A stretch of 64,000 nucleotides of DNA, from positions 40,482 through 104,481 of the forward strand of contig JAZLHA010000002.1 of NCBI GenBank assembly GCA_045616625.1, read 5' to 3'. How positions within the stretch are numbered: position 1 is the first letter of the stretch; every line of letters begins with the position of its first letter. A program made the position numbers and the translations under genes. Below the pieces are notes generated by a model, which searched no databases, was not told the DNA's origin, and saw only the letters and a list, made by a program, of their open reading frames with translations. The stretch is from Candidatus Enterousia sp. Its GTDB lineage: Bacteria; Pseudomonadota; Alphaproteobacteria; Rs-D84. Below are positions 1 to 64,000 of this stretch, piece by piece.

Positions 1-492
1 TTATTTTGATTTTTTTAACTCTGTGCGTTGTTCGTCTAGTTTATCAAATAAATCGTCAGCGCGTTTTGCAAAGTATTGATATGCAATCGCCGCGGGAACC
101 GCAGCAATCAAACCCAAAGCCGTTGTTCCTAATGCAGTTGCAAGTCCAGGCGCAATAACACCGATGCTGACTGATTGATTTATTCCGATGGATGCAAAGG
201 AATCCATAACACCCCATACTGTTCCGAACAAGCCGATAAATGGTGCAACGTAGGATACCATAGATAAAAACCATAAATTTTTATCATAAGGACGCACAAG
301 TCTATCAACGGCCAATTCTAAATCATCGCCCGTGTGTATTTTTACAGGATTGTGTTTTGTGTCACGCCACAGGCGGATTTTTTCAATAATAATCGCCCAT
401 GATAAAATGCTGGCTGCGACCAAAACCAATGACACGAATAATGTCATCAAATCGCCTGTGAATAGATGCAACAGAGAAAAGTTGTTTGTCAT
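1..492 (-). CDS. MotA/TolQ/ExbB proton-channel family protein (probably TolQ-like)
   Basis: Motifs APFIGLFGTVWGVMDSF and IAPGLATALGTTALGLIAAVPA. Start chosen at 492 (MTNNF) behind AAAGGA. Lies downstream of ruvB, as tolQ does in proteobacteria. Confidence 0.85.
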   Translation of the reverse strand: MTNNFSLLHLFTGDLMTLFVSLVLVAASILSWAIIIEKIRLWRDTKHNPVKIHTGDDLELAVDRLVRPYDKNLWFLSMVSYVAPFIGLFGTVWGVMDSFASIGINQSVSIGVIAPGLATALGTTALGLIAAVPAAIAYQYFAKRADDLFDKLDEQRTELKKSK

Positions 493-543
493 AGTAGTTC
501 CTTTATATTTTAAGTTCATTGAATTATACCACAAAAAACATTT

Positions 544-1008
544 TTAAGATAATGTTTTTTGTGAATAGATATTTATAACCATATCTTGAAAATTCACTGT
601 GTTTTGCGGTTTTTTTAAAATTTTACTAAATGGATTTTTGAATTTGTCTGATGAATGAATAAATGTCTTGGATAATGTTGTTACAATAAATGTGTCAATA
701 ATATTGTATTTGTATGCTTGCTGTAAAAATGTTGGACCACCAATTAAAACAGCGTTTGGAAAAGATTTATTTAAGTTTATTAATGAATTTGCGCCATCTC
801 TTTTGGCAACAATAAATTTTCGTTCGGTATCATTTAACATTTGTTGTGGTAATAGACTATAAGTTTTTTTACTACATACACATACACCACCATACACATA
901 TGTTAGTAATTTGAATATCTGTTTATCCAACATTGGGGTCCAAGACATATCGTCATTATCTGATTGGGCAAGATATCCGTTTGCTGATTCTACAAATATC
1001 GCTTTCAT
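544..1008 (-). CDS. Divergent dihydrofolate reductase-like protein
   Basis: DHFR-like pattern: N-terminal strand, ...DMSW...DKQIFK..., CSKKT (cf. MGRKT), VLIGG; 154 aa. Confidence 0.65.
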
Positions 1009-1994
1009 TTTACCAATCCCAAATGCGCGTATCCGCTATCAGTAATTATACGACCGCGGGGTGTGCGCTGAACAAAACCCAGTTGCATCAAGTATGGTTC
1101 AATCACATCTTCGATTGTGTCAGACGGTTCAGATAAAGCCGCAGCTAAGTTTTCAATTCCAACTGGACCACCAGCATAATGTTTTATAATTGTTGTCATA
1201 TATTCACGGTCAATTTCATCCAAACCACATGTATCAATGTGTAACTGGAATAGGGTGGTTTTTACAGTGTTTGACGTGATAATAGAACTATTAGTTGCTA
1301 ATGCAAAATCGCGTGCGCGTTTAAGTAATCTGTTTGCAATTCGTGGGGTTCCACGTGATGAAGATGCCAACATTTTTGCACCGTTTTCATCAATAGGTAT
1401 ACCCAATATATTGGCACTGCGTGTAATAATTTTTGCTAAATCATCAACTGGGTAAAAGGTTAGTCTTAAATCAATACCAAAACGTTCTCGTAATGGGTTT
1501 GATAATAGGCCTGTACGTGTTGTTGCGCCAACTAAAGTAAATGGTGGTAAATCTATGCGTACAGATTTTGCTGATGGCCCTTCGCCGAGCATTATGTCCA
1601 GTTTATAATCTTCCATTGCGGAATATAAAACTTCCTCTATAGCGGTAGGTAAACGATGGATTTCATCTATGAATAAAACATCCATTGGTTCTAATGTCGT
1701 TAATATCGCCGCCAAATCGCCTTGTTTGGTAAGCATAGGTGCAGATGTCGCACGAAAATTTGTTCCCAATTCATTCGCAACAATGTGTGCAAGTGTGGTT
1801 TTTCCCAATCCCGGGGGACCATACAATAAAACATGATCCATTGCTTCACCACGTGTGCGTGCACCCGATACAAATACAGATAAGTTTTGTTTCAAACTAT
1901 CATGACCGATAAAATCAGCCAATTTCTTTGGACGAATTGTTGTCGTCATTTCATCGGGAATATTTGGATCAAGAAATCTTTCTGAATCTGCCAT
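1005..1994 (-). CDS. ruvB: Holliday junction branch migration helicase RuvB
   Basis: [11 protein letters not shown], Walker [41 protein letters not shown]. Confidence 0.98.
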
Positions 1995-2008
1995 TTATAT
2001 TTTCCGTA

Positions 2009-2680
2009 TTAAAGTAATTTGATATCTGCGTTTTCACGGCCAACATATGCTTTTAAATCATTATACATTTGGCGCAAATCAGCAGGTTGACTATATTCTG
2101 AATCAGCACCACGAACGCGGATGGTTTCCAAACTTATTTGAGCCTGTTTCTTTAACACCTGTGTCATATGTGTTGAAAAAGCCTTAGCATCGTCTGATTC
2201 GGATGCCCCTTGTAAAATCAAGCCGCGATTCGGACGTGGCGATAAAAACGTAAAGTCAGTGATGGTTGGATCAGGTGAAACCAGCGCAAAGCCAGATATT
2301 TCCGGTCTGCGCATCAGGGTCTGTAATACATACCACGAACCCAAACCATGTCCGGCCAACCAGATACGGTCGCTATCTTCGTTTGTGTTTTGTATCCAGT
2401 CAATAACTGTTGCAATATCCAACATGTTATCAGCAGTGGTACCAATTGCACCCTCTGATTCACCAACACCGCGGTAATTAAAACGAACAACGGAAAAGCC
2501 AATGTCCATAAATGCACGAAACATAGCATAAGAAACGCGGTCGTTCATATGATGTTTTTGACGCGGATTTCCAGACAACACAACAGCCAGTGGTGCTGCC
2601 GGTGTGTCAGACTTATGATACACTGCATGTAATTTTCCAGATTCACCTGTAATAATAATATCTACCATATTTATCACCAT
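2009..2680 (-). CDS. Alpha/beta hydrolase-fold protein, catalytic residues apparently lost
   Basis: RFNYRGVGESEG, LMRRPEI and DFTFLSP match a conserved alphaproteobacterial hydrolase family; the nucleophile elbow reads GHGLG. Confidence 0.8.
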   Translation of the reverse strand: MVINMVDIIITGESGKLHAVYHKSDTPAAPLAVVLSGNPRQKHHMNDRVSYAMFRAFMDIGFSVVRFNYRGVGESEGAIGTTADNMLDIATVIDWIQNTNEDSDRIWLAGHGLGSWYVLQTLMRRPEISGFALVSPDPTITDFTFLSPRPNRGLILQGASESDDAKAFSTHMTQVLKKQAQISLETIRVRGADSEYSQPADLRQMYNDLKAYVGRENADIKLL

Positions 2681-2803
2681 TTCCTTTTATTAGACTTATA
2701 TATAGAACAAATGGAATACATTTTTCAATAAAAATATTTTTTGCTTTGACAGAATGGGGCATAATGTTTTACAATTCTGATATAAAGAGAAAAAGGATTA
2801 GTT

Positions 2804-3727
2804 ATGCCTAGATTCATTTGTGCGGCTTTAATTACAGGTGTTGCCTTTACTGGCACGTGTTTTGCTGATAATTATGTTGGCGATTATTATAATCAGGATT
2901 TTCAAACTATATACACTGAAACGCCTGTGCAATCATATTATGCGTCTCCAGATGACCAAAATTTTGTTCCTGAATCTGAATTTATGCAAATGAATGATAG
3001 CTTTGATTATGACCATAATATTGTTGATGTGCAAAATGCTTTTGCTGAACAAAATCCTGGTGTTGGTTTTGCTGAACGTCCTGTGGTTGTTTGTCGTAAT
3101 TTTGGTTGTACACATCTAAATGATCGCATTACGCGGACTTTCTTGTTTAATAGTTTGGCCAATATGTTTATGATGAATGCTCATTCACGTATGTTTATTT
3201 GCGAGGCAGATCCATTTTCGCGTGATTGTTTACAGTCTGGAATTTCTTTCCCTGTACGCACTGGTATTGCCAATGCGATTGTAAAGATTCCTAAGGCTAC
3301 AATTTCCCAAGTAGATTTGTCCCGTGGTTTATCGTATGCCAGCGTTGGTATGACTTACGAATTTTTAGTAAATGGTATAAATCGTCGTTGCGAACAAACA
3401 CTGATGGATATTACTGTACCCACTAATTCCCAGGCTACACTCGTGAATCATGAATTTGCGTGTAGTTTAACTAGCGATGGTATCAGTAGTGTATCATTAC
3501 TTGTGAACATTGATTATATTGATTTAGATTATGGCATTTTGGGTGGTTATTATTCTTTGGGAATGCAGGGACCAACAACCGGTGGGGCGACAGGTTATGC
3601 ATTATTCAAAACGGAATATGCCACAGGTAATATGAATTTTGGAACAAATTCTAAAAAATCTGGTGATTGTGAAAGAAGTGGAATGATGATTCAACCTGGC
3701 GAGTATGCTGTGGGGCCTATAAGATAA
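2804..3727 (+). CDS. Hypothetical secreted protein
   Basis: 307-aa ORF with Sec-type signal peptide (…GTCFA|D), AAGGA RBS, several Cys; no family recognised. Confidence 0.75.
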   Translation: MPRFICAALITGVAFTGTCFADNYVGDYYNQDFQTIYTETPVQSYYASPDDQNFVPESEFMQMNDSFDYDHNIVDVQNAFAEQNPGVGFAERPVVVCRNFGCTHLNDRITRTFLFNSLANMFMMNAHSRMFICEADPFSRDCLQSGISFPVRTGIANAIVKIPKATISQVDLSRGLSYASVGMTYEFLVNGINRRCEQTLMDITVPTNSQATLVNHEFACSLTSDGISSVSLLVNIDYIDLDYGILGGYYSLGMQGPTTGGATGYALFKTEYATGNMNFGTNSKKSGDCERSGMMIQPGEYAVGPIR

Positions 3728-3733
3728 TAGATA

Positions 3734-4366
3734 ATGAACAAAGTCGTTTTAATCATAGATGATGATGAAGTATTGCGCGAAACATTAGCGCGCGGTTTAC
3801 GTGGAAACGATTTTACTGTTTTAACCGCTGAATCTGCTGAAAGCGCGACCGATTGTTTGGCACGCGTTGTCCCTGATGCGATTGTTCTGGATCGTATGAT
3901 GGGCGGAATGGATGGCTTGACATTTTTAAAGAATTTGCGTTTGCGTGGTGTAAATATTCCTGTGATTATGTTGACTGCGCTTAGTGGTCCTGAAAACGCC
4001 ATTGATGGGTTGTCCAGTGGGGCAGACGATTACCTAGCAAAACCATTTCAATTGCGCGAGTTGGTTTTGCGTTTAAATAATATAATTGGAAAAAATACAA
4101 ATAAATCTGGTGATATGCCGGCGGGAATATCTATGGTTGATGGGGAATTTTTCATAGATGTCGCGGGAAACCGTACCATATTACCATTGTCGGCCGAAGA
4201 AAAACGTTTCTTGCATGCACTGGTGAACCCTATGGGTGCTATTATAGAGGCCAGTCCTATGGTTGCAAAACGCTTGCGAACCAAATTAAATGGTGTATCA
4301 TCAGGAATAGATATTATAACTGTGCGTGGGCGCGGTTATAGATTGATGAATAAAAATATAGGATAA
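3734..4366 (+). CDS. OmpR-family response regulator with shortened DNA-binding domain
   Basis: IIDDD, LDRMM (phospho-Asp), MLTA, GADDYLAKPF, C-terminal TVRGRGYRL. Confidence 0.92.
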   Translation: MNKVVLIIDDDEVLRETLARGLRGNDFTVLTAESAESATDCLARVVPDAIVLDRMMGGMDGLTFLKNLRLRGVNIPVIMLTALSGPENAIDGLSSGADDYLAKPFQLRELVLRLNNIIGKNTNKSGDMPAGISMVDGEFFIDVAGNRTILPLSAEEKRFLHALVNPMGAIIEASPMVAKRLRTKLNGVSSGIDIITVRGRGYRLMNKNIG

Positions 4367-4369
4367 AAC

Positions 4370-5650
4370 ATGCGTTTATTACCACGTGGATTTTTATCAA
4401 GAACTATATTGATGGTGTTGGTGCCATTGATTATTATGCTTGTTATAATTGCCAATGTGTTTTTTGGCAATCATTGGTCGCGTGTTCATAATACATTGGC
4501 GCGTACATTTTCTGGTGAAATCGTGACGATGATGAATTTTATAGATAGCGGAAATATGCTGGCGATGGAATCTATGGCGCGTGATATCGGTATAAATGTG
4601 TCTATAAATCAACATTTAAATCGTCCTGCGAAAAACAACAATGATGCGATGGAGGTTGGAAAGCTGCACACCGCTTTATCGACCGCGTTAAAACGTGATG
4701 CTCAAATTTATATGGATAAACCAAAACGTTTACTATTTGTTGATGTTCCGACCAAGGATGGAAGAATTGTAACATTTGCAACATCGCTTCGTCGTATTTA
4801 TTCCACTAGTACAGAAGTGTTTTTGATTTGGTTGTTAGGTTCTATATTGATTGTATCTGCACTTATTGCACCGTTTGTTATTTTGCATGCGCGTAGTATT
4901 CGTCGCATCGCTAAGGCGGCTAATTTGTTTGGACGTGGCTTAGATGCACCAGGATTTCAACCAACTGGTTCGCGTGAAATTCGTGATGCAGCGGTTGCTA
5001 TGATAAATATGAAGGAACGTCTGGATAGATATAATCGCACTCGGACCGATATGTTGAATGCTGTGAGTCATGATTTAAAAGCGCCATTAACACGTATGCG
5101 TTTGGCCATAGAAACTGGAGGCGAAAATAGGTATGTCCTGTTGCACGATATTGATCGTATGACAGAGATGATAAATGGTTATTTGGCGTTTGCGCGTGGA
5201 GAAATCCCAGAAATAGAAGAAAAAACCGAATTGCCGGCGATGTTAACGCGGGTCGCACGTGATGCAGCGCCAGATAAAAAGATAGAACTTGATTTTCCTG
5301 ATGTTCCTGTGCAATTTTATGCTCGTCCGATGGCATTGACACGTGCTTTTACGAATATAATTGAAAATGCTGCACATTATGCCAAGAAAAAGATAAAAAT
5401 TTCCGAACACGATACAGCTGACAGCGTTGAAGTTGTTATAGAAGATGATGGTGTTGGAATTCCTGATGATAAAAAAGCCGATGCTTTGCGTCCGTTTGTT
5501 CGTTTAGATTCTGCGCGTGGCGATAAAACCGGTGGAACAGGATTAGGATTGTCTATCGCGCAAACTGCGATTGAAAATCACGGGGGACAATTATTTTTAG
5601 AAAATAGCAACCTGGGCGGTCTGCGCGTAAGGGTTGTTTTGCCAATATAA
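4370..5650 (+). CDS. EnvZ-like sensor histidine kinase
   Basis: Two TM segments, HAMP region, H-box VSHDLKAPL, N-box NIIENA, DDGVGI, GGTGLGLSIA. Confidence 0.95.
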   Translation: MRLLPRGFLSRTILMVLVPLIIMLVIIANVFFGNHWSRVHNTLARTFSGEIVTMMNFIDSGNMLAMESMARDIGINVSINQHLNRPAKNNNDAMEVGKLHTALSTALKRDAQIYMDKPKRLLFVDVPTKDGRIVTFATSLRRIYSTSTEVFLIWLLGSILIVSALIAPFVILHARSIRRIAKAANLFGRGLDAPGFQPTGSREIRDAAVAMINMKERLDRYNRTRTDMLNAVSHDLKAPLTRMRLAIETGGENRYVLLHDIDRMTEMINGYLAFARGEIPEIEEKTELPAMLTRVARDAAPDKKIELDFPDVPVQFYARPMALTRAFTNIIENAAHYAKKKIKISEHDTADSVEVVIEDDGVGIPDDKKADALRPFVRLDSARGDKTGGTGLGLSIAQTAIENHGGQLFLENSNLGGLRVRVVLPI

Positions 5651-5665
5651 TTATGGGGTTGGGAT

Positions 5666-7318
5666 ATGAATTTATATAAATATGTGTCTGATAGTATAAA
5701 CGCTAAATTGGGTTTTGTGGCGAATTTAGAAGTTCCACGCAATCGTGAATTTGGTGATTTTTCAACGAATGCGGCGATGGTTGGTGCCAAGGTGGCACAC
5801 AAAAACCCACGTGAATTGGCGGCGGAAATTTTACCACAACTACAGGACTTAGATTTTGTGGAAAGTGCGACGATTGCGGGTCCCGGGTTTATTAATATAA
5901 AATTACGTGATGAATTTATTTTAGAAAATGCATCTGCACCGATTTGTCCACAAAATAATTCACCAAAAAAGATTGATTTAGATTATGGTGGCTATAATGT
6001 GGGCAAGGCTTTGCATATCGGGCACTTGCGTACGACAATGGTTGGCGATACATTTAATAGAATTGCGCGTTTTATGGGACATAATACCAAAAGTTATAAT
6101 CACATTGGCGATTGGGGACGTCCGATGGGGTTGGTTATTGCGTGGATTTTGGAATACGGTATGCCAAAGGATGCCACTGAATTAAATAAAATCTATCCAT
6201 TATCAACTGCGCGTGCCAAAGAAGATGAATCCTGGATGGCGCGTGCCAAGGAAATAACGGCGGAATTACAGGCGGGCAACCCCGAATATCGTAAGATTTA
6301 TGATGCGTTTATGCAGATTTCTTTGGCGCAGATGGATGAAGTTTTACATAGGTTAAATGTTTTGCCATTTGATGCAACAATGGGCGAACGCGGGGTTGCT
6401 GATTATGTTGCCGATACGCAAAAGGTTTTGGAATCAAAACATTTATTACAAGAATCAGATGGCGCGATAATTGTAAATGTTAAACGCGATGATGATACTG
6501 CGCCGATGCCACCATTGATGTTCCGGACCAGTGCAGATACGCAAACATATGCGGCGGCTGATTTGGCGGCGATTTATTATAGAAATAAAACAGACAACCC
6601 AGATATAATCGGTTATTTTACCGATTCGCGCCAGGGATTACATTTTGAACAAGTATTTCGTGTTGTAAAAATGGCGGGAATAACAGATGCTGAATTATTC
6701 CATACAGGTTTCGGTGCGTTGACGGGTTCAGACGGAAAACCGTTCAAGACACGCGATGGTGGTGTTGCGGAATTACTGGATATTTTGGATACTGCGAACT
6801 ATGCGGTGCGTGCACGCGTTAGTGAAAGTGGTAAGAGTTTAGATGATGAAACAATTCAAGATATTGCATTGGCGGCGGTAAAGTTTAACGATTTATTGCA
6901 CGATGTAAAATCAGATTATGTATTTGATCCAAATCAGATTACCAGTTTCGAGGGCAAAACCGGACCATATATTTTATATACCGCGGTTCGTTTGAATAGT
7001 GTATTAAAACGTGCACAATCCGCGAACATGTTGCCGCAATATAAAATGTCATCAGACGAAAGAAATTTACTAATTGCGGTTCTTGATTTTGAACGCACAG
7101 TAAATGTTGCGTTTGAAAATCGTGCGACTGATATGATTGCGAATTATGCGTATGATTTATGCCAGCTGATAAACACATTTTATCATAATTGTCCGATATT
7201 GCGTGACGATGTTGATGATGCGACGCGTGCGGGTCGTTTGCATATTGCAGGCGTTGCGCGTGACACATTGGCAACAGCAATCGATTTAATGGGATTAAAG
7301 GTTCCAAACGAAATGTAA
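5666..7318 (+). CDS. argS: Arginine--tRNA ligase
   Basis: DYGGYNVGKALHIGHLR, NHIGDWG, KPFKTRDG, FEGKTGPYILY, LMGLKVPNEM. Confidence 0.97.
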   Translation: MNLYKYVSDSINAKLGFVANLEVPRNREFGDFSTNAAMVGAKVAHKNPRELAAEILPQLQDLDFVESATIAGPGFINIKLRDEFILENASAPICPQNNSPKKIDLDYGGYNVGKALHIGHLRTTMVGDTFNRIARFMGHNTKSYNHIGDWGRPMGLVIAWILEYGMPKDATELNKIYPLSTARAKEDESWMARAKEITAELQAGNPEYRKIYDAFMQISLAQMDEVLHRLNVLPFDATMGERGVADYVADTQKVLESKHLLQESDGAIIVNVKRDDDTAPMPPLMFRTSADTQTYAAADLAAIYYRNKTDNPDIIGYFTDSRQGLHFEQVFRVVKMAGITDAELFHTGFGALTGSDGKPFKTRDGGVAELLDILDTANYAVRARVSESGKSLDDETIQDIALAAVKFNDLLHDVKSDYVFDPNQITSFEGKTGPYILYTAVRLNSVLKRAQSANMLPQYKMSSDERNLLIAVLDFERTVNVAFENRATDMIANYAYDLCQLINTFYHNCPILRDDVDDATRAGRLHIAGVARDTLATAIDLMGLKVPNEM

Positions 7319-7323
7319 TAAAT

Positions 7324-8214
7324 TTACACTGTATGGCGGCGAATTATGTCGTACATCAAAAACACCAATAGCAAGACCATTATAGCGATAAAGATTCCAA
7401 TCGCTGCGCCGTTATGTTCTGCAAACGGCAGGCGGACATTCATTCCGTAATAACCAACAATCACCGTTGGAATTACCAATATAATATTCCACATGGTTAA
7501 TCTGTTAATGTATGTGTTAGAATCCATATTAATCACACTTTCAAGTGTTTCCTTAATCGCTTTTAACATTTTGCTGTATGATGTCACGACCTCGGTTGCC
7601 TGACCTAATTCAATGCGTGCATCTTCGGCGAGTTCAGCGGCATCATCAGTTTTAACGAATCCACGAACCTTTTCCAGTTTGTCCAGCACCGCAATATTGC
7701 CACGAATACCCGCCATATAAAGTGTGTAACTGTTTTCAACTTCTAGCAATGCCATCAGTTCTTTTTTGCGAATGCGCTCTTGTAGTGCTTTTTTAGAATC
7801 TAAAACGCGTTTGTTTAATTCTTTCAAAAAGCGTAGGTATGATTCAGCAATATAGTAAATAATGTTTAATATAAATTCTTCGCGAGATGTCTTTTCATCA
7901 CGTTTAATTTTATCCAACAAATCGCAACGTTTACGACATACTGTGATAACCCGATTCGTAGAATAAATAATGGACAGTGGTTCAGTATGCCACAATGTAT
8001 CTGTTTCGCGGTTTATAATTGGAAAACGAACGATTATAACCTTGTAATCGTCTTCAACCTCAAGGCGGGGTTGTTCATCAGGGTCCAAAATATCAGAAAT
8101 TGTATCTTCATCGATTTTATATTCGGTCTGTAATTTTTCAAATTCTTCATGATCAGGGTTCCCAACATTTATCCATGTAAATGTTTTTAATTTTTCAGTA
8201 TCAAACATGGACAC
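7324..8214 (-). CDS. corA: CorA-family Mg2+/Co2+ transporter
   Basis: LDPDEQPRLE, C-terminal TM pair with YYGMNV (GMN signature). Confidence 0.9.
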   Translation of the reverse strand: MSMFDTEKLKTFTWINVGNPDHEEFEKLQTEYKIDEDTISDILDPDEQPRLEVEDDYKVIIVRFPIINRETDTLWHTEPLSIIYSTNRVITVCRKRCDLLDKIKRDEKTSREEFILNIIYYIAESYLRFLKELNKRVLDSKKALQERIRKKELMALLEVENSYTLYMAGIRGNIAVLDKLEKVRGFVKTDDAAELAEDARIELGQATEVVTSYSKMLKAIKETLESVINMDSNTYINRLTMWNIILVIPTVIVGYYGMNVRLPFAEHNGAAIGIFIAIMVLLLVFLMYDIIRRHTV

Positions 8215-8344
8215 CCCCTTTGGTTAAAGTTTTCTCATTTTAACTTTAATTTTCAAAATTGCAAATATAAATGGGAATATATAACTATATTTTTATAGCG
8301 CTATGAATGATAAAATACGGGTGTTAATTTATCAGGGGGAAAAT

Positions 8345-8767
8345 ATGAAAAAACTAGATAGCACCAGTTCATACAATATCGCACATATCATATTGCTCAG
8401 TATTGTTGTCGTTGTCGGAATATGGTTTATTATTTGGGCAATTATTTCTATGTCGCATGCAGATGAAAAATCAATGGAAACATCGGACGAACCGTGTGTT
8501 CAGGTGGCGATAAATACTGTTGCGACAATATGGCTGGATAGGCCAGAACAAATACCGCAAAAATACCTTGATATGATGACCGAAAAAGCGAATAGGGTGG
8601 TAGATGTTAAAACCCGTGGAAACTGTAATGGAACACCATTTATGTGCGAAATGGGAACGATTCGTTCTGAATGTGATCCGTGCGCGATTTTAATCGCTCG
8701 ACAAGATGCAATAAATCAGCATACGGTTGATTTGATTCAAGAAAATTGCAGTATAGAACTAGATTAA
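8345..8767 (+). CDS. Hypothetical membrane-anchored protein with Cys-containing periplasmic domain
   Basis: N-terminal TM helix, six Cys; start chosen at 8345 behind GGGGGA. Confidence 0.65.
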   Translation: MKKLDSTSSYNIAHIILLSIVVVVGIWFIIWAIISMSHADEKSMETSDEPCVQVAINTVATIWLDRPEQIPQKYLDMMTEKANRVVDVKTRGNCNGTPFMCEMGTIRSECDPCAILIARQDAINQHTVDLIQENCSIELD

Positions 8768-8768
8768 A

Positions 8769-8797
8769 AAAACAACCGACAAAGGGGCGGTTGTTTT
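8769..8797. terminator. Bidirectional intrinsic terminator
   Basis: AAAACAACCG…CGGTTGTTTT inverted repeat between convergent genes. Confidence 0.75.
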
Positions 8798-8798
8798 A

Positions 8799-9182
8799 TT
8801 ATTCAATTGTCTCAATCACAACCATTGCAGCACAATATTCAGATTGGTCTGTCAATGATATATGTATACGTGTCTTTGCACCGCCAGATAGTTCTTTTAA
8901 TGCAGCCTTGGCTCCACCAGCCAATATCAGTTCAGGACAACCGTTGTCATTGTGCGATACGGAAACATCTAAAAAACCAATATTATCACCAAAACCAGTT
9001 CCCAAGGCTTTTAAGCAAGCTTCGCGCGCAGCCCAAAAGTTTGCCAAATGTTTTTCAGCATTTGCGTTATCTTTATCGGCGTATTCTAATTCTTGTTTTG
9101 TAAAAATGCGTTGTTTTTTAAATGCAGACCAGTCCAGAAAGCGGCCACATTCAACCAAGTCTATACCAATTCCAAGTATCAC
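8799..9182 (-). CDS. acpS: Holo-[acyl-carrier-protein] synthase
   Basis: ILGIGIDLVE, FWAAREACLKALGTG, ISLTD. Confidence 0.95.
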   Translation of the reverse strand: MILGIGIDLVECGRFLDWSAFKKQRIFTKQELEYADKDNANAEKHLANFWAAREACLKALGTGFGDNIGFLDVSVSHNDNGCPELILAGGAKAALKELSGGAKTRIHISLTDQSEYCAAMVVIETIE

Positions 9183-9307
9183 AGGTTTCCTCCATATATT
9201 TGTTATCTTGATATGGAAAATACTAATAACTTTTTACCGATTCGTGCAAGCAGAAAATATGTTCTTGCAAATAAAGTTATAGAATTGTATAAATATATTT
9301 GTTTTGT

Positions 9308-9384
9308 CGGGGTGTAGCTCAGCCTGGTAGAGTACTTGCATGGGGTGCAAGGGGTCGCAGGTTCGATTCCTGTCACCCCGACCA
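9308..9384 (+). tRNA. tRNA-Pro(GGG)
   Basis: CGGGGTGTAGCTCAGCCTGGTAGAG…; anticodon arm CTTGC-AT GGG GT-GCAAG; GGTTCGA T-loop; encoded CCA. Confidence 0.95.
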
Positions 9385-9435
9385 AAAATATATTTGAATT
9401 TTAGACATTCATGTGTATTATATTTTTCGTTATCT

Positions 9436-9512
9436 GGATGTGTAGCTCAGTTGGTTAGAGCGCTATGTTCACATCGTAGAGGTCAACGGTTCGAGTCCGT
9501 TCACATCCACCA
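9436..9512 (+). tRNA. tRNA-Val(CAC)
   Basis: Acceptor GGATGTG/CACATCC, anticodon arm CTATG-TT CAC AT-CGTAG, discriminator A, CCA. Confidence 0.93.
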
Positions 9513-9518
9513 CGAATA

Positions 9519-9545
9519 AAAAAAGCCCGTTTGGGCGTTTTTTAT
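9519..9545. terminator. Bidirectional terminator after tRNA-Val
   Basis: A-run, GCCC-GTTT-GGGC, T-run. Confidence 0.7.
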
Positions 9546-9859
9546 CTTAAACCTTTGGCACGGCAACATGCTGCCGCTGCTGCTTTCCAATCAGAATATT
9601 GGGTTGTTGTATCGCGTAAATCACGCCATGGTTGCCAACCATTACATTTTGCATTTATGCCGGCACCACTACATTTTGCGTATCTGCGCAAAGAACATGT
9701 TTGAGTTGATAATTTGCCAGTATCAGTTGTGCATTTTACAACGATATTTTGATTCTTGGCATCGCCTTTACCGAATTCTTTGGACGATAACAATTGATAT
9801 GCCGAAGCGCGCCCAATAACCATGAATAGAGAAATAACTATAACGAAAAATTTTTTCAT
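9542..9859 (-). CDS. Small basic secreted protein with six Cys
   Basis: Start at 9859 (MKKFF) behind GAAAGGAG; signal peptide ending …RASA; ends in …AAACCRAKGLR. Confidence 0.8.
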   Translation of the reverse strand: MKKFFVIVISLFMVIGRASAYQLLSSKEFGKGDAKNQNIVVKCTTDTGKLSTQTCSLRRYAKCSGAGINAKCNGWQPWRDLRDTTTQYSDWKAAAAACCRAKGLR

Positions 9860-9923
9860 GAATCTGCTCCTTTCGTTTTTATGATTATATAAAATCATAC
9901 TTTATAAAACAACAGGAATTTTA

Positions 9924-11627
9924 TCATTGGTCATTTGCAGTTGACCATGGTTCGTCATTCATAATCAGGTAATATAGTTCCTGGTTTATATCACCAGGAT
10001 TTCTGATTATTGGGCGCACAACGAAAATATCAACATTACACGGACTATTTGTTTCGTTTTGGTGTTCTGATAAATCTTGATAGAATTTTGCGGCAAAATC
10101 CATCGCTTGTAAATATGCGGCATCATCATCACTTGGGGATATAGAATCGCCCGACCACAATAACCACATACCGTAATTTATGACGTTTTCTTGTCCCTGT
10201 ATATCATCCGCAGATAACAATAATAATGGTTTGAATTCAATATTGTTTGTAAAATCGCCGGTGCTGGTTTCAGTATAATCATACATATCGCCGGCAAATT
10301 TTAATGCGGCGTATAATGCACCACCGGTGGCCTCTACCTTGCCTAAGCGTCCCAGATTTTTCATCGTTGAATGAAATAGCCAATCTTTGGCACGTCCAGA
10401 TTTCATACTGGACCGTGCAATACGCGCACCACGATTGAGTGTTTTTTCACCGTGCATTGTGGCATTTAACCCCTTGAATGTTCTGAATACGCGTGTTGCA
10501 ACATTACCGCGTTTTGCGCCAAGTAATGCGCGTGTTCCACGTATTTCATGTCTCAATTTATTTACATCAGAAAAACTTTGTTGTGCTTTTAAATAATCAC
10601 GAACATTATCGGTTTTTCCTAAATCTTGGAGAACAGGGCGTAGACCGTCAATTTCTTTTGTTAAATCAGCAATTTTGTCCGCATCTTTTACCTTGTCTAA
10701 GGCATTTATATCACGTGTTAGTTTTGCAATTTTATTTGTTGTTTGGGTATATTTTATAACATCATCTGTTTTGGCTAATGTTTTAATTGTGGTGGTTAAA
10801 TTTTTTAATACTTTATTTGCACGAGTGGATTTTGTGACCCCAGCTAATACTGCACCACCGCCCATTGTTGCAACGGTTATGACAACATCCAAAGCAATTT
10901 CTGCATATACTATCCAACCCAGGTCTTTATCGCCAGCAACATAGTAATCGTTTGTATCGTCTTTACCAATACCAACAGTAATTTTTACCGATTCGTTTAT
11001 AGATGCTTTATCATATGCAAGCGCGCCTTTTGATGTACATGTTCCATTGTGGTCGCGTGGATATAAATCATCAATGTGTTCGTCAATGTATTTCATTGAA
11101 ATAGTGTTGTTTTTATGGCTACCAACAAATTCATTCAATACGCCATGTTCAACGACCATTATTGCATACCATGCGGGATCAACATTTGTCCATATAGCAT
11201 CCCCGTCCGTTAAGTCTGCATTATGTGGTCCAGACGGTAAATCGTGTTTTTCAGATAATAAAATTTTTTGATTTAATACGGTCGGTGTTGTTTCGTAATT
11301 TATAACAATTTCACGACCGTTCGGAAACACATATTGAATCGGCATAAGTGCAACGAATTCGTCATCATCAATAGATGTAAATTCGGGACATTTTAATATA
11401 TTTTGTAAAACATCTTTGTTTCCCAAAACATTGTAAATCCAAGCCTGCATCTCAGATTCATGGGCGTCTTCAGTAATCGCACCAGATTCCGTAGATTCTT
11501 TTAACGCATTTGCAAAGATAGAAGCAGAACAAGTTGTATCAACAGCGGGACTTTTTGTGGTAAAAAAGCAAATCGCCATTGTAATAAACAATGGATGTAA
11601 TAAGTGTGTTATTCTATTGCACCGCAT
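9924..11627 (-). CDS. Hypothetical secreted protein with internal hydrophobic hairpin and coiled coil
   Basis: 567-aa ORF; signal-like N-terminus; hydrophobic EIALDVVITVATMGGGAVLAG followed by a heptad-like region. Confidence 0.8.
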   Translation of the reverse strand: MRCNRITHLLHPLFITMAICFFTTKSPAVDTTCSASIFANALKESTESGAITEDAHESEMQAWIYNVLGNKDVLQNILKCPEFTSIDDDEFVALMPIQYVFPNGREIVINYETTPTVLNQKILLSEKHDLPSGPHNADLTDGDAIWTNVDPAWYAIMVVEHGVLNEFVGSHKNNTISMKYIDEHIDDLYPRDHNGTCTSKGALAYDKASINESVKITVGIGKDDTNDYYVAGDKDLGWIVYAEIALDVVITVATMGGGAVLAGVTKSTRANKVLKNLTTTIKTLAKTDDVIKYTQTTNKIAKLTRDINALDKVKDADKIADLTKEIDGLRPVLQDLGKTDNVRDYLKAQQSFSDVNKLRHEIRGTRALLGAKRGNVATRVFRTFKGLNATMHGEKTLNRGARIARSSMKSGRAKDWLFHSTMKNLGRLGKVEATGGALYAALKFAGDMYDYTETSTGDFTNNIEFKPLLLLSADDIQGQENVINYGMWLLWSGDSISPSDDDAAYLQAMDFAAKFYQDLSEHQNETNSPCNVDIFVVRPIIRNPGDINQELYYLIMNDEPWSTANDQ

Positions 11628-12637
11628 TTTGAAATAATTTGCTGACGCAAAGCCTCTATCTTTTGGATGATTATATCATAAGATTGTGGAATAGAACCAT
11701 CGCCATTTGATACACATGTATTGTTTACCTTGGTATATCCAGGGACACAATCCCACTTCCAACAAATATTTTCCTTATCAGTATCCCATTCTATAAAACC
11801 ATCAAGACCAGAAGCGGGTTTGTCATATCCATCACAATATCTTTCTATACAATCAGAGCTCCATGCATCGTCTTTCCATAGTTGACTAAAACCACTGCCT
11901 TGTTTTTCACCAGAATCACCTTGACGGCATTGGCGAACACCACCGTATACTGGTGTTTGACCGTCGGTTGTACAGAACATATAACCACCAATATCAACTT
12001 GTCGTTCGCCTTTGTTAAATGCGGTGTTACAACAAGTGTATGTATTATTATTCGCCGGGTCGTTCATACAGTCTGTTTCGGAAAAAAGTTGAGAACCGGC
12101 AACCGCGCCACCAATAACCGCACCACTTGCGATCGTAATACCATAACCAATTTGACCAAGTCCAGGAATTAAATTTATCAGTGGTGTTGCCATAGCTGCG
12201 CCAGTGGCACCACTAATTGTTCCTTCAGCTACATCACCCCAATTATGTTGCTTGTTTCCAGATGCAGAATCAATAACACCCATGGTGCCAGCAGCCAAAC
12301 CAACCGCCCCCAGTGCAGCACCACCAACAGCTTTAGGAGTAATTTTTTTTGCAGCAGTTGCTGTAGCAGTTGCTGGTGTTGATGTCGGAGTAGGCATCGG
12401 TGTAGGAGTAGCTGTTGTAGTAGGAGTGGAAGTAAGAGTAGGTGCTGGATTAGATACCGGTGCAGTAATAAATTTTCCAGTATTAGCGTCGCGCCAACGA
12501 TGATCTGAAATGCTTTGAACAGGAACAACACCAGGATCACTAGCAGACAAACCAAACGACGTCACAGGTAAAACTAAACAAAAAATCGAAAAAACAAGTT
12601 GTACTAATTTCATCAATATTGTCCTTGCAATTTGCAT
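11609..12637 (-). CDS. Hypothetical secreted protein (Thr/Pro linker, glycine zipper, Cys-rich C-domain)
   Basis: Signal-like N-terminus, PTLTSTPTTTATPTPMPTP linker, GxxxG-rich hydrophobic segments, many C-terminal Cys; overlaps both neighbours. Confidence 0.8.
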   Translation of the reverse strand: MQIARTILMKLVQLVFSIFCLVLPVTSFGLSASDPGVVPVQSISDHRWRDANTGKFITAPVSNPAPTLTSTPTTTATPTPMPTPTSTPATATATAAKKITPKAVGGAALGAVGLAAGTMGVIDSASGNKQHNWGDVAEGTISGATGAAMATPLINLIPGLGQIGYGITIASGAVIGGAVAGSQLFSETDCMNDPANNNTYTCCNTAFNKGERQVDIGGYMFCTTDGQTPVYGGVRQCRQGDSGEKQGSGFSQLWKDDAWSSDCIERYCDGYDKPASGLDGFIEWDTDKENICWKWDCVPGYTKVNNTCVSNGDGSIPQSYDIIIQKIEALRQQIISKCGAIE

Positions 12638-13452
12638 TTATTTACAGGTATTCCAGCGTTTTTGCATCTCTGTATTTCAGCTAAATCAGCGTTTAAAATT
12701 TTTAATTGTGCTTTTGCAGCCCCAGAACAAAAATTTTGGACATTTGTTTTTAATCGGTCCATATAATCTGAGTATGATTCAACTTTAATTTCCTGATATG
12801 CAGATTTATCCTTGTATGGTTCATAGCCTGCTGCCAAAATTTGCTGGCGTGTGGCAAAATCTAAATCGGCAAATGTTGCTGGCATATCAGTAGAATATAA
12901 TTGTTCAGAACCTGCACCATTTTGGGCTTGCAGTCTTTCAAGCTCAGCACTACGTTCGGCGTATTCCGTCATCCAATTAGTTTTCTTTTTTGGTTCAGAT
13001 GTTGAAGCATATTTTACCCCAGGAAATGCCACAGGTTGTGTTGTTGAAAGTTTTGATGAATGCGCATCGACATATTTCCTGAATTCTTCATCCAAATATC
13101 CAGCGCACGCGGTTGCAAAACTATGTCCCGGCAGACGTGATAATGTCACAAGCATTGCAGGACGCGCATCAGAAAACTGTATATCCTGGCAATTATTATT
13201 TACAGAACAATATGATTCAATAACAGATTTCACAGCGCCTTGACAATCGCCACTGCCCAAATCGGGTCCCATAACATAAACCGCATGTGGTGTACCCAAG
13301 TTATATGGACTATTAGGGTTCCATCCAGGCATGGTGGAATAGTTGGCAACATTTTTTATCATTCCATATGACGACGCAAAATCAGCAGCAATCCCCGATT
13401 GCGCATACGCAAACAAACCAATCGCCAATAAAAAATAACGTTTTTGAAACAT
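12613..13452 (-). CDS. Hypothetical secreted protein
   Basis: 279-aa ORF; signal peptide; Cys pairs; AAAGG RBS. Confidence 0.8.
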   Translation of the reverse strand: MFQKRYFLLAIGLFAYAQSGIAADFASSYGMIKNVANYSTMPGWNPNSPYNLGTPHAVYVMGPDLGSGDCQGAVKSVIESYCSVNNNCQDIQFSDARPAMLVTLSRLPGHSFATACAGYLDEEFRKYVDAHSSKLSTTQPVAFPGVKYASTSEPKKKTNWMTEYAERSAELERLQAQNGAGSEQLYSTDMPATFADLDFATRQQILAAGYEPYKDKSAYQEIKVESYSDYMDRLKTNVQNFCSGAAKAQLKILNADLAEIQRCKNAGIPVNKCKLQGQY

Positions 13453-13475
13453 TACCTTTCCTACATTGATTTTTA

Positions 13476-13934
13476 TTATATCAAAAATCTTAATGCAATT
13501 AAAGCCAAAAATGAACCGATAAAAAAGAACGGGGCAAAAGGAATATATTTTTGCTTTTTAGTATATCCCCACATCATTCCTATGATACAAGCAGTTGTCA
13601 CAGCAATAGATAATCCGGTCACGCCTAACCATATTCCACCCACAGCCAGTAATTTTATGTCGCCCATTCCAATAGGTGCTGTATCTGAATTACCTAATTT
13701 TTCAAATAACCAACCGATAACGGCTGCTAATAAATATCCGAATGTTGCACCAATAACCGATTCGGTCGGACTGCATATCCATGGAAAGAAATTTACAATA
13801 ATCAGTCCTAACAACAATAGGGGGAAAAGATAAGCGTCAGGAATTATTCTACGCCGGAAGTCTGCCCTGGATATGGCATAAATACAACACAAGGCCGCAA
13901 CCAATAAAGCATAAAAAAATATATAAAAAAGCAT
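13476..13934 (-). CDS. A24-family prepilin peptidase (peptidase domain only, CpaA/TadV-like)
   Basis: Two catalytic Asp motifs ADFRRRIIPD and IGMGDIKLL, plus IPFAPF; no N-terminal Zn/methylase domain. Confidence 0.88.
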   Translation of the reverse strand: MLFYIFFYALLVAALCCIYAISRADFRRRIIPDAYLFPLLLLGLIIVNFFPWICSPTESVIGATFGYLLAAVIGWLFEKLGNSDTAPIGMGDIKLLAVGGIWLGVTGLSIAVTTACIIGMMWGYTKKQKYIPFAPFFFIGSFLALIALRFLI

Positions 13935-14072
13935 TTTTCCTCCTTGCCTTTCGATTCGGAACTATGATACAATCAGATTATAGTTAAATACAAGAGGTTT
14001 GTTGAATGGGAGTAGATGCATAACTAAAAAAAGTTAAAAAATGGGATCAAACTAAAAATAAAGGTTTGTAAA

Positions 14073-14630
14073 ATGAGTAATGGATGGGATTCTGCAACTT
14101 TGAAAAAGTTAAAGGCTTTGGTTGGTCGTGGTATATCTACGGCTGAAATAGGGCGTAAATTGGGTATGTCTAAAAATGCCGTTGTTGGTAAGTTGAATCG
14201 TTTGGGCTGGAATGCTAAGGCTGTTGTGTCTGCAAAAAAAACAGCAACGAAATCTACACCGGCGAAAAGCACTGCTAAAAAAGCGCCTGTTAAAAAAGTT
14301 GTGAAAGCATCTGTGGTTAAGTCAAAAACTGCGTCAAAGAAAAAAACAGTTGCGACACCTAAAGAAACTGTGGCGGTTGCACCAAAGACCAAAGTAGTTA
14401 AAACCAAAACCGCATCGCGAAAAACAAACAAAGATTTGGCTTTGCATCAGCGTATAATTCAACATTCTTTGGAAATGGCTAACTTGAAACCAAATCAGTG
14501 CCGTTGGCCAATTGGTGATCCTGATTCTGAACATTTTCATTTCTGTGGTGCTCAGGTATTTAGCGGTAAACCATATTGTTATGAACATTGTCGCCAGGCA
14601 TACCAATTTACACCACCTAAAAAGAAATAA
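14073..14630 (+). CDS. gcrA: GcrA cell-cycle regulator
   Basis: N-terminal W…LKAL..RGISTAEIGRKLGMSKNAVVGKLNRLG; C-terminal LKPNQCRWPIGDP…FHFCG…PYCYEHC. Confidence 0.95.
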   Translation: MSNGWDSATLKKLKALVGRGISTAEIGRKLGMSKNAVVGKLNRLGWNAKAVVSAKKTATKSTPAKSTAKKAPVKKVVKASVVKSKTASKKKTVATPKETVAVAPKTKVVKTKTASRKTNKDLALHQRIIQHSLEMANLKPNQCRWPIGDPDSEHFHFCGAQVFSGKPYCYEHCRQAYQFTPPKKK

Positions 14631-14632
14631 TT

Positions 14633-16261
14633 ATGACCATAGCGAGAGAGAATATATCTTTACCAATTATATCGTCTGATTATCAGATTGCTGGTAATAC
14701 TTTGCGTGCGTTTTATGATGTAAACGATAATTTGGTGTTTGTGATTGATTCTACTATTTCTGAAAACAAACCACATGCTTTGTTGGTTATGATGTCGTAT
14801 GGCAATCGTAAATGGGATGATATATTGTCTAATGATTTTCAAATCAATTTGGAAACGATTCGGCCAAAGGTTGATAATAAATATCAAAAGTTAGATATCG
14901 ATTACACTGGATTGGAAATTTACGATGATTTAATTACTAAATTTAAATCTGGTGATGATATAGATTTATCTGGATTACAGAATTTTAGAATTGAAAGTGT
15001 TCGCCGTTCTGCGACCGAACGGTTAAATACAGCGATGACAACAATAAATACTGCACGCGAAACGATAGACAAGGCAAATATGTCTTTGTCCGATTTAAAT
15101 AATCGTTTGTCTGAATTGCGCGCTAAGTTGGCTAAACAGCGTGCATCAGTGGGACGCGAACCAACAAAGCAATCGGCATCTAAGATTTTACGTACAGAAT
15201 CTCAGATCGATGCAACGGTTGCCAAGATATCACGTTCGCAAAAACGCATTGCAAATGCGCAAAAGCGTTTAGCGAATGCTGAATCTGATGCGGATATGGC
15301 ACGCAAATTGCTAAACATACAAAACCAAATTCATGAACCAAAGGCAGAAATTATGGCTGATACAGATGTAAAACCATTGTTTGATAAGGATCCTGAGATA
15401 TTGGACGATAATATCGCGTTTAAGCCAATTGAATTTGGTGCGACAAGCGTGAAACCAGAAAAAACTGCTGTGTTGTCGTCACAAACATCAGCGTCCGAAA
15501 CAAAACCTGGATTAAACCTGTCTTTTGTTCCGCCATTGTCTGTGCCAGAACAAACGGAAAATAATTATCCTGAGGAATCAAAACTGGACGAAACATTTAC
15601 GACGCCTGCGCCAATTTTAGAGAATATAAATCCTGTCCCTGGAGTTGAGACTGAGATGACACCTGTTGTTGGGTCAACACCAGTGATGGATAGTTTGCGT
15701 CCGTCGTCGCCAAATGTATCAGATTTAGGTGTTGTTCAACAGCAAACATCGCAACAACATATCCGTCCAAACACCTTATATTATATGTTGTTGGTGATAC
15801 TGATTGTTTTATCTATATTCACATTATGGTTGTATCAGAAGAGTGTAAATACTACGATACCAGAATTGCTGGTGAATACGTCTGCACAGGAACAAGTTGC
15901 CGCACCTGTTTTTGAAGAAACAGCACAAGTTGATGATGAATTGCCGGTTATAATTGCATCGCCTGATGTGGTTGTACCAACATCTGTTGCAACTGTTGAT
16001 ACACCAATAGAACCGGTTGTCACAAATGAACCTAATTTGGAAATTGTGGAACCAATAGTGTCAGAACCAGAACCTGTTGAACAAATTGCGGAACCTGAAC
16101 CAGAAAATGTTGTATCTGAACCGGCTGATGACGATACAGATATGTGTTCTGATGGAAATGCACCCGATAAAAATGGTTGCTGTGATGGCGAAATTTTCAC
16201 AACCTTGGACGATGGTGTTGCGTGTTGTGCCGCCGATGAATGTTATCCACCAATGAAATAA
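14633..16261 (+). CDS. Hypothetical bitopic membrane protein (coiled coil, TM, acidic Pro-rich stalk, six-Cys tail)
   Basis: 542-aa ORF starting 2 nt after gcrA; TM YYMLLVILIVLSIFTLWLY; C-terminal CSDG…CC…CC…CYPPMK. Confidence 0.8.
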   Translation: MTIARENISLPIISSDYQIAGNTLRAFYDVNDNLVFVIDSTISENKPHALLVMMSYGNRKWDDILSNDFQINLETIRPKVDNKYQKLDIDYTGLEIYDDLITKFKSGDDIDLSGLQNFRIESVRRSATERLNTAMTTINTARETIDKANMSLSDLNNRLSELRAKLAKQRASVGREPTKQSASKILRTESQIDATVAKISRSQKRIANAQKRLANAESDADMARKLLNIQNQIHEPKAEIMADTDVKPLFDKDPEILDDNIAFKPIEFGATSVKPEKTAVLSSQTSASETKPGLNLSFVPPLSVPEQTENNYPEESKLDETFTTPAPILENINPVPGVETEMTPVVGSTPVMDSLRPSSPNVSDLGVVQQQTSQQHIRPNTLYYMLLVILIVLSIFTLWLYQKSVNTTIPELLVNTSAQEQVAAPVFEETAQVDDELPVIIASPDVVVPTSVATVDTPIEPVVTNEPNLEIVEPIVSEPEPVEQIAEPEPENVVSEPADDDTDMCSDGNAPDKNGCCDGEIFTTLDDGVACCAADECYPPMK

Positions 16262-16277
16262 GAAATTTTATAAAATT

Positions 16278-16305
16278 AAAGCCCCGAATAAATCGGGGCT
16301 TTTTT
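16278..16305. terminator. Bidirectional intrinsic terminator
   Basis: AAAGCCCCGA…TCGGGGCTTTTTT. Confidence 0.85.
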
Positions 16306-16310
16306 ATCTT

Positions 16311-16397
16311 TGGTGGGGATAGTGGGACTCGAACCCACACGGTCGCAATGACCAAAGGATTTTAAGTCCTCAGCGTCTACCATTCCGCCATATCCCC
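16311..16397 (-). tRNA. tRNA-Leu(TAA)
   Basis: GGGGATATGGCGGAATGGTAGACGC…; anticodon GAGGA-CT TAA AA-TCCTT; long variable arm; CCA. Confidence 0.95.
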
Positions 16398-16413
16398 GAA
16401 GACTTTTCTTATT

Positions 16414-16489
16414 TGGTGGAGCTGATGGGACTCAAACCCACGACCTCTACGATGCGAACGTAGCGCTCTATCAACTGAGCTACAACCCC
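16414..16489 (-). tRNA. tRNA-Ala(CGC)
   Basis: G3:U70 identity pair; anticodon CTACG-TT CGC AT-CGTAG; CCA. Confidence 0.93.
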
Positions 16490-16503
16490 AAAAAAATTTT
16501 ATA

Positions 16504-16590
16504 TGGTGGGCATAAGAAGACTCGAACTTCCAAGGTATTGCTACCACTAGTACCTGAAACTAGCGCGTCTACCAATTCCGCCATATGCCC
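16504..16590 (-). tRNA. tRNA-Leu(CAG)
   Basis: GGGCATATGGCGGAATTGGTAGACGC…; anticodon CTAGT-TT CAG GT-ACTAG; long variable arm; CCA. Confidence 0.95.
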
Positions 16591-16725
16591 ATTGCTTTAT
16601 TGAGCATTGCGAATGATAATTCAATTTGCGGAAATTTGCAACAAAAAACTGATGTAAATTAAATTATTTTTATTACACATTTTGCTTGCTCTAAAAATAT
16701 GATTTTTGCTAACATTTTATCAGAG

Positions 16726-19443
16726 ATGAAAAGGATTCTGATTTTATTGGTTTTCTTTACCCTAGGGATGGACGCTAACGGGGCTGTTTTGCGTGGAAAT
16801 TCTGGGACTGTGCGTCAGGGTGTATCAAGTCAACGCGTGTCAACCAGTGGGGCGTCGGTTCGTTCTGGAACAACACGATTGACATCGGCACGCAGTGCAA
16901 CAACACCGTCTGGACGAGGTGCTGTTCAATCACGCAGTTCTGTTAATCAAAAAACGCGAACTGTTCGTTCGGCAAAAAACACAGCTTTGGTTAGTCGTGC
17001 TGTCACGACAACATCTCAGGTTTCTGAAGTATTGTCTGGAACGAATGTTGGTGCGGCCTATGATAAGTGCAAGGCGGCATATTTCGCATGTATGGATCAA
17101 TTTTGTGAATTGAAAAACGATGATTATCGCCGTTGTTCATGCAGTGCACGTGTTAATAATTTGACTGATTTACGTAATAGTTTACAAGATGCTGGCGACC
17201 AATTAAATGTGTTTACTGAAAATTTAGAAATAGTCGGTATGACGGCAGAACAGGCAACGGCAATGCGTACACCGTCAGATGGTGAAAATGCTTTAACTTC
17301 TGACAAGTCTGCATCTGCGACTATATTACAGGCGATAATGAATTCTATACGTGGTGAAAAGGCGGATGTGTCGGGTAAATATTCCAGTTTAAACAGTTTA
17401 GATTTATCTTTTGATACAGTGAACGCTTTTGGAACATCTGATGTTGGTCAAATTGTTGCTCAATATAATGGTCAGGAATTATATAACGCTGTATATTCTC
17501 AATGTCGTCAGGCGGTTAAAGCTGATTGTACAGACACTGCTTTACAACGCGCTGTGACGGCGTATCTTATGGGTATAGAACAAGATTGTAATACCGTTCA
17601 AACTGCTATAGAAAAAAAACAGACTGAATTAAAGGGTGTCTTGCGTGAAGGAAGTGCTATGCTTGACTTGGCACGTATAGAAAACCGCCAGAAACATAAT
17701 TCTGATGATTTTACGACTTGTTTGAACAATGTTGAATCAGCCATATTAAGTGAAGAGGTTTGTGGTTCAGATTATCATCGCTGTTTGGATAATGGCGAAT
17801 ATATTGATATTTCGACGGGTGCGCCAATCAAAGGTGTAGTAGATTTTTACAAATTGCAAGAAATGTTGACTTTTGCCCCAGACGTTGAATTGGCAAATCA
17901 AAAGTTGTCCAAGGTATATAATAATCAACTGTTTGTAAATAATTTTGAAAATAGGGTTAAAAAATTTGCCTTACCGGCATTGGATAAATGTACGGAAAAC
18001 GCTGATGATGTATGGGCTGATTATTTAGACAAGGCGTTGCTAGATATATACTATGCGCAACAGTCTAAAGTTGCTGAAATTAAACAGGGTTGTTTTGATT
18101 TTGTTGCACAATGTTATATGAATGCAGATGCTTCTATTACAGATGCTATGAAAGAGATAATTGGTGATTCCAGAATAAATGTGCAACCTTATGCAATCGA
18201 ATTAAATAACGAGATATGTAAAAATTATGTTTCATCGTGTGACAATATGTTTGGCGGTGATAGCACAAACGGTAAAAAAAATATTATTGCACAATTTATT
18301 GATGAACGCAAAGAAACGGATACTTTAACTGCCTGTCGTGCTGTGGTTAAACAATGTTTTGATAGTTTTGGTGGGGTTAATTATGAAAACTTTTATTCCC
18401 CGTATAGTGGTCTGGCTAGTTTAGATTGGTTTACTTTGTATGATACAGATGGTAATGTCGTATCAGAATGTGCAAAACAGGTACAAAATATTTCTCCTTG
18501 TCATGATCTTGTGGAACAGGTATTTGGTGGATTTGATCATGTAAATAAAATAATTACTTTCACACCTAGAGGAGGATCACCTAGGACTAGAACAGAATCA
18601 CTTTATGGTTATTGTCCTATTGAAAAGACATGTAAAGATATTGAAAAAAACACTGATGATGTTGATTTTATTCATCGTGGATTACGTCCGATTGGTGTTG
18701 CAACAGAGATTTATAATCAAATTATTGATATACTTACCACAGATTGTAATAATAAAAACGGTAGTTTTATAAAATCGGAAACGCTTTCTGATGTTTTAAC
18801 ATATGAATACTATAAAAAAGAAGATTCCGGCTATAAAGAAGGTTACGAATGTGTATTAACAGGAAACGGTAAATATAGTGAATATACCGTGATAAAAAAC
18901 GAAAATATGTGTCCACGTGGTTATTCTGATTATGTTGATACATCATTGTGGGGTGCCTGTTTGTGTTGGGAAAAAGAAGAGAAAGGTAGAAGATTTATCA
19001 GTAATAATGGTCAGGAAGCAAAGTGCCGGATGCTTTCGGCGGCAGATGAAATAACAAAATGTGTTAAATTAACTCTGGATGCTAATGGGGGTACGTTTGA
19101 TGATGGTACGGCCACAACAAAAACTGTTTATGTAAGAAAGGGCGAATGGGATAAAGGTGCCTTAGTAACAACACTAAACGTATATTCAGATATTATTTCG
19201 TGTGCAGAGAATAAGGGCAAACCTTTTAATGATGAAATTAAGGTGCAAAAAGGAACTACCTCTTTAGATGGATGGTATGGTGTTAACGAAGAAAGAGAGA
19301 TAATAAGTTGCTATTCTAACGAGGGTTTTCATAAACACATAGATTGTAGGCTTCCTAAAGCCTATGAAATTTATGGTGATTTTAGTTTAGAAGCAGACTG
19401 GTGTACAAGATATACAGAGATAAATCCTGGTATTTATTATTAG
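16726..19443 (+). CDS. Large secreted Cys-patterned protein (paralog of 48419-50773) with C-terminal InlB B-repeat-like segment
   Basis: Signal peptide MKRILILL…, S/T/R-rich region, CKAAYFACMDQFC…YRRCSCS; late LTLDANGGTF…LDGWY resembles a Listeria-Bacteroides repeat. Confidence 0.85.
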   Translation: MKRILILLVFFTLGMDANGAVLRGNSGTVRQGVSSQRVSTSGASVRSGTTRLTSARSATTPSGRGAVQSRSSVNQKTRTVRSAKNTALVSRAVTTTSQVSEVLSGTNVGAAYDKCKAAYFACMDQFCELKNDDYRRCSCSARVNNLTDLRNSLQDAGDQLNVFTENLEIVGMTAEQATAMRTPSDGENALTSDKSASATILQAIMNSIRGEKADVSGKYSSLNSLDLSFDTVNAFGTSDVGQIVAQYNGQELYNAVYSQCRQAVKADCTDTALQRAVTAYLMGIEQDCNTVQTAIEKKQTELKGVLREGSAMLDLARIENRQKHNSDDFTTCLNNVESAILSEEVCGSDYHRCLDNGEYIDISTGAPIKGVVDFYKLQEMLTFAPDVELANQKLSKVYNNQLFVNNFENRVKKFALPALDKCTENADDVWADYLDKALLDIYYAQQSKVAEIKQGCFDFVAQCYMNADASITDAMKEIIGDSRINVQPYAIELNNEICKNYVSSCDNMFGGDSTNGKKNIIAQFIDERKETDTLTACRAVVKQCFDSFGGVNYENFYSPYSGLASLDWFTLYDTDGNVVSECAKQVQNISPCHDLVEQVFGGFDHVNKIITFTPRGGSPRTRTESLYGYCPIEKTCKDIEKNTDDVDFIHRGLRPIGVATEIYNQIIDILTTDCNNKNGSFIKSETLSDVLTYEYYKKEDSGYKEGYECVLTGNGKYSEYTVIKNENMCPRGYSDYVDTSLWGACLCWEKEEKGRRFISNNGQEAKCRMLSAADEITKCVKLTLDANGGTFDDGTATTKTVYVRKGEWDKGALVTTLNVYSDIISCAENKGKPFNDEIKVQKGTTSLDGWYGVNEEREIISCYSNEGFHKHIDCRLPKAYEIYGDFSLEADWCTRYTEINPGIYY

Positions 19444-19458
19444 TATAGAATGAAATAT

Positions 19459-20583
19459 TTATTTCATAATGGAATTGGCGATTAGTTTGCAGGAATCAAT
19501 ACCGTCTTTCTGCCATAATTTATCTGTTTTGGATAATTCAGATACCATCTTTTTATAATTGGCGGGATTATTCAATTTGCAAAATGCGTTCATTATATTA
19601 TCAACCGTTGCATTACCACCCAATAATTCAGGATAAATTTCGCGGTTCATCAATATGTTTACCAGCGAAACCCATTTGACCGTTATAATCATACGTATAA
19701 TCCATGTTGAAATTCTATTCATTTTATATACGATAATTGCGGGAATATGCATCATAGCAAGTTCGGCTGATACGGTACCACTTGCGGCAATGGCAATATG
19801 TGTTTTTGCATACCAATCATAACGTGTCGTCGCACTGACTATCATTGGTTTAATTTTCCAATTTTTCGTTTGTTCACGAATGTATTTATCGGTCGTTTCC
19901 ACCGTTGGAATTACAAATTTATATCCTGTATAACCACAAGCGTTCATCATATCAACAGTTTTACGGAATAGGGGTAATAACTTTTTAACCTCGGTTATGC
20001 GACTGCCAGGAATAAGGGTAATGATTTTTTCATCTGTTCTTTTGTATTTTCCGATTATTCCATCAGCAATAGGGTGACCGACCGCAACTGTATCAAGTCC
20101 ATATTTTGTAAAGTACGGAATTTCAAAATCAAAAAACGCGTATAATTTATCAAATGCGCGTGCAATTTTCTTGGCGCGTTTTGGGCGCCATGCCCATACC
20201 TGGGGCGCAACAACATGGTGAAAACGCAGACCGTTCTCAATAAGTTCCTGACCCAATTTAGATTTACGAACACCATTGACAACCGAACGTGCAAAGCCTG
20301 GCGCATCAATTGTTAAAACAACATCAGGTTTTTCTGTCAGAATAGCAGATATAGTTTGCTTTATCCGCGATGTTAGGGTTCTTGCATGGACCGCAACCTC
20401 TACCACGCCCATAACCGCCAAATCAGAAATCGGAAATATGGATTTTAATCCTGCACTAATCATATTTTCGCCACCGATACCGATAAAATCAGCATTCTTG
20501 GTGGCTTGCATTATATGTGCACCTAAACAATCACCAGAAACTTCGCCAGCAATGATAAAAATCTTTTTATGTTTATTCTGCAT
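19459..20583 (-). CDS. lpxB: Lipid-A-disaccharide synthase
   Basis: IIAGEVSGD, DLAVMGVVEV, TIDAPGF, APQVWAWRP, LIPGSR, ASGTVSAE. Confidence 0.96.
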   Translation of the reverse strand: MQNKHKKIFIIAGEVSGDCLGAHIMQATKNADFIGIGGENMISAGLKSIFPISDLAVMGVVEVAVHARTLTSRIKQTISAILTEKPDVVLTIDAPGFARSVVNGVRKSKLGQELIENGLRFHHVVAPQVWAWRPKRAKKIARAFDKLYAFFDFEIPYFTKYGLDTVAVGHPIADGIIGKYKRTDEKIITLIPGSRITEVKKLLPLFRKTVDMMNACGYTGYKFVIPTVETTDKYIREQTKNWKIKPMIVSATTRYDWYAKTHIAIAASGTVSAELAMMHIPAIIVYKMNRISTWIIRMIITVKWVSLVNILMNREIYPELLGGNATVDNIMNAFCKLNNPANYKKMVSELSKTDKLWQKDGIDSCKLIANSIMK

Positions 20584-21376
20584 TTTTTAATGGACCAATT
20601 CCGCGTTTTGAACGGTTTTCAATAAAGTCAATGGCATCCATTGCGTATTTGTTATTTTTTACTTCTTTGCGGACATGTTCTAGTCTTTCTGCAACAGTTC
20701 CGTCTTTGTTATCAAATACCGCAGAATATACAGAATGAATCGCATGTATGTCTTCGGTAGTAAAACCATGACGCATCAAGCCAACACGATTTATGGTACG
20801 GTACATCGCGCGTCCACCTTCATAAATAGCATAAGGTAAAACATCACTTGCAACGCCGGACATTCCACCAATAAAGGCATTACGGCCAATTCGGACAAAT
20901 TGTAAAACCATAGCGCCACCTGATAAGATGGCAAAATCTTCAACCTCTACATGGCCAGCAACTTGAACCACATTGGACATAACAACGCTGTTGCCGATTT
21001 TGCAATCGTGGCCAACATGGGCATTAACCATAATCTGACAATCGTCGCCAATTTCGGTTCCTGTTGATGCAGGTGTTCCTGAATGAATTGTCACATATTC
21101 ACGAATTTTACAACGTTTACCAATTTTTAATCCGGTCATTGCTGATTCATCCTGCCATTTTAAATCCTGACTCATAACGCCCAAAACAGCAAATGGATAA
21201 ACAATCGAATCGTCGCCAATACTGGTTTTACCGTCAATGATAACATTAGATACCAGTTCAACACGATCGCTCAAAACCACATTTGGACCGATAATACAAT
21301 ATGGCCCAATTTTACAGTCAGAACCAATAACTGCGCCGGGTTGAATAATTGCTGATGGATGAATACTAGTCGTCAT
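20573..21376 (-). CDS. lpxA: UDP-N-acetylglucosamine O-acyltransferase
   Basis: Hexapeptide repeats, IHPSAII, QDLKW, IREYVTIHSGT, HVGHDC, LMRHGF. Confidence 0.95.
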   Translation of the reverse strand: MTTSIHPSAIIQPGAVIGSDCKIGPYCIIGPNVVLSDRVELVSNVIIDGKTSIGDDSIVYPFAVLGVMSQDLKWQDESAMTGLKIGKRCKIREYVTIHSGTPASTGTEIGDDCQIMVNAHVGHDCKIGNSVVMSNVVQVAGHVEVEDFAILSGGAMVLQFVRIGRNAFIGGMSGVASDVLPYAIYEGGRAMYRTINRVGLMRHGFTTEDIHAIHSVYSAVFDNKDGTVAERLEHVRKEVKNNKYAMDAIDFIENRSKRGIGPLKNAE

Positions 21377-21451
21377 ATTAAAATACCTTTTGTTTTCTGG
21401 TGATATAATACCTTAAATATCAAACAATTGGTATTAAATAAATATAACAAA

Positions 21452-22453
21452 TTATAACAAAAACTTAAAGTCGCGCCATGTGTTATTTTTGTTGGAGCAT
21501 AGAATTTGGAATATCCCTAAACAACTTATAACTGGCATTGTGGTAAGAATACCGAATATAAAAACCGTAGCACCAAATGCAATCACCCCTAAATTAGCAG
21601 GCAATAATTTGCTGTGTTTAATAGATAGTGCAAATGTTATATATGTCATAAGGAGTGTGAAAATCAACATAGGCACAGATTCTGTTAATAAAAATGTTGC
21701 AATTCCAAGGATGCTTAAAACACGTGATAACCATTTTAATTTAATAAAAACAGATTGACGAAATTTATTTGATGGTTTTATTTTTATTAAAGCAAATGTT
21801 GCGCTTATGCCCAAACCAAATGCCAAAATCACCAATAAATGAAACGGTCCCAGATTGCCAAGTTGCCCGAAACGGAAAAATTCCGGCTGCATTAGTATAG
21901 CAATTACTGTTGTTGCCATCAAAAGCGCGGTTAATAATATACCATTTGGTTTTATCTTTCTTTTTATACCAAAAAATAAGCCAAAACATACTGCGGAAAT
22001 TTGTAATATTGCTCCCCACCATGTGTGTATGTCCGTTAAACCGATTATAATTAGCGCAATAATTATACTGCATATTTTGGTTGTTTTGTTACGCAACATA
22101 ATTTGTGGAACATTAACTTTTTCCCTGTGTGTGCCGATAAAAAATGCCGATAGAAACAAAATAAGTGCTGTTACAAAAGGTAATAATGTGTGGTCGTCGC
22201 GTAATATAGAATAATTCCCGCCAAATAGAACGACCCATAAAAGTGTTAAACCAATAGTCCAAATACATGTATGCGATGTTATGTTTTGTCTTTTCCAACC
22301 AATAGATTCCAAGAACGTGTTGCCGCGCTTCCACACAATAATAAATATAGGTGTCATTAAAATCGCAAGCCATAAAAATGCTGGTGCGACCAATGCAGCG
22401 TTATTAAATGCGCTGATTGCGCTTTGAACGATGTTTGTTTCTGTAATTAACAT
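21452..22453 (-). CDS. Hypothetical polytopic membrane protein
   Basis: 333 aa with about ten hydrophobic segments; no family recognised. Confidence 0.75.
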   Translation of the reverse strand: MLITETNIVQSAISAFNNAALVAPAFLWLAILMTPIFIIVWKRGNTFLESIGWKRQNITSHTCIWTIGLTLLWVVLFGGNYSILRDDHTLLPFVTALILFLSAFFIGTHREKVNVPQIMLRNKTTKICSIIIALIIIGLTDIHTWWGAILQISAVCFGLFFGIKRKIKPNGILLTALLMATTVIAILMQPEFFRFGQLGNLGPFHLLVILAFGLGISATFALIKIKPSNKFRQSVFIKLKWLSRVLSILGIATFLLTESVPMLIFTLLMTYITFALSIKHSKLLPANLGVIAFGATVFIFGILTTMPVISCLGIFQILCSNKNNTWRDFKFLL

Positions 22454-22491
22454 ATACTTGCCTTTTTGTTTTATTGAATTATGATATAGGT

Positions 22492-23172
22492 ATGTCTGAA
22501 AAACAAGAAATTTTTAGTCTAATTGGTGGAAAAGTAAAAATTCATCGTGGAATTTATAATCCAACAAGTGATGCTGTGTGGCTCGCGGCGTTCGTTCCTG
22601 ATAACTGTAAAACGGTTTTAGATGTCGGAATAGGGACTGGTGGGGTCGCTTTATGTTTGCATGCACACCAAAATACTACCCAGATTACAGGTTTAGATAT
22701 CTCTGGTGATATGTTATCTGAATGCGCCAAAAACGCCGAATTAAATGGGTGTGATATAGAATTAATAAATGCCGACATATTTTCGTGGAAAACGGCCAGA
22801 ACATTTGATGTGGTTGTTTCTAATCCGCCTTATTTTAAGGGAACGCCAGCACATCATAACGCACACCATAATGTTGATATATCAGGGTGGGTGAAAAAGT
22901 GTGTCGCGCGGGTGCGACCGCGTGGATGGTTTTGTACTATTATTGACGCACTTGTGTTGACCGACACTATTTCTGTGATGTCAAAGTCTTGTGGGGATAT
23001 AACTATTTTACCGTTATATGGTTCTAAACAAACTGCTGAACGCGTTTTGGTGTGTGGTCGTGTCGGATCACATGGTGGAACAATCTTGTATAAAGGGCTG
23101 TCTATGAATGATTCTGAGATTTTACGTGATGGCTTGACTATTAAACAAAAATTATCTACACTAGGCGCATAA
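22492..23172 (+). CDS. SAM-dependent methyltransferase, YfiC/tRNA1(Val) A37 N6-methylase-like
   Basis: VLDVGIGTGG motif I, VVSNPPYF motif IV; start chosen at 22492 (MSEKQ). Confidence 0.8.
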   Translation: MSEKQEIFSLIGGKVKIHRGIYNPTSDAVWLAAFVPDNCKTVLDVGIGTGGVALCLHAHQNTTQITGLDISGDMLSECAKNAELNGCDIELINADIFSWKTARTFDVVVSNPPYFKGTPAHHNAHHNVDISGWVKKCVARVRPRGWFCTIIDALVLTDTISVMSKSCGDITILPLYGSKQTAERVLVCGRVGSHGGTILYKGLSMNDSEILRDGLTIKQKLSTLGA

Positions 23173-24452
23173 TGTTAAACTTTATAACGCGTTATTTTAC
23201 GTCACTGTGGGCGTTGCTTACTTGGCCATTTCGTATGGTTTGGCGCGGTGTTAGGCGTTTGTTCCCAGCACGTGAATTTTCGATTATGGATTTGCCAACG
23301 GGCAATGTGTACAGTTTTCAACAAAGTAGTTTTTGGCGTTTTACTAAATTTTGTGGAAAAATAGGTCTGATTTTATGGGCGGCATGGTCCACTTATGTTT
23401 TTGTTTATCATCGTCCTTTATTGCAAAAAAGAACTCAGCAATTGGCCGAAGAAACAGAACGTCACGATCGCCACATGGTCGATTTGCAGACTTATTTAGC
23501 AAAGTATAATTCTTTGACCCAGGATTTGACGGTTATTGACGATAAAATTTTAAATGATAAAAAACTAACCGATACCCAGAAAGAAGAAATGGCAACGAAT
23601 CGTGCTAAAATTTGGGGCGAATTGAATTTCTTGCATTCCAGATTGACGGAAATGTTTTCAAACGAAGATTATTCTGCAGAATATACTAAATTGGCTGAAT
23701 TGTCGATGGAGTATGAATTGACGCACGCCGAAAACGAAGGATTAAAAAAGAAAAATGCTGAATTGGTTGAATCTATGATTGATATCGCCTCTGCTGATAT
23801 TCAAATTGTTGATATAGTGACGAAATTAACGGCTGATAATACCAATGAATTGCATGCGGCGGTAAAGAAAATTAATTCAACAATTTCTTCATTGGGACTT
23901 AGCGAAAATGGTTTGGTTGAAAGTGCTAATAAATATGCTAGTCCGGTCGTTGGCTCTGCGTTTTCACCACTTGATATAGATAAAGATGCTGATCCGAAAT
24001 ATCAAAAGTTGGCCGATGGATTGGAAATGTGGCACGGGTTATCGCGCCTTAAAAAGATTTTGCCATTGGGGGCGCCGGTGGAAAAAGTACGTATAACTTC
24101 TAATTATGGAACACGTGTTGACCCATTTGGAACAAAGCAAAAGAAAAAACACAAGGGCATCGATTTCGCCGGAAAAATAGGTACAGAATTGTTGGCTGTT
24201 GCACCTGGGCGTGTTGTTTCTGCGGGCGAACGTGTTGGTTATGGAACAACAGTTGAGATAGATCATGGGTTAGGGTTTACAACATTATACGCCCATTTAT
24301 CACATATAAATGTTTCGCGTGGTGATTGGGTGCGACCAGGAACAATAATTGGTTTGGCAGGTTCGTCTGGACGTTCCACAGGTCCACATTTACATTATGA
24401 AATAAGATACAAAGGTCAGGCTTTTGATCCAACAAAGTTTGTAAAGGAGTAA
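23172..24452 (+). CDS. Membrane-anchored M23 endopeptidase with coiled coil
   Basis: TM near N-terminus, long coiled coil, HKGIDF (HxxxD), YAHL, STGPHLHYE. Confidence 0.92.
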   Translation: MLNFITRYFTSLWALLTWPFRMVWRGVRRLFPAREFSIMDLPTGNVYSFQQSSFWRFTKFCGKIGLILWAAWSTYVFVYHRPLLQKRTQQLAEETERHDRHMVDLQTYLAKYNSLTQDLTVIDDKILNDKKLTDTQKEEMATNRAKIWGELNFLHSRLTEMFSNEDYSAEYTKLAELSMEYELTHAENEGLKKKNAELVESMIDIASADIQIVDIVTKLTADNTNELHAAVKKINSTISSLGLSENGLVESANKYASPVVGSAFSPLDIDKDADPKYQKLADGLEMWHGLSRLKKILPLGAPVEKVRITSNYGTRVDPFGTKQKKKHKGIDFAGKIGTELLAVAPGRVVSAGERVGYGTTVEIDHGLGFTTLYAHLSHINVSRGDWVRPGTIIGLAGSSGRSTGPHLHYEIRYKGQAFDPTKFVKE

Positions 24453-24456
24453 TAAA

Positions 24457-24810
24457 ATGTTAGCGTTTACAAATGCAAACGAAAAACAATCGCCAACCGT
24501 TATAGGTGCAGGCTGCGATTTAAAGGGCGATATCAAAACAGATCATACTGTCCAGATCCATGGACATGTTGTTGGTAATGTGACCGCTGATACTGTTATT
24601 ATTGGGCGTGGTGGTACAGTTATTGGTAAGATTGTTGCAGATACATTATTCTTGCACGGTTCTTTGGATGGGCCGGCTACGGTTAAAACGGCTAATATAT
24701 TTAATAACGCCCAGATGACTGGGGTTTTGTCGTATTGCACATTGAATATTACGGGAAATACTGGTTTGGAATGTAAATTGTCTAAACGTAAAGGCGGTAA
24801 AAATGAATAA
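24457..24810 (+). CDS. Bactofilin (polymer-forming cytoskeletal protein)
   Basis: TVIGAGCDLKGDI…VQIHGHVVGNV…IIGRGGTVIGKI beta-helix repeats. Confidence 0.88.
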   Translation: MLAFTNANEKQSPTVIGAGCDLKGDIKTDHTVQIHGHVVGNVTADTVIIGRGGTVIGKIVADTLFLHGSLDGPATVKTANIFNNAQMTGVLSYCTLNITGNTGLECKLSKRKGGKNE

Positions 24811-25249
24811 AAATATATCAAAGGTTTTTATTGCATCTGATCATCGTGGGGTGGGGCTAAAATTGTATTTAATGGAAATGCTGTCTGCTGCTGGGTACAT
24901 GGTTGAAAATCTGGGGGTGGATGATCCAAACATTTCTGTTGATTACCCTGATGTTGCACACGATTTGGCTGATGCAATGTATGGTGATGAAAACGCACGT
25001 GGAATTTTGGTTTGTGGAACAGGGGCGGGTATGCAGATTGCTGCTAATCGTTTCAAACACATTCGTGCATCGCGTTGCGAAAGACCTGAACAGGCGCGTG
25101 ACGATAGATTTCATGATGATATAAATGTTATTGCATTGGGTGCCGATGATATAGATATAGAAATGGCATATTTATGTGTTCAAACATTTTTGGAAAGTCC
25201 GTTTGATGATAGTGAACGTCGTGTTCGCCGAATAGAAAAAATTTCATAA
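24803..25249 (+). CDS. rpiB: Ribose-5-phosphate isomerase B
   Basis: IASDHRG, DYPD, CGTGAGMQIAANR. Confidence 0.92.
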   Translation: MNKNISKVFIASDHRGVGLKLYLMEMLSAAGYMVENLGVDDPNISVDYPDVAHDLADAMYGDENARGILVCGTGAGMQIAANRFKHIRASRCERPEQARDDRFHDDINVIALGADDIDIEMAYLCVQTFLESPFDDSERRVRRIEKIS

Positions 25250-25250
25250 T

Positions 25251-25279
25251 AAAGACGCCTGAGATTAGGCGTTTTTTTA
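25251..25279. terminator. Bidirectional terminator
   Basis: ACGCCT-GAGATT-AGGCGT followed by a T-run, between convergent genes. Confidence 0.7.
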
Positions 25280-25750
25280 TTTCTGTTTTTCCATTGCTTT
25301 CGCATGGAGTTTTGCATTTAATTCAGGATTGTATTTAAAGTATTTATGACTGCCTGGGATAACATGATCTGTGATAGCATCATTTTTTGCCTCGTTTTCC
25401 GAAACGGTTTTGTCCCAGTCTATATTTGGTTTTGGCAGAGGTTTTGTTCCAAATACTAATTTTACATAAGGGCAGTGTCCAGGAACCAAGTAATGTTCAT
25501 GCATTGTGTCGGGGTTCAACGATGAACCGTCGTGATTAAAGCAACTGTCTTGATTGCCGTCATTGCGTTTAGAAGCATCCGGAGAATAACAACCACATTT
25601 ATGCGTAATAGGATCTAATTTATCGCAACGAACATTGGTTAGATGTGTTTTACCACATGGGTCTTGATATTTCACAAGACAACAAATGCCGCATTGCATA
25701 CAAACATTTTCCCATTCATCTGACCCAGGAATAATTTTCAGTTGCTTCAT
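25277..25750 (-). CDS. YcgN/UPF0260-like CxxCxxCC protein
   Basis: WENVCMQCGICCLVK, TNVRCDKLD…KC..Y, CPY. Confidence 0.8.
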   Translation of the reverse strand: MKQLKIIPGSDEWENVCMQCGICCLVKYQDPCGKTHLTNVRCDKLDPITHKCGCYSPDASKRNDGNQDSCFNHDGSSLNPDTMHEHYLVPGHCPYVKLVFGTKPLPKPNIDWDKTVSENEAKNDAITDHVIPGSHKYFKYNPELNAKLHAKAMEKQK

Positions 25751-28146
25751 TTCTTGACCACAAAGTTGACGAGTTTGTTCGGAACAACAATTGTTTTGAT
25801 TATTTCTGCACCATTTAACTGACGTGTGGCGGCATTTTTAGCCGCTTCAATAATTTCATCATTTGTTGCGGTTGTCGCAATATCAAATTGATTTGCGCGT
25901 TTCCCGTTCACAGAAACAACAATTGTCATAGATGATTTAACCATTTTGGATTCATCGTATGTTGGCCATGGTTCAAACACCATCATATCACTATGTCCCA
26001 ATTTTTCCCACATTTCTTCGGTTAAATGTGGCGCAAACGGATTCAATAGCTGAATCAGAATCTCGTATGCGGGGCGGGGCATTTTACCACCGTTAAACGC
26101 ATTTATAAATTCCATCATCGCAGAAATAGCAGTATTAAAGTGCATATTATCCAAGCGGTCTGTGACATCAAATACCAATTGATTGACCAATCTTTCCTGT
26201 TCGGCATCCATTGGATCACCGGTTAAATTGTCAGATAAATTTTCAATTCGTTTAAGGAATCTTTGAACGCCGGATAGGGTGCCTTCGGTCCAAATAACAT
26301 TGTTTTCCCATGGTCCAAGTGACAATACTGCAACACGACCAGCATCAGCGCCAACACGATCAACCAAATCTGCAACCATAAATCCGTTGCCGCGTGATTT
26401 TGACATTTTATAGCCGTCATTACCCATTAGCAAACCCTGGGCAGTACGCTTTTTATATGGTTCTGGGGTTGTAACCAAACCCAAATCAAATAGGGCATGA
26501 TGCCAAAAACGCGAATATATCAAATGGCGTGTATTGTGTTCGTGACCGCCGTTATAGTGCGTCACAGGCATCCATTTTTCCATTTGTTCGTGCGAACAAA
26601 ATTCTTTATCGTTTTTAGGGTCCAAATAACGCATATAATACCACGATGAACCCGCCCAACCCGGCATAGTATCAGTTTCGCGTTTAGCATCGCCACCACA
26701 ACATGGGCATTTTGTATTTACCCAATCTGTTGCGCGTGCCAATGGGCTTTCGCCTTGGTCTGTTGGACGATAGTCCATCATATATGGCTGAATTATTGGC
26801 AATTCAGATTCCGAAACAGGAACCCAACCACATTTTTCACAATAAATCATTGGAATAGGTTCGCCCCAATACATTTGGCGTGAAAAGCCCCAGTCTTTTA
26901 ATTTATATTTCGTTGTGCCGCGTGCAAAACCGTTCTTTTCACCATATTCAATGGCGGTTTTGATTGCAGTTTCTTTATCCATACCGTCCAGGAACTCAGA
27001 ATTTATATGCAGTCCATCGCCCTCGTAAACTTTGTCCGGTTCGCCACCAGATAATACAGGGATAATGTCCAATCCAAACTTTTTAGCAAATGCCCAGTCG
27101 CGTGAATCGTGCGCAGGAACCGCCATAATTGTTCCATACGCATAATCTGCCAATACGTAATCAGATGTGAATACCGGAATTTGTTTTCCTGTAAATGGAT
27201 TTACTGCGGCAACACCTTCCAGTTTTATACCGGTTTTTTCACGTGTTCCATCTGTTCTTTCTATTTCTGTTTTTGCCGCAGATGATTTAATGTAGGCTTC
27301 TACTTCTTCTTTGTTTGTGACTTTGCCTTCGTTCAACCATTTGCGCAATAGTTTGTGTTCTGGGGCAATAACACAGAAAGTGACACCGAATATAGTATCA
27401 ACGCGTGTTGTATAAATTGTCATTGTGTCATCGCCAACCTTGAAATCAACATCGGCACCGTGTGAACGCCCAATAAGATTTATTTCGTCTTTCTTGATGC
27501 GTTCATCAAAATCAATGTCTTTTAATCCATCTAATAATTTATCAGCATATTTAGATAGAGCCAAATTCCACTGCATTTTTTCTTTCTTTTCAATTATTCC
27601 ATGACAGCGTGGACATTTGTTGTCTTCCAATTCTTCATTGGTAAATGTTGTTTTACATTCTGGACACCAATTCATCGGCAGGGCAGATTTATACGCCAAT
27701 CCCGCCTTAAAAAATTGTATAAACATCCATTGTGTCCATCTAATATATTCAGGGTCAGATGTCGCGATACGGGTTTCAGGACTAACCGACCAACCAACGC
27801 GGTCAATCATTTCAGAATAAGATTTTATCAAATCTTTGGCAACATCAGCAGGGTGACGACCAATTTTTGTAGCATAATGTTCGCCCGCAATTCCCATGGC
27901 GTCAAAGCCCATTGGAAACAAAACATCATAACCGCGATGACGGCGATAACGTGCCAAAACATCCATGCCGGAATAGTTCATCATATGGCCGGCGTGCATA
28001 CCCGCCCCAGATAAAAACGGAAATTCAACAAGAGTATAAAAACGTGGCTTTGAGCCGTCGTTTTTAGGCACAAAAGCGCGTGCATCGCGCCAGCGTTTTT
28101 GCCATTTTGCTTCACGTTCTTGAATTTGTTTCATATCGTCTGCCAT
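25747..28146 (-). CDS. leuS: Leucine--tRNA ligase
   Basis: EFPFLSGAGMHAGH (HIGH variant), WGFSRQMYWGEPIP, DTMPGWAGSSWYY, KMSKSRGN; start chosen at 28146 (MADDM). Confidence 0.97.
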   Translation of the reverse strand: MADDMKQIQEREAKWQKRWRDARAFVPKNDGSKPRFYTLVEFPFLSGAGMHAGHMMNYSGMDVLARYRRHRGYDVLFPMGFDAMGIAGEHYATKIGRHPADVAKDLIKSYSEMIDRVGWSVSPETRIATSDPEYIRWTQWMFIQFFKAGLAYKSALPMNWCPECKTTFTNEELEDNKCPRCHGIIEKKEKMQWNLALSKYADKLLDGLKDIDFDERIKKDEINLIGRSHGADVDFKVGDDTMTIYTTRVDTIFGVTFCVIAPEHKLLRKWLNEGKVTNKEEVEAYIKSSAAKTEIERTDGTREKTGIKLEGVAAVNPFTGKQIPVFTSDYVLADYAYGTIMAVPAHDSRDWAFAKKFGLDIIPVLSGGEPDKVYEGDGLHINSEFLDGMDKETAIKTAIEYGEKNGFARGTTKYKLKDWGFSRQMYWGEPIPMIYCEKCGWVPVSESELPIIQPYMMDYRPTDQGESPLARATDWVNTKCPCCGGDAKRETDTMPGWAGSSWYYMRYLDPKNDKEFCSHEQMEKWMPVTHYNGGHEHNTRHLIYSRFWHHALFDLGLVTTPEPYKKRTAQGLLMGNDGYKMSKSRGNGFMVADLVDRVGADAGRVAVLSLGPWENNVIWTEGTLSGVQRFLKRIENLSDNLTGDPMDAEQERLVNQLVFDVTDRLDNMHFNTAISAMMEFINAFNGGKMPRPAYEILIQLLNPFAPHLTEEMWEKLGHSDMMVFEPWPTYDESKMVKSSMTIVVSVNGKRANQFDIATTATNDEIIEAAKNAATRQLNGAEIIKTIVVPNKLVNFVVKK

Positions 28147-28223
28147 AATAAAACCTTTGTTTACAATGCTAGGTATTTTATAGTGGATAGTGTGGTAATT
28201 CAAGTTTTTTTATAAAAATTTCC

Positions 28224-28252
28224 TTTACATATATTTCCAGATTGTATAAAAT
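28224..28252 (+). promoter_or_regulatory. Sigma70-type promoter for the 28472 gene leader
   Basis: TTTACA-N17-TAAAAT. Confidence 0.55.
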
Positions 28253-28280
28253 TTTTGTGTCATGATGAGTTATCATGATG

Positions 28281-28440
28281 GGGTGTAGAAACCCGAACCA
28301 GAGCGTCAAATATTTTCATTGTTTGACGAAAATTCTCCTAATTATGGTTAGGAGGGTTGCGATATATCTGAATAAGCAACACAATTCTCTGGATTGTTTC
28401 TAACCTCCTGACCACTTGATTTTTAATCAGTGGTTTTTGT
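28281..28440 (+). ncRNA. Structured cis-regulatory leader, C4/CI antisense-RNA-like, ending in an intrinsic terminator
   Basis: Pairings TAGAAAC(28286)/GTTTCTA(28396), CCAGAG(28298)/CTCTGG(28387), CGTCAAA/TTTGACG, CTCCTAA/TTAGGAG, GTTGC/GCAAC; alternative TGGTTAGGAGG(28345)/CCTCCTGACCA(28404); terminator stem plus U-tract at 28411-28440. Confidence 0.65.
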
Positions 28441-28471
28441 TTAAAACAAAGAAAAGGGGAGATTTTTTACA

Positions 28472-29383
28472 ATGCGTCGATTGTTGTGTGCTTTTTTAGC
28501 ATTCATATTTTGCACCGTCGCATTGTCCGCCGAATGCCCAATCGGCACCACCCCCGCACAATATATTCAGTTGGAATATATTGAGTCAACCGGAACACAG
28601 TATATTGATACGGGGGTGTTAGCAGAATCTGGAAAAAGTTGGGAAATAGAATTTTCTTTTAGTTCTCTAGTTAATAATGGTTTTATAGGTGCAAGAGTTT
28701 CTAATTTTCGTTTTTGGTTTATTTTATATAGTTCTTACTTTGATTTAGGTTTGGGAGACGACCGTTATATTAGTAGTGTTCCGATTGTGGCGGGTAATAG
28801 GTATAAAAACACACTTGTCACGGATAATAACGGTTGGGTTTCATATATTAATGACATTGAGGTTGCCAAAGGAAACGATGTCGCAACAAAAGAAACTATT
28901 AAAGGTAGTATATATTTATTTAAGATAAATAATGTTTCTGGTTCAGGATATTCTGGTAACTCACGAATATATTATACAAAGATATGGGATGGTGATGCTC
29001 TTATCTACGATTTTATTCCTGTCTTACGTTTAAATGGCGGTAAACCCGGGATGTATGATAAGGTAAGTGGAAGGTTCTTTACAAATCAAGGGACTGGGGA
29101 ATTTATCGCCGGTCCAGAAGTGTCAACAGAATTTATGAATTTTAATAAATGTAATCCTTGTCCGCCGAATACCTATAAAGATTTTGTTGGGAACGGCGAA
29201 TGCACACCATGTCCGGATGCGTTGATATCGCCGTCGGGGTCAAAAAGTGTGTCTGAATGTGGACGCGTTCTGCATATTGGCGATAAAATATATCATATGA
29301 AGTCTGTTAAACAGACATCCCCCGCATTACATATTCGCGATGAAAACGGAAATGTTTGGTACGGCAACCTATATTCAGAATAA
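28472..29383 (+). CDS. Secreted chimeric protein: phage-tail-like ConA/LamG lectin fold + Eph-receptor-like Cys repeat + short C-terminal beta domain
   Basis: Signal peptide; LEYIESTGTQYIDTG…RIYYTKIWD…DFIPV…GMYDKVSGRFFTNQGTGEF; CNPCPPNTYK…ECTPCP…GSKSVSEC. Confidence 0.8.
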   Translation: MRRLLCAFLAFIFCTVALSAECPIGTTPAQYIQLEYIESTGTQYIDTGVLAESGKSWEIEFSFSSLVNNGFIGARVSNFRFWFILYSSYFDLGLGDDRYISSVPIVAGNRYKNTLVTDNNGWVSYINDIEVAKGNDVATKETIKGSIYLFKINNVSGSGYSGNSRIYYTKIWDGDALIYDFIPVLRLNGGKPGMYDKVSGRFFTNQGTGEFIAGPEVSTEFMNFNKCNPCPPNTYKDFVGNGECTPCPDALISPSGSKSVSECGRVLHIGDKIYHMKSVKQTSPALHIRDENGNVWYGNLYSE

Positions 29384-29596
29384 GAAATAATAAAAAAACC
29401 GCGGAATTCTGCGGGTTGGGGCGTAAAATAGCTGTTTTTTAGTAAAAAATCAGAAAATTACGAATTTTGGTGTAAAAATGCACTAAAAACAGTGTGTTGT
29501 GTAATATTATGGGTCTGTGGCGGAAAATGATGAAAATAGGGCTTAAAACCGCCAAAGCCTATAAAACGCAAGGTGTTGCGGTGAAATGATTTACAG

Positions 29597-29675
29597 TATA
29601 AAATTTATAAAAATTTGAATAAAAAATAAATTTTTTTAGAAAAATTTTTTATTAGAAATTTTTATAAATTTTATA
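29597..29675. repeat. AT-only long inverted repeat (potential cruciform)
   Basis: Perfect 20-bp arms (29597-29616 / 29656-29675) plus inner 10-bp arms (29618-29627 / 29644-29653). Confidence 0.85.
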
Positions 29676-29811
29676 TTTTTTTCGGAAAAAATTATTTTTC
29701 TGCGCACAAACACACAAAACAAAAACAATTTTATATTGCAAATAATATGTCATTTTGCGAAAAGCATAAAAACATTAAAAACCCACTAAATGCTATATTA
29801 CCAATAATCTA

Positions 29812-29839
29812 ACTATACATAATATACATTATGCGCCTT
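29812..29839 (-). other. dif: dif site (XerC/XerD chromosome dimer resolution)
   Basis: Minus strand AAGGCGCATAA-TGTATA-TTATGTATAGT versus E. coli GGTGCGCATAA-TGTATA-TTATGTTAAAT; intergenic, between convergent genes. Confidence 0.88.
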
Positions 29840-30004
29840 TTGTATGTTGTGTGCCCCGTCGGTATGGGTGGAGTTGATTCTGAATAGGAAAATATCTGAA
29901 ACGCCCAGAAATCTGGGAATAAGTTATATAAAATATACTATTATAAGTGGTGGTTTTTAGAAATATAATCTGCGTAATTTTAGCAAATAAATAATAAAAA
30001 ATTA

Positions 30005-30043
30005 TGGCGACACCCCTATTTTATATAATATAAAGGTGTCGCC
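30005..30043 (-). terminator. Hairpin downstream of mscL
   Basis: GGCGACACC…GGTGTCGCC arms with an A-run on the plus strand to the left. Confidence 0.7.
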
Positions 30044-30049
30044 CTGTTG

Positions 30050-30598
30050 TTATTTAACAACTTTTGTTAATTTTTTGACGCTTTTCTTAGCAATCTTGGT
30101 CAAATTCTTGATGCCTTTCTTTAAATCGCTTTCTTCGGCGGCGATAACTTTACCTGCTTTTACTGCTGAACAGCAATATGGGCATTTTGTTGCTTCTACG
30201 CTAATTGTTGATTTGCAGTATGGGCAAGCGTGTGTTGTGATGGCTTGTTTGTCGCGTGTTTTGTTAACAATTTTGACGAACAAGAATACTGCAAACATTG
30301 TAATCAAGAAACTAACCACAGAATTCATAAATACGCCCAAATTCATTGTGGTTGCGCCCGCAGCGTTTGCCGCTGCAACTGTTGTATAATGAACGCCCGG
30401 TTCGCCACCCGCCAAAACAATGAATAATGTAGAAAAATCAACGCCACCGATAAGCAATCCAATTGGTGGCATTAAAACGTCAGCAACCAATGAATTAACA
30501 ACACCGGTCATAACACTACCTACGATGATACCGACAGCCATGTCGATTGCATTACCGCGATATATAAATGATTTAAATTCTTTTAATAAATTAGCCAT
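30050..30598 (-). CDS. mscL: Large-conductance mechanosensitive channel with C-terminal Zn-ribbon and basic tail
   Basis: LLKEFKSFIYRGNAIDMAVGIIVG, MPPIG, NLGVFMNSVVSFLI; CPYC…CPYC. Confidence 0.93.
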   Translation of the reverse strand: MANLLKEFKSFIYRGNAIDMAVGIIVGSVMTGVVNSLVADVLMPPIGLLIGGVDFSTLFIVLAGGEPGVHYTTVAAANAAGATTMNLGVFMNSVVSFLITMFAVFLFVKIVNKTRDKQAITTHACPYCKSTISVEATKCPYCCSAVKAGKVIAAEESDLKKGIKNLTKIAKKSVKKLTKVVK

Positions 30599-31160
30599 TA
30601 TTTTTTTCTCCTTTGTTTGTAAAGTTAGTTATTGCTTTTGTTACATTGTTGAGTGTTTTGCGCAGATTTTCATCGTGCGTTTCAACGGTTATATTGGCCA
30701 TGGCGTACGTTGCATAACGTTCGTCAATTAGTTGGGCCAAAATCTTGCGACTATCGGTATTTAATAATTGTGGTCGGGTATTTCTAAAATTAGTCCGTTT
30801 TACCAGCAAATCTAAATCAGCCTTTAACCATACGCTTGTTGCGCGTGATAATACCATTTTACGTACCGCAGGGGTTATAAATGCGCCCTCGCCCGTGGAA
30901 ATGACCTTTATTGCGGGGGCAGTATCTAAAATACGCTCTATAACGCGTCTTTCAACGCGGCGGAATTCTTCTTCACCATACATGGAAAATATATCAACTA
31001 CGCTACAACCGGCTGCGGCTTCTATTTCCTTGTCGGAATCAACGAAATCTACGCCCAATTTACGTGCTAATGCCCGCCCTACACTGGTTTTGCCGGCGCC
31101 CATCAGACCGACCAAAACTATCGGTTTTTCAAGTTTAATAATAGGTTTTGAACTTTTCAT
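30591..31160 (-). CDS. aroK: Shikimate kinase
   Basis: LVGLMGAGKTSVG, DSDKEIE, GEEEFR, STGEG, RPQL. Confidence 0.92.
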   Translation of the reverse strand: MKSSKPIIKLEKPIVLVGLMGAGKTSVGRALARKLGVDFVDSDKEIEAAAGCSVVDIFSMYGEEEFRRVERRVIERILDTAPAIKVISTGEGAFITPAVRKMVLSRATSVWLKADLDLLVKRTNFRNTRPQLLNTDSRKILAQLIDERYATYAMANITVETHDENLRKTLNNVTKAITNFTNKGEKNNG

Positions 31161-31211
31161 GCCTGTCATAATACAAAAAAATGTATTATAAACACAACAA
31201 CTTTTTTATCT

Positions 31212-32276
31212 TTAATCTAAATTTGCTAACTGTTCCAACTGATCCGCGGCAATTAGTGAATCAATCATTTCATCCAATGCCGGCCCCCCAGCCAAAATAT
31301 CATCTAGTTTATACAGTGTTAATTTAATTCTGTGGTCGGTTACGCGTTGTTCAGGGAAATTATATGTTCTTATCTTTTCGCTGCGGTCACCAGAACCGAC
31401 CATTGATCTGCGTGAAGCATTACTGCTGTTCATCTGTTCCATGCGTTGTTTTTCGTATAGTTTGGAACGCAATACAGACATAGCGGTTGCTTTGTTTTGA
31501 ATTTGGCTGCGTTCGTTTTGGCATGTGACAACGATACCACTTGGAAAATGGGTTATACGAATGGCAGAATCTGTTTTGTTAACGTGCTGACCACCTGCCC
31601 CAGATGCGCGGAAAATATCAATACGTATGTCTTTTTCTTCGATAACAACGTCGATATCTTTGGCCTCTGGCATAACGGCAACAGATGCGGCACTGGTGTG
31701 AATACGGCCACCGGCCTCGGTTTCAGGAACACGTTGAACACGATGAATGCCCGATTCAAATTTCATACGCGCATACGCCCCAACCCCGTCAATTTTGAAA
31801 ATGATTTCTTTATAACCTTTTAATGAAGTGGCGTTTTCTTCAATAATTTCTATTTTCCAACCCTGACGCAGAGCATAAGATTTATATTGGTTAAATAAAT
31901 CACCAGCAAAAAGCGCAGATTCTTCGCCACCAACGCCAGCACGAATTTCCATAATAACACTATTGTCGTCGGCATCGTCGCGTGGCAATAGTGCGATTTG
32001 CAATTTTTTTTCAATTTCTGGCAATTCAGACTTTAATTGAACTAATTGTTCAACCGCAATAGACTTTAATTCGGGGTCGTGTTGCATTTCGGTTGCATCC
32101 GCAATACCCTGGGTTGTTTGGAAATACTGGTTTATCAAAGGTAATATCTCAGACAATCTAGAATATTCCTTGGATAATTTTGTTAATTCGTCACCAGACA
32201 TCGTTCCAGAATTCATTTGAGATTCTATTTCAGATGCGCGTGTTTGAATATCGTGTAATTTGCTTTCAATTATCAT
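31212..32276 (-). CDS. prfA: Peptide chain release factor 1
   Basis: [46 protein letters not shown]. Confidence 0.97.
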
Positions 32277-32277
32277 T

Positions 32278-33573
32278 TTATTTCGCGTTTTTTATTGTTT
32301 TTATTGCGTCACAAATAGAAATTGTTTCTTGTTTTCCTGTTGACATTTCTTTTAATGTGACGAGTTGATTTTTTGCTTCATCTTCGCCGACTATTATGCT
32401 GAATTTAGCAGATATTTTATCGGCGTATTCCATTTGGTTTTTGAACTTTTTTTCTGCATCCAGGTATGCCACAGACGGAATATTTTCTTGCCTGAGAGCA
32501 GATAACACATTTAATCCGTACGGAACGTTTTTGTTTCCCATTGGTAATACCGCAACAGTAATTGGTTGACCGAATTTTGATAAATCTATCAAATTATTTT
32601 CCATCAAAGATACCAATAGTCTTGAAATGCCGATAGACGCCCCTACGCCAACAATCTTTGTCTTAGAAAACTTAGAAGCCAAGTTTTCATAGCGTCCACC
32701 ACCACCAATCGCAGGCAAATCAGGATATTTAATAGAGAAAAATTCAAATACTATACCGGTATAATACGCGTGTCCACGCATAATAGACATATCTATTTCG
32801 GCGTTTTTGATTCCTGTTTCTTTTAATAAATCCAAAAATTCATCTATTTCTGTGATTGCTTTTGTTAAGTTTTCAGTTTTGTTTAAGAATAAACGATAAC
32901 CGTCTGTAAATACTTTGTTTATTTGTTGTGTGGCGGGTTCGCCAATTACCTCTGATAATGCATCGTCAAAGTCTTTTATCTTGTCTTTTTTGTCTATTAA
33001 TATAAATGCTTCGCGACTTTGCTTTTCGTCTAGGTCCAAATATTCAAAAATGGCATTCCAAAACTTTCTATTTCCGATTTTTACCTTTACTTCACCAACT
33101 ATATCAGCAATAGAAGCATACATTTGTGACAATGTTGCAATAATTTCAGCATCATAATTGGTTGATAATTCAGAAATACCCAAAACATCAACATCCATTT
33201 GATAAAATTCACGATATCGACCGCGTTGTGGACGTTCACCACGATAATTACGGGCGAACTGGTATGCGCGGAAAGGAAACACTAAATTATTTAGGTGACC
33301 GGCAACATAACGTGATAAACCAACGGTGCCGTCATAACGCAGTCCCATCTTGGTATCGCCCTTTTGAAACAAAAACATTTGTGTTTCAATTTCGTCCCAG
33401 TTATCTTTATCGGTTAAAACCTCTGCCCGTTCGATTGCTGGCAAATCCAGACGGTTAAAACCACAGTTTTTTAATACCGATTGCATACGTGATGCACATT
33501 CGTCAAAACAACGTTGTTGATCTGGCAACAATTCTATGAATCCTGATAAAGGTTTTGTCGGTTTTAAGTCCAT
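32278..33573 (-). CDS. hisS: Histidine--tRNA ligase
   Basis: [38 protein letters not shown]; start chosen at 33573 (MDLKP). Confidence 0.96.
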
Positions 33574-33758
33574 TTTTTTATTCCTATATTTAATATCGCT
33601 GAATATTATATCACAAAAAAACACGTTTTGCTATAAACGAGTTTGATGATGAGCATGAAAAATATTTTTGCCATAAATCATAGCAAATACAATACTAACC
33701 TAAAAAAACAAAATTTCAAGGATTTAAGTGTGTAAACGATTGTATGTGTAATTTAAAA

Positions 33759-34451
33759 TTATAAATATTTATGTAGTTCGGCGCCATGGACATTTAGCCA
33801 ACGACGTGCCCTTTCCACACCAAAACCGTATAATTCTGAAACAGTGTGCCAAAATTCTGGCGAATGATCCATGTGTTGCGTATGTGCTAATTCGTGAATT
33901 ATAACATAACGCATAACATCGTATGGGGCAAACGCCAATCGCCATGAAAAAGACATTGTGCCAGTGCTGGAACAACTGCCCCAGCGGGTGGATGTGTCGC
34001 GCAAAGCAATTCTTTTTGGCCAAAAATCTTTTGGTGTTGTGTGAATGATTGTTTTGATTTCTTGTAACAGTTGTGTCTTTATCAAATCGCGAATTCGGCG
34101 TTCAAACATACGAATATCGCCCCCAACTATAATAGTGTTGTTACAAATTGTATTCGTGTGTTGGTTTGGGTTGTGATTCAAAAGATATTTTTTACCCAAA
34201 AACTCAATATAATCGCCGGGTTTAAGCGTGGTTTTTGTTGGCGCATTTGTAAATATACGTTCCAGCCACCTGTGTTTTGTTTCTAAAAATCGCAGTGCTT
34301 CGGCTGATGGAACTATCCATGGTTTTGATATGTGTATTTCAAGTTTTGGGCTTGTTTTTGGACGTATAGTAATATTTCGTAATCCACGCCGAGTTTCTAT
34401 GATTACAGGAATTTCTTGGCCGTTTTCTGTGGTGAAAATATGTTCAGACAT
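33759..34451 (-). CDS. YgjP/DUF45 (M48-like) metalloprotein
   Basis: TRWGSCS, SFSWRL, YVIIHELAH, HSPEFW. Confidence 0.9.
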   Translation of the reverse strand: MSEHIFTTENGQEIPVIIETRRGLRNITIRPKTSPKLEIHISKPWIVPSAEALRFLETKHRWLERIFTNAPTKTTLKPGDYIEFLGKKYLLNHNPNQHTNTICNNTIIVGGDIRMFERRIRDLIKTQLLQEIKTIIHTTPKDFWPKRIALRDTSTRWGSCSSTGTMSFSWRLAFAPYDVMRYVIIHELAHTQHMDHSPEFWHTVSELYGFGVERARRWLNVHGAELHKYL

Positions 34452-36235
34452 TATTTTTCTGCCTTGTGTAAAATTTCATTCGCTATCGCTTCGGCGTTCA
34501 TGCCCATGTTCGCGTAAACTTTATCGCCATCATCAGAAATCCCAAATCTGTCAATTCCGACAACCGCATCAGCAAATTCAAACCATGGGGCAGATGCTGC
34601 AGCCTCTATGGCGACAACAAAACCGCGCATAATTTCCTGTTTGTATTTTAAATCCTGATTTCTGAATATTTCCACACATGGCATACTGACCACCTGGACA
34701 CTATTACCGATAATGTTTGCAACGCGGATAGCGATTGGAACCTCTGACCCGGTGGCAACAATAGTCATTTTAACATTTTTGTTTGGTGAATGATAAACAA
34801 TGTATGCGCCACGATTTACATCAGCGGATGCCGGCGTTTCAACCTGTTCAAATTCCTGGCGTGATAAAATAATAGCCGTTGGTCCAGTCGTTGTTCTAAT
34901 TCCGGTGTTCCATGCGGCGGCAATCTCTGTCCCGTTACATGGTCTAAATACATTAAGGTTTGGTATTAAACGCAGTGATGGCAATTGTTCAATCGGTTGA
35001 TGTGTTGGACCATCGGGACCAACCGCAACACTATCGTGTGAAAAGACATAAATCACAGGTAGTTTAGATAATGCAGCGATACGAATAGATGGTCGCATAT
35101 AATCGCTAAATGCTAAAAATGTAGAACCGTACGGGCGCAGACCCGCGGTCGCCATTCCATTCATAATTGCGCCCATCGCGTGTTCACGCACACCATAGTT
35201 TATATAATTGCCAGAAAAATCATCATACTTTATTTCGTGTGAAGAATCAACGCGTGCACCAGTATTTGAACCTAAATCCGCGCTGCCCCCGATAAGTGAT
35301 GTACCGTAAAATAATAGTTCTTCGAGGTATTTGGCAGACAATTTGCGTGTTGAACCAAATCCGGTCCAACGTGGTGCTTCAATTTCTGGGACTTGAATTG
35401 TTAAATTAGGTGACAGACAGCAAACGCGTTTGGCGGCATATGTCGCCCATAATGTTTCACTGCGTATGCTGGTGTATTTTTGTATCAGTTCGCCCATTTC
35501 AATATCGCCAATTGCGAACCCATGTGCCGCCGCTGTGCCGGCAATAGAAGATCCGTGCCCTATTTCGGTCTTGCATTGTATAAACGTGGGCTTGTCAGAA
35601 TTTTGTGCAACACCAAGTGCGCGATTTATATCGTCCATATCGTGGCCGTTTATAGAAATTATATTCCAATTAGATGCGGCAACCTGTTCTGGAACATTTG
35701 TGCTAGTTTGGGCAATGCCATCAATTGATATACTATTGTTATCCCATAATAAAATTAAATTATTTAATTTGTATCTACCGGCAAAAGCAATTGCTTCTTG
35801 GGCGACGCCTTCCATTAAATCACCGTCAGAACACAGACAGTAAACACGTCCGTCATTGTTTTGGATTTTTGCGGCGATTGCCAAACCGACGGCGTTTCCA
35901 ACACCCTGACCCAGTGGACCTGTCGTTGCATCAACACCTGATATAGATAGTTCGGGGTGCCCGGGTAATCCGCCCGCCTTTCTAAAAGTTGTTAAATCTC
36001 CTATTTCGTATCCTGCTAATTTTAGGACAGAATACAGCATCGCACTACCATGGCCGGCAGATAAAACGAATCGGTCCAAACCGCAACGCATAAAATTCGC
36101 ATACACAGATGTTATAATATCTGATGCACCTAACACAATGCCGACATGTCCACTTTTGGCGGAATTTATGGCACGCAGCGCGCCCGCGCGCACCGCAGAT
36201 GACATTTCTATTAAATCTTTGGCATCGTACTTCAT
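34451..36235 (-). CDS. tkt: Transketolase (compact)
   Basis: SGHVG, SAGHGS, TGPLGQG, SDGDLMEG, GVREHAM, HDSVAVGPDGPTHQPIEQ. Confidence 0.95.
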   Translation of the reverse strand: MKYDAKDLIEMSSAVRAGALRAINSAKSGHVGIVLGASDIITSVYANFMRCGLDRFVLSAGHGSAMLYSVLKLAGYEIGDLTTFRKAGGLPGHPELSISGVDATTGPLGQGVGNAVGLAIAAKIQNNDGRVYCLCSDGDLMEGVAQEAIAFAGRYKLNNLILLWDNNSISIDGIAQTSTNVPEQVAASNWNIISINGHDMDDINRALGVAQNSDKPTFIQCKTEIGHGSSIAGTAAAHGFAIGDIEMGELIQKYTSIRSETLWATYAAKRVCCLSPNLTIQVPEIEAPRWTGFGSTRKLSAKYLEELLFYGTSLIGGSADLGSNTGARVDSSHEIKYDDFSGNYINYGVREHAMGAIMNGMATAGLRPYGSTFLAFSDYMRPSIRIAALSKLPVIYVFSHDSVAVGPDGPTHQPIEQLPSLRLIPNLNVFRPCNGTEIAAAWNTGIRTTTGPTAIILSRQEFEQVETPASADVNRGAYIVYHSPNKNVKMTIVATGSEVPIAIRVANIIGNSVQVVSMPCVEIFRNQDLKYKQEIMRGFVVAIEAAASAPWFEFADAVVGIDRFGISDDGDKVYANMGMNAEAIANEILHKAEK

Positions 36236-36271
36236 TTTGTGATATTATATCATAAAAACAGGATAGATGTA

Positions 36272-36706
36272 ATGCTAAAAATTTGGACAGATGGCAGTTG
36301 TTTAGGAAACCCTGGTCCGGGCGGATGGGGCTATATCGCAACTGACGGTAAAAATATTGCCAAGTGCAGTGGTGGCGAAGAAAATACAACAAATAACCGT
36401 ATGGAATTGACGGCGGTACTGCATGCTTTAACTGCAGCGGCACGGCGACATGATTCTGTGGAAATTCATACCGATAGTCAGTATGTTAAAAATGGTATGC
36501 AATCTTGGATGAAAAATTGGAAGGCGCATGGTTGGCACACATCAGATAAAAAGCCTGTTAAAAATGTCGATTTATGGCGCGCGTTGGATGAAATATCACA
36601 ACAGATAAAAATAGATTGGGTTTGGGTTCGCGGTCATAATGGCGAAGAATTTAACGAAATAGTTGATGAACTGGCGCGCACAACCGCTGAAAATTTTAAG
36701 AAATAA
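36272..36706 (+). CDS. rnhA: Ribonuclease HI
   Basis: WTDGSCLGNPGPGG, TTNNRMEL, TDSQYV, NVDLW, WVRGH. Confidence 0.97.
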   Translation: MLKIWTDGSCLGNPGPGGWGYIATDGKNIAKCSGGEENTTNNRMELTAVLHALTAAARRHDSVEIHTDSQYVKNGMQSWMKNWKAHGWHTSDKKPVKNVDLWRALDEISQQIKIDWVWVRGHNGEEFNEIVDELARTTAENFKK

Positions 36707-36741
36707 TTGAATTTCAATAAAAAGATGATATTATGTGCCAC

Positions 36742-37054
36742 GCACAGGTGGACAGAACATAGCCGTATGATGTAAAATTCATGCGGAGGAAAGTCCGGAC
36801 TGCATAGGGACGGCGTACGGGCTAACGACCCGGCGGAGTGATTCGACGATTAGAGCAACAGTGACGTAAGCGATTAAATTCGTGGTGAAACGGGCAATCT
36901 CTACGCGCAGCAACTTCAAATAGGCCCCCTTGTTTGTCCCTAGCGTACAGGGGGCGGGTAGAAGGCTTGACATTTTGTGGTAACACATTATGCAGACTAA
37001 TTATGTTCATCAGCATTTGCTGATACAGAATCCGGCTTATCGTTCACTCTGTGC
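36742..37054 (+). ncRNA. rnpB: RNase P RNA (compact)
   Basis: GAGGAAAGTCC (36786) and ACAGAATCCGGCTTAT (37025) form P4; the ends pair as P1. Confidence 0.95.
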
Positions 37055-37111
37055 ATTTTTTATAATAAAAATTTGCATTTGGTATAAATAGGTGTTATAC
37101 TAATGCGCATT

Positions 37112-37188
37112 CGGGGTGTAGCTCAGCCTGGTAGAGTACTTGGTTTGGGACCAAGGTGTCGGAGGTTCGAACCCTCTCACCCCGACCA
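37112..37188 (+). tRNA. tRNA-Pro(TGG)
   Basis: Anticodon arm CTTGG-TT TGG GA-CCAAG; GGTTCGAA; CCA; TTGCAT-N17-TATACT promoter upstream. Confidence 0.96.
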
Positions 37189-37197
37189 TAAAAAATT

Positions 37198-37227
37198 CAA
37201 ACCATCGCAAGATGGTTTTAATTTTTT
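37198..37227 (+). terminator. Terminator after tRNA-Pro(TGG)
   Basis: AAACCATC-GCAA-GATGGTTT followed by a T-rich tail. Confidence 0.8.
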
Positions 37228-37361
37228 ATAGTGGGTGTTCCAGGTGTTAGACCTTGCAACGAATGTTGCCTAGGTTCGAAAACAAGTAGATTTTGGAAGT
37301 GTAACGAACCAAAATCGTTACGGTTTGCCCGCAGACATATTTAATATATGTCGAGGGAGCT

Positions 37362-37377
37362 CCTCTCACCCCGACCA
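37362..37377 (+). repeat. Exact 16-bp copy of tRNA-Pro(TGG) 3' end (att-like)
   Basis: CCTCTCACCCCGACCA is identical to 37173-37188. Confidence 0.85.
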
Positions 37378-37392
37378 CGAAATTCAAAAATA

Positions 37393-38319
37393 CTATTCAA
37401 GAGCGTTTTTATACAGTTTTTCTTTATTTTGTTCTAATTGATTCAGAACAAACTTTATATCTTGTTTTTCCTTGATATTCATTTCACCCAATGTCCTCAA
37501 CACTGGCGAATGGATCGCCCCGCGGCAAAACAACGCTTCTTTTATTGGCATAGGATTAGTTGTCATAAATAATGCTTTATAAAGAGGATATAAAAAGTTA
37601 TGGATATCCAACGCTTCAATTATTTTTCCTGACTTAAAATCGCTAACCATTTTTTGAATCAATCGCCCTTCCAGATGCGAAGCAACACTTATTACACCTT
37701 TTGCCCCCAACGCCAGCATAGGCAAACACAAACTGTCATCGCCAGCATAAATCTGAAAACATTTTGGACTCATAATTTTTAATTCTGTAATCTTATTCAT
37801 ATCACCAAAACTTTGCTTTATCCCTATGATATTAGGATTCGCTTTTGCCAATTCTGCAACTGTTTCTGGTAAAATTTCTGTTCCTGTTCTGGATGGTATA
37901 TTGTATATAATCAACGGTTTATTATTTATTGATTTGGCAATTTTATCAAAATGTCTATAAAGCACCTGTTGCGTTGGTTTTATGTATTCTGGAACAACAA
38001 CCAAAATTCCATTTGCGCCAAGTTCAAACGCTTTTTGTGATTTTAATACGCTTCTGTCAGTGTTTGTATCCCCAGTTGATACAATAATTTTGGAATACCT
38101 TGGTATATAAGAACGTATTTGCTTGATTATTTCTTCAAATTCACAAAAAGAAAGCTGCGACGCTTCACCTGTGGAACCTGCAATTAAAAGAGTGTCGGTA
38201 CCATTTTGCAGTAAATATTCGGCAAGTTTTAACATCCGATTAAAATCAATTGATTGGTCAACATCAGATTTAAATGGTGTTACCATCGCGGTTATAACAT
38301 TACCGAAATCATCACGCAT
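37393..38319 (-). CDS. dapA: DapA-family enzyme (4-hydroxy-tetrahydrodipicolinate synthase-like)
   Basis: ITAMVTPF, GSTGE, YNIPSRTG, Schiff-base IGIK, GDD, GVISV, NPMPIK. Confidence 0.85.
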   Translation of the reverse strand: MRDDFGNVITAMVTPFKSDVDQSIDFNRMLKLAEYLLQNGTDTLLIAGSTGEASQLSFCEFEEIIKQIRSYIPRYSKIIVSTGDTNTDRSVLKSQKAFELGANGILVVVPEYIKPTQQVLYRHFDKIAKSINNKPLIIYNIPSRTGTEILPETVAELAKANPNIIGIKQSFGDMNKITELKIMSPKCFQIYAGDDSLCLPMLALGAKGVISVASHLEGRLIQKMVSDFKSGKIIEALDIHNFLYPLYKALFMTTNPMPIKEALFCRGAIHSPVLRTLGEMNIKEKQDIKFVLNQLEQNKEKLYKNALE

Positions 38320-38370
38320 TTTAACAGCTCTCGTTTTATATGCGAAGCGTATAAAAAAACAATCATAAAA

Positions 38371-38499
38371 TCAAGATAATAATATTTTCTTGCAAATACC
38401 CAAATCTAATTTGCCATAGTTATCAACGTTATTATCACCTATTAAATCAATTGTTTTTGGTAACGGAACAAAATTTGCAATACTTAAATTAAGTTTCAT
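38371..38499 (-). CDS. Possible 42-aa small ORF upstream of dapA
   Basis: ATG at 38499 behind GGAGAG; MKLNLSIANFVPLPKTIDLIGDNNVDNYGKLDLGICKKILLS*; below the ORF-track cutoff. Confidence 0.3.
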   Translation of the reverse strand: MKLNLSIANFVPLPKTIDLIGDNNVDNYGKLDLGICKKILLS

Positions 38500-38537
38500 C
38501 TCTCCACCCTATTTTTATAATCTCGGTTCACAAACAG

Positions 38538-38802
38538 CTATCTCCAACCCGACCACCCTTCGCCAAGGCTTCGGGTGGCAAAGCCACGAATCCGCTTATG
38601 CTGTCGCTACAGCGAGATAAAATTCAAAACCACCACATTTGTGGTGGTTTTTAATTTTGTGTATGTGGTTAAAATTGGATTTGATATATCACAACAAAGT
38701 TGTCGGTTCGACTATGATTAAGCGAAAACGAGTCTTGCGAAGTTTGAGTGCTAACGAATGCGGCACAGGCATTTATGCCGAGCCTATCTTTCGCCCCGAC
38801 CA
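38538..38802 (+). repeat. Two further degenerate tRNA-Pro 3'-end copies with intervening palindromic elements
   Basis: CTCCAACCCGACCA (38542-38555), then CCCTTCGCCAAGGCTTCGGGTGG palindrome and terminator-like hairpin; CTTTCGCCCCGACCA (38788-38802) followed by a near-copy of the tRNA's downstream flank. Confidence 0.75.
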
Positions 38803-38889
38803 TAAAAATTCAAACCGCGTTTATCGCGGTTTTAATTTTTTACTCTTTTGTGGAACAGAGTGTAATTTTTTATAGTGGGTGTATCGTTT

Positions 38890-39768
38890 TTATCTTTGTT
38901 TTAAGTTATATGCGTAAATCATACCAGTAGTGTTGTTTATTTTGTTTTCTTTATATGAAACAAAAAAACCAGATTTTTCAATCATTTCTATTAATGGTTT
39001 GTATATTCCATCATGGTATTCCATAGAAATCGCATGCACAGATGACAATAATTTGTTTTTATACAAATCACTTATTATTTCACGTTCTGAACCTTCGCAA
39101 TCGATTTTAAGCATAATGTTATTTTTATCTGTATCTAAAATGCTTTTCAATTCCTGGGCAGCAGAATGTATAGATATTTTTTCCATATCGCATTTATTTT
39201 TTCCAAAAACTTTGGTTTGTTTTTCTGGAATACTGGAACAACAACCCGACAATTCAATATCATAAGGTAACTCAACAACAGTATATTTATTCCCTAGACC
39301 GTAATTATGTGGAATGATTTTTTGTGCCAAATCTGGATTTGCTTTTAAATTTCGAATTCCTAAATTATAAGTTGGCGTAAAAGGTTCATACGAATAAACT
39401 CTTGCTATATTTGGGTCTTGTGCGAAATGCAAACTAGCAACACCCATATTCATACCAATATCCAACACTGACCATTGTGTGTTATGACCTTTGTCAAAAT
39501 GATAACAATCATTAATTATTATATTGTTGATATGCATTATAATATTTGTGTTTAGTCCAGAAATAGTTAGTTTTTTACTGCTAATAACCAACGAACCATT
39601 TTTTTGTCTCTGTATAACAAAGCCGTTATTAGATACTTTTTTAGAATAACATGCATCAATTACAGCATACCGAACTGTCTTATATAGCTTAAAAGGCAAA
39701 CAATGTTGAGATATTTTCAAACAAGGACGTATAATATATGTACACAACACATCGTGAAAGAGAGACAT
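38890..39768 (-). CDS. FkbM-family methyltransferase
   Basis: VLDIGMNMG, YSYEPF, LKIDCEGSE, ISMEYH; visibly AT-richer than the core genes. Confidence 0.88.
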   Translation of the reverse strand: MSLFHDVLCTYIIRPCLKISQHCLPFKLYKTVRYAVIDACYSKKVSNNGFVIQRQKNGSLVISSKKLTISGLNTNIIMHINNIIINDCYHFDKGHNTQWSVLDIGMNMGVASLHFAQDPNIARVYSYEPFTPTYNLGIRNLKANPDLAQKIIPHNYGLGNKYTVVELPYDIELSGCCSSIPEKQTKVFGKNKCDMEKISIHSAAQELKSILDTDKNNIMLKIDCEGSEREIISDLYKNKLLSSVHAISMEYHDGIYKPLIEMIEKSGFFVSYKENKINNTTGMIYAYNLKQR

Positions 39769-39889
39769 AAAACAAACCTTTTGTTTGGTTGTCGCATTCT
39801 CTCTATTCCACTTGCGTTGATTTTAATATATCAAAAGGTTTACATAAGTCAAGTATTATGAAATGTTATCCTGAATAACAAAAAAAACT

Positions 39890-40105
39890 TTAATTTTCGC
39901 CCATGTGTTTGGCGTTGTTTAATGCACTGCGCAGGGCGTTTTCAGCAATTGTTCTGATTTTTGAGGCAAATGCACGCATATTCATTGCGTCGGCAACCAT
40001 ATCACCAAATTTGTTTGCGATAAATTCAATTTGTGACGGGGCGATAGTGTAAACGTCACTCGTTATGCTGGATGTTGATAATTCTTGAATTCTTTGATTT
40101 TGCAT
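39890..40105 (-). CDS. Small hypothetical protein
   Basis: 71-aa ORF filling the gap, GGGGG RBS. Confidence 0.5.
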   Translation of the reverse strand: MQNQRIQELSTSSITSDVYTIAPSQIEFIANKFGDMVADAMNMRAFASKIRTIAENALRSALNNAKHMGEN

Positions 40106-40196
40106 AAATGCCCCCCTATTTTCCTATGCATTATATCAAAATTTTATCTTTTTGCCACTTGTTTATTAGTGCTTTTAAATTATATCATAAAGTGAC

Positions 40197-40225
40197 TTGA
40201 CCGCAATCGGTAAAATTGCTATAAA
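40197..40225 (+). promoter_or_regulatory. Sigma70 promoter of secA
   Basis: TTGACC-N17-TATAAA. Confidence 0.65.
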
Positions 40226-40260
40226 AGTGCTGATAAACTGTAAGACTGTAAGGAAAAGAA

Positions 40261-42867
40261 ATGGTTAATATATTAAGAAAAGTATTGGGTTCGGCAAATG
40301 ATAGATTGGTTAAATCTTATGACCGGACTGTTTCACTGATAAATGATTTGGAACCTAAATATCACGCGATGACTGATGAACAGTTGCGTGAACAAACGGG
40401 CGAATTGCGTAAACGTATTGCGGCGGGTGAAAAAGAAAAATCTGTGTTGCCTGATGCGTTTGCTTTGGTGCGTGAAGCATCGGTTAGGACTTTGGGCCTG
40501 CGTCATTTTAATGTGCAAATGATTGGTGGTATGGTTTTAAATAATGGACAAATTGCTGAAATGAAAACCGGTGAAGGTAAGACACTGGTGGCGACTTTGG
40601 CGATGTTCTTAAAGGCGTTACATGGCAATGGCGCGCATTTGATTACTGTAAATGATTACTTGGCATCGCGTGACGCAAATTGGATGGGCGAAATATATCG
40701 CTTTTTAGGGCTGTCGGTCGGTATTATTCAACACGATATGACTGATGAAGAACGTCGTGCCGCGTATAATTGCGATATAACATACGTCACTAATTCTGAA
40801 TTGGGGTTTGATTATCTGCGTGATAATATGAAGTTCACTAAGGAACAACAGGTTTTGCGTCCGTTCTTTTATGCGATTGTTGACGAAGTTGATTCTATTT
40901 TAATTGACGAAGCGCGCACACCTTTGATTATTTCTGGTCCGTCCGAAGATATTAGCGATTTGTATAACAAGGTTGATGCAGTTGTCGCAAAACTGACGGA
41001 ATCTGATTATAAAAAAGATGAAAAAGACCGCCATGTGACACTAACCGAATCGGGTGTTGATAACGCAACACAATTGTTAAAAGAAGCCGGTGTTTTGGTT
41101 GGCGATAATTTGTATGCGTCTGAAAATGCTGCGGTTGTTATGCATGTTCAACAGGCATTGTTGGCGCATCACCTGTATCAAAAAAATGTGAACTATGTTG
41201 TCCGTAATGGCGAGGTTTTAATTGTTGATGAATTTACTGGTCGTGTTATGTCCGGTCGCAGATTTGGTCGTGGTTTACACCAGGCCATAGAGGCCAAAGA
41301 ACATGTGGCGGTGCAGCCTGAAAATCAAACTGTGTCGTCTATATCATACCAGAATTTATTCCGCCTGTACCCTACTTTGGCTGGTATGACCGGAACCGCC
41401 ATGACCGAAGCGGTGGAATTTGAAGAAATTTATAAATTGCGTGTGGTATCTATTCCGACAAATCGTCCGGTTGCACGTGTTGACCATCATGACGAAATTT
41501 ATCGCAACAAGGATGAAAAATACGACGCAATTATAAAACAAATCAAAGAATGTTTGGATAAAAAACAACCTGTGTTGGTTGGAACGGTTTCTATTGAAAA
41601 ATCTGAAGAATTGGCTGAAATTGTTAAAAAACGTCTGAAGATAACACCGGCGGTATTAAATGCCAAACATCACGAGTCTGAGGCAAAAATTGTTTCCCAG
41701 GCTGGTGCCCCAGGTGCGGTCACAATTGCGACGAATATGGCGGGTCGTGGAACTGATATTAAACTCGGTGGAAATGCCGAAGATTTAATTGCTGATTTGG
41801 ATAAAAATGCCCCAGATTACGAAAAGAAAAAGAAAGAAATCTATGATACAATTGAAAAAAACAAAAAATTGGTTTTAGAAGTTGGTGGATTGTATGTGAT
41901 TGGAACAGAACGTCATGAATCACGCCGTATAGATAACCAATTGCGTGGTCGTTCAGGACGGCAAGGTGATCCAGGTGATTCCAAATTCTTCTTGGCATTG
42001 GACGATGATTTAATGCGTATATTCGGTGCCGAAAGATTGAATACGATGCTTACAACTTTGGGACTGAAACCGGGCGAAGCAATTACCCATCCATGGATAA
42101 CCAAGGCCCTAGAAAAGGCGCAAAAACGAGTTGAAGCACGTTATTTTGAAGCCCGTAAAGAATTGCTGAAATATGATGATGTTATGAATGAGCAACGTAT
42201 TGTTGTCTATAAACAACGCGATGATTTAATGACATCCGAGAATTTGGCGCCTTTGGCGGATGAAATGATAGGTGATGTTGTTGAATTGATATGTGAAGCG
42301 AATATTCCTGAAAAAACACGTTCGTCTGATTGGAATGTTGCTGCAATTCATGATGCTATGTTACGGACATTTGCATTGGATATCACAGATATTGAAAAAT
42401 GGAAGTCTGATGAAGAAATCACAGAGCGCAAAGCGTATGAAACTCTGCGCGGGCTTGCAAATCGTCGTTATGCTCAACAGGCTGAAAAATACGGTCCTGA
42501 ATTGATGCAGATGGCATCACGTCAAATGATGTTGGGTGCGCTGGATAGTGTTTGGAAACGCCATTTGCAACAGATGGATTATTTACAAACTGCAATTGGT
42601 TTGCGTGGCTATGGCCAGAAAAATCCGTTGTATGAATATAAACGCGAATCTTTGGATATATTCAGAAATACGATGAATAATTTTAAGTTGATGTCTATCA
42701 CTTATATTTCTCGTATGGAACTAACACGTGAAGATGTTAATGCCAAGGCACGTGAACATGAACAACATGACGAAGCGTTAAATCAGGCTGGCGATGCACG
42801 CAGAAATGCGCCATGCCCCTGTGGATCTGGATTAAAATACAAACATTGTTGTGGTAAGTTGCATTAA
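40261..42867 (+). CDS. secA: Preprotein translocase ATPase SecA
   Basis: MKTGEGKT, DEVDSILIDEARTPLIISG, ATNMAGRGTDI, GRSGRQGDPG, SEC-C RNAPCPCGSGLKYKHCCG. Confidence 0.99.
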   Translation: MVNILRKVLGSANDRLVKSYDRTVSLINDLEPKYHAMTDEQLREQTGELRKRIAAGEKEKSVLPDAFALVREASVRTLGLRHFNVQMIGGMVLNNGQIAEMKTGEGKTLVATLAMFLKALHGNGAHLITVNDYLASRDANWMGEIYRFLGLSVGIIQHDMTDEERRAAYNCDITYVTNSELGFDYLRDNMKFTKEQQVLRPFFYAIVDEVDSILIDEARTPLIISGPSEDISDLYNKVDAVVAKLTESDYKKDEKDRHVTLTESGVDNATQLLKEAGVLVGDNLYASENAAVVMHVQQALLAHHLYQKNVNYVVRNGEVLIVDEFTGRVMSGRRFGRGLHQAIEAKEHVAVQPENQTVSSISYQNLFRLYPTLAGMTGTAMTEAVEFEEIYKLRVVSIPTNRPVARVDHHDEIYRNKDEKYDAIIKQIKECLDKKQPVLVGTVSIEKSEELAEIVKKRLKITPAVLNAKHHESEAKIVSQAGAPGAVTIATNMAGRGTDIKLGGNAEDLIADLDKNAPDYEKKKKEIYDTIEKNKKLVLEVGGLYVIGTERHESRRIDNQLRGRSGRQGDPGDSKFFLALDDDLMRIFGAERLNTMLTTLGLKPGEAITHPWITKALEKAQKRVEARYFEARKELLKYDDVMNEQRIVVYKQRDDLMTSENLAPLADEMIGDVVELICEANIPEKTRSSDWNVAAIHDAMLRTFALDITDIEKWKSDEEITERKAYETLRGLANRRYAQQAEKYGPELMQMASRQMMLGALDSVWKRHLQQMDYLQTAIGLRGYGQKNPLYEYKRESLDIFRNTMNNFKLMSITYISRMELTREDVNAKAREHEQHDEALNQAGDARRNAPCPCGSGLKYKHCCGKLH

Positions 42868-42888
42868 GATTTAGGCGAAAGAAAGGCA

Positions 42889-45800
42889 ATGGGAGATTTT
42901 GTTCATCTTAAAATTCATTCGAAATTCTCGGTCGGGGCAAGTACTTTACAGATAAAAGATTTGCCCACCTTGTGTTCGGCGGCCGGAATGAGTGGATGCG
43001 CGTTGACCGATACTAATTTAATGTCGGGTGCCGCAGAATTTTCCGATTTAATGCCTAAAAACAAATTGCAACCTATTATTGGTATAGAAATTAGCCTGAA
43101 TCATCATAATGCAGACCCAAAAATTTTGCGTGCAACTTCACTATCGAAAATAGTTTTGTTGGCGCAAAACCACGAAGGGTACTTAAACCTGTGCGAATTA
43201 AACAGAATAATGTACATGCGTGGTGAAAATCACCATTTGGGGCCATATATAACTTTTGATGAACTGGGGTTGCATGCAAATGGTGTTATTTGTCTGTCGG
43301 GTGCGCATGATGGCCCAATCGGAATGACGATTTTGGAAAATCGGTTGGATCATGCGAAATCACTCGCCCAAAAAATGCTGGATGTTTTTGCAGATAGGTT
43401 TTATATGGAAATTCAGCGGCATGGTTTGGAAAACGAAATAAAAACAGAACCTGAATTCTTGAATATTGCACGTGAATTGAACATACCAATCGTTGCAACA
43501 AATGATGTATGTTTTGCCGCCAACAGTAATTATGAATCTGCGGATGCTTTGGGTTGTGTTTTGGGTCAAACCAAGGTTATTGATCCTGACCGTCCGCGTA
43601 AATCATCAGAACAGTATTTTAAGTCGTATGAAGAAATGGAGGAATTATTTTCAGATTTACCCGAAGCCATTGAAAATACTGTTGTAATTGCACAGCGATG
43701 CGCGTTTTTGGTAAATGTTCATGAAAAACCGTTGTTGCCGCGTTTTGGTGATAACTTTGATGCCGAATGTCAAATGTTGCGTGATAATACAATAAATGGG
43801 TTAAAGGCGCGCATGCGGGAAAATAATATCCAGGATACCAAGCCCTATTTTGACCAGGCTGAATTTGAATTAGATGTTATTATTGGTATGGGATTCCCAG
43901 GGTATTTCCTGATTGTTGCAGATTATATCCAGTGGTGTAAGAATAACGGGGTTTTAACTGGACCTGGGCGTGGTTCTGGTGCGGGTTCTATTGTTGCGTG
44001 GGCGTTGGGTATCACACATGTTGACCCATTAAAGTATGGCTTGCTGTTCGAAAGATTTTTGAATCCTGACCGTATTTCTATGCCTGATTTTGACGTGGAC
44101 TTTGAACCAAATGGAATTGAACGCGTGTTGGCATATATCTGTGATAAATATGGGCATGATTCTGTGTGCCGTATTATTACTTTCGGTAGCCTACAAGCGC
44201 GCGGTGCAATTCGTGATATCGGACGTGTTTATGGAATACCCTATTCTAAATCAGACAGATTGTCTAAATTGATTCCCCAGGACGCAAAAACCTTAAAAGG
44301 TGCTGTGAATACATCTTCTGAAATTCAAGATATAATACAATCTGATTCTGATATGAACAAAGTTGTGACCGTGGCTGAAGAATTAGAGGGGGCACTTCGT
44401 AATTTAGGACAACATGCTTGTGGTGTTGTTATTGGCGACCGACCGACAACACAAATTGCCCCCATATATCGTGATCCGGCGAACCCGTTGCCATCGTGTC
44501 AATATGATGGACATTATTTGGAATCGGCGGGGTTGATTAAATTTGACTTTTTAGGGTTGGAAACTTTGGTTGTATTAAAGTACGCATTAAAATTGGTACA
44601 ACAAACGCATGGTATAAATATAGATTTGGATACTATACCAACAGATGATGCCAAAACGATGAAATTGTGGCAAATGGGTTTGACTGAGGGTATATTCCAA
44701 TTCGATGCCCCATTTGTTAAACAGACATTACATAAAATGCACCCAACCAGTTTCTTGGAAATTTCGGCGTTAAATGCGTTGAACCGTCCGGGGCCTATTG
44801 CGTTTATTCCACAATTTATTGCTCGTATGCACGGTGAAGAAAAAATTGAATATGTTCATCCAAAGGCGGAACCAATCTTGAAAGAAACATACGGTATTAT
44901 TGTGTACCAAGAACAGGTTATGATGCTTACGCGTGCGCTGGCGGGATTTACACGCGGTCAATCTGATACTGTGCGTAAGGCTATGGGTAAGAAAAAGGCG
45001 GATCTGTTGGCTGAAATGGAAGTAAAATTCTTGGACGGTTGCGAGGCTGAAAAGACACTGGATCGTGCAACAGCAAAAGATTTGTGGGAAAAGTTCAAAG
45101 AATTTGCAAAATACGCGTTTAACAAATCACATGCTATCGCCTATTCTATTGTTGCAAACCAATGCGCGTATATCAAGGCACACTATCCTGCCGAATTTTT
45201 AGCGGCTTCTATGTCCAGTAATTTGAATGATACGGACCAGTTGGCTTTGTTTGTTGATGATGCCAAAAGTAATTTTAATATCCAAATTGTTCCCCCAGAT
45301 ATAAATGAAAGTGAATCTTTGTTTACTGTCAAAGATGGCAAAATTATTTATGGCTTGGCGGCTATAAAGGGTGTTGGAACTGTCGCAACTGATGCTATTG
45401 TGGCGGAACGTAATACGCATGGTAAATTTATAAATTTGACAGATTTTGCAAAACGTTGCGCACCGATTATAAATAAGCGTATTTTAGAAGCGTTTGCTAA
45501 GGTTGGTGTTCTTGATTCTTTGGAATCAAATCGTGCATCGTTATTTATGAATGCAGATATGATTTTGTCATACGCTTCTAAGAGTAAAGATAAATGTAAT
45601 TCTTTGTCTTTATTTGAAAATACGACCCAGGATGATGTGTCAGAAAACAGATTAAAACAAAATTTACCACATGTTGAGCCATGGTCTTTTGGTGTTCGTA
45701 TGGAAAACGAATTGTCTGCAATTGGATTTTATATTTCTGCACATCCGTTGGACCAATATAAACATTTGATTGCGAGTGAACATTTGCCAACAAGTGCAAC

Positions 45801-46296
45801 TTTAATTAGTATGGCTGATAGAAAACCAGTACAAATTGCCGCAACTGTTACATCTTTTTCACGTCGCAGAACAAAAGCCGGCAAGGAAATGATAACAATA
45901 AACGCATCTGATAGTTATGGTAATATAGATGCTGTTGCTTTTGGCGATTCTGCTATTGAATTTGCGAATATTTTAGCAAATGAAAGTTTAGTTTTGATAT
46001 CGGGTAAGACATCTTGTCGTGATGATAATGTTTCTATATTTGTTGATTCTATTATACCGCTGTCTCAATGGGTTGCTAATATAGCCAAGAAAATAACGCT
46101 GGATATTTGGGATGGTGATGTTTTAGGGGCTGTAAAAAAGGCATTGGCTTCACTTAAATCTGGTCAAACAAGGGTTGCTTTAACCTTGCATGGTGCCGAT
46201 AAAACCGCAACGATGGTATTACCGGGGGGCGTTTTGTTAAATAAAAATACTATTAGTGATTTTCGTGGACTTGGTATCAAGGTAAAGGTTGAATAA
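42889..46296 (+). CDS. dnaE: DNA polymerase III alpha subunit
   Basis: PHP N-terminus, GPGRGSGAGS, SMPDFDVDF, KFDFLGL, FNKSHA, OB fold. Confidence 0.98.
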   Translation: MGDFVHLKIHSKFSVGASTLQIKDLPTLCSAAGMSGCALTDTNLMSGAAEFSDLMPKNKLQPIIGIEISLNHHNADPKILRATSLSKIVLLAQNHEGYLNLCELNRIMYMRGENHHLGPYITFDELGLHANGVICLSGAHDGPIGMTILENRLDHAKSLAQKMLDVFADRFYMEIQRHGLENEIKTEPEFLNIARELNIPIVATNDVCFAANSNYESADALGCVLGQTKVIDPDRPRKSSEQYFKSYEEMEELFSDLPEAIENTVVIAQRCAFLVNVHEKPLLPRFGDNFDAECQMLRDNTINGLKARMRENNIQDTKPYFDQAEFELDVIIGMGFPGYFLIVADYIQWCKNNGVLTGPGRGSGAGSIVAWALGITHVDPLKYGLLFERFLNPDRISMPDFDVDFEPNGIERVLAYICDKYGHDSVCRIITFGSLQARGAIRDIGRVYGIPYSKSDRLSKLIPQDAKTLKGAVNTSSEIQDIIQSDSDMNKVVTVAEELEGALRNLGQHACGVVIGDRPTTQIAPIYRDPANPLPSCQYDGHYLESAGLIKFDFLGLETLVVLKYALKLVQQTHGINIDLDTIPTDDAKTMKLWQMGLTEGIFQFDAPFVKQTLHKMHPTSFLEISALNALNRPGPIAFIPQFIARMHGEEKIEYVHPKAEPILKETYGIIVYQEQVMMLTRALAGFTRGQSDTVRKAMGKKKADLLAEMEVKFLDGCEAEKTLDRATAKDLWEKFKEFAKYAFNKSHAIAYSIVANQCAYIKAHYPAEFLAASMSSNLNDTDQLALFVDDAKSNFNIQIVPPDINESESLFTVKDGKIIYGLAAIKGVGTVATDAIVAERNTHGKFINLTDFAKRCAPIINKRILEAFAKVGVLDSLESNRASLFMNADMILSYASKSKDKCNSLSLFENTTQDDVSENRLKQNLPHVEPWSFGVRMENELSAIGFYISAHPLDQYKHLIASEHLPTSATLISMADRKPVQIAATVTSFSRRRTKAGKEMITINASDSYGNIDAVAFGDSAIEFANILANESLVLISGKTSCRDDNVSIFVDSIIPLSQWVANIAKKITLDIWDGDVLGAVKKALASLKSGQTRVALTLHGADKTATMVLPGGVLLNKNTISDFRGLGIKVKVE

Positions 46297-46297
46297 C

Positions 46298-47143
46298 ATG
46301 AAACATATTCCTGTTTTACTTTCGGCTGTGATGGAAAATTTGGGTGAAATTCTTGGTAAAAATATAATAGATGCAACATTTGGTGCGGGTGGATATACAC
46401 GTGCTTTTTTAGAATCTGGGGCAAACGTAACTGCATTTGATCGTGATCCGAATGTTATAGAAGATGCAGAAATGATAAAAAAAGAATTTGGCGATAGATT
46501 TACTTTTGTTTCTAAACCGTTTTCTTATATTTCTGAATTAACTGACGAATATGACGCAATAATTTTTGATTTAGGAATTTCGTCTATGCAGATTGATGTG
46601 GCGTCGCGTGGTTTTTCTTTTCGTTTTGATGGGCCACTTGATATGCGTATGTCGGGGTCTGGTATTAATGCGTCTGAATTAATTGCTAATACAGATAAAC
46701 AAAGTTTAGCAAAAATTTTGCGCGATTATGGTGATGTAAAGAAAGCAAATGTGTTGGCACGTGTTATGCGACAGAAATTACCACAGACTACTTTTGAATT
46801 ACGTGATTTAATATATAATCCAAATGATGTTGCACCGGTGTTTCAGGCTTTACGTATAGCTGTAAACGATGAAATGGGTGAATTGGAACGTGCATTAAAT
46901 GCTGTCCCGAAATTATTAAAAGTTGGTGGAAAATGTATTTGTGTCACTTTTCATTCGCTAGAGGATAGAATAGTAAAAAGCACTTTTCGTGATTGGACAC
47001 TTGTTCCAGGTGATGTGCGGATTCCTAGCAATCAGGCGGCACAATTTGAATTATTGAAAACTATTGTACCAACAGACACAGAATTAAAAGACAACCCTCG
47101 TGCGCGTTCTGCACATTTGCGGGCAGTGAAAAAATTATATTGA
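46298..47143 (+). CDS. rsmH: 16S rRNA m4C1402 methyltransferase
   Basis: HIPVLL, DATFGAGG, DLGISSMQ, GPLDMRM, FQALRIAVN, FHSLEDR, NPRARSA. Confidence 0.96.
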   Translation: MKHIPVLLSAVMENLGEILGKNIIDATFGAGGYTRAFLESGANVTAFDRDPNVIEDAEMIKKEFGDRFTFVSKPFSYISELTDEYDAIIFDLGISSMQIDVASRGFSFRFDGPLDMRMSGSGINASELIANTDKQSLAKILRDYGDVKKANVLARVMRQKLPQTTFELRDLIYNPNDVAPVFQALRIAVNDEMGELERALNAVPKLLKVGGKCICVTFHSLEDRIVKSTFRDWTLVPGDVRIPSNQAAQFELLKTIVPTDTELKDNPRARSAHLRAVKKLY

Positions 47144-47196
47144 CCTAGAGTGGCAAAATAAGTTAAAATCATTCAGAAATGAAAGGAAGGATTGAA

Positions 47197-47745
47197 GTGA
47201 AAAAAGTGTTATCATCTATATTGTTCGCTATTATTGCGATTTTGTTTGTTTTGCCAGTTGCAAATGCTATGTGTCCAGTATGTACAGTTGCCGTCGGTGC
47301 AGGATTGGAAGGAGCGCGTTTGCTGGGTGTTGATGATGTTATTACTGGTATTTGGGCGGGTGGTTTAACACTGTCTTTGATTGGTTGGACCGCTAATTAT
47401 ATGCGTAAACGTGGGGTTAGTCGCCCTATTTGGTATATTTTAAATTTTGTTGCTTATTATGCAATTTTGGCGCTGGTTTATTTTATTCCATCTAGTAATC
47501 CAATAGTTTTATTTAATGATAGGTGTATGTGGGGAATTGACCAGTTTTTGCTAGGCGTTTTGACAGGTAGCATTGTATTTTTCTTGATGGAATTATGGTA
47601 TTCCAAAATCAAGGCCAAAAATGGTGGGCATGCTCAATTTCCTTTTCAAAAGGTTGTTATGCCGTTTGGCGGACTCTTAGTTGTGACATTGATTTTCTGG
47701 TCAATAATTAAATGGTTACCACAAATCGGTATAACATTATGCTAA
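47197..47745 (+). CDS. Membrane protein with N-terminal CPVC motif
   Basis: GTG start behind AGGA; signal-like segment then MCPVCTVAVGAG; about four TM helices. Confidence 0.8.
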   Translation: MKKVLSSILFAIIAILFVLPVANAMCPVCTVAVGAGLEGARLLGVDDVITGIWAGGLTLSLIGWTANYMRKRGVSRPIWYILNFVAYYAILALVYFIPSSNPIVLFNDRCMWGIDQFLLGVLTGSIVFFLMELWYSKIKAKNGGHAQFPFQKVVMPFGGLLVVTLIFWSIIKWLPQIGITLC

Positions 47746-47767
47746 TTTTATGTAAAGGAAGTAAGCG

Positions 47768-48361
47768 ATGAAAAAGAATATGAAAAAATTATCTTTGGAT
47801 GAAATGATAAATAAATTGGATACAGCCAAGAAAGCAAACCCATTGGATTTGTCTTCGGACCAGGATTTATCTATTGCGTTGATGAATTTAATTTCATTAG
47901 AAGAACACTTCTTTTTTAGTGGTGCGAAAACCCAAAAAACCGGTTTTTACGATATGGTTAATACTGTTCGTAATATGCGTAAAGAATTGATGGAACGTAT
48001 TGTTGATAAATCTTCGGCTGAGGGTGGCGAAGTGTGGTGTATATCAAAGCATTTGTTGGCTGCTGCTATGCGATTGATGGAGGTTGGAACCAAAGCGTTG
48101 GGTGCCGGTAATAAAAAGGATGCCTATGCGATGTTTAATCGTGCATATGATTTGTATTCTTTGTTCTGGGGATTAAATATGCACTTGATTGATTTAGATG
48201 GTGTTCACGAAAATATCCCTGAATTTTATGATTCTGTTGTTAAAGATTGTGTGGTAAAAGTTTCAAAAAAATCAACGCCTGTTACAAAGGCAAATGATGT
48301 ATCTACGGTAAAAAAATTGGGACAATGGGTAAAGAAAGCTGTAAATTGTTGCATTGAATAA
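47768..48361 (+). CDS. Helical hypothetical protein ending in CCIE
   Basis: DLSIALMNLISLEEH, EVWCISKHLL, C-terminal NCCIE; AAGGA RBS. Confidence 0.8.
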   Translation: MKKNMKKLSLDEMINKLDTAKKANPLDLSSDQDLSIALMNLISLEEHFFFSGAKTQKTGFYDMVNTVRNMRKELMERIVDKSSAEGGEVWCISKHLLAAAMRLMEVGTKALGAGNKKDAYAMFNRAYDLYSLFWGLNMHLIDLDGVHENIPEFYDSVVKDCVVKVSKKSTPVTKANDVSTVKKLGQWVKKAVNCCIE

Positions 48362-48418
48362 AATGAACTTGATTTCGTTTTGTTAAAAGTGGTACAATAA
48401 TAAAAAGAGAGAAGAAAT

Positions 48419-50773
48419 TTGAAGTTAAAAACAGTTGGTTTTTTATCTGTTTTATTAATCGTTGGGACTTTTGTTTCTGATGGTTTTTGTGCTGTTCAGG
48501 CATCTAATCGTGCCGCCACAACAACTACTTCTGTTCGTTCAACAAAATCTGTGTCGCGGCAGCCGTCAACTGCTGCTGTTGGAGTTAAGCGTTCTAATGT
48601 TGAACGTAGTGGCGCAACTGTTTCTCGCAAGGCCACGGTCGGTAAAAACAGTTCTGTTCGAATTGCTACTAAACCCAGTGTTGTACGCAGTACAACAAGT
48701 GCGCGTTCTGGTGTGTTGTCAAATATAGTTCGTGCGGCTAAGAATTTTACTTCAGCACGTAGCGCTGCCACAGTTAAGCATACAAATGCTGCACGCGCGA
48801 CGGCTGTGTTTAATGATGTTACAAAAATCGGTTCTGGTTATGCCAATTGTCGTGATGCGTATGCAACATGTATGGATCAATTTTGTGCAAAATTAAATGA
48901 TACTTATCGTCGTTGCATTTGTAGTGACAAATATTCAGAATTTCGTGATTCTGAGGATGCTTTGGAAGAAGCGCTTACGCTATTGGCAAAATTTGAAGAT
49001 AATAATTTGAATGCTGTTGATAAAACAGTTGAAGAAATAAATGCTTTGTATTCTGCAACGGCCGGTGAAATGGTTGTTAAAAAAGATACGAGTGCCGCTG
49101 CTAAGATGCTTAATGAGATTGATGGTCTGATGTCTGGCGGCAAGAAAGCAAAAAAACAATCCAGTACTTATACATCTCTTAATGGTACAGTTGTAGAATT
49201 TGATTCTGATATAGAGGATGTTTGGGCTGTTGATACATCAGAAAATAGTATTTTTGGCTCTAAAGATAAAGTCAAGGATATTTCAACATACGAAGGTGTA
49301 GAATTATATAATGCTGCGAGTGAACAATGTTTGCAGGTTGTTAGTGAATCTTGTGCAAATGATGCTACATTAACGATGGCTAAAAGTTCGTATAGTGTTA
49401 TGGTGTCAAATGATTGTAATACATATTCAAAAAAGATTGATACAAAACGTGAAAAAGTTCAGGAAACAGTTCGTACTGCTGAAAAGTATTTACGTGAGGC
49501 TCGGTTAGAAGAATATCGTGCACATAATTCTGCGGATATGAATACCTGTGTGACCGCGGTAAAAAATGCGATTCAAACAGATGCTGCATGTGGCTCAAAT
49601 TATGTTCGTTGTTTGGATAATACGGGTGTGTATATTAATTCAACAACTGGTGAACCAATTTATTCGCCGCGTTTTTTCCAGTTAAAGGATTTAATTAAAT
49701 TAGATGGTACATCGGATGCGTTGGGGCAAGTATCGAATCAAGATTTTGAATTTTTCTTAGATTCTAAGCGAAAATATGCGGAAACTGCATTGAATACTTG
49801 TCGTGATATTGCCGAAGATGTTTGGACCGAATTTAAACGCGGTGCCCTAATAGAAATTTCTCAGGCCCAGGATGATAAAATAGAAGAAGTTAAAATGTCC
49901 TGTGTTCAAACAATGTCAGAATGTTATGACACTCAACTAGGTGGATTAAAAGAAATGGATACATCGAAATTACAAATGTCGGGAGTTGCCGGTGTTCAGG
50001 CTGCACGTGATTTGTGTCAAGATAAAGTAATTGCCTGTGCGTCGCTTTATGGTGATACAGATGGTTGTCAATTTGATGGCAATGGAAAATTAACATCGGG
50101 AAACAATTCAGAAGGAAATACCAGTCGTTGTGGTATAGATTCTTTGTTGGCGTTTGTTGATACTGTGGATGTATCCCGTATGTCAGAAGCGTGTGACACA
50201 ACAATAGATAATTATTTAAAAGATATGTGCACACCTGATTCTGGAAATTATGAATATCCATATAAATGTCGTTTGAAACCCAAAGGTATATTGAAAAATA
50301 ACTTGGAAAAAATAATTGGTGATAGCTGTAGTAATGATTTGATATCTGATGATAAAGATTCAAAAGTGCAGACAGCTATGGATAACTTGGCAGAGCAAAT
50401 GGATTATGTTTTAGGTAAGGAGTGTGAAAACCTTGAAGGTTATTGGCTTGATGTGTCAGAGACTGAATTACACACTCTTGGTAATAATACGATAAAAATA
50501 AATAACAATGATCACAAATTGCTAATAGTTTTTTATAATAATGTTTTTGGTGGTAACAAAAGCCAAAATGAGGTGTCATGGGGTGCGTGTGTTGAAAATT
50601 CTGTGATGGTTCAGTGTTTGGCAAATAATAATGCCGAAGAAACAGTGGCACAATATAATAAGAATTTGGATAAATGTGAATTTACGGATGTATGGTTTAC
50701 TAGAAAATGCGAAAGTATTGGTGGTCATTATGAAACAGGAAGTTGTTATTTTTTAAATAACACAGGAACATAA
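48419..50773 (+). CDS. Large secreted Cys-patterned protein (paralog of 16726-19443)
   Basis: TTG start, signal peptide, S/T/R-rich region, CRDAYATCMDQFC…YRRCICS. Confidence 0.85.
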   Translation: MKLKTVGFLSVLLIVGTFVSDGFCAVQASNRAATTTTSVRSTKSVSRQPSTAAVGVKRSNVERSGATVSRKATVGKNSSVRIATKPSVVRSTTSARSGVLSNIVRAAKNFTSARSAATVKHTNAARATAVFNDVTKIGSGYANCRDAYATCMDQFCAKLNDTYRRCICSDKYSEFRDSEDALEEALTLLAKFEDNNLNAVDKTVEEINALYSATAGEMVVKKDTSAAAKMLNEIDGLMSGGKKAKKQSSTYTSLNGTVVEFDSDIEDVWAVDTSENSIFGSKDKVKDISTYEGVELYNAASEQCLQVVSESCANDATLTMAKSSYSVMVSNDCNTYSKKIDTKREKVQETVRTAEKYLREARLEEYRAHNSADMNTCVTAVKNAIQTDAACGSNYVRCLDNTGVYINSTTGEPIYSPRFFQLKDLIKLDGTSDALGQVSNQDFEFFLDSKRKYAETALNTCRDIAEDVWTEFKRGALIEISQAQDDKIEEVKMSCVQTMSECYDTQLGGLKEMDTSKLQMSGVAGVQAARDLCQDKVIACASLYGDTDGCQFDGNGKLTSGNNSEGNTSRCGIDSLLAFVDTVDVSRMSEACDTTIDNYLKDMCTPDSGNYEYPYKCRLKPKGILKNNLEKIIGDSCSNDLISDDKDSKVQTAMDNLAEQMDYVLGKECENLEGYWLDVSETELHTLGNNTIKINNNDHKLLIVFYNNVFGGNKSQNEVSWGACVENSVMVQCLANNNAEETVAQYNKNLDKCEFTDVWFTRKCESIGGHYETGSCYFLNNTGT

Positions 50774-50813
50774 GCCAATTTTGTAAAAGTTAATAACTTT
50801 TAAAGTAACAACT

Positions 50814-51227
50814 TTAGATAGTTACATTATTTAATGAATTTATTAGGTTCATAACAATTTTACGTTGATCGTCCGGTAGGCGCCAATACATAGATATTAA
50901 ACGTAATGTTTCTGTCTTTAACATTGGATCTTCTGACTTTGGTTCGGATACATGAATTGATTTGTTTGCTTTTGTTTCTTCTGGCACATTGCCCGGCAGT
51001 CCGAAAAAGAAAAATGATACAGGTGTTTCCAATGCCAAACTGACATCAAATAAGCGTGATGCAGATATACGGTTGTCGGCAACCTCGTACTTTTGTATTT
51101 GCTGAAATGTGACACCACATTTTTCCGCCAATGACTTTTGTGACATTCCTAAAATATTACGGCGCAGTTGCATACGTTGACCGATATGTTTATCAACTGA
51201 ATTTGGTAAAGATTTTGTGCCTGGCAT
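50814..51227 (-). CDS. XRE-family HTH transcriptional regulator
   Basis: VDKHIGQRMQLRR..LGMSQ..LA…VTFQQIQKYE…NRISASRL; start chosen at 51227 behind AAGGA. Confidence 0.92.
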   Translation of the reverse strand: MPGTKSLPNSVDKHIGQRMQLRRNILGMSQKSLAEKCGVTFQQIQKYEVADNRISASRLFDVSLALETPVSFFFFGLPGNVPEETKANKSIHVSEPKSEDPMLKTETLRLISMYWRLPDDQRKIVMNLINSLNNVTI

Positions 51228-51344
51228 TTTAATTTCCTTTTTGGTGTCCAAGAATTTCTTCCTATGTTTTATTTATACCGATTTTTGATTTTTTTTGCAA
51301 CATTTTTATAAAAAAATGATAATATAGTATTTAAGGAGATTTAT

Positions 51345-52817
51345 ATGTCATATCCTGTTGTTTTATGTATCTTGGACGGCGTCGGTATTAGGAAAAATAC
51401 CGAACATAATGCGGTTGCTATGGCTAATATGCCATTTTTTAGAAATTTATTGCGTAATTACCCTAATTCTGAATTGAATGCGAGTGGGCTTTCGGTCGGC
51501 CTGCCCGCCGGTGTTATGGGCAATTCAGAGGTTGGACATATAACAATCGGTTCTGGGCGAATTGTAAATCAGTTTCTGCGCAGATTTGAATTAGAAGATT
51601 TTAATACAAACCCTGCCCTAAATAATTTTCTAAATTCTGTAAAACATGATGATGGCATTGTTCATATTGCGGCGCTGATGTCTGATGGGCGTGTTCATTC
51701 TGATTTAGACGAAGTGCTGACAATAATTCATTATACGGTTAAATTTGGTTTGCGTGTATGTATTCACTTTATTGCCGACGGTCGTGATACCCCGCCGCAA
51801 AGCGCACAGAAATATATTGATAAAATAAAAAAATCTTTATCGGTGGAATTAAATTCAGGTTCTGTATTTTTTGGAACGCTTACTGGGCGGTATTACGCGA
51901 TGGATAGAAATCAAAATCTGGACAGAACGGAACTAGCATTTAACGCAATCGCGCATGAAAAGGCAGATTATATTGCCGACACCATAGACAATGCATTACA
52001 AAAGGCATACGCGCGTGGCGAAACAGATGAATTTATCAAACCAACAATAATTACATCTATTAAAATCACAGAACGTGACGGATTTATATTTGGCAATTAT
52101 CGCAGTGATCGCGCCCGTCAAATTGTTCGTGCTATATTGAAAACTGGTTGTCATATTTTGTGTTTTTCGCAATATGGCGAAGGGTTAAACGAAATATGCC
52201 CCGCCCTGATTCCCGACCAGATTATTACTAATACTTTGGGTGATGTGCTGGCGGAAAACGGTAAAACACAGTTGCGTATTGCCGAAACAGAAAAGTATAA
52301 TCATGTGACATATTTCTTTGATGCGGAACGCAATATAGATTTTAATGGCGAAGAAAAAATTTTAATTCCATCCCCATCAGTTGCGACTTTTGATATGAAA
52401 CCTGAAATGTCTGCACCTGAAATTACGGCGGCACTATTACCACGACTAAATCAGTTTGATGTTGTGATATTGAACTATGCCAATGGCGATATGGTTGGGC
52501 ATACTGGTAACGAAAGTGCGGCGGTACGCGCAATGGAAACATTGGATAAACAATTGTCTGAATTAGTGCCGGCGGTTTTGCGATTAAATGGAACGGTTAT
52601 GATAATTGCAGACCATGGTAATGCCGAAGAAATGTGGGACGATAAACACGACACACCATTAACATCGCACACAACAAATCCGGTATATTGTATAATAGTT
52701 TCTAATCATAGGTATAATTTACACAGTGGTGGTCTTTCGGATGTTGCACCAACGATATTACATTTGTTGAATCTGGAACAGCCCGTTGAAATGACTGGAA
52801 AAAGTTTGATAGACTAA
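51345..52817 (+). CDS. gpmI: 2,3-bisphosphoglycerate-independent phosphoglycerate mutase
   Basis: LCILDGVG, MGNSEVGH, DGRDT, GRYYAMDR, AETEKY, DMVGHTG, ADHGNAE. Confidence 0.97.
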   Translation: MSYPVVLCILDGVGIRKNTEHNAVAMANMPFFRNLLRNYPNSELNASGLSVGLPAGVMGNSEVGHITIGSGRIVNQFLRRFELEDFNTNPALNNFLNSVKHDDGIVHIAALMSDGRVHSDLDEVLTIIHYTVKFGLRVCIHFIADGRDTPPQSAQKYIDKIKKSLSVELNSGSVFFGTLTGRYYAMDRNQNLDRTELAFNAIAHEKADYIADTIDNALQKAYARGETDEFIKPTIITSIKITERDGFIFGNYRSDRARQIVRAILKTGCHILCFSQYGEGLNEICPALIPDQIITNTLGDVLAENGKTQLRIAETEKYNHVTYFFDAERNIDFNGEEKILIPSPSVATFDMKPEMSAPEITAALLPRLNQFDVVILNYANGDMVGHTGNESAAVRAMETLDKQLSELVPAVLRLNGTVMIIADHGNAEEMWDDKHDTPLTSHTTNPVYCIIVSNHRYNLHSGGLSDVAPTILHLLNLEQPVEMTGKSLID

Positions 52818-53266
52818 TTGTTTTTATTGCGGCGCAACGCAAAAAATTTGCGTAATAATTCCCCAGATTCATCGGCGTATTCGGACATTTCGTGAACGGC
52901 TGGTTTCCACAGGTGTTTGTCAGTATCATAAATCATAGAATTTGATGTTATTCCCCCGCCCTTTATATCGCGTGCTGCAAAATAAATGTTTTTTATGCGC
53001 GCCAAAGAAATCGCTGTTGCACACATTGCACATGGTTCCAGTGATACATAAATGTCGCAATCGTCCAGGAATTTTTGACCTAATTTTTTACATGCGCGAT
53101 TTATTGCAACGATTTCAGCATGCAGGGTTGGATTCTTTTTTAACTGAACACGATTTTCCCCATGTGCGATAATTTTACCATCGCGAACGATAACCGCACC
53201 GATTGGAACATCGTCATGCGAAAAAGCGCGGTTTGCTAAAATTAAAGTTTGTTTCATAAAATCCAT
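52814..53266 (-). CDS. tadA: tRNA adenosine deaminase
   Basis: DVPIGAVIV, HAEI, LEPCAMC. Confidence 0.88.
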   Translation of the reverse strand: MDFMKQTLILANRAFSHDDVPIGAVIVRDGKIIAHGENRVQLKKNPTLHAEIVAINRACKKLGQKFLDDCDIYVSLEPCAMCATAISLARIKNIYFAARDIKGGGITSNSMIYDTDKHLWKPAVHEMSEYADESGELLRKFFALRRNKNN

Positions 53267-53283
53267 GTGATATACTTTACATT

Positions 53284-53838
53284 ATGGATTCAAAATTGCA
53301 AATCATTTCAGGAACATTTCGTGGCAAAAAATTAAAGTTGCCGTCTTGTGCGCGTCCAACTCAGAATCGTGCGCGTATCGCTATATTTAATATGTTGAAC
53401 TGTTTGATTGAACGTGATGATATACATGTTTGGGATGCATTTGCGGGATCGGGGGCGTTTGGATTGGAATGTTTGTCGCGATATATAAATGCAAATGTCG
53501 TTTTTACAGATGTGGTGGCTGAATCAACAAAATGTATTCGTGATAACATAGAATTGTTGGGACTGTCCAATCGTGCGACGGTGAAACAGGTTGACGCAAT
53601 GGCGACAGTGTCGCACTATGCGCCCGATATTGATTTAGTGTTTGTTGACCCACCGTATGCTGACGGCGCGGTTGGGATTGCATTTGTAAAAAAGTTTTTT
53701 GCGCGTGCCAAGAGCGGTGCAATTCTAATCTGGGAACAGGATGACGCGGTGGCAACAACACCCAGCCTGCCCGATGTTGAAATTTTGCGTGATAAAAAAT
53801 ATGGTCGCGCACGTTTTTTGATTTTACAGAAAAAATAA
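53284..53838 (+). CDS. rsmD: 16S rRNA m2G966 methyltransferase
   Basis: IISGTFRGKKL, RPT, DAFAGSGAFGLE, VFVDPPY, KKYG. Confidence 0.9.
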   Translation: MDSKLQIISGTFRGKKLKLPSCARPTQNRARIAIFNMLNCLIERDDIHVWDAFAGSGAFGLECLSRYINANVVFTDVVAESTKCIRDNIELLGLSNRATVKQVDAMATVSHYAPDIDLVFVDPPYADGAVGIAFVKKFFARAKSGAILIWEQDDAVATTPSLPDVEILRDKKYGRARFLILQKK

Positions 53839-53847
53839 CAAAAATAC

Positions 53848-53907
53848 TTGATTTTGCGATGGTTTTAGTTCATAATATGCCACGCACAACACCCTTGGAG
53901 GTTGTGC
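53848..53907 (+). promoter_or_regulatory. rplY promoter and 5' leader hairpin
   Basis: TTGATT-N17-CATAAT; hairpin GCACAAC-ACCCTTGGAG-GTTGTGC. Confidence 0.55.
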
Positions 53908-53940
53908 AAAGTTAAACATGCTATTAAAAAGGATTAAAAA

Positions 53941-54579
53941 ATGGCTATTAAATTAAATGCAGAAATTCGTAATGTTGCTGGCAAGGGGGCCGCACGTGCA
54001 GTTCGCAATGCTAAAAACATTCCTGCTGTGATATACGGCGATAAGAAAGACCCAATTGCTATTGAATTAAACGGTCACGACTTTGAAATGTTGTTGAAAG
54101 TACCTAGCTTGCGTACAAAATTATTCCAAATCGCATTGAAAGGCGGAAATGAAGATGCTGTTTTGATGGATGTTCAATATCATCCTGTATCTGATGCTCC
54201 TATTCATGTTGATTTCAAACGTATTAATGTCAAAGAACCTGTGACAATTACTGTGCCGGTTGAGGTTGCAAATACAGAAATATCCAAGGGCTTGAAATTG
54301 GGTGGTGTTTTGAACTTTGCAGTACGTAAAGTTGTGTTGCGTGGTTTGATTGACAATATCCCAGAAAAAATCGTTATAGATTTGACTGATTTGAATATTG
54401 GCGAATCTGTGCACGGTTCAGATTTGGTATTGCCAAGTGGTGTTGAACTTGGTTTGCACCAGGCTGAATTGGCGTTTGCTATTATTGGTGGTAAAATGCC
54501 AGAAGAAGAAGCAAAACCAGCGGCAGCGGCAGCAGCAACAACAACTGCGGCACCGGCTGCGACACCAGATAAAAAATAA
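53941..54579 (+). CDS. rplY: 50S ribosomal protein L25/Ctc
   Basis: GKGAARAVR…IPAVIYG, DVQYHPV, HVDF, IPEKIVIDL. Confidence 0.95.
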   Translation: MAIKLNAEIRNVAGKGAARAVRNAKNIPAVIYGDKKDPIAIELNGHDFEMLLKVPSLRTKLFQIALKGGNEDAVLMDVQYHPVSDAPIHVDFKRINVKEPVTITVPVEVANTEISKGLKLGGVLNFAVRKVVLRGLIDNIPEKIVIDLTDLNIGESVHGSDLVLPSGVELGLHQAELAFAIIGGKMPEEEAKPAAAAAATTTAAPAATPDKK

Positions 54580-54601
54580 TTTTTGTTTGGAAAATATATT
54601 T

Positions 54602-54630
54602 GAAACCGCCAATTTGGCGGTTTCTTTATT
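54602..54630 (+). terminator. Terminator after rplY
   Basis: GAAACCGCC-AATTT-GGCGGTTTC followed by TTT. Confidence 0.8.
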
Positions 54631-54655
54631 AGGAATAAAATAATTTTTTACATAC

Positions 54656-54683
54656 CTTGAAATCGTGTTTTATATCACTATAT
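54656..54683 (+). promoter_or_regulatory. Probable RpoH (sigma32) promoter of dnaK
   Basis: CTTGAA-N15-ACTATAT, close to the alphaproteobacterial CTTGAA…CCTATAT consensus. Confidence 0.6.
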
Positions 54684-54718
54684 TTCCACTGAACAAGTTT
54701 TATAAGGAGTGAATAAAA

Positions 54719-56614
54719 ATGGCAAAAGTATTAGGTATTGATTTGGGAACTACTAATTCCGCTATGTCTTTTATGGACGGAACTGAACCAAAAATTATCG
54801 AAAATGCAGAGGGTCAACGTACAACACCATCGGTTGTTGCTATTACAAACAATAGTGAACAGTTGGTCGGTATTACTGCAAAAAATCAGGCGGTAACAAA
54901 TCCTGAAAATACTATTTATGAAATAAAACGTTTAATGGGTTTGCGCTTTGATAGCCCTGCGGTTAAGGAAATTGAAAAACGCGTTCCATATAAAATTGTT
55001 GCTGGTGATAATGGTGATGCGTGGGTTGAAATTGATGGTAAAAAATATGCCCCATCTCAGGTTTCTGCTATGATTTTGGCAAAGTTAAAGAAAGATGCTG
55101 AAAATTATTTGGGCGAAACAATTACTGATGCGGTTATTACTGTGCCTGCATATTTTAACGATTCTCAACGCCAGGCAACAAAAGATGCCGGTCGTATTGC
55201 AGGCTTAAATGTTTTGCGTATCGTTAACGAACCAACGGCTGCTGCTTTGGCGTATGGTTTGGATAAAAACAAAAACGGAACTATTGCTGTTTACGATTTG
55301 GGTGGTGGAACATTTGATGTGTCTATTTTGGAAATCGTTGACGGCGTGTTTGAAGTAAAATCAACAAACGGTGATACTGCTTTGGGTGGTTCTGACTTTG
55401 ATGCACGTGTTTTGAAACACTTGATTGATGAATTTAAGGGTCAAACAGGTATTGATTTATCAAACGACAAATTGGCATTACAACGTTTGAAAGAAGCCGC
55501 AGAAAAGGCAAAAATTGAATTGTCGTCAAAAACATCTGCGGATATCAATCTGCCTTTCTTGACAGCTGATGCAACTGGACCAAAACATTTCAATACAACT
55601 TTGTCACGCGCAAAATTGGAATCTTTGGTTGAAGATTTGATTCAAAAAACGATTGAACCATGCCAAAAGGCTTTGAAAGATGCTGGTTTGGATAAATCAC
55701 AAATCAATGAAGTTATCTTGGTTGGTGGTCAAACACGTATGCCAAAGGTTGTTGAAACAGTCAAAGAATTCTTTGGTCGTGAACCACACAAGGGTGTAAA
55801 TCCTGACGAAGTAGTTGCTATGGGTGCCGCTATTCAGGGTGGTGTTTTAAAGGGCGATGTAAAGGATGTTTTGTTGTTGGATGTGACCCCATTATCATTG
55901 GGTATTGAAACATTGGGCGGTGTATTTACACGCTTGATTGATAGAAATACAACAATTCCTACAAAGAAGTCCCAGGTGTTTAGTACCGCTGAAGATAATC
56001 AATCTGCGGTGACTATTCGTGTGTTCCAGGGTGAACGCGATATGGCGGCTGATAATAAATTGTTGGGTCAATTTAATTTAGAGGGTATCGCCCCTGCCCC
56101 ACGTGGTATGCCACAAATCGAAGTGTCTTTTGATATTGACGCAAATGGTATTGTTCACGTGTCGGCCAAGGATAAAGGTACCGGTAAAGAACAGGCGATT
56201 TCTATTAAATCAGACGGTGGTTTGTCCGAAGATGAAATCAAACGTATGGTTGATGAAGCCGCAGCAAATGCTGATGCTGATAAAAAGAAACGCGAATTAG
56301 CCGAGGCAAAAAATACCGCTGAAACCGCTATATTCAGTATTGAAAAATCACTGAAAGAACATGGCGATAAAATCAGCGCTGACGAAAAGAAAGCCATCGA
56401 AGATGCTAAACAAGAACTAGCAGATGAATTGGCAAAATCTGATGCGACGGCTGAAAGTCTGAAAGCAAAAACAGATGCTTTGTCAGAAAAAGCAATGAAG
56501 TTGGGCGAAGCGGTGTATAAAGCACAACAGGAAGCACAGGCCCAATCGGGTGCATCTGAAAACGATGCGTCTGACAATAATACAACTGATGCAGACTTTT
56601 CTGAAAAGAAATAA
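54719..56614 (+). CDS. dnaK: Chaperone DnaK
   Basis: [45 protein letters not shown]. Confidence 0.99.
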
Positions 56615-56632
56615 TGTATATGTTGTTAAACC

Positions 56633-56661
56633 AAAAAAACCGCCCAAACGGGCGGTTTTTT
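56633..56661. terminator. Bidirectional terminator
   Basis: AAAAAAACCGCCC-AAAC-GGGCGGTTTTTT. Confidence 0.88.
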
Positions 56662-57739
56662 ATTTCACATCACCAATATAAATTCCCATATCTATTGCCG
56701 TATGTAATAATATGTCGTCTGGTTCAACATAGGCATTTGATATTTTAAATCCGTCAATGTTTGGATCCGGCATCATACGGCCAGATGCGATAATGTCTGG
56801 GATGCTAACTGTTTTACATTCACCGTCAATCATTGCGGTCATTACATAGGTTTCGTTATTTTCAATTGCATCCAATGCACATGCCGCCATCCGCGAAGCA
56901 GTTATTCTGTCGCATGCAGTTGTGTCGCCGGTACGCTGGATGTGTTCTGGAAATGCCGTTCTGTTTGAAATTCCGGCTTTGGTAAGTTCGCGCGAAATCA
57001 TATCAGCAGGACGCCCAGAATGTCCACGAATTGATATACCCTCTGATACCATGATAACACCGTAATCAGATTTAGATTTTTTTATGTGTTCAATTAAGTC
57101 TTCGGCTTTAAATTTTATTTCTGGAATTAAAATAGCAAATGCACCAATAGCAATGCCGGCATTTAATGCCAAACGTCCACATTCACGACCCATACTTTGT
57201 ACAACGAACCAACGGTGATGACTGCGCGCCGTCATTAGTAATTGGTCGCAATATGATGTTAATTGTTGAACGGCGGTTGCAAAGCCGATGGTTGTATCCG
57301 TCATAGGAATATCCATATCAATAGTCTTTGGAATGCATATCAATTGCAAATCAGAATAAATATCGCGCGTTGCCCATGCGAGTGACAAACTACCATTGCC
57401 ACCAATTAAAACCAAAGCATCCAAGTTTAATTGTTGTAGTGATTTTTTTAGCCGTGCATTAAATTGCTTTAACTGTTTGTTTTCCACCGCCCCTTCAAAA
57501 TTCATTTTGTACGGGCAACCGTTTTTCAGCATGCTGCCGGCCATGTACATAATTTCCGTCGGACAATTATCGTGATTTAGTTCGATTACCTTGCATTTTG
57601 AATCACTAAGTCCATCAACACCGTCCAATATTCCAAATACACGCCAGCCACGCAATGTCGCCCCAGATACAACGCGCTGTATCGTCGCATTTAATCCAGA
57701 ACAATCGCCACCAGTTGTCATAATGCCTATTTTCTTCAT
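56660..57739 (-). CDS. pfkA: 6-phosphofructokinase (PfkA family, divergent)
   Basis: TTGGDCSGLN, IGGNGS, PKTIDMD, MGR, HIQR. Confidence 0.85.
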   Translation of the reverse strand: MKKIGIMTTGGDCSGLNATIQRVVSGATLRGWRVFGILDGVDGLSDSKCKVIELNHDNCPTEIMYMAGSMLKNGCPYKMNFEGAVENKQLKQFNARLKKSLQQLNLDALVLIGGNGSLSLAWATRDIYSDLQLICIPKTIDMDIPMTDTTIGFATAVQQLTSYCDQLLMTARSHHRWFVVQSMGRECGRLALNAGIAIGAFAILIPEIKFKAEDLIEHIKKSKSDYGVIMVSEGISIRGHSGRPADMISRELTKAGISNRTAFPEHIQRTGDTTACDRITASRMAACALDAIENNETYVMTAMIDGECKTVSIPDIIASGRMMPDPNIDGFKISNAYVEPDDILLHTAIDMGIYIGDVK

Positions 57740-57859
57740 ATTTTTATCCTTTGCTTTAACTTTCAGGGCTTATTATACCACAAACGCGTTGACAAAGTAA
57801 TAATTTTTGCAATAATCTGAATCAAAATATCGCCAGTATAGTACACAAGGAGTTTTAAT

Positions 57860-58960
57860 ATGGCATCCAAATCTTCTACTAATGACCTTATTGATAATGC
57901 ATTAAAAAGTCAGGCTTCGTGGCAAAAAAATCGTCGTGAATACACGCGCGAATTCTTGAAAAAGTTAAATACTTTTGCACGTAAAAAGCCAAATAATAGT
58001 TCAAAAAACAAACAAAAAAAACAAGAGTCAACATTAAAAGCCTATTGGTTCCCTATTCTGTGTGCTTTTATTGTTTTATTATTGGCAGTCGTTGTCGTCT
58101 GTGTTCGTGTTTATAATAATATGCATACTGTGCCTGTCGCTGTAACTCCAATTGTTCCAGAACCGATAATTAAACAAGTTGCGATTACTAGCCCAATGTT
58201 TGATATTGTTCGTGTTGAAAAGAAAGGCAATATAGTTGTCGCGGGTCGCTGGAAAGCGAATCAAGCAGTATCTGTATATATGAATAGCGAATTGGTTGCC
58301 ACAATTCGATGTGATGACAATGGCGAATTTGTTTATGCGCCCACAGGTGCGTTAAAGCCAGGTAATTATACTATGTATTTGGTTGGCAGTGGCCCACACA
58401 CAAAATCAGAAAATAAAGTATTTTTGTATATCTCTGATAAAGGTTATGAAAATTCTGTGTCTTTATTGATGACACGTGATGGTAGTACATTGTTGCAAAA
58501 ACCAACAACACTCGCTGATGGTGATTTGGTTATTTCAAAAATAGATTACCTATCAGATGGTCGTTTGGTTGTGACGGGTGATGGTTTGCCCAGATTGCGT
58601 GTATCACTTGATTTAGACGGTAAATATATTGGTTTCGCACGTGTTTCTGCATATAAACATTTTGGTTTGGGTGCGGATGTTGGTGAGTTAAAATCAGGTA
58701 ACGATTATGTTATGACAATCCGCCTGCACGACGGCGATGGCAATACAGTTGCAACAGTAAAACATAAATTTACTATGCCGGAAATGACGGGTGATGATGA
58801 TACATTTTATACCGTCAGACGCGGTGATTGTTTGTGGATAATTGCGCGTAATTTTATGCGTCGTGGAATTTTGTTTAGTATTATCGCAGAACGCAATAAC
58901 ATAGAAAATCCAGATTTAATTTTTCCAAAACAGACATTACAAATACCAGTAATTGACTAA
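57860..58960 (+). CDS. Membrane-anchored LysM protein with Ig-like domains
   Basis: TM helix; PMFDIVRVEKKG.IVVAGR; C-terminal YTVRRGDCLWIIA…NPDLIFPKQ. Confidence 0.92.
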   Translation: MASKSSTNDLIDNALKSQASWQKNRREYTREFLKKLNTFARKKPNNSSKNKQKKQESTLKAYWFPILCAFIVLLLAVVVVCVRVYNNMHTVPVAVTPIVPEPIIKQVAITSPMFDIVRVEKKGNIVVAGRWKANQAVSVYMNSELVATIRCDDNGEFVYAPTGALKPGNYTMYLVGSGPHTKSENKVFLYISDKGYENSVSLLMTRDGSTLLQKPTTLADGDLVISKIDYLSDGRLVVTGDGLPRLRVSLDLDGKYIGFARVSAYKHFGLGADVGELKSGNDYVMTIRLHDGDGNTVATVKHKFTMPEMTGDDDTFYTVRRGDCLWIIARNFMRRGILFSIIAERNNIENPDLIFPKQTLQIPVID

Positions 58961-59001
58961 AATATTTTTTGTTTTAGATGATTTTATGATATAATAAATT
59001 T

Positions 59002-59616
59002 ATGCTAGAAACAGAAGAACTTTTAGGGTTAATTGAAAAACTGACGGCCTATCTTGCGGGCGGTTCGTTTAATAGTTTAATTAAATCTATGCAGGAATCT
59101 GGAACTTATGATAGATTTATGGAAATAATTCAACCTGAAGGTATTGAAAATATTACACCGTTGATTATGCGTCTAAATCGTGTTGGTGAACTGGATGAAT
59201 TTCTGCGTTTAATTAATTATAAAACAAATTTAAACTCAGGGAAAAACCAGTCTTCGAAGATTTTGATAATTGGACGGTCTGAAATAAAACCTGACGACAT
59301 TCAACAAATTGTCAGGGAATTACACCTTGACCCGAATCAAATAGAAATTATTAGAGAATTTGATAAATTAAAATCAACAGATTTTGCTTTCTTAAAAAAC
59401 AATTCTAAATACAAGTTAGTATTAGTCGGTCCAATGCCCCACAGCACCAAGACCAAGGATAAATACAATAGCGCAATTGTTAGATTACAGTCAGAGCGAG
59501 GTTTTCCAAGGACGATGCCATTAATAATAAACGGTAACTATAAGATTACGAAAACTAATATTAAACAAGCAATAGGTTCTGCCATTGAATCTGGACTAAT
59601 TCAATCCGGTATGTAA
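59002..59616 (+). CDS. Hypothetical cytoplasmic protein (alpha/beta C-domain with GPMPHS motif)
   Basis: 204-aa ORF; KILIIG…VLVGPMPHS…KITKT. Confidence 0.7.
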   Translation: MLETEELLGLIEKLTAYLAGGSFNSLIKSMQESGTYDRFMEIIQPEGIENITPLIMRLNRVGELDEFLRLINYKTNLNSGKNQSSKILIIGRSEIKPDDIQQIVRELHLDPNQIEIIREFDKLKSTDFAFLKNNSKYKLVLVGPMPHSTKTKDKYNSAIVRLQSERGFPRTMPLIINGNYKITKTNIKQAIGSAIESGLIQSGM

Positions 59617-59689
59617 AAATTATTATATAGACAAAATTTGTAGTATTTGCTACAAACCTCTTAAAGAAATATAAAGAAAGGGGTACGAT

Positions 59690-60256
59690 ATGGCAAATTT
59701 ACATTTTTTCTATGGCACTATGGGGGCGTCAAAAAGCACGAAACTCATTCAGGACAGATATAATTTCTTGCAGAAGCATGCAGATGTCTTGGTTATCAAA
59801 CCGCTAACAGATAGAACAAGTGAATCAAAAATCGTATCCAGAATTGGACTTAGTTGTCCAGCGGTAATCATGAAAGAAATAAAATTCCCTGAACAAACAC
59901 CAAATGTCATTATGATTGACGAAGTGCAATTCTTTACACCGCACGATATAGATTATTTGGTTAAATTTGCTGATAGTTCTAATAAATTGATATTTTGTTA
60001 TGGCTTGATGCTTGATATAAATGAACATTTGTTTCCTGCATCTCAACATTTGATAGAAGTTGGCGCAAAATTACATGAATTGCCATGCTCGTGTCAAATG
60101 GTGGGCTGTATGAATCTGGCGAACCATCATTTGCGTTATGATAAAAACGGTAATGTTATTAAAAATGGCAAAACTGTGGTTGTTGATGATGGTCAGGTGA
60201 CATATAAATCTGTGTGCCGCAGTTGTTATGATAGGGCCCTAGGTAAAGAAAGATAA
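59690..60256 (+). CDS. tdk: Thymidine kinase (type II)
   Basis: YGTMGASKS, IVSRIG, IDEVQF, YGL..D…F, Zn-binding Cys and YKSVCRSC. Confidence 0.92.
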   Translation: MANLHFFYGTMGASKSTKLIQDRYNFLQKHADVLVIKPLTDRTSESKIVSRIGLSCPAVIMKEIKFPEQTPNVIMIDEVQFFTPHDIDYLVKFADSSNKLIFCYGLMLDINEHLFPASQHLIEVGAKLHELPCSCQMVGCMNLANHHLRYDKNGNVIKNGKTVVVDDGQVTYKSVCRSCYDRALGKER

Positions 60257-60465
60257 ATAATCGACCGTTTTTGATCAATGTAACTTTCACTATTAGTATA
60301 TTTTATCCTTTTTACAATTTTGTTCTTTGGTTGTTCTGAAAATGGGTGTTCTAACCCCCCTTTTAGTTGATTGGACGTCAAACAATTAATTAAAATTAGG
60401 AAAAAATGTGTTGTTTTTATTATTGGTTTATTTTATACTAAGAACCATTATAAAAGGAGAAAATA

Positions 60466-61665
60466 ATGAAAAAATACGCAATTTTAACATCTGTATTAGC
60501 TTTAACAGCATGTGGCGGTGGTTCAGGTGGTGGTAATGCCCCTGTTGCCCAAGATTTAGGAATGCGTGTATCTAGTGATGCAATACTAAGTAATAAAAAT
60601 GTTACGTCTATGGCATCTGAAATTTTAATAGCAAAAGACGGAACGTCACCGAATATTGTTCGTTCTTCATCTGTAGTTAATGGTGGAACAGAATATATTG
60701 CCTATCACTTAGATGATGCAAAATTTTTTGGAAACGATATGAAATCAGATGAATATATATCATTTGGGATAGATAACAATGGTCAAATAGATAAAATGAT
60801 GTATCATTGGAACGAAGGTGGGTCTGATAAAACAGAATCTATGGATAGAAACGGTCCAAACACTAATATTTTTACAGAACACGTTTACAAATATAAAGTA
60901 GAGGTTGCTAGTGACACATATTATACAGATTCGTTGCCGATTGGGCAATATACCAAACAGCAGATAAAAGATGCTTTTGCTGATGCGTATAGAGGAGAAG
61001 AACCAGATTCTGTGTTTGACGAGATTAATAACAAAATTGATTCAACAGATATGCAACCGATAGAGTATGTGCATAATCATGTTATTGATTTACAGGGTAA
61101 AAATTTGCCAGATTCTCATAAATTAAGATATTCAGATTTTGGATACACAACAATACTTGCAAAAGAAATTAGCGAACCGGGTGATGGCGATGGCGATGAT
61201 AACACAGTTGTTTTCGGTGGGTATGCAATCAAAGAAATACAAAATCCTACACTAACTACTGATATGACATTTTCAGGAAAAGCCATTGCTGCTTTGGGGG
61301 GTATTCATCAAAATGGTGTAAAGAAAATAGAAACAGACGATACTGCTACAACATTAACCATTGATAATAATGGAAAACAGACACTGACAATGCCTTTTAA
61401 TGATTATTATACAATTAATGTTGAAAAATCACAAAATGGTAATGAAACTATTAGTTGGACAGGAAATACATCACTTGATTACGTTGACCCAGAAACAAGC
61501 GAACATAAAAACTTTGCATTGGATGCAAATCAACATGTAAACAATCAAGCTGTTAACGTCAAATACTATGGTGATGCAGGTGTGCCTTCAGAAGCAGTTG
61601 GTGGTATAGGTTTTCAAAATAACGGTGTCGAATTTAACGGGGCTTTTGGTGTTAAAGCACAATAA
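60466..61665 (+). CDS. Surface lipoprotein, TbpB/fHbp-like C-terminal barrel (copy 1)
   Basis: Lipobox LTA|C, GGGSGGG linker, LRYSDFG, FGGY, C-terminal FNGAFGVKAQ. Confidence 0.85.
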   Translation: MKKYAILTSVLALTACGGGSGGGNAPVAQDLGMRVSSDAILSNKNVTSMASEILIAKDGTSPNIVRSSSVVNGGTEYIAYHLDDAKFFGNDMKSDEYISFGIDNNGQIDKMMYHWNEGGSDKTESMDRNGPNTNIFTEHVYKYKVEVASDTYYTDSLPIGQYTKQQIKDAFADAYRGEEPDSVFDEINNKIDSTDMQPIEYVHNHVIDLQGKNLPDSHKLRYSDFGYTTILAKEISEPGDGDGDDNTVVFGGYAIKEIQNPTLTTDMTFSGKAIAALGGIHQNGVKKIETDDTATTLTIDNNGKQTLTMPFNDYYTINVEKSQNGNETISWTGNTSLDYVDPETSEHKNFALDANQHVNNQAVNVKYYGDAGVPSEAVGGIGFQNNGVEFNGAFGVKAQ

Positions 61666-61683
61666 TATAAAAGGAGTGATTAA

Positions 61684-62694
61684 ATGAAAAAATATGCAAT
61701 TTTAACATCTGTATTAGCTTTAACAGCATGTGCCGGCGGTTCTGGGGGTGGAAGTGCTGGCGGTGCGCTTAGTCCAGAGGAAAGTAATTTGGCTGTTACT
61801 GGTATGCGAACTTCAGTTGAGATTGATAAAAATGGTCATAGTGTGAATGTGCGTTCTGCTGTAACACCTCGTAATTCTGCTGTGGGGTATACAGAACTCT
61901 CTAATGGAAATAAGATTTATGATTTAAGAAATGTAAAGTTTACTTTCGGAGATGAACAGTTTGGGAAAGATTCACTAACCTTTGATGTAGATTCTGATAA
62001 AAAAATTACAAAGTTTATTATAGCAGAAGAGCATGGGGGTAAAAGAACATTTAACCGCATAGGTGACACAAATACATTTGAGGGTAAAGTTGATGTCGGA
62101 ACAGAAGAAGATGGGGTATTAACTTATAATTCTATGGGTAAAGATTTGGGGTTACAATACTCGGATTTCGGAAATTTTGATGTAAAAGTTGGTGGTGTAG
62201 GAATAAGCGATTGGGCTGTTCCTTTTGCTGGTGGATATGATGTTAAAAAGATAGATGCAGAAAATATATCTGATAATGCAACTTTTGAAGGTAGAGCGAC
62301 GGGATATGCGGCAAAAGTCACGGGCAATGTTGATGAAGCCGTTATGGTTCCTCTTGATTCCGATGCAAAGTTAGAATTTGATGGTGCTACACATACGAGT
62401 ACACTAACCGCCAATTTTGACAATTGGTATGATGTAAAATACACAGAATCGGGAACTACAAAAGAAATAGAGTTTTCAAATTATGTTGGAAATGGACCAC
62501 AATTTGATAAGACAACGTACAATTTAGATGATATAAATACAAACGAAAAACCAAAAATAGAATCAGATATTCATTATTATGGTGATGATGGTATTCCGAC
62601 CGAAGTAACGGGGGTAATTCAATTGCGTGAATGTTCTGGTGATTGCGGGGATTCTCCAGAAGTTCGTATGAATTTGGGTTTTGGTGCTAAATAA
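61684..62694 (+). CDS. Surface lipoprotein, TbpB/fHbp-like C-terminal barrel (copy 2)
   Basis: Same signal peptide; LQYSDFG, FAGGY, C-terminal MNLGFGAK. Confidence 0.85.
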   Translation: MKKYAILTSVLALTACAGGSGGGSAGGALSPEESNLAVTGMRTSVEIDKNGHSVNVRSAVTPRNSAVGYTELSNGNKIYDLRNVKFTFGDEQFGKDSLTFDVDSDKKITKFIIAEEHGGKRTFNRIGDTNTFEGKVDVGTEEDGVLTYNSMGKDLGLQYSDFGNFDVKVGGVGISDWAVPFAGGYDVKKIDAENISDNATFEGRATGYAAKVTGNVDEAVMVPLDSDAKLEFDGATHTSTLTANFDNWYDVKYTESGTTKEIEFSNYVGNGPQFDKTTYNLDDINTNEKPKIESDIHYYGDDGIPTEVTGVIQLRECSGDCGDSPEVRMNLGFGAK

Positions 62695-62708
62695 GAAAGG
62701 AAAAAATA

Positions 62709-63899
62709 ATGAAAAAATACGCAATTTTAACATCTGTATTAGCTTTAACAGCATGTGCCGGAGGTTCTGGGGGTGGAAACCCTCAAGTAGGAAATGAAAT
62801 CACTCCTAGGTCAGTAATAGTTTCAGATAGTGTGAAAGAATCAAACAAGGAAGTGGTAGGCAGTCTTGCAAGTCAAATTTTAGTTGCAAAAGACGGTGTT
62901 TCACCAACCATTGTCCGTTCTGCAACTGTAAATCACGAAGGTAAAGAATATACATTATATGATTTAAATGATGTTGAATTTAAAACAACATCTTTGAAAA
63001 TGAATACAGGTATTGATGATGGTGCCATCGTCACTTTTATTACAGATAAAAATGGCCAAATTGATAAAATTCATATGATAGCCGAAAATGAAACAAAAGA
63101 CACTAAATTAGAGGCTCTTGCAATCCGTGACGATAAAGATGAAGAAGGAAATTCATTTATTGCTATAGAGGGCGGTTATGTTAGCCCAGAAGGTTCGGAA
63201 AGTTCGGTAGATGCTATAGTTGGTTATCATAGTATAAATAAAAAGAATGAGATTGGATTAAGATATTCTGATGTTGGGGTTATAGCATGGGGTGATAGAA
63301 ATACAACAGACCTTGATACAAGCAATTATTTTGCTGGTGGTTATACCGTACAAAAAGTAAACCCGCAAGAGATTGATACTAATGTTACTTTTAAAGGAAC
63401 TGCAGAGGCTGTTGTTAGGGTTGGTTCCCTTGGTGAACACGAACCTACTTTTACAGAAGGCAAAAATCAACTTACTCTTGATGATGCAAATGCTACATTA
63501 GTATTTAATAAAGAGACAAAACAAAGTACATTAACCACTAATTTTGGAGATAATTGGTATGCTGTTAAAGCAACGATGGACAAAAATGGTAAATTGGATA
63601 CATTACAATTTGATAAAACTGGCAAAACTATAGACAATAAGTTTGCATGGAACGCTAGTCCAGATGAAAATGGTGTTATTAAAGCGCACAATAAAACAGA
63701 AGATATACAAGAAGGCGACCATGTTCGTACATTTGTTCATGACGGTTTTGTACAATATTATCACGATACAGATAGTAATGCACCAAAAGAATCTGTTATG
63801 GCTATAAGATATGCAGATAGTAATGGTGGTCCAAACAACGGGCAAGGTGGAGCAGAAAATATGAGATTTGATATGGGCTTTGGTGGTAAAGCTCAATAG
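62709..63899 (+). CDS. Surface lipoprotein, TbpB/fHbp-like C-terminal barrel (copy 3)
   Basis: Same signal peptide; LRYSDVG, FAGGY, C-terminal FDMGFGGKAQ. Confidence 0.85.
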   Translation: MKKYAILTSVLALTACAGGSGGGNPQVGNEITPRSVIVSDSVKESNKEVVGSLASQILVAKDGVSPTIVRSATVNHEGKEYTLYDLNDVEFKTTSLKMNTGIDDGAIVTFITDKNGQIDKIHMIAENETKDTKLEALAIRDDKDEEGNSFIAIEGGYVSPEGSESSVDAIVGYHSINKKNEIGLRYSDVGVIAWGDRNTTDLDTSNYFAGGYTVQKVNPQEIDTNVTFKGTAEAVVRVGSLGEHEPTFTEGKNQLTLDDANATLVFNKETKQSTLTTNFGDNWYAVKATMDKNGKLDTLQFDKTGKTIDNKFAWNASPDENGVIKAHNKTEDIQEGDHVRTFVHDGFVQYYHDTDSNAPKESVMAIRYADSNGGPNNGQGGAENMRFDMGFGGKAQ

Positions 63900-63904
63900 G
63901 TCTT

Positions 63905-64000
63905 ATGAAACCTTATTTACTACTTTTAACAGCAATATTTCTGCCGATCTTCGCATCGGCAGAATCAACTGCTATAAAAAAAGATAAAGAAAACACAGAA
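63905..64000 (+). CDS. 5' part of a secreted protein (runs off the window)
   Basis: MKPYLLLLTAIFLPIFASA|ESTAIKK… open to the window end. Confidence 0.6.
   Translation, partial: MKPYLLLLTAIFLPIFASAESTAIKKDKENTE

What the first reader, a model, noticed from the sequence alone, without database searches (positions are those of the whole stretch)
28224..28471. Phage C4/CI-like antisense RNA switch apparently domesticated as an attenuator of a surface-protein gene
Seen: promoter, then a ~160-nt leader with two mutually exclusive folds. In fold A, CTCCTAA/TTAGGAG pairs and the terminator ACCAC-T-TGATT/AATCA-GTGGT plus U-tract (28411-28440) can form 30 nt before the ATG. In fold B, TGGTTAGGAGG (28345) pairs with CCTCCTGACCA (28404) and sequesters the terminator base. 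The 28345-28414 unit carries CTCTGG and GTTTCTA, exactly complementary to upstream CCAGAG and TAGAAAC. Known: P1 C4 and P4 CI RNAs are leader-encoded RNAs, RNase P-processed, whose loops pair with targets in the same transcript to block the downstream antirepressor (P4 CI acts through premature termination). Inference: the same architecture here controls a lectin-like surface protein, possibly as a bistable or phage-responsive switch.
Basis: partly seen in the sequence, partly recalled or inferred. Interest (0 to 1): 0.75.

Follow-up and report, generated by a model that had tools for sequence, protein, structure and literature searches.

The report
Two-state RNA leader before surface-protein genes
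The stretch is a real RNA switch of a previously uncatalogued family: a leader that can fold either into a transcription stop signal or into a shape that cancels it, found in front of many secreted-protein genes of uncultured, small-genome gut bacteria, built like the C4 immunity RNA region of phage P1, with an unknown trigger.

Summary
Window 28224-28471 contains a promoter, a ~180-nt structured leader and an intrinsic terminator about 30 nt before the ATG of a secreted lectin-like protein. The RNA folds far better than shuffles (z = -5.0).

I found 77 homologues (class I) plus 7 of a second subclass, all from gut or rumen Alphaproteobacteria (Ca. Enterousia / Rs-D84-like). Each lies just upstream of an ORF on the same strand. 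Most ORFs encode signal-peptide proteins; some encode small XRE-HTH proteins.

- **T state (terminating):** P0, P1, P1b, P2, P3, P4 and the terminator.
- **AT state (read-through):** P0, Px, and a 9-11-bp basal stem closing P4 and P5.

Predicted energies favour the T state, so the default is OFF.

The AT state has the architecture of P1 c4-a1b1 plus C4/sRNA-Xcc1. Rfam membership nevertheless fails:
- No match in the window or in 30 of 31 leaders scanned.
- One sub-threshold sRNA-Xcc1 hit at 34 bits against a gathering score of 53.
- No a2/b2 targets downstream.
- Mostly housekeeping gene neighbourhoods.

Verdict: a new family of cis-acting terminator/antiterminator leaders with a C4-like design. 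The effector is unknown, and trans action and RNase P processing are untested.

The parts
28224..28252 (+). Sigma-70-type promoter: -35 TTTACA 28224-28229, -10 TAAAAT 28247-28252. The likely start is about 28258, at the foot of P0.
   Evidence: 10 of 12 matches. In 76 homologues a TAnAAT box lies at -12..-7 from the first base of P0 (T58, A63, A67, A51, T61 of 76), with TTG at -35..-33 and an A/T-rich stretch upstream.
28259..28279 (+). P0: a 9-bp 5'-terminal hairpin (GUCAUGAUG AGU UAUCAUGAU), present in both states.
   Evidence: In one search, 8 of 9 pairs show double changes and 97.5% of cells are paired. In position and size it resembles the first hairpin of Rfam c4-a1b1 in P1.
28280..28294 (+). 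5' arm: GGGG plus the a1-like segment UGUAGAAAC. In the T state it is the 5' strand of P1 (28280-28292). In the AT state it folds on itself as the small hairpin Px (GGGU 28281-28284 with ACCC 28291-28294), with a1 in the loop.
   Evidence: P1: helix 2, 7 of 12 pairs with double changes. Px: GC 55, GU 12, AU 9, none unpaired at the informative pair; 0 of 500 shuffles reach the score; GAGG always with ACCU; GGAG with ACUC.
28298..28303 (+). b1-like strand CCAGAG, the 5' strand of P1b.
   Evidence: It pairs with CUCUGG 28387-28392. Among 78 homologues there are 73 distinct 5' strands. Each has a cognate partner of 5-13 consecutive pairs (mean 7.95), against 5.43 for non-cognate partners.
28304..28328 (+). 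P2 hairpin (CGUCAAA...UUUGACG). It is variable in length and absent from some members (both L106 copies).
28335..28354 (+). P3 hairpin: CUCCUAA 28335-28341 (anti-antiterminator strand) pairs with UUAGGAG 28348-28354.
   Evidence: helix 3: 5 of 7 pairs with double changes. The class II subfamily replaces it with CCCCGAC/GUCGGGG.
28345..28414 (+). Switch unit, a three-way junction of the AT (read-through) state. Basal stem: UGGUUAGGAGG 28345-28355 with CCUCCUGACCA 28404-28414. P4: 28356-28380, with the conserved GAUAU..GAAUAA apical part. P5: ACAAU 28381-28385 with AUUGU 28393-28397, whose loop holds b' (CUCUGG 28387-28392). Joiner a': GUUUCUA(A) 28396-28403.
   Evidence: The unconstrained basal pair is GC 66, UA 5, AU 2, while the same 3' column paired in P1 gives 8 mismatches. 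P5 pair: AU 47, UA 18. P4: all 3 pairs covary. L059 has GGAUG:CAUCC. Class II has GUYGGGGUG:CACCCCGAC. The same architecture aligns to sRNA-Xcc1 in homologue L158 at 34 bits.
28410..28442 (+). Intrinsic terminator: stem GACCACU-GAUU / AAUCAGUGGUU followed by UUUGUUU. Its first 4-5 nt belong to the basal stem of the AT state.
   Evidence: helix 6 (pair 316-362: AU 36, GC 27, GU 11). The MFE contains the terminator in 65 of 67 members.
28456..29383 (+). Regulated gene: SD GGGGAG 28456-28461 and ATG 28472. The 303-aa secreted protein has a signal peptide, a LamG/pentraxin-like beta-sandwich (LEYIESTGTQYIDTG family) and a C-terminal Cys-rich Ephrin_rec_like module.
   Evidence: PF07699, 2e-08. (1201 relatives, gut Alphaproteobacteria MAGs). 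(pLDDT 80.5). (pentraxin and laminin-G domains, E about 1e-4, target-normalised TM about 0.5).

Best explanation
This is a cis-acting transcription attenuator of a new RNA family, made as the 5' leader of the downstream gene.

**Sequence of events.** Transcription starts 6-7 nt after the conserved -10 box, at the foot of hairpin P0. The nascent leader can settle in one of two states.

- **T state (gene OFF).** The 5' arm (GGGG + a1-like + b1-like strands) pairs with the 3' part of the switch unit (b'-like loop, a'-like joiner, CCUCC) to form the long P1/P1b helix. The strand CUCCUAA holds GGUUAGGAG in hairpin P3. The terminator stem is then free to form, and RNA polymerase stops at the U-tract about 30 nt before the ATG.
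- **AT state (gene ON).** The 5' arm folds back on itself as hairpin Px. GGUUAGGAGG leaves P3 and pairs with CCUCCUGACCA, making the basal stem of a three-way junction with P4 and P5. This occupies the first 4-5 nt of the terminator stem, so polymerase reads into the gene.

**What controls the choice (inferred).** Predicted energies favour T by about 8-12 kcal/mol. Read-through therefore needs the 5' arm to be kept away, or the junction to be stabilised. I think the controlled step is the intramolecular, antisense-like pairing of a1/b1 with a'/b'. The controller would be a macromolecule (a protein or RNA binding the conserved P0-GAUGGGGUGU region or the junction) or transcription kinetics, rather than a metabolite.

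**Shown:** both folds, their mutual exclusion, their conservation, and the leader's position.
**Inferred:** termination and read-through as the outputs.
**Unknown:** the effector.

The design matches the P1 c4-a1b1/C4 region, but here it is coupled to an intrinsic terminator and to chromosomal surface-protein genes.
For: - Fold z = -5.0.
- 77 class I homologues at 59-195 bits and 7 class II homologues.
- T-state covariation: 27 of 40 pairs with double changes, 0 of 500 shuffles. P1b cognate versus non-cognate partners.
- AT-state covariation: basal stem, P5 and P4 and Px.
- All three switch strands change together in L059 and in class II.
- The terminator is in the MFE of 65 of 67 members. The AT fold costs +12 kcal/mol on the full leader and +8.4 on the prefix before the terminator's 3' strand exists.
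- The leader is always on the same strand as, and just upstream of, an ORF. This holds in all 9 protein-retrieved loci and in all 59 metagenome cases where an ORF could be called.
- A conserved promoter sits at a fixed distance.
- There is no conserved leader ORF.
- The architecture equals P1 c4-a1b1 + C4 and sRNA-Xcc1.
Against: - There is no transcript data: no RNA run could be listed for the two stretches tried. Termination at 28436-28442 and read-through are therefore inferred from sequence.
- Many members have interrupted U-tracts, and one divergent member (L103) has none.
- The effector is unidentified. In-silico energies say the AT fold should rarely form unaided.
- 68 of the 77 class I sequences were retrieved with a pattern that fixes P3 and the basal stem. 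Evidence for those helices therefore rests on flanking positions, the 9 protein-retrieved loci and class II.
Confidence: 0.72

Rival explanations
1. It is a small-molecule or second-messenger riboswitch. The T-state multi-helix junction (P1b/P2/P3/P4) is an aptamer, and ligand binding stabilises P1 and so termination. Without ligand the AT fold forms.
For: - It has the classic aptamer-plus-terminator layout, with the P1 3' strand shared with the antiterminator.
- It occurs in several copies per genome in front of different genes, like a regulon: 3 copies on one 377-kb contig.
- Bases at helix ends are conserved: CGUC/GACG of P2, an A-rich J2/3 and the P4 apical GAAUA..GAAUAA.
- Known c-di-GMP riboswitches also control surface proteins (my own knowledge).
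Against: - P2 is variable and absent in some members.
- Almost every conserved stretch is explained by having two alternative pairing partners.
- The controlled genes are secreted proteins and XRE regulators, not transporters or enzymes.
- The 5' arm has its own conserved alternative hairpin, Px.
- No Rfam riboswitch matches.
Confidence: 0.15
2. It is a true C4/CI-type antisense RNA. The 28345-28414 unit would be cut out by RNase P at its 5' end and act in trans. It would pair with a1/b1 of new transcripts of the same locus, giving positive feedback and bistability, or with other targets.
For: - The architecture is identical to P1 c4-a1b1 + C4 and to sRNA-Xcc1, including an RCC tail after the basal stem.
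- One homologue scores 34 bits on sRNA-Xcc1 (E = 1.6e-4 in 251 nt; 0.008 in 12 kb).
- Two IMG/VR contigs carry a copy beside P2-like tail genes.
- The precursor of P1/P7 C4 RNA is an RNase P substrate (Hartmann et al. 1995, listed in PMC4919922).
- An RNase P RNA gene is present in the window.
Against: - No C4, c4-2 or c4-a1b1 match at E <= 10 in the window or in the 30 homologous leaders scanned. The Xcc1 hit is 1 of 31 and below gathering.
- No a2/b2-like sites downstream: cognate 8.34 versus non-cognate 8.26.
- a/b sequences differ between copies on one contig.
- In the favoured T fold the unit's basal stem is not formed, so it is not an RNase P-like substrate.
- Gene neighbours are mostly housekeeping.
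Confidence: 0.1
3. It is an independent small RNA gene with its own promoter and terminator, whose function is unrelated to the gene downstream.
For: It has its own promoter and terminator, and the terminated ~180-nt product is predicted to be stable.
Against: - It has the same strand as, and lies close to, an ORF start in every locus with enough sequence. Usually there is no room for another promoter.
- A conserved antiterminator has no purpose in a free-standing sRNA gene.
Confidence: 0.03

Closest known systems
Phage P1/P7 immI leader: c4-a1b1 (RF03163) plus C4 antisense RNA (RF01695)
   Same: The order of parts is the same:
- A -10 box, then about 6 nt, then a 7-9-bp hairpin.
- A 4-bp hairpin whose loop carries a1, followed by b1.
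- A three-way junction with a basal stem, hairpin 1, hairpin 2 with b' in its loop, a 6-7-nt joiner carrying a', and an RCC tail.
a1/b1 are complementary to a'/b' within the same transcript (searches compared with 27, 37, 70).
   Different: - No CM match.
- The basal stem is 9-11 bp rather than 17.
- An extra strand (P3 5') competes for the basal stem.
- An intrinsic terminator overlaps the basal stem.
- No a2/b2 sites at the RBS.
- The downstream genes encode secreted proteins or XRE proteins, not icd/ant.
- Processing and trans action are unknown.
sRNA-Xcc1 (RF02221), an integron-, plasmid- and phage-borne sRNA
   Same: It has a 9-bp basal stem, hairpin 1 with an AAUA-containing loop, hairpin 2 with a CUnUGU loop, a 6-nt joiner UUnnAG and an RCCC tail. 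Homologue L158 aligns over the whole model at 34 bits. APSE phages carry an Xcc1-family RNA upstream of an ORF6N-domain protein gene (PMC7313666).
   Different: The score is below the gathering value of 53, and only 1 of 31 leaders scanned gives any hit. Xcc1 is described as a trans-acting sRNA. Here the unit is embedded in a leader, with cis partners and a terminator.
Satellite phage P4 CI RNA (immunity by premature termination)
   Same: It is a leader-encoded structured RNA whose pairing with complementary sequences in the same transcription unit decides premature termination (my own knowledge; not tested here).
   Different: As I recall it, P4 CI acts in trans after processing and works through blocked translation and Rho-dependent termination. 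Here an intrinsic terminator is toggled directly by alternative folding. No sequence or CM comparison with P4 was made.
Terminator/antiterminator leaders in general (riboswitches, T-box, PyrR/TRAP-type, leader-peptide attenuators)
   Same: It uses three-strand logic: an anti-antiterminator (P3 5'), an antiterminator (the basal stem) and a terminator, placed between the promoter and the gene.
   Different: - No match to any Rfam cis-regulatory family.
- No leader peptide.
- No T-box or specifier features.
- The sensor is unknown.
- Both states are elaborate multi-helix folds with covariation.

Membership tests
Rfam C4 clan CL00128 (C4, c4-2, c4-a1b1) | Covariance-model score at or above gathering (C4 45 bits; c4-a1b1 46.7 bits) | tested here: not met
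   There is no match at gathering over the whole window, none at E <= 10 in 28100-28550, and none in 30 homologue loci. As a positive control, P1 scores 68.8 and 51 bits.
Rfam C4 clan CL00128 (C4, c4-2, c4-a1b1) | Three-way junction: basal stem, two hairpins, a single-stranded joiner and an RCC tail | tested here: met
   This is the AT-state unit 28345-28414. Covariation is seen in the basal stem, P4 and P5. The layout was compared with the C4 consensus.
Rfam C4 clan CL00128 (C4, c4-2, c4-a1b1) | Upstream a1/b1 segments complementary to a' (joiner) and b' (hairpin-2 loop), with a1 in the loop of a short hairpin after a 5' hairpin | tested here: met
   P1 and P1b covary. Px is a 4-bp hairpin with a1 in its loop. 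P0 lies directly upstream.
Rfam C4 clan CL00128 (C4, c4-2, c4-a1b1) | Second target pair a2/b2 downstream, overlapping the RBS of the regulated gene | tested here: not met
   The best cognate duplex between a'/b' and the 150 nt downstream averages 8.34 pairs, against 8.26 for non-cognate pairs, in 71 members.
Rfam C4 clan CL00128 (C4, c4-2, c4-a1b1) | Processing by RNase P to a ~77-nt trans-acting RNA | not testable with these tools
   No RNA run could be listed for the window or for L093.
Rfam C4 clan CL00128 (C4, c4-2, c4-a1b1) | Location in a phage or prophage immunity region upstream of icd/ant-type genes | tested here: not met
   In the window the leader lies between leuS and a secreted-protein gene. 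In L106 it lies among mnmE, ruvA, ruvC and yebC. Only 2 IMG/VR contigs have a copy near P2-like tail genes, and there it precedes a secreted protein.
sRNA-Xcc1 (RF02221) | Covariance-model score at or above gathering (53 bits) | tested here: not met
   The best score is 34 bits in L158. There was no hit in the window or in the other 29 leaders scanned.
Riboswitch | Conserved aptamer coupled to an expression platform with mutually exclusive terminator and antiterminator | tested here: met
Riboswitch | Direct binding of a small ligand | not testable with these tools
   No biochemical data exist. No Rfam riboswitch matches.
Riboswitch | Association with genes of one metabolic or transport theme | tested here: not met
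   The downstream genes include LamG-like, Flg_new-repeat, trypsin-like, OMP beta-barrel and other secreted proteins, plus XRE-HTH proteins.
Leader-peptide attenuator | Conserved short ORF in the leader | tested here: not met
   The AUG in GAUGGGG is missing in about 40% of members, and ORF lengths range from 3 to 44 codons.
T-box leader (considered because leuS is adjacent) | Rfam T-box match, orientation toward the aaRS gene, and linkage to aaRS genes in relatives | tested here: not met
   No Rfam hit. The RNA is on the strand opposite to leuS. No leuS lies next to the leader in the 8 other protein-retrieved loci that carry it.

The most novel reading that the evidence does not exclude
The leader could be a chromosomal, multi-copy descendant of the phage C4-type antisense module, working as a self-contained or self-reinforcing RNA switch. 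Processed or terminated leader RNA would feed back on nascent leaders of the same locus. Each surface-protein gene of these small-genome gut bacteria could then flip between stable OFF and ON states without any DNA change. That would be RNA-based phase variation of the cell surface.
Probability: 0.12. Interest if true: 0.88.

Novelty: new variant of a known kind. Interest (0 to 1): 0.7.

Why it matters
- **A new structured-RNA family.** It adds at least 84 examples in two subclasses that Rfam 15 does not cover. Unusually, both alternative conformations are supported by covariation.
- **A regulon in a poorly known lineage.** It defines a set of secreted or surface proteins and small XRE regulators in Rs-D84 / Ca. 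Enterousia-like Alphaproteobacteria. Members of this order have genomes mostly under 1 Mbp and remain uncultured (PMC12306168). Nothing is yet known about how their genes are regulated.
- **A different use of the C4 design.** The C4/c4-a1b1 layout, known from phage immunity regions, may also be wired to an intrinsic terminator and used in front of ordinary chromosomal genes. That bears on how antisense modules and attenuators evolve into one another.
- **A tractable orphan switch.** Its trigger could be sought with standard in vitro transcription and probing.

Tried and rejected
1. **Rfam scans.** I ran Rfam at gathering and at E <= 10 on the window and on 30 homologue loci. There was no C4, c4-2, c4-a1b1, T-box or riboswitch match. 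The only relevant result was one sub-threshold sRNA-Xcc1 hit.
2. **Minus-strand reading as a leuS leader.** Rejected. The terminator and G-U pairs fit only the + strand, minus-strand CM scores are at most 28 bits against 194, and leuS is not linked to the leader elsewhere.
3. **Repeat or mobile element within the window.** There is no second copy in the 64 kb.
4. **Leader peptide.** Rejected.
5. **a2/b2 targets.** Cognate sites downstream are not enriched.
6. **RNA-seq evidence.** No RNA run was listed for the window or for L093. Only DNA metagenome runs from horse and other gut samples hold the sequence.
7. **Generic three-strand-plus-terminator scanner.** My own scanner was too noisy to count members: 215 hits against 57 in shuffles. 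It did point to the class II subfamily, which I then confirmed by alignment.
8. **A unit-only alignment (A6) for a second CM to search P1.** I did not build the model. Its invariant stems would make a negative result uninformative.
9. **Literature.** Searches for a described motif in these bacteria found nothing.
Full report
**1. What is in the sequence**

The finding lies in the 268-nt gap between two divergent genes. One is leuS, on the minus strand, with its ATG at 28146 (Pfam tRNA-synt_1 and the LeuRS editing domain). The other is a 303-codon ORF on the plus strand at 28472-29383.

- A promoter-like site, TTTACA-17-TAAAAT, at 28224-28252.
- Hairpin P3: CUCCUAA 28335-28341 with UUAGGAG 28348-28354.
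- A terminator hairpin at 28410-28435 followed by UUUGUUU.
- The alternative pairing UGGUUAGGAGG 28345-28355 with CCUCCUGACCA 28404-28414.
- The complementary pairs CCAGAG/CUCUGG and UAGAAAC/GUUUCUA.

As RNA, 28250-28475 folds to -68.1 kcal/mol. Dinucleotide shuffles give -46.9 +/- 4.3, so z = -5.0 and none of 200 shuffles is as good. The minimum-energy fold has these parts:
- A 5' hairpin, P0.
- A long helix, P1 (GGGGU-UAGAAAC with GUUUCUA-ACCUC), continued by P1b (CCAGAG with CUCUGG).
- These close a junction of three hairpins, P2, P3 and P4.
- The terminator follows.

**2. Relatives**

The organism is an uncultured gut alphaproteobacterium. The 303-aa protein has 1201 relatives, and all those that carry a source name are labelled Alphaproteobacteria MAGs. 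A genome scan with a protein alignment returned 80 loci, mostly titled proteobacterium, Alphaproteobacteria or Ca. Enterousia. This is order Rs-D84, whose genomes are mostly below 1 Mbp (PMC12306168).

Retrieval of homologous leaders went as follows:
- nhmmer with the leader found three homologous leaders. Their alignment already showed compensatory changes.
- A covariance model built from these four sequences (R1) found the RNA in 9 of 81 sources at 78-195 bits. Each hit was on the strand of, and just upstream of, a member of the protein family. leuS was not adjacent in any other locus.
- Retrieval through the protein biases the gene association. I therefore scanned metagenome contigs with a DNA pattern taken from the switch helices. 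Of the 80 loci returned, 69 hits were true members by CM score.
- In total there are 77 non-identical class I sequences (alignment A5).
- A second subclass turned up in which all switch strands carry different sequences (L002, L091b, L022, L025, L044, L046, L061).

**3. Gene association**

In the pattern-retrieved set the downstream genes are diverse:
- 10 of 59 belong to the LEYIESTGTQYIDTG family.
- Others carry Listeria-Bacteroides (Flg_new) repeats, a trypsin-like domain, an outer-membrane beta-barrel, or Cys-rich repeats.
- Several are 80-110-aa XRE-type HTH proteins.

By a crude test, 38 of 59 have a signal-peptide-like N-terminus. One human-gut contig of 377 kb has three copies. Two of them lie among mnmE, ruvA, yebC and ruvC. 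Many short contigs end at or inside the leader, as expected for a multi-copy repeat.

The window's own product has three parts:
- A signal peptide.
- A beta-sandwich matching pentraxin and laminin-G domains (model pLDDT 80.5; Foldseek E about 1e-4).
- A C-terminal Ephrin_rec_like Cys-rich module.

"Lectin-like secreted protein" is therefore a fair description.

**4. Two conserved conformations**

*T state.* On A5, the structure P0, P1, P3, P4 and terminator has 96.3% of cells paired and 27 of 40 pairs with double changes. No shuffle of 500 reaches these values, and slid controls give 35-50% paired. P1b is too variable to align, so I tested it differently. There are 73 distinct 5' strands among 78 sequences. 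Each has a cognate partner of 5-13 consecutive pairs (mean 7.95), against 5.43 for non-cognate partners.

*AT state.* Three observations support it.
- The basal stem GGUUGGAGG:CCUCCAACC was fixed by my search pattern in most sequences. The flanking, unconstrained pair is GC 66, UA 5, AU 2. The same 3' column, paired as in P1, gives 8 mismatches.
- L059 has GGAUG:CAUCC together with AUCC in P3. Class II has CCCCGAC / GUYGGGGUG / CACCCCGAC. All three competing strands therefore change together.
- The conserved ACAAUU...AAUUGU forms hairpin P5, with covariation to ACUAU...AUAGU (AU 47, UA 18). The loop of P5 is the 3' strand of P1b, so P5 and P1b exclude each other.

The 5' arm has its own alternative, Px. 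GGGG pairs with the CCC that follows the P1 5' strand, which puts the a1-like segment in the loop. GAGG always goes with CCU and GGAG with CUC; 0 of 500 shuffles reach the score.

Both states are therefore under selection.

**5. Energetics**

- The terminator is part of the MFE in 65 of 67 members.
- Forcing the basal stem costs a mean of 12 kcal/mol on the full leader.
- It costs 8.4 kcal/mol on the transcript before the terminator's 3' strand exists, where 72 of 73 prefix MFEs contain P1.
- For the window the costs are 6.0 and 2.0 kcal/mol.

The default is the terminating fold. Read-through needs either that the 5' arm be unavailable or that the junction be stabilised.

**6. Promoter and coding potential**

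- A TAnAAT box lies 6-7 nt before P0 in nearly all members, with TTG at -35 and an A/T-rich upstream stretch. The promoter is therefore part of the module, and the RNA starts at P0.
- There is no conserved leader ORF.

**7. Comparison with C4**

*Membership by Rfam fails.* Rfam 15 gives nothing for the window at gathering or at E <= 10, and nothing for C4-clan models in 30 homologue loci.

*One sub-threshold hit.* The switch unit of homologue L158 matches sRNA-Xcc1 at 34 bits. Gathering is 53. E is 0.008 in the 12-kb search and 1.6e-4 in 251 nt. All three helices, the joiner and the tail align.

*Positive control.* I fetched phage P1 and scanned its immI leader. The C4 consensus has a basal stem, a short hairpin, a second hairpin with a 12-nt loop (b'), a 7-nt joiner (a') and an aCC tail. 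c4-a1b1 has a 7-bp hairpin 6 nt after the -10 box, followed directly by a 4-bp hairpin with an 8-nt loop.

*The AT state of the present leader has the same plan:*
- P0, 6 nt after the -10 box.
- Px, 4 bp with a 6-8-nt loop that holds the a1-like segment.
- The b1-like strand.
- A three-way junction whose hairpin-2 loop and joiner are complementary to b1 and a1.
- An RCC tail.

*Differences:*
- No CM-level similarity.
- No a2/b2 sites downstream (cognate 8.34 versus non-cognate 8.26).
- An extra competitor strand, P3 5'.
- An intrinsic terminator overlapping the basal stem.
- a/b sequences that differ between copies on one contig.
- Housekeeping gene neighbourhoods.

Two IMG/VR contigs hold a member (95.9 bits). 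In L202 it lies next to a P2-like tail module, a PLD nuclease and a methylase, and there too it precedes a secreted-protein gene. Descent from a phage module is possible but not shown.

**8. Mechanism**

*Shown:*
- Two mutually exclusive folds.
- Their conservation.
- The promoter-leader-gene arrangement.

*Inferred:*
- The T state terminates transcription at the U-tract (28436-28442).
- The AT state lets polymerase pass.
- The decision is made when the a'-CCUCC segment emerges. It is then either captured by the 5' arm (T) or invades P3 (AT).

*Unknown:* what shifts this choice. I favour a macromolecular or kinetic control of the intramolecular a1/b1-a'/b' pairing over a metabolite. My reasons are that nearly all conserved nucleotides are explained by dual pairing, that P2 is dispensable, and that the regulon is not metabolic. 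A riboswitch is not excluded.

No transcript data could be obtained.

**9. Verdict**

It is a new family of cis-acting terminator/antiterminator leader RNAs with a C4/Xcc1-like design. It controls, by inference, secreted and surface proteins and small regulators in Rs-D84 gut Alphaproteobacteria. It is not a member of the Rfam C4 families as they are defined. Whether it is their relative by descent, and whether it also acts in trans, remains open.

Noticed in passing
window 36744-37056, 37112-37185, 37362-37382, 38787-38807: RNase P RNA (class A, 193 bits) is followed by a tRNA. The 3' end of that tRNA (CCTCTCACCCCGACCA...) recurs twice downstream at 90% and 86% identity, around a dapA-like gene. 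These could be att-like remnants of an integration at the tRNA.
   Followed up: no
window 60453-60536, 61671-61754, 62696-62779: Three tandem paralogous lipoprotein genes have near-identical RBS and signal-peptide regions (82-93% identity). They are another expanded surface-protein set, but without the leader RNA.
   Followed up: no
window 29384-30049: An unusually long (~660 nt), very A/T-rich non-coding stretch lies after the 303-aa gene. It contains a 30-nt inverted repeat (29597-29626 / 29646-29675, 87% complementary) and no ORF of 40 aa or more.
   Followed up: no
L103 1148-1370 (Ga0123353_10000118, GC 52%): A divergent member, scoring only 27 bits on R1, lies upstream of an XRE-HTH gene. 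It has the same P0/Px/P1/P1b/P3/unit plan, but the hairpin after the unit has no U-tract, and the SD GGAGG lies about 20 nt further on. The expression platform may be translational.
   Followed up: partly
L002 2775-2985; L091 7666-7885(-); L022, L025, L044, L046, L061 (alignment A7): This is a second subclass of the leader in which the three competing strands are CCCCGAC / GUYGGGGUG / CACCCCGAC instead of CUCCAAC / GGUUGGAGG / CCUCCAACC. In six of the seven it lies upstream of genes of the same LEYIESTGTQYIDTG family (L091b came from the pattern scan, and a signal-peptide ORF follows it). The family is therefore wider than my search pattern captured.
   Followed up: partly
L202 1-14363 (IMGVR_UViG_3300024269_000278); L204: An IMG/VR contig has a P2-like tail module (sheath, tube, tape measure, gpD-like), a lysozyme-like gene, a PLD nuclease and a DNA methylase. 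Next comes the leader RNA (12006-12205) and a 316-aa secreted protein. This could be a prophage cargo gene or the prophage border.
   Followed up: partly
L100, L134, L137, L115, L121, L086, L087, L125, L139: Many metagenome contigs end at or within a few nucleotides of the leader. This suggests that the conserved leader is a multi-copy repeat that breaks short-read assemblies.
   Followed up: no
L106 4208-4651 and 8365-8804: Two leader-plus-XRE-HTH modules face each other across a 3.7-kb block of housekeeping genes (mnmE, ruvA, yebC, ruvC). Both leaders lack hairpin P2.
   Followed up: partly
window 28275-28403: A 42-codon ORF starts at the AUG inside the conserved GAUGGGG. It is not conserved in relatives (start codon missing in about 40%, length 3-44 codons) and is probably not translated.
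   Followed up: yes

What the first reader, a model, noticed from the sequence alone, without database searches (positions are those of the whole stretch)
28472..29383. Chimeric secreted protein: phage-tail lectin fold + eukaryote-type Cys repeat, next to dif
Seen: signal peptide; a domain bounded by LEYIESTGTQYIDTG and GMYDKVSGRFFTNQGTGEF, which I recognise from gut-phage tail/ConA-like proteins; then CNPCPPNTYK…CTPCP…SGSKSVSEC, matching the Ephrin_rec_like/GCC2-GCC3 pattern typical of eukaryotic surface proteins; then a ~40-aa beta tail (LHIGD…KQTSPALHI…WYGNL), a candidate lineage-specific sorting or anchoring signal. With the C4-like leader and dif nearby, it may be a relic of a Xer-integrated element turned adhesin (inference).
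Basis: partly seen in the sequence, partly recalled or inferred. Interest (0 to 1): 0.62.

Follow-up and report, generated by a model that had tools for sequence, protein, structure and literature searches.

The report
Switch-controlled secreted lectin with lineage-specific tail
A tiny-genome gut bacterium, probably Candidatus Enterousia, encodes a secreted lectin-type protein made of a phage-tail-like binding domain, a cysteine repeat and a C-terminal module shared by many of its surface proteins, preceded by an undescribed folded RNA switch; its position beside the chromosome's dif site is incidental.

Summary
ORF 28472-29383 (+) encodes a 303-aa protein with four parts: a signal peptide, a 190-aa domain framed by LEYIESTGTQYIDTG and GMYDKVSGRFFTNQGTGEF, one PF07699 Cys repeat (34.3 bits, cutoff 23.1) and a 40-aa beta tail. 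A canonical dif site lies 428 nt downstream.

- **N-domain:** it models confidently as a LamG/pentraxin/ConA-like jelly roll. Its closest relatives are gut-phage proteins, and 141 IMG/VR contigs encode it, in the two loci inspected within tail-gene modules.
- **Tail:** together with the Cys repeat, it is a lineage-restricted C-terminal module. It occurs in 8 proteins of this 814-kb genome and in 535 protein clusters. It lies within 60 aa of the C-terminus in 146 of the best 150, on proteins of 79-5,094 aa. It is confined to one bacterial family and has no Pfam, NCBIfam or PDB match.
- **Not supported:** the Xer-element idea (no second dif-like site, normal GC, paralogs elsewhere), the "C4-like" label (no Rfam match) and a recent eukaryotic graft (PF07699 is endemic to this order).
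- **Leader:** the upstream leader (28252-28446) belongs to a multi-copy structured RNA family absent from Rfam. It is found in 114 of 121 genus genomes, shows strong covariation and has a covarying alternative helix.

Best reading: a variable secreted lectin-like adhesin. The common handle serves surface attachment or export, and a terminator-type RNA switch gates expression.

The parts
28224..28252 (+). Sigma-70-like promoter (TTTACA, 17-nt spacer, TAAAAT) directly in front of the leader RNA
   Evidence: Consensus scan, 10 of 12 matches. Similar CTTTACA...TATAAT boxes can be seen by eye upstream of three paralog leaders. Consensus match only.
28252..28446 (+). Structured leader RNA: P1 hairpin, a long two-part closing helix around three hairpins (one with the conserved loop GAAUAUAAAGAAUA), then a terminator. 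Member of a multi-copy family absent from Rfam.
   Evidence: Covariance model R1 match at 63.2 bits, E 3.9e-14, full length. RNAfold z = -4.6. The same MFE architecture appears in 5 own-genome copies. On 43 sequences: 95.1% of cells paired, 45 of 54 pairs with changes on both sides, covariation 0.674 against 0.184 in shuffles. No Rfam hit.
28335..28354 (+). P4 hairpin CTCCTAA-TTAT-GGTTAGGAG. Its 3' arm has an alternative partner at 28404-28413.
   Evidence: helix 5, 98.8% paired. Alternative pairing tested.
28404..28413 (+). CCTCCTGACC: alternative partner of the P4 3' arm. It spans the 3' end of the closing helix, the linker and the first bases of the terminator stem.
   Evidence: Alternative helix: 96.7% paired, 5 of 9 pairs with changes on both sides, covariation 0.186 against 0.058 (0 of 500 shuffles). 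The alignment was not fitted to this helix. Three-way covariation is visible.
28412..28438 (+). Intrinsic-terminator-like hairpin CCACTTGA-TTTTTA-ATCAGTGG followed by TTTTT, about 33 nt before the ATG
   Evidence: Sequence. Helix 7 of the family covaries (7 of 8 pairs).
28456..28461 (+). Shine-Dalgarno-like GGGGAG, 10 nt before the ATG
   Evidence: Sequence. GGGGGAG/GGGGGG sits at the same place in the paralogs.
28472..29383 (+). CDS of the 303-aa secreted protein (P0001)
28472..28531 (+). Signal peptide (aa 1-20, predicted cleavage ALSA|EC), followed by the conserved CP.G motif with a lone Cys22
   Evidence: Sequence features and AF2 helix 2-14. An equivalent N-terminus is present in the homologs. 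Inferred, not run through SignalP.
28544..29119 (+). LamG/pentraxin/ConA-like jelly-roll domain (aa ~25-216) with conserved first and last strands and a hypervariable centre
   Evidence: AF2 pLDDT 89-98. Foldseek PDB and BFVD. 141 viral and 356 genomic loci. No Pfam, PHROG or NCBIfam hit.
29141..29260 (+). PF07699 Ephrin_rec_like / TNFR-like Cys repeat (aa 224-263, five Cys)
   Evidence: 34.3 bits against cutoff 23.1. pLDDT about 92.
29261..29380 (+). 40-aa beta tail, short form (GRVLHIGDKIYHM...ALHIRDENGNVWYGNLYSE). Together with the Cys repeat it forms the lineage-specific C-terminal module.
   Evidence: Tail HMM hits 8 own proteins at E 1e-17 to 1e-22, next hit E 0.43. 535 clusters. C-terminal position. 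Confined to one family of the order. The long form models at pLDDT 93-98 with no PDB match.
29812..29839 (-). Chromosomal dif site AAGGCGCATAATGTATATTATGTATAGT. A neighbour of the gene, not part of it.
   Evidence: Exact 20-mer core, unique in the window. One copy in 25 of 26 genus genomes. Conserved AroK-MscL-dif-[slot]-LeuRS gene order.

Best explanation
The gene encodes a Sec-exported, disulfide-stabilised, lectin-type binding protein of a small-genome gut alphaproteobacterium that is thought to depend on partner cells (Enterousia-like). It has three working parts. (1) A LamG/ConA-like jelly roll homologous to receptor-binding modules of gut-phage tail proteins. Its conserved first and last strands form the scaffold, and its hypervariable centre is the likely ligand-binding face. 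(2) A TNFR/ephrin-type Cys repeat acting as a rigid spacer. (3) A short beta tail that, together with the Cys repeat, forms a lineage-specific C-terminal module. The same module ends unrelated passenger proteins: five LamG paralogs, two giant InlB-repeat adhesin-like proteins and one small Cys-rich protein. The module is therefore most likely a common handle that attaches these proteins to the cell surface or presents them to a shared export or partner component. The protein would then act as one member of a variable adhesin repertoire for binding glycans or surfaces of partner or host cells. Expression is gated by a promoter-proximal structured RNA leader that ends in an intrinsic terminator and has a covarying alternative helix, so it acts as a transcription-attenuation switch whose signal is unknown. 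Shown: the domain architecture, the fold prediction, the phage homology, the recurrence, C-terminal position and taxonomic restriction of the module, and the structure and covariation of the leader. Inferred: secretion, ligand binding, the anchoring or export role of the module, and the regulatory outcome of the switch.
For: Architecture and PF07699. Fold: AF2 pLDDT 87.8; LamG/pentraxin hits and the Bacteroides ovatus putative carbohydrate-binding protein 4dqa. Phage relatives: BFVD E 4.9e-15. 141 IMG/VR contigs encode the domain; in L024 it lies between the tape-measure and tail genes and the tail-fibre gene. Family size and variability: 1,201 hits with conserved edges only. The four other paralogs have 85-96% identical 5' and 3' ends around middles that are 13-50% identical. 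Module: 8 own proteins on different passengers, including Flg_new adhesin-like giants. 535 clusters; 146 of the best 150 end within 60 aa of the C-terminus, on proteins of 79-5,094 aa. Present in 145 of 201 genomes of the order, all from one family. The long form is a confident compact fold (pLDDT 93-98) with no PDB match. Lifestyle context: PMC12306168. Organism names. Leader. About 17 of 28 downstream ORFs in other genomes have signal peptides.
Against: No ligand-binding residues could be identified, and LamG folds also occur in non-lectin proteins. The module is internal in a few proteins; for example it is followed by an Endonuclease I domain in the 2,830-aa protein. That argues against a strict C-terminal signal, though it fits a folded handle. 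No partner or dedicated transporter is encoded beside module-bearing genes. The tail of this particular protein is the truncated short form and models less confidently (pLDDT 58-79). The alternative helix overlaps the terminator stem by only 1-2 bases, so how it controls termination is unclear. The leader also precedes some non-secreted genes and occurs in ORF-less tandem arrays.
Confidence: 0.58

Rival explanations
1. The C-terminal module is mainly an export signal recognised by an outer-membrane translocon (for example one of the two Slam/T11SS homologs, or the single secretin system of this genome) and not a surface anchor. The proteins would then be released or handed across the outer membrane.
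For: The module has a strict C-terminal bias on very different passengers. The genome encodes two SlipAM (PF04575) proteins and one secretin. All module proteins have Sec signal peptides.
Against: Known Slam cargo uses an 8-stranded C-terminal barrel and is usually encoded next to its Slam. Here the module is a Cys-rich domain plus hairpins, and the genes are not adjacent to a Slam. The module is internal in some proteins. No NCBIfam or Pfam sorting-domain model matches.
Confidence: 0.2
2. The module is an oligomerisation or fibre-forming element, like the C-terminal parts of phage fibres or the Ephrin_rec_like arrays of mastigonemes. It would raise lectin avidity and have no addressing role.
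For: The N-domain relatives sit in phage tail proteins. There is a weak sequence resemblance to the mastigoneme protein Mst1 (E 0.41). The long form has a DxDxDG-type calcium-loop motif.
Against: The PDB matches are not significant. No multimer modelling was possible. The module also caps 100-200-aa proteins that have no obvious binding domain.
Confidence: 0.14
3. The gene is a relic of a phage or other element integrated at dif by Xer recombination (an IMEX) and later domesticated as an adhesin.
For: The gene lies 428 nt from a genuine dif. The N-domain has phage relatives. The dif-LeuRS slot differs between species.
Against: No second dif-like site exists within 3 mismatches in the window, or within 6 mismatches across about +/-3.5 kb. 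The flanking genes are housekeeping (LeuRS, MscL, AroK, RF1). Gene GC is 37.8%, the same as the genome. No hit in the phage genome collection. Four paralogs with the same leader sit on other contigs. In G013 the same slot holds the same leader with a different cargo, so the mobile unit is the leader cassette.
Confidence: 0.04
4. The jelly roll is an enzyme (a GH16-like glucanase or other ConA-fold hydrolase) and not a binding domain.
For: The ConA-like lectin/glucanase superfamily includes GH16, GH7 and related enzymes. One BFVD relative is fused to a GDSL lipase.
Against: No Pfam or NCBIfam glycoside-hydrolase match even at E<=10. No ExDxxE-type motif can be seen in the sequence. The best structural matches are LamG, pentraxin and carbohydrate-binding modules. 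The centre of the domain is hypervariable, which is unlike an active site.
Confidence: 0.04

Closest known systems
LamG / LNS / pentraxin and ConA-like carbohydrate-binding modules (e.g. neurexin LNS2 2h0b, serum amyloid P 1sac, BACOVA_03559 4dqa)
   Same: The predicted fold is the same two-sheet jelly roll (Foldseek probability 1.0, TM to target 0.5-0.6). Like them it is extracellular, and a binding role is expected.
   Different: Sequence identity is only 8-17%, and there is no Pfam LamG match. A calcium or ligand site could not be assigned. The characteristic edge motifs LEYIESTGTQYIDTG and GMYD..G.FF.N.GTG.F define a separate family that has no model in the Pfam, PHROGs or NCBIfam copies searched.
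Gut-phage tail-module proteins carrying the same domain (e.g. Siphoviridae sp. ctEqU3 A0A8S5P150; IMG/VR loci L019-L098)
   Same: True homologs of the N-domain: 26-38% identity over the full domain and rmsd 2.6 A. In the two loci inspected they lie among tail genes, as expected for receptor-binding modules.
   Different: The window gene is chromosomal with no phage neighbours. It has a Sec signal peptide and carries the Cys repeat plus tail module and the RNA leader. The phage proteins are 600-1,000 aa and embed the domain internally.
Ephrin_rec_like / GCC2_GCC3 (PF07699) and TNFR-type Cys-rich repeats
   Same: The match is above the curated cutoff, with the C-x2-C...C-x2-C...C pattern. TNFR Cys-rich domains are the only, weak, PDB resemblance of the module.
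   Different: Here it is a bacterial building block endemic to one order. It occurs as a single copy fused to a beta tail that has no solved or catalogued relative.
C-terminal addressing or anchoring modules on diverse passengers: T9SS C-terminal domain, dockerin, Slam/T11SS cargo barrel, PEP-CTERM and LPXTG
   Same: The logic is the same: one conserved C-terminal module on many unrelated secreted proteins, restricted to one lineage. The long form carries a DxDxDG calcium-loop motif reminiscent of dockerins.
   Different: There is no sequence or fold match to any of them. There is no transmembrane helix or sortase-type motif. It is not a barrel. The cognate machinery or partner is unknown, and the module is occasionally internal.
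Multigene variable surface-protein families with conserved ends (e.g. Mycoplasma variable lipoproteins; Neisseria Slam-dependent lipoproteins)
   Same: Several paralogs have near-identical 5' and 3' ends and hypervariable middles. Each has its own upstream control element.
   Different: Control is by a structured terminator-type RNA leader, not by an invertible promoter or a repeat tract. The window copy is itself a divergent member with a different tail type.
Terminator-type riboswitches and attenuator leaders; C4 antisense RNA (RF01695) and sRNA-Xcc1 (RF02221) as named earlier
   Same: The layout is a promoter-proximal structured domain, a terminator and a mutually exclusive helix.
   Different: No Rfam family matches, even at E<=10. 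There are tens of copies per ~0.9-Mb genome, and ORF-less tandem arrays exist. The ligand or factor is unknown.

Membership tests
LamG / ConA-like lectin-glucanase superfamily (fold level) | Two-sheet beta-sandwich jelly roll of about 180-200 aa | tested here: met
   AF2 pLDDT 89-98 over aa 25-216. 97 PDB hits at E<=1e-3, led by LNS/LG, pentraxin and carbohydrate-binding structures.
LamG / ConA-like lectin-glucanase superfamily (fold level) | Sequence match to a Pfam LamG-type model (Laminin_G_1/2/3 and similar) | tested here: not met
   No such family at E<=10 in Pfam. None in NCBIfam or PHROGs.
LamG / ConA-like lectin-glucanase superfamily (fold level) | Calcium or ligand-binding site on the rim of the sandwich | not testable with these tools
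PF07699 Ephrin_rec_like | HMM score above the curated gathering threshold | tested here: met
   34.3 bits against 23.1, residues 224-263, profile positions 8-48 of 48.
PF07699 Ephrin_rec_like | Disulfide connectivity of the Cys repeat | not testable with these tools
   The repeat has five Cys, and there is a lone Cys22 near the mature N-terminus. Any pairing is inference only.
Phage tail receptor-binding proteins sharing the N-domain | Homologous domain encoded in viral contigs within tail-gene modules | tested here: met
   141 IMG/VR contigs. L024: tape measure, tail protein, domain-bearing ORF, tail fibre. L021: followed by a tail assembly chaperone.
Phage tail receptor-binding proteins sharing the N-domain | The gene itself lies in a prophage or phage context | tested here: not met
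   The neighbours are LeuRS, MscL, AroK and RF1. No tblastn hit in 50,697 phage records.
Known C-terminal sorting or anchor domains (T9SS CTD, PEP-CTERM, LPXTG, GlyGly-CTERM, autotransporter, Slam cargo barrel, dockerin) | Conserved module at the C-terminus of many unrelated secreted proteins in one lineage | tested here: met
   8 own proteins. 146 of the best 150 representatives end within 60 aa of the C-terminus. Restricted to one family of the order.
Known C-terminal sorting or anchor domains (T9SS CTD, PEP-CTERM, LPXTG, GlyGly-CTERM, autotransporter, Slam cargo barrel, dockerin) | Match to a catalogued sorting-domain model or fold; a transmembrane helix plus motif for the sortase and exosortase types | tested here: not met
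   No Pfam or NCBIfam hit on the tail. No PDB fold match. No hydrophobic helix in the tail sequence.
Known C-terminal sorting or anchor domains (T9SS CTD, PEP-CTERM, LPXTG, GlyGly-CTERM, autotransporter, Slam cargo barrel, dockerin) | Cognate machinery or partner identified | tested here: inconclusive
   A secretin and two SlipAM genes exist, but they are not linked to module genes. No co-occurrence analysis was done.
IMEX (element integrated at dif by XerCD) | Element bounded by dif and a second dif-like site | tested here: not met
   Only one site within 3 mismatches in 64 kb. Nothing convincing within 6 mismatches across about +/-3.5 kb.
IMEX (element integrated at dif by XerCD) | Foreign composition or element genes | tested here: not met
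   Gene GC is 37.8% against a genome value of 36-41%. There are no mobile-element genes nearby.
C4 antisense RNA (Rfam RF01695) / sRNA-Xcc1 (RF02221) | Covariance-model match | tested here: not met
   cmscan of 28150-30100 at E<=10 lists neither family. The gathering-threshold scan of the window shows only RNase P and tRNAs.
Terminator-type cis-regulatory RNA switch (riboswitch or attenuator class) | Conserved structure supported by covariation, a 3' intrinsic terminator and a mutually exclusive alternative helix | tested here: met
   (0 of 500 shuffles reach the observed values; slid controls are far lower).
Terminator-type cis-regulatory RNA switch (riboswitch or attenuator class) | Identified ligand or factor, and demonstrated conditional termination | not testable with these tools

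The most novel reading that the evidence does not exclude
The Cys-repeat plus beta-tail module would be the address tag of an undescribed surface-display system confined to one family of small-genome gut Alphaproteobacteria. In function it would parallel the T9SS C-terminal domain or a dockerin, with an unknown receptor or translocon. The ~190-nt leader would be a new class of signal-sensing RNA switch. Together they would define a programmable, recombining repertoire of lectin-like adhesins, built partly from phage receptor-binding domains, that these metabolically dependent bacteria use to attach to partner cells.
Probability: 0.3. Interest if true: 0.8.

Novelty: new variant of a known kind. 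Interest (0 to 1): 0.58.

Why it matters
Enterousia-like bacteria (order Rs-D84) are widespread in animal guts. They have genomes under 1 Mb without basic biosynthesis and are thought to live off other cells, but how they attach to partners is unknown (PMC12306168). This gene shows three reusable parts of their surface toolkit:

- a binding domain shared with gut-phage tail proteins and many gut Firmicutes, which points to exchange of receptor-binding modules between phages and bacteria;
- a lineage-specific C-terminal handle that marks a whole set of surface proteins, giving a direct way to list the surface proteome and to search for its receptor or exporter;
- an abundant structured RNA switch, absent from Rfam, in front of these genes.

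Each part leads to concrete experiments. The protein as such is an ordinary kind of thing, a secreted lectin-like adhesin. The module and the leader are the new elements.

Tried and rejected
- **Family libraries:** PHROGs and NCBIfam gave nothing for the protein.
- **PDB by sequence:** only non-significant hits to ephrin receptor, TNFR and mastigoneme proteins.
- **Phage genome collection:** tblastn found no match. The phage link emerged only through BFVD structures and IMG/VR.
- **Genome contigs:** the single-protein scan found nothing. The N-domain alignment worked.
- **IMEX:** rejected after dif-like searches.
- **C4 RNA:** rejected by Rfam.
- **GC skew:** it does not flip at dif. The sign change on contig C2 is near 115 kb, about 45 kb away, so skew gives no support for a terminus-linked story.
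- **Dedicated transporter:** none found next to module-bearing genes; the neighbours are housekeeping.
- **Leader alignment:** MAFFT misplaced the variable hairpins. This was solved by seeding a covariance model from a single copy.
- **Fold of the long-form module:** no PDB match.
- **Python box:** loci from other genomes were not available there at first.
Full report
**1. The observation**

The window holds an ORF at 28472-29383 (+) encoding 303 aa. It starts with a typical Sec-type N-terminus, MRRLLCAFLAFIFCTVALSA|ECP, which AlphaFold2 models as a helix over residues 2-14. No signal-peptide predictor was available, so export is inferred. Pfam places PF07699 (Ephrin_rec_like) on residues 224-263 at 34.3 bits, above the curated cutoff of 23.1. 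The last 40 residues are as quoted. PHROGs and NCBIfam recognise nothing.

The neighbours are housekeeping genes: LeuRS on the left; MscL, shikimate kinase and RF1 on the right.

A canonical dif core, GCGCATAATGTATATTATGT, lies at 29817-29836 on the minus strand, 428 nt after the stop codon. It is unique in the window, with 0.02 matches expected by chance. It is present once in 25 of 26 genomes of the genus, so it is the chromosomal dif.

**2. The organism**

The assembly is 814 kb in 14 contigs, 96% complete and about 38% GC. The genus has more than 150 species-level genomes of 0.6-1.1 Mb. Named relatives that carry the same protein family are Candidatus Enterousia and 'Alphaproteobacteria bacterium' MAGs from rumen and horse faeces.

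This fits order Rs-D84 / Ca. Enterousia. That lineage is described as fermentative, lacking amino-acid, nucleotide and lipid synthesis, and probably dependent on other cells (PMC12306168). The assignment is an inference from these matches.

**3. The N-terminal domain**

An AlphaFold2 model built on 69 homologs is confident, with mean pLDDT 87.8 and values of 89-98 across residues 25-216. Foldseek against the PDB returns LamG/LNS domains, pentraxins and a Bacteroides ovatus putative carbohydrate-binding protein. Probability is 1.0, TM to target is 0.5-0.6, and identity is only 8-17%. No Pfam LamG model matches, so LamG/ConA-like is a fold-level assignment.

Against predicted viral structures the matches are much closer. 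The best is an uncharacterised protein of Siphoviridae sp. ctEqU3 at E 4.9e-15, 28% identity and rmsd 2.6 A, followed by other human-gut virome phages.

A scan of IMG/VR with an N-domain alignment found 141 viral contigs that encode the whole domain at 26-38% identity. In L024 the domain-bearing 791-aa ORF lies between the tape-measure and tail genes and a tail-fibre gene. In L021 it is followed by a tail assembly chaperone.

The domain is also common in cellular genomes, with 356 stretches in species-representative genomes. It is abundant in Enterousia but also occurs in Eubacteriales, Oscillospiraceae, Erysipelotrichaceae, Ca. Onthoplasma, Christensenella, Bacilli and Lentisphaerae. Only the first and last strands are conserved, and the centre is hypervariable.

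**4. The Cys repeat**

PF07699 is named after eukaryotic receptors, but in this order it is a native building block. It occurs in 30 of 41 genomes across five genera, with up to 26 hits in a ~1-Mb genome. None of 14 control genomes has it. The protein is modular, not a recent bacterial-eukaryotic chimera.

**5. The tail**

An HMM of the tail alone, searched against all six-frame ORFs of the genome, hits exactly eight proteins at E 1e-17 to 1e-22, and the next hit has E 0.43. In all eight the tail follows a Cys repeat directly. The eight proteins are:

- five LamG-type paralogs;
- two giant proteins of 2,830 and 2,257 aa, rich in InlB-B (Flg_new) repeats;
- a 240-aa Cys-rich protein.

A profile of the module found 535 clusters among 1.84 billion representatives. 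In the best 150, the module ends 0-6 aa from the C-terminus in 34 cases and 21-40 aa from it in 107 cases. It ends more than 60 aa from the C-terminus in only 4. The host proteins range from 79 to 5,094 aa.

There are two forms:

- **Long form.** It adds a DxDxDG-type loop (D[IV]DNDGVAD[FY]FGN) and a final hairpin (...YS[VI]YDD).
- **Short form.** This is what the window protein carries, with a degenerate loop (RDENGNV).

The long form, modelled on the 240-aa paralog, is a compact domain with pLDDT 93-98. It has no significant PDB match; only TNFR Cys-rich domains appear, at E about 1.

The module is present in 145 of 201 genomes of the order, all from one family, and in about 90% of the window's genus, at 1-12 copies per genome. 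It is therefore a lineage-restricted C-terminal module on diverse secreted passengers, which is how addressing or anchoring domains behave.

It lacks a hydrophobic helix or a sortase-type motif. It matches no catalogued sorting domain. In a few proteins it is internal; in the 2,830-aa protein it is followed by an Endonuclease I domain. The genes next to module-bearing genes are housekeeping. The genome does encode one secretin and two Slam/SlipAM homologs, but no link to them was shown.

**6. Gene-family dynamics**

The other four LamG paralogs share 85-96% identical DNA over about 70 nt upstream plus the signal peptide, and over the last ~240 nt. Their middles are only 13-50% identical. This pattern fits exchange of binding heads between conserved ends. 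The window copy is the outlier, at about 50% identity throughout and with the other tail type. Its GC content is ordinary at 37.8%.

**7. The Xer idea**

Gene order around dif is conserved as RF1...AroK-MscL-dif-[slot]-LeuRS, but the slot varies. It is empty in G002, holds a TlyA-like methyltransferase in G003, and holds two small Cys-rich secreted proteins in G013.

There is no second dif-like site, no mobile-element gene, and no match in the phage genome collection. In G013 the slot contains the same RNA leader in the same orientation, driving a different cargo. The variable unit is therefore a leader-headed surface-protein cassette, copies of which lie all over the genome. Proximity to dif is incidental. 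GC skew does not flip at dif.

**8. The leader**

This was followed up because the finding invokes it. Rfam finds no C4 RNA or any other family here, even at E<=10. Yet the 218 nt before the ATG fold far better than shuffles (z = -4.6).

All five LamG paralogs carry the same architecture, and each reaches it on its own by MFE:

- a promoter-like box;
- a P1 hairpin;
- a long two-part closing helix around three hairpins, one with the conserved loop GAAUAUAAAGAAUA;
- a terminator with a U-run, 20-35 nt before the Shine-Dalgarno sequence.

A covariance model seeded from one copy finds full-length matches in 114 of 121 genomes of the genus. Counts often reach the 21-candidate scoring cap. The own genome has ten copies.

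On 43 sequences, 95.1% of cells pair, against 69.1% in shuffles and 33-45% in slid controls. 45 of 54 pairs change on both sides. The covariation score is 0.674 against 0.184, with 0 of 500 shuffles reaching it. That alignment is fitted to the model, which favours the structure.

An alternative helix that was not in the model joins the 3' arm of P4 to the segment CCUCC-AACC, which bridges the closing helix and the terminator. It is 96.7% paired, and 5 of 9 pairs show changes on both sides (0 of 500 shuffles). Three-way covariation is visible: GGUU/AACC becomes GUCA/UGAC or GGUA/UGCC. This supports a two-state switch. How it couples to the terminator is unclear, because it overlaps the terminator stem by only 1-2 bases.

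In the own genome the leader precedes the following:

- the five LamG genes;
- an OMP-like gene;
- a 677-aa Cys/LRR/InlB-repeat protein;
- the two-gene unit that ends with the 240-aa module protein;
- two non-secreted ORFs.

In 28 loci from other genomes, about 17 downstream ORFs have signal peptides and most of those are Cys-rich. This was judged with a simple heuristic and by eye. Six are small XRE-like HTH proteins, and two are a conserved ~385-aa protein. ORF-less tandem arrays exist, such as five copies at a ~240-nt period in L205, so the element can also stand alone.

Outside the genus it occurs at 1-2 copies in four other genera of small-genome Alphaproteobacteria. In the three loci read there, it precedes a small lipoprotein gene and two pilin-like Cys-rich protein genes. 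Earlier notes of this scan on other genomes describe the same leader family and similar swappable lectin genes. They agree with this reading but are not independent evidence.

**9. Verdict**

It is wrong on the Xer relic and the C4 label.

The most likely function is a secreted, variable, lectin-like adhesin. It is displayed or exported through a lineage-specific C-terminal handle and gated by a terminator-type RNA switch. Binding, localisation, the role of the module and the signal sensed by the switch are all inferred.

Noticed in passing
window 28252-28446 (+); also G000 C13:80628-80821, C5:52363-52549, C11:7712-7894, C12:5632-5837, C1:31845-32035, C1:8855-9059, C2:114508-114701, C13:40233-40424, C14:18365-18543: A ~190-nt structured RNA family absent from Rfam. 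It has seven covarying helices plus a covarying alternative helix. It occurs at 10 copies here and is found in 114 of 121 genus genomes, often at 20 or more copies. It sits mostly in front of secreted or surface-protein genes.
   Followed up: yes
L205:1265-2405 (five copies, ~240-nt period); L215:183-604; L199:1501-1925: Tandem arrays of the leader element with no room for ORFs between copies. The last copy is followed by a small XRE-like HTH gene. This suggests the element can also act as a free-standing small RNA, or that cargo genes have been lost between copies.
   Followed up: partly
G000 C2:130481-138970 (-), outside the window (L099:4479-12971): A 2,830-aa secreted protein with InlB-B (Flg_new) and Ephrin_rec_like repeats. 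The C-terminal module is followed by an Endonuclease I (PF04231) domain. It may be a surface-tethered nuclease, and it is one of the few cases where the module is internal.
   Followed up: partly
window 29384-30049: A 660-nt gene-free, very AT-rich region around dif. It includes a long A/T palindrome near 29597-29675, also flagged in note e1-5214036. Its function is unknown.
   Followed up: no
G000 contig C2 (window = C2:40482-104481): GC skew does not change sign at dif (C2:70.3 kb). The switch from positive to negative skew is near C2:115 kb, about 45 kb away.
   Followed up: partly
window 30050-30598 (-): The MscL homolog carries a C-terminal extension with two CxxC pairs. It gives a weak Zn_ribbon_3 match below the Pfam cutoff, and the extension is conserved in relatives (L011-L013).
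   Followed up: no
L217:530-1957 (+) and L218:2095-3483 (-): In other small-genome Alphaproteobacteria the same leader precedes genes for proteins with a prepilin-like N-terminus (GRSMVEMLGVLAIIGVL) and Cys-rich ectodomains. By eye, one of them has a Hint-like C-terminal part.
   Followed up: no
order-wide: PF07699 Ephrin_rec_like repeats are expanded across this order, with up to 26 hits in a ~1-Mb genome, and are absent from 14 standard control genomes. This is a marked enrichment of a 'eukaryote-type' Cys repeat in a bacterial lineage.
   Followed up: partly
G000 C12, C13, C11, C5 paralogs (L102-L105): The annotated-looking ATG starts of the type-B paralogs are probably wrong. A GGGGGAG/GGGGGG Shine-Dalgarno sequence is followed 7 nt later by GTG or TTG, giving the better signal peptides MKRLLVF... 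and MRRFLCVF...
   Followed up: partly

What the first reader, a model, noticed from the sequence alone, without database searches (positions are those of the whole stretch)
37112..39768. Serial cassette array at tRNA-Pro: three 3'-end copies with split T-loops, no integrase
Seen: tRNA 3'-end copies at 37362, 38542 and 38788. Copies 1 and 3 are preceded about 75-80 nt upstream by GGTTCGA (37273, 38705). Both spacers end in related hairpins (GCAGACATAT…ATATGTCGAG; GCACAGGCAT…ATGCCGAG), as if a tRNA 3' half were split in the T-loop by an insert. Copy 3 also repeats the tRNA's downstream flank (AAAATTCAAACC-hairpin-GGTTTTAATTTTTT and the exact 19-mer AATTTTTTATAGTGGGTGT at 37220 and 38864). Cargo genes lie between or after the copies, antisense to the tRNA. 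Inference: repeated integration by a trans-acting recombinase, giving an integron-like gene-capture site built from small non-autonomous tRNA-targeting elements.
Basis: partly seen in the sequence, partly recalled or inferred. Interest (0 to 1): 0.62.

Follow-up and report, generated by a model that had tools for sequence, protein, structure and literature searches.

The report
RtT-like tRNA-tail units with captured genes
Behind a proline tRNA gene of a tiny gut bacterium lie two copies of a little-understood kind of small repeat (the same build as the old E. coli "RtT" repeats), each carrying a copy of the tRNA's tail, and two horizontally acquired single genes have been inserted next to them, so the tRNA tail acts as a gene-collecting spot whose recombination mechanism is still unknown.

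Summary
tRNA-Pro(TGG) at 37112-37188 is followed by 3'-end copies ending at 37377, 38555 and 38802. Copies 1 and 3 are each preceded by GGTTCGA plus a structured insert of about 80 nt. The inserts are not private spacers. They are two core modules of a large repeat family that lies behind tRNA genes throughout the genus (Candidatus Enterousia): 11 copies in this genome, and type 1 in 54 of 61 species. Each is wedged between T-loop nt 58 and 59 of a copy of the cognate tRNA's 3' part. Units are often tandem, and stem covariation is strong (95% paired, 18 of 24 pairs compensatory). The build matches the E. coli RtT repeats (Rfam RF00391), though the Rfam model does not score them. The two genes are true cargo: dapA occurs in 2 of 61 species and the FkbM-type methyltransferase in 3 of 61, and both lie behind tRNA-Gln elsewhere. 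A relative has both units without cargo, another has one unit, another none. No recombinase is encoded here, and high-copy genomes hold only XerC/D. The cassette-array reading is partly supported; the mechanism is inferred. Verdict: a new variant of a known kind.

The parts
36744..37056 (+). RNase P RNA (context; directly upstream of the tRNA promoter)
   Evidence: Rfam RF00010, 193 bits, E 3.9e-62
37112..37188 (+). tRNA-Pro(TGG), intact
   Evidence: ARAGORN; Rfam tRNA 62.8 bits; promoter-like site at 37072-37101
37189..37228 (.). Bidirectional terminator 1 (stem 37199-37218). Together with the tRNA end and the following ATAGTGGGTGT it forms a 28-nt-arm palindrome.
   Evidence: inverted repeat I1, 37179-37206 / 37211-37238, 86% complementary
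37229..37279 (+). Unit 1, left part: decayed inverted arm, conserved hairpin GCAACGAATGTTGC (37256-37269), and the T-loop left half GGTTCGA (37273-37279)
   Evidence: (repeat D3). The same hairpin plus GGTTCGA precedes modules at other tRNAs.
37280..37359 (+). Type-1 core module (two stem-loops), sitting between T-loop nt 58 and 59 of the copied T arm
   Evidence: CM R1, 90.6 bits, E 5e-23; covariation statistics
37360..37377 (+).
37379..38544 (-). dapA cassette. CDS 37393-38319 (4-hydroxy-tetrahydrodipicolinate synthase) with its upstream region. It splits the unit-1 terminator after AAATTCAAA and is bounded by CCCGACCAC at 37370-37378 and 38548-38556.
   Evidence: Pfam DHDPS 2e-76; NCBIfam dapA equivalog, 276.7 bits against a cut-off of 206; present in 2 of 61 genus genomes; G012 has the two units adjacent with no gene between them
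38525..38556 (+). Vestigial T-loop and 3'-end copy 2: GGTTCA-CAAACAGCT-AT-CTCCAACCCGACCA-C. It forms the right border of the dapA cassette and is not identical to the resident tRNA.
   Evidence: repeat D2; no look-alike in 150 other loci
38557..38658 (.). A 60-nt extra segment, then bidirectional terminator 2 (stem 38626-38651)
   Evidence: (I2). A comparable 35-nt extra follows tRNA-Pro in G018 and G020.
38659..38711 (+). Unit 2, left part: decayed inverted arm, hairpin ACAACAAAGTTGT (38691-38703), and GGTTCGA (38705-38711)
38712..38787 (+). Type-2 core module
   Evidence: nhmmer E 2.3e-23. Copies also lie behind tRNA-Arg(CCG) and tRNA-Glu(TTC) in this genome and behind tRNA-Pro in G012.
38788..38840 (+). 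3' arm of unit 2 (copy 3: CTTTCGCCCCGACCA, 38788-38802) plus terminator 3 (arms 38804-38819 / 38825-38840)
   Evidence: (D1, I6)
38843..38882 (.). A 21-nt insert flanked by a 9-nt duplication AATTTTTTA (38834-38842 and 38864-38872), then a second copy of the native post-terminator flank
   Evidence: repeat D4
38883..39868 (-). FkbM-type methyltransferase cassette: CDS 38890-39768 with about 100 nt of its own upstream region
   Evidence: NCBIfam fkbM_fam, 62.4 bits; present in 3 of 61 genus genomes. In G060 the 72%-identical gene with a homologous upstream region lies behind a unit at tRNA-Gln(CTG); homology ends about 110 nt upstream of the start codon.

Best explanation
The array is a tRNA-Pro 'tail' built from two RtT-like fold-back units plus one vestige, with two horizontally acquired single-gene cassettes lodged at the repeated sequences these units provide.

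A unit is about 150-190 bp and non-coding. In order it contains a bidirectional terminator, an inverted copy and then a direct copy of the neighbouring tRNA's T-stem and acceptor 3' strand, and a structured core module wedged between T-loop nt 58 and 59 of the direct copy. It ends in NCCA and a second terminator.

Shown:
- The family exists and its stems covary.
- Its arms are cognate to the tRNA it follows.
- Units occur in tandem arrays and turn over between species.
- The build is the same as the E. coli RtT repeats.
- The cargo genes are accessory and sit at unit or 3'-end borders.

Inferred:
- Units multiply locally by slippage or unequal recombination across their 55-105-nt direct repeats and palindromes.
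- They stay cognate through gene conversion with the tRNA.
- The extra tRNA-3'-end/terminator copies serve as secondary attachment sites. Circular DNA carrying a matching 3'-end segment is inserted there. The agent is either a recombinase supplied in trans acting on a short core in the acceptor 3' strand, or RecA acting on a shared unit (Campbell-type insertion).
- Nothing in the array encodes a recombinase.
For: Family:
- 11 modules in this genome, all directly behind tRNA genes on the same strand.
- Type 1 in 54 of 61 genus genomes, up to 26 copies each.
- In 80 independent loci, 59 of 99 modules lie within 400 nt downstream of a tRNA, covering 18 tRNA identities.
- In 37 of 66 cases the following arm matches the cognate tRNA end at 15/17 or better, against 0 of 66 for other tRNAs.
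- The left T-loop half is cognate too: TCCGA for a Met tRNA, TTCA for Glu and Ser.

Structure:
- 95.3% of cells paired, against 78.5% in shuffles and 29-47% with the partner slid.
- 18 of 24 pairs show compensatory change.

Activity:
- Identical tandem units: three of 171 nt in L033, two in L040.
- tRNA-Pro carries 0, 1 or 2 units in G020, G018 and G012.

RtT build:
- The E. coli tyrT repeats read GGGGAAGG-ATGAGAA-..GGTTCGAC-core-AATCC-TTCCCCCACCACCA.
- The pattern ATGAGAA..GGTTCGAC..AATCC hits 23 of 401 Pseudomonadota genomes, with 0 hits for the reversed control.

Cargo:
- dapA in 2 of 61 species and FkbM in 3 of 61, both behind tRNA-Gln elsewhere.
- Unit-cassette-unit arrays in L024, L034 and L124, with junctions inside the acceptor 3' strand.
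- In L124 a ~190-nt unit is duplicated on both sides of a 2.9-kb insert.
Against: - No excision or integration event was observed.
- The two units flanking dapA are of different types, so RecA recombination on shared units cannot explain this particular cassette. Its borders share only 9-12 nt.
- How a unit acquires arms cognate to a new tRNA is not explained by slippage alone.
- The window's own units have decayed inverted arms and lack the ATGAGAA motif.
- The Rfam RtT model does not score them (best 29 bits in the genus, against a cut-off of 45). Homology with RtT is therefore architectural, not demonstrated.
Confidence: 0.55

Rival explanations
1. Every 3'-end copy is an att site left by serial site-specific integration of small non-autonomous elements, carried out by a tyrosine or serine recombinase encoded elsewhere. 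The ~80-nt modules are the P arms of their attP sites.
For: - Cassette borders lie in the acceptor 3' strand with short duplications: CTCCGC in L024, CCCGACCAC in the window.
- Ser-type cassette ends share a conserved ~65-nt end with tandem CCCTGTAAAT repeats, like integrase arm sites, next to the core CTCCGCCA.
- Integrases exist in the genus, and one P4-like integrase is in this genome.
Against: - Units occur without cargo and in identical tandem copies.
- Genomes with 10-14 type-1 units (G058, G020) have only XerC/XerD.
- Classical islands in the genus use a 46-nt att from the anticodon loop and carry no module.
- The module stems covary, which protein arm sites do not need.
Confidence: 0.25
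2. The core modules are miniature single-strand-DNA insertion elements (of the IS200/IS605 PATE or REP type). They insert 3' of ..CGA in the exposed T-loop of a tRNA-tail copy, and the units are merely their safe harbours.
For: - Precise insertion after TTCGA with no target duplication.
- Hairpins near both ends.
- Modules stacked head to tail in one T-loop, each following ..CGAGCGA (L115, L138).
- GTAG directly 5' of the first hairpin, as in REPs (REP feature from my own knowledge).
- Stems are almost purely Watson-Crick: G.T 0.8% and A.C 1.9% of stem pairs, against 7.6% and 0.8% in this genome's tRNA stems.
Against: - The Y1 transposase/RAYT family PF01797 is present in only 1 of 61 genus genomes.
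- Stacked modules can also arise when the palindrome between tandem units is deleted at CGA microhomology.
- The model does not explain the inverted arm or the duplicated terminator.
Confidence: 0.15
3. The units are genes for tRNA-like non-coding RNAs, like RtT RNA. They would be cut out of read-through tRNA transcripts by tRNA-processing enzymes, because the inverted and direct arms form an acceptor/T minihelix ending in NCCA. On this view their conservation is functional and the cargo genes are incidental neighbours.
For: - Whole units fold into a 12-13-bp closing stem with 3' NCCA plus three hairpins (z = -4.2 and -4.0).
- In well-preserved units of relatives (32 of 130 type-1 modules) and in E. 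coli RtT, GA replaces the TC that a perfect inverted copy would carry opposite G57A58. This could form tandem sheared G.A pairs (inference).
- E. coli RtT is reported as a processed RNA (Bosl & Kersten 1991, as cited in PMC3318445 and bioRxiv 10.1101/2024.07.17.603846).
Against: - In this genus a strong terminator precedes every unit, and no promoter-like site lies between them.
- There is almost no G.U wobble in the stems.
- Patchy presence, type swapping at the same tRNA, and identical tandem copies look like selfish turnover.
Confidence: 0.2
4. The copies are chance similarities, or simple decay products of one old tRNA-Pro duplication with no family behind them.
For: Copy 2 on its own is short and weak.
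Against: E-values of 1e-20 and lower, hundreds of family members, and covariation.
Confidence: 0.01

Closest known systems
RtT repeats / RtT RNA of the E. coli tyrT-tyrV operon (Rfam RF00391; the 178-bp repeat known since 1978, from my own knowledge)
   Same: - Lies behind tRNA genes and is tandemly repeated.
- Has an inverted arm complementary to the T-stem and acceptor 3' strand, with ATGAGAA in place of the T-loop complement.
- GGTTCGAC is followed by a structured core, then AATCC and the cognate tRNA 3' end with CCA.
   Different: - The core sequences differ.
- The Rfam model finds nothing in the window at E<=10 and at most 29 bits in the genus, against a cut-off of 45.
- Here each unit is bracketed by intrinsic terminators.
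- Many tRNA species are occupied, and accessory genes are lodged between units. Neither is described for RtT.
tRNA-integrating genomic islands and their integrase-less derivatives (CIMEs; tandem accretion). Named from my own knowledge.
   Same: Direct repeats of the tRNA 3' end bound accessory DNA; elements lack a recombinase; serial arrangement.
   Different: - Units exist without cargo.
- The repeat carries a structured insert in the T-loop and an inverted arm.
- The genus's real integrase islands have a different att.
Integron cassette arrays with folded attC sites
   Same: Serial single-gene cassettes separated by imperfect palindromes whose structure, more than their sequence, is conserved.
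   Different: No IntI, attI or Pc. The cassettes have their own promoters and run antisense. The palindromes are built from tRNA 3' ends and terminators.
IS200/IS605-derived PATEs and REP/RAYT elements
   Same: Small hairpin-rich modules, insertion 3' of a fixed short motif without duplication, and Watson-Crick-only covariation.
   Different: The Y1 transposase is absent from 60 of 61 genomes. The modules are confined to tRNA-tail copies.
Tycheposon islands of Prochlorococcus (Hackl et al. 2023; from my own knowledge, not tested here)
   Same: Cargo arrays at tRNA genes separated by partial tRNA repeats.
   Different: Tycheposons carry their own recombinase and replication genes. No T-loop module or fold-back unit is described for them.

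Membership tests
RtT (Rfam RF00391) | Scores at or above the family's gathering threshold (45 bits) | tested here: not met
   No hit in window 36500-40300 at E<=10. The best hit in 41 genus genomes is 29 bits. The E. coli controls score 133-138 bits.
RtT (Rfam RF00391) | Lies in the tail of a tRNA gene or operon and ends in a copy of that tRNA's 3' end with CCA | tested here: met
RtT (Rfam RF00391) | Upstream inverted arm closing a helix with the 3' arm, with ATGAGAA and GGTTCGAC flanking | tested here: inconclusive
   Met in many genus units (L033, L042, L025, and the His unit). An ATGAGAA-like motif is present in 32 of 130 modules. The two window units keep GGTTCGA, but their inverted arms are decayed.
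Integron | An IntI integrase gene with attI and Pc next to the array | tested here: not met
   No PF00589 match on this contig. The neighbouring genes are transketolase, RNase H, secA and dnaE.
Integron | Promoterless co-oriented cassettes, each ending in an attC | tested here: not met
   The genes run antisense to the tRNA. The upstream region of the FkbM gene, with a promoter-like site, travels with the gene in G060.
tRNA-integrating island / CIME | Accessory DNA bounded by direct repeats of the tRNA 3' end | tested here: met
   CCCGACCAC at 37370-37378 and 38548-38556; accessory status of the gene
tRNA-integrating island / CIME | A cognate integrase in the element or elsewhere in the genome that acts on these sites | not testable with these tools
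   One P4-like integrase is on another contig. No link to these sites could be made. High-copy genomes lack such integrases.
IS200/IS605 PATE / REP | A Y1 (HUH) transposase or RAYT present in the host lineage | tested here: not met
   PF01797 in 1 of 61 genomes
IS200/IS605 PATE / REP | Subterminal hairpins and insertion 3' of a fixed motif without duplication | tested here: met

The most novel reading that the evidence does not exclude
RtT-like units would be a phylum-wide class of tRNA-tail elements whose folded single strand mimics the duplex T-arm/acceptor end of a tRNA gene. They would work as attachment sites for a cassette-capture system that needs no element-encoded integrase, relying on host Xer, RecA or replication template switching. 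That would be a gene-collecting platform analogous to an integron but built on tRNA mimicry. It would also explain the unexplained E. coli RtT repeats, known since 1978.
Probability: 0.15. Interest if true: 0.85.

Novelty: new variant of a known kind. Interest (0 to 1): 0.6.

Why it matters
These gut bacteria have genomes of only about 0.8-1 Mb, yet their tRNA tails hold a fast-turning family of structured repeats together with rare acquired genes. If the units really serve as attachment sites, they would show how highly reduced genomes still take up genes without carrying integrases.

The shared architecture also links the units to the E. coli RtT repeats, whose origin and role have never been explained. 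That makes the question testable in a laboratory strain.

The exact placement of unrelated cores at T-loop position 58/59, always with arms cognate to the neighbouring tRNA, is not accounted for by any described mobility mechanism.

Tried and rejected
- **Rfam scan of the region:** only RNase P RNA and the tRNA were found; nothing for the modules.
- **IS200/IS605 origin:** disfavoured, because PF01797 is in 1 of 61 genomes.
- **Classical integrase att scars:** integrase counts do not track unit counts, and the real islands of the genus (tRNA-Asn, tRNA-Arg) have a different att without modules.
- **Hammerhead reading of GAUGAGAA:** rejected, because the essential U4 of CUGAUGA is not kept (read from the sequences).
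- **Exact-protein look-ups for both cargo proteins:** nothing on record.
- **Metagenome scan with a locus-specific 26-mer:** no match.
- **BLAST of the cassette borders against about 150 loci:** no shared cassette ends for the Pro cassettes.
- **Bosl & Kersten 1991:** not held in the paper library.
- **Strand of folding:** judged from the G.T versus A.C counts; only a weak hint towards DNA-level or two-strand constraint.
Full report
**1. What is at the coordinates**

The window lies on contig C2 of an 814-kb, 37% G+C genome with a permuted tmRNA. Public record titles of relatives name the genus Candidatus Enterousia, a group of uncultured gut Alphaproteobacteria.

RNase P RNA (36744-37056) is followed by an intact tRNA-Pro(TGG) at 37112-37188.
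- 3'-end copies end at 37377 (16/16 identical), 38555 (weak) and 38802 (13/15).
- GGTTCGA lies at 37273 and 38705.
- The two inserts end in related hairpins.
- The terminator flank is repeated, including an exact 20-mer at 37219 and 38863.
- Two ORFs run antisense to the tRNA. One is a dapA equivalog (37393-38319). The other is an FkbM-family methyltransferase (38890-39768).
- Three bidirectional terminators follow the tRNA and the copies. No promoter-like site precedes either insert.

**2. The 'spacers' are members of a dispersed, structured family**

BLAST and nhmmer against the whole genome found the two inserts again behind other tRNAs. There are 11 copies in three sequence types. They lie behind Pro (two copies), Ser-GCT, Ser-GGA, Met, Gly-GCC, Arg-CCG, Glu-TTC, His, Lys-CTT and Arg-CCT. 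Each is on the tRNA's strand, and most are followed by a copy of that tRNA's own 3' end and a terminator; some of these arms are decayed (Ser-GCT, Met, Glu).

A covariance model of type 1 gave these results.
- It found the module in 54 of 61 genus genomes, with 1-26 copies each.
- The arm after the module matches the cognate tRNA end at 15/17 or better in 37 of 66 cases. The figure is 0 of 66 for randomly chosen other tRNAs.

The T-loop half before the module is cognate as well. It reads GGGTCCGAC behind a Met tRNA whose loop is TCCGAAT, and GGTTCAC behind tRNAs with TTCAAAT. The module therefore sits between nt 58 and 59 of a copied T arm.

On 35 distinct type-1 sequences, 95.3% of stem cells are paired. 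Column shuffles give 78.5% and slid partners give 29-47%. Eighteen of 24 pairs show compensatory changes.

**3. The unit**

Well-preserved copies show a common plan. The order is:
- the tRNA;
- a terminator;
- an inverted copy of the tRNA's acceptor 3' strand and T stem, in which the T-loop complement reads ATGAGAA rather than ATTCGAA;
- the T-stem 5' strand and TTCGA, followed by C;
- the core module;
- (G)AAT, the T-stem 3' strand, the acceptor 3' strand and NCCA;
- the same terminator again.

Whole units fold into a 12-13-bp closing helix with a free NCCA, plus three hairpins.

Units occur as identical tandem copies: three of 171 nt in L033 and two in L040. Several cores can be stacked head to tail in one T-loop, each following ..CGA (L115, L138). 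At least five core families occupy the same position.

The window's two units are the variant with a conserved extra hairpin (GCAAC-GAAT-GTTGC) before GGTTCGA. Their inverted arms are decayed.

**4. Link to a known element**

The tyrT-tyrV region of K-12 holds four RF00391 matches. Their sequence is GGGGAAGG-ATGAGAA-GCTTCGACCAAGGTTCGAC-core-GTAATCC-TTCCCCCACCACCA. That is the same plan, and it includes the ATGAGAA and GGTTCGAC motifs.

The pattern ATGAGAA-N3-16-GGTTCGAC-N60-90-AATCC hits 23 of 401 Pseudomonadota genomes (14 of 211 genera), often in tandem. The reversed control pattern hits none.

The Rfam model itself does not reach threshold here. It finds nothing in the window. Its best score in the genus is 29 bits against a cut-off of 45, on a fourth core type whose 3' part resembles RtT. 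The relationship is therefore one of architecture and perhaps distant homology, not family membership.

The literature held here describes RtT only as an RNA processed from the tyrT transcript, of unclear role. One preprint notes raised coverage of the region in circular-DNA-enriched libraries under stress.

**5. The cargo**

dapA is present in 2 of 61 genus genomes. In G074 the 62%-identical copy lies in an islet about 2.7 kb behind tRNA-Gln.

The FkbM gene is present in 3 of 61. In G060 the 72%-identical gene, with a homologous upstream region, lies directly behind a unit at tRNA-Gln(CTG). A unit remnant and a decayed tRNA-Gln end follow it.

At tRNA-Pro(TGG), G020 has no unit. G018 has one type-1 unit whose duplicated segment runs from the T-loop past the terminator, and includes a locus-specific 35-nt extra. 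G012 has the type-1 and type-2 units side by side with no gene between them.

So in this genome dapA was inserted between two pre-existing units. It splits the terminator after AAATTCAAA. Its borders carry CCCGACCAC at 37370-37378 and 38548-38556. The right-hand copy sits in a vestigial T-arm-like segment that is not identical to the resident tRNA.

Arrays of unit, cassette, unit recur in other genomes, with junctions inside the acceptor 3' strand.
- In L024, CTCCGC is duplicated on both sides of the cassette.
- In L124, a ~190-nt segment (tRNA end, terminator and unit) is duplicated on both sides of a 2.9-kb insert.
- Ser-type cassette ends share a conserved ~65-nt end with tandem CCCTGTAAAT repeats.

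**6. Who does the recombination**

The genome has three tyrosine recombinases. Two are XerC/D-like and one is P4-like, and none is on this contig. G020 and G058, with 14 and 10 type-1 units, have only the two Xer proteins. Genomes without type-1 units have up to six PF00589 matches.

The classical integrase islands of the genus sit at tRNA-Asn and tRNA-Arg(TCT). At tRNA-Asn their att is a 46-nt segment starting in the anticodon loop, and they carry no module. The Y1 transposase family is present in 1 of 61 genomes.

The module stems are almost purely Watson-Crick. G.T pairs make up 0.8% and A.C 1.9% of stem pairs. In the acceptor and T stems of this genome's tRNAs the figures are 7.6% and 0.8%. 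This is a weak hint that the structure matters at the DNA level or on both strands.

**7. Reading**

Shown:
- The copies are arms of RtT-like units from a large, structured family that turns over between species.
- The genes are accessory cassettes lodged at unit or 3'-end borders.
- No recombinase is encoded in the array.

Inferred:
- Units amplify by slippage or unequal exchange across their long direct repeats and palindromes.
- Units stay cognate by gene conversion with the tRNA.
- The extra 3'-end/terminator copies act as secondary attachment sites for incoming circular DNA. The agent would be either a recombinase acting in trans on a short acceptor-strand core or RecA acting on a shared unit.

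How a unit acquires arms for a new tRNA remains unexplained.

The rival readings are serial integrase events, single-strand-DNA mini-transposons, and functional tRNA-like RNAs. Each explains part of the data and fails on another part. They are listed with their tests in the rival-explanations section.

**8. Limits**

No strain-level contigs or exact protein records were found. Excision, circles and transcription therefore could not be examined.

Noticed in passing
window 36744-37188: RNase P RNA lies directly upstream of tRNA-Pro(TGG), only 55 nt away. In most relatives the two genes are at different places in the genome.
   Followed up: partly
window 37393-38319: A lone dapA equivalog, scoring above NCBIfam's cut-off, sits in a genus where 59 of 61 genomes have no dapA-like gene at all. 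It is unclear what it does without the rest of the lysine/DAP pathway.
   Followed up: partly
window 38834-38872: A 21-nt insert (CTCTTTTGTGGAACAGAGTGT) is flanked by a 9-nt duplication AATTTTTTA, just after unit 2's terminator.
   Followed up: no
window 38557-38617; L047 and L048 (G018 and G020 tRNA-Pro): Extra segments of 35-60 nt, beginning C(A/C)CTTCGC, sit between the CCA end and the terminator. This may be yet another small insert type in tRNA tails.
   Followed up: no
L034:483, L116, L134, L159, L124:3932 (reverse-complement coordinates, as printed): Cassettes at tRNA-Ser tails end in a conserved ~65-nt sequence with tandem CCCTGTAAAT repeats, followed by ACCGTCAAATATTACAA and the core CTCCGCCA. 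It looks like the P arm of an integrase attP, but no integrase lies nearby. The cargo includes a DNA methyltransferase-like gene and glycosyltransferase-like genes; these names are my reading of the translations, with no family search run.
   Followed up: partly
L115:2591-3060; L138:3040-3435: Two or three core modules (types 1, 2, 1) are stacked head to tail inside one copied T-loop. Each starts right after ..CGAGCGA or GGTTCGA.
   Followed up: partly
L065 (G043) and L070 (G076): Classical 7-9-kb integrase islands at tRNA-Asn with an exact 46-nt att from the anticodon loop. L070 carries arm repeats TTTGCTACC at both ends.
   Followed up: partly
L017, L019 (tRNA-Met, CAU anticodon): A Met tRNA with the unusual T-loop TCCGAAT (C55). 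The units behind it copy this variant (GGGTCCGAC, and ATGAGGA in the inverted arm).
   Followed up: no
window 39890-40105: A 71-aa ORF antisense to secA's upstream region has no Pfam or NCBIfam match. It lies just beyond the FkbM cassette border.
   Followed up: no
G000 C1:43800-44043 (tRNA-Gly-GCC tail): Two successive units lie behind tRNA-Gly. The first has a short core of a different kind (GAACCCGTAGGGTTTGCGAGGCGAGGGCGGAACGCCCGAAGTA).
   Followed up: no
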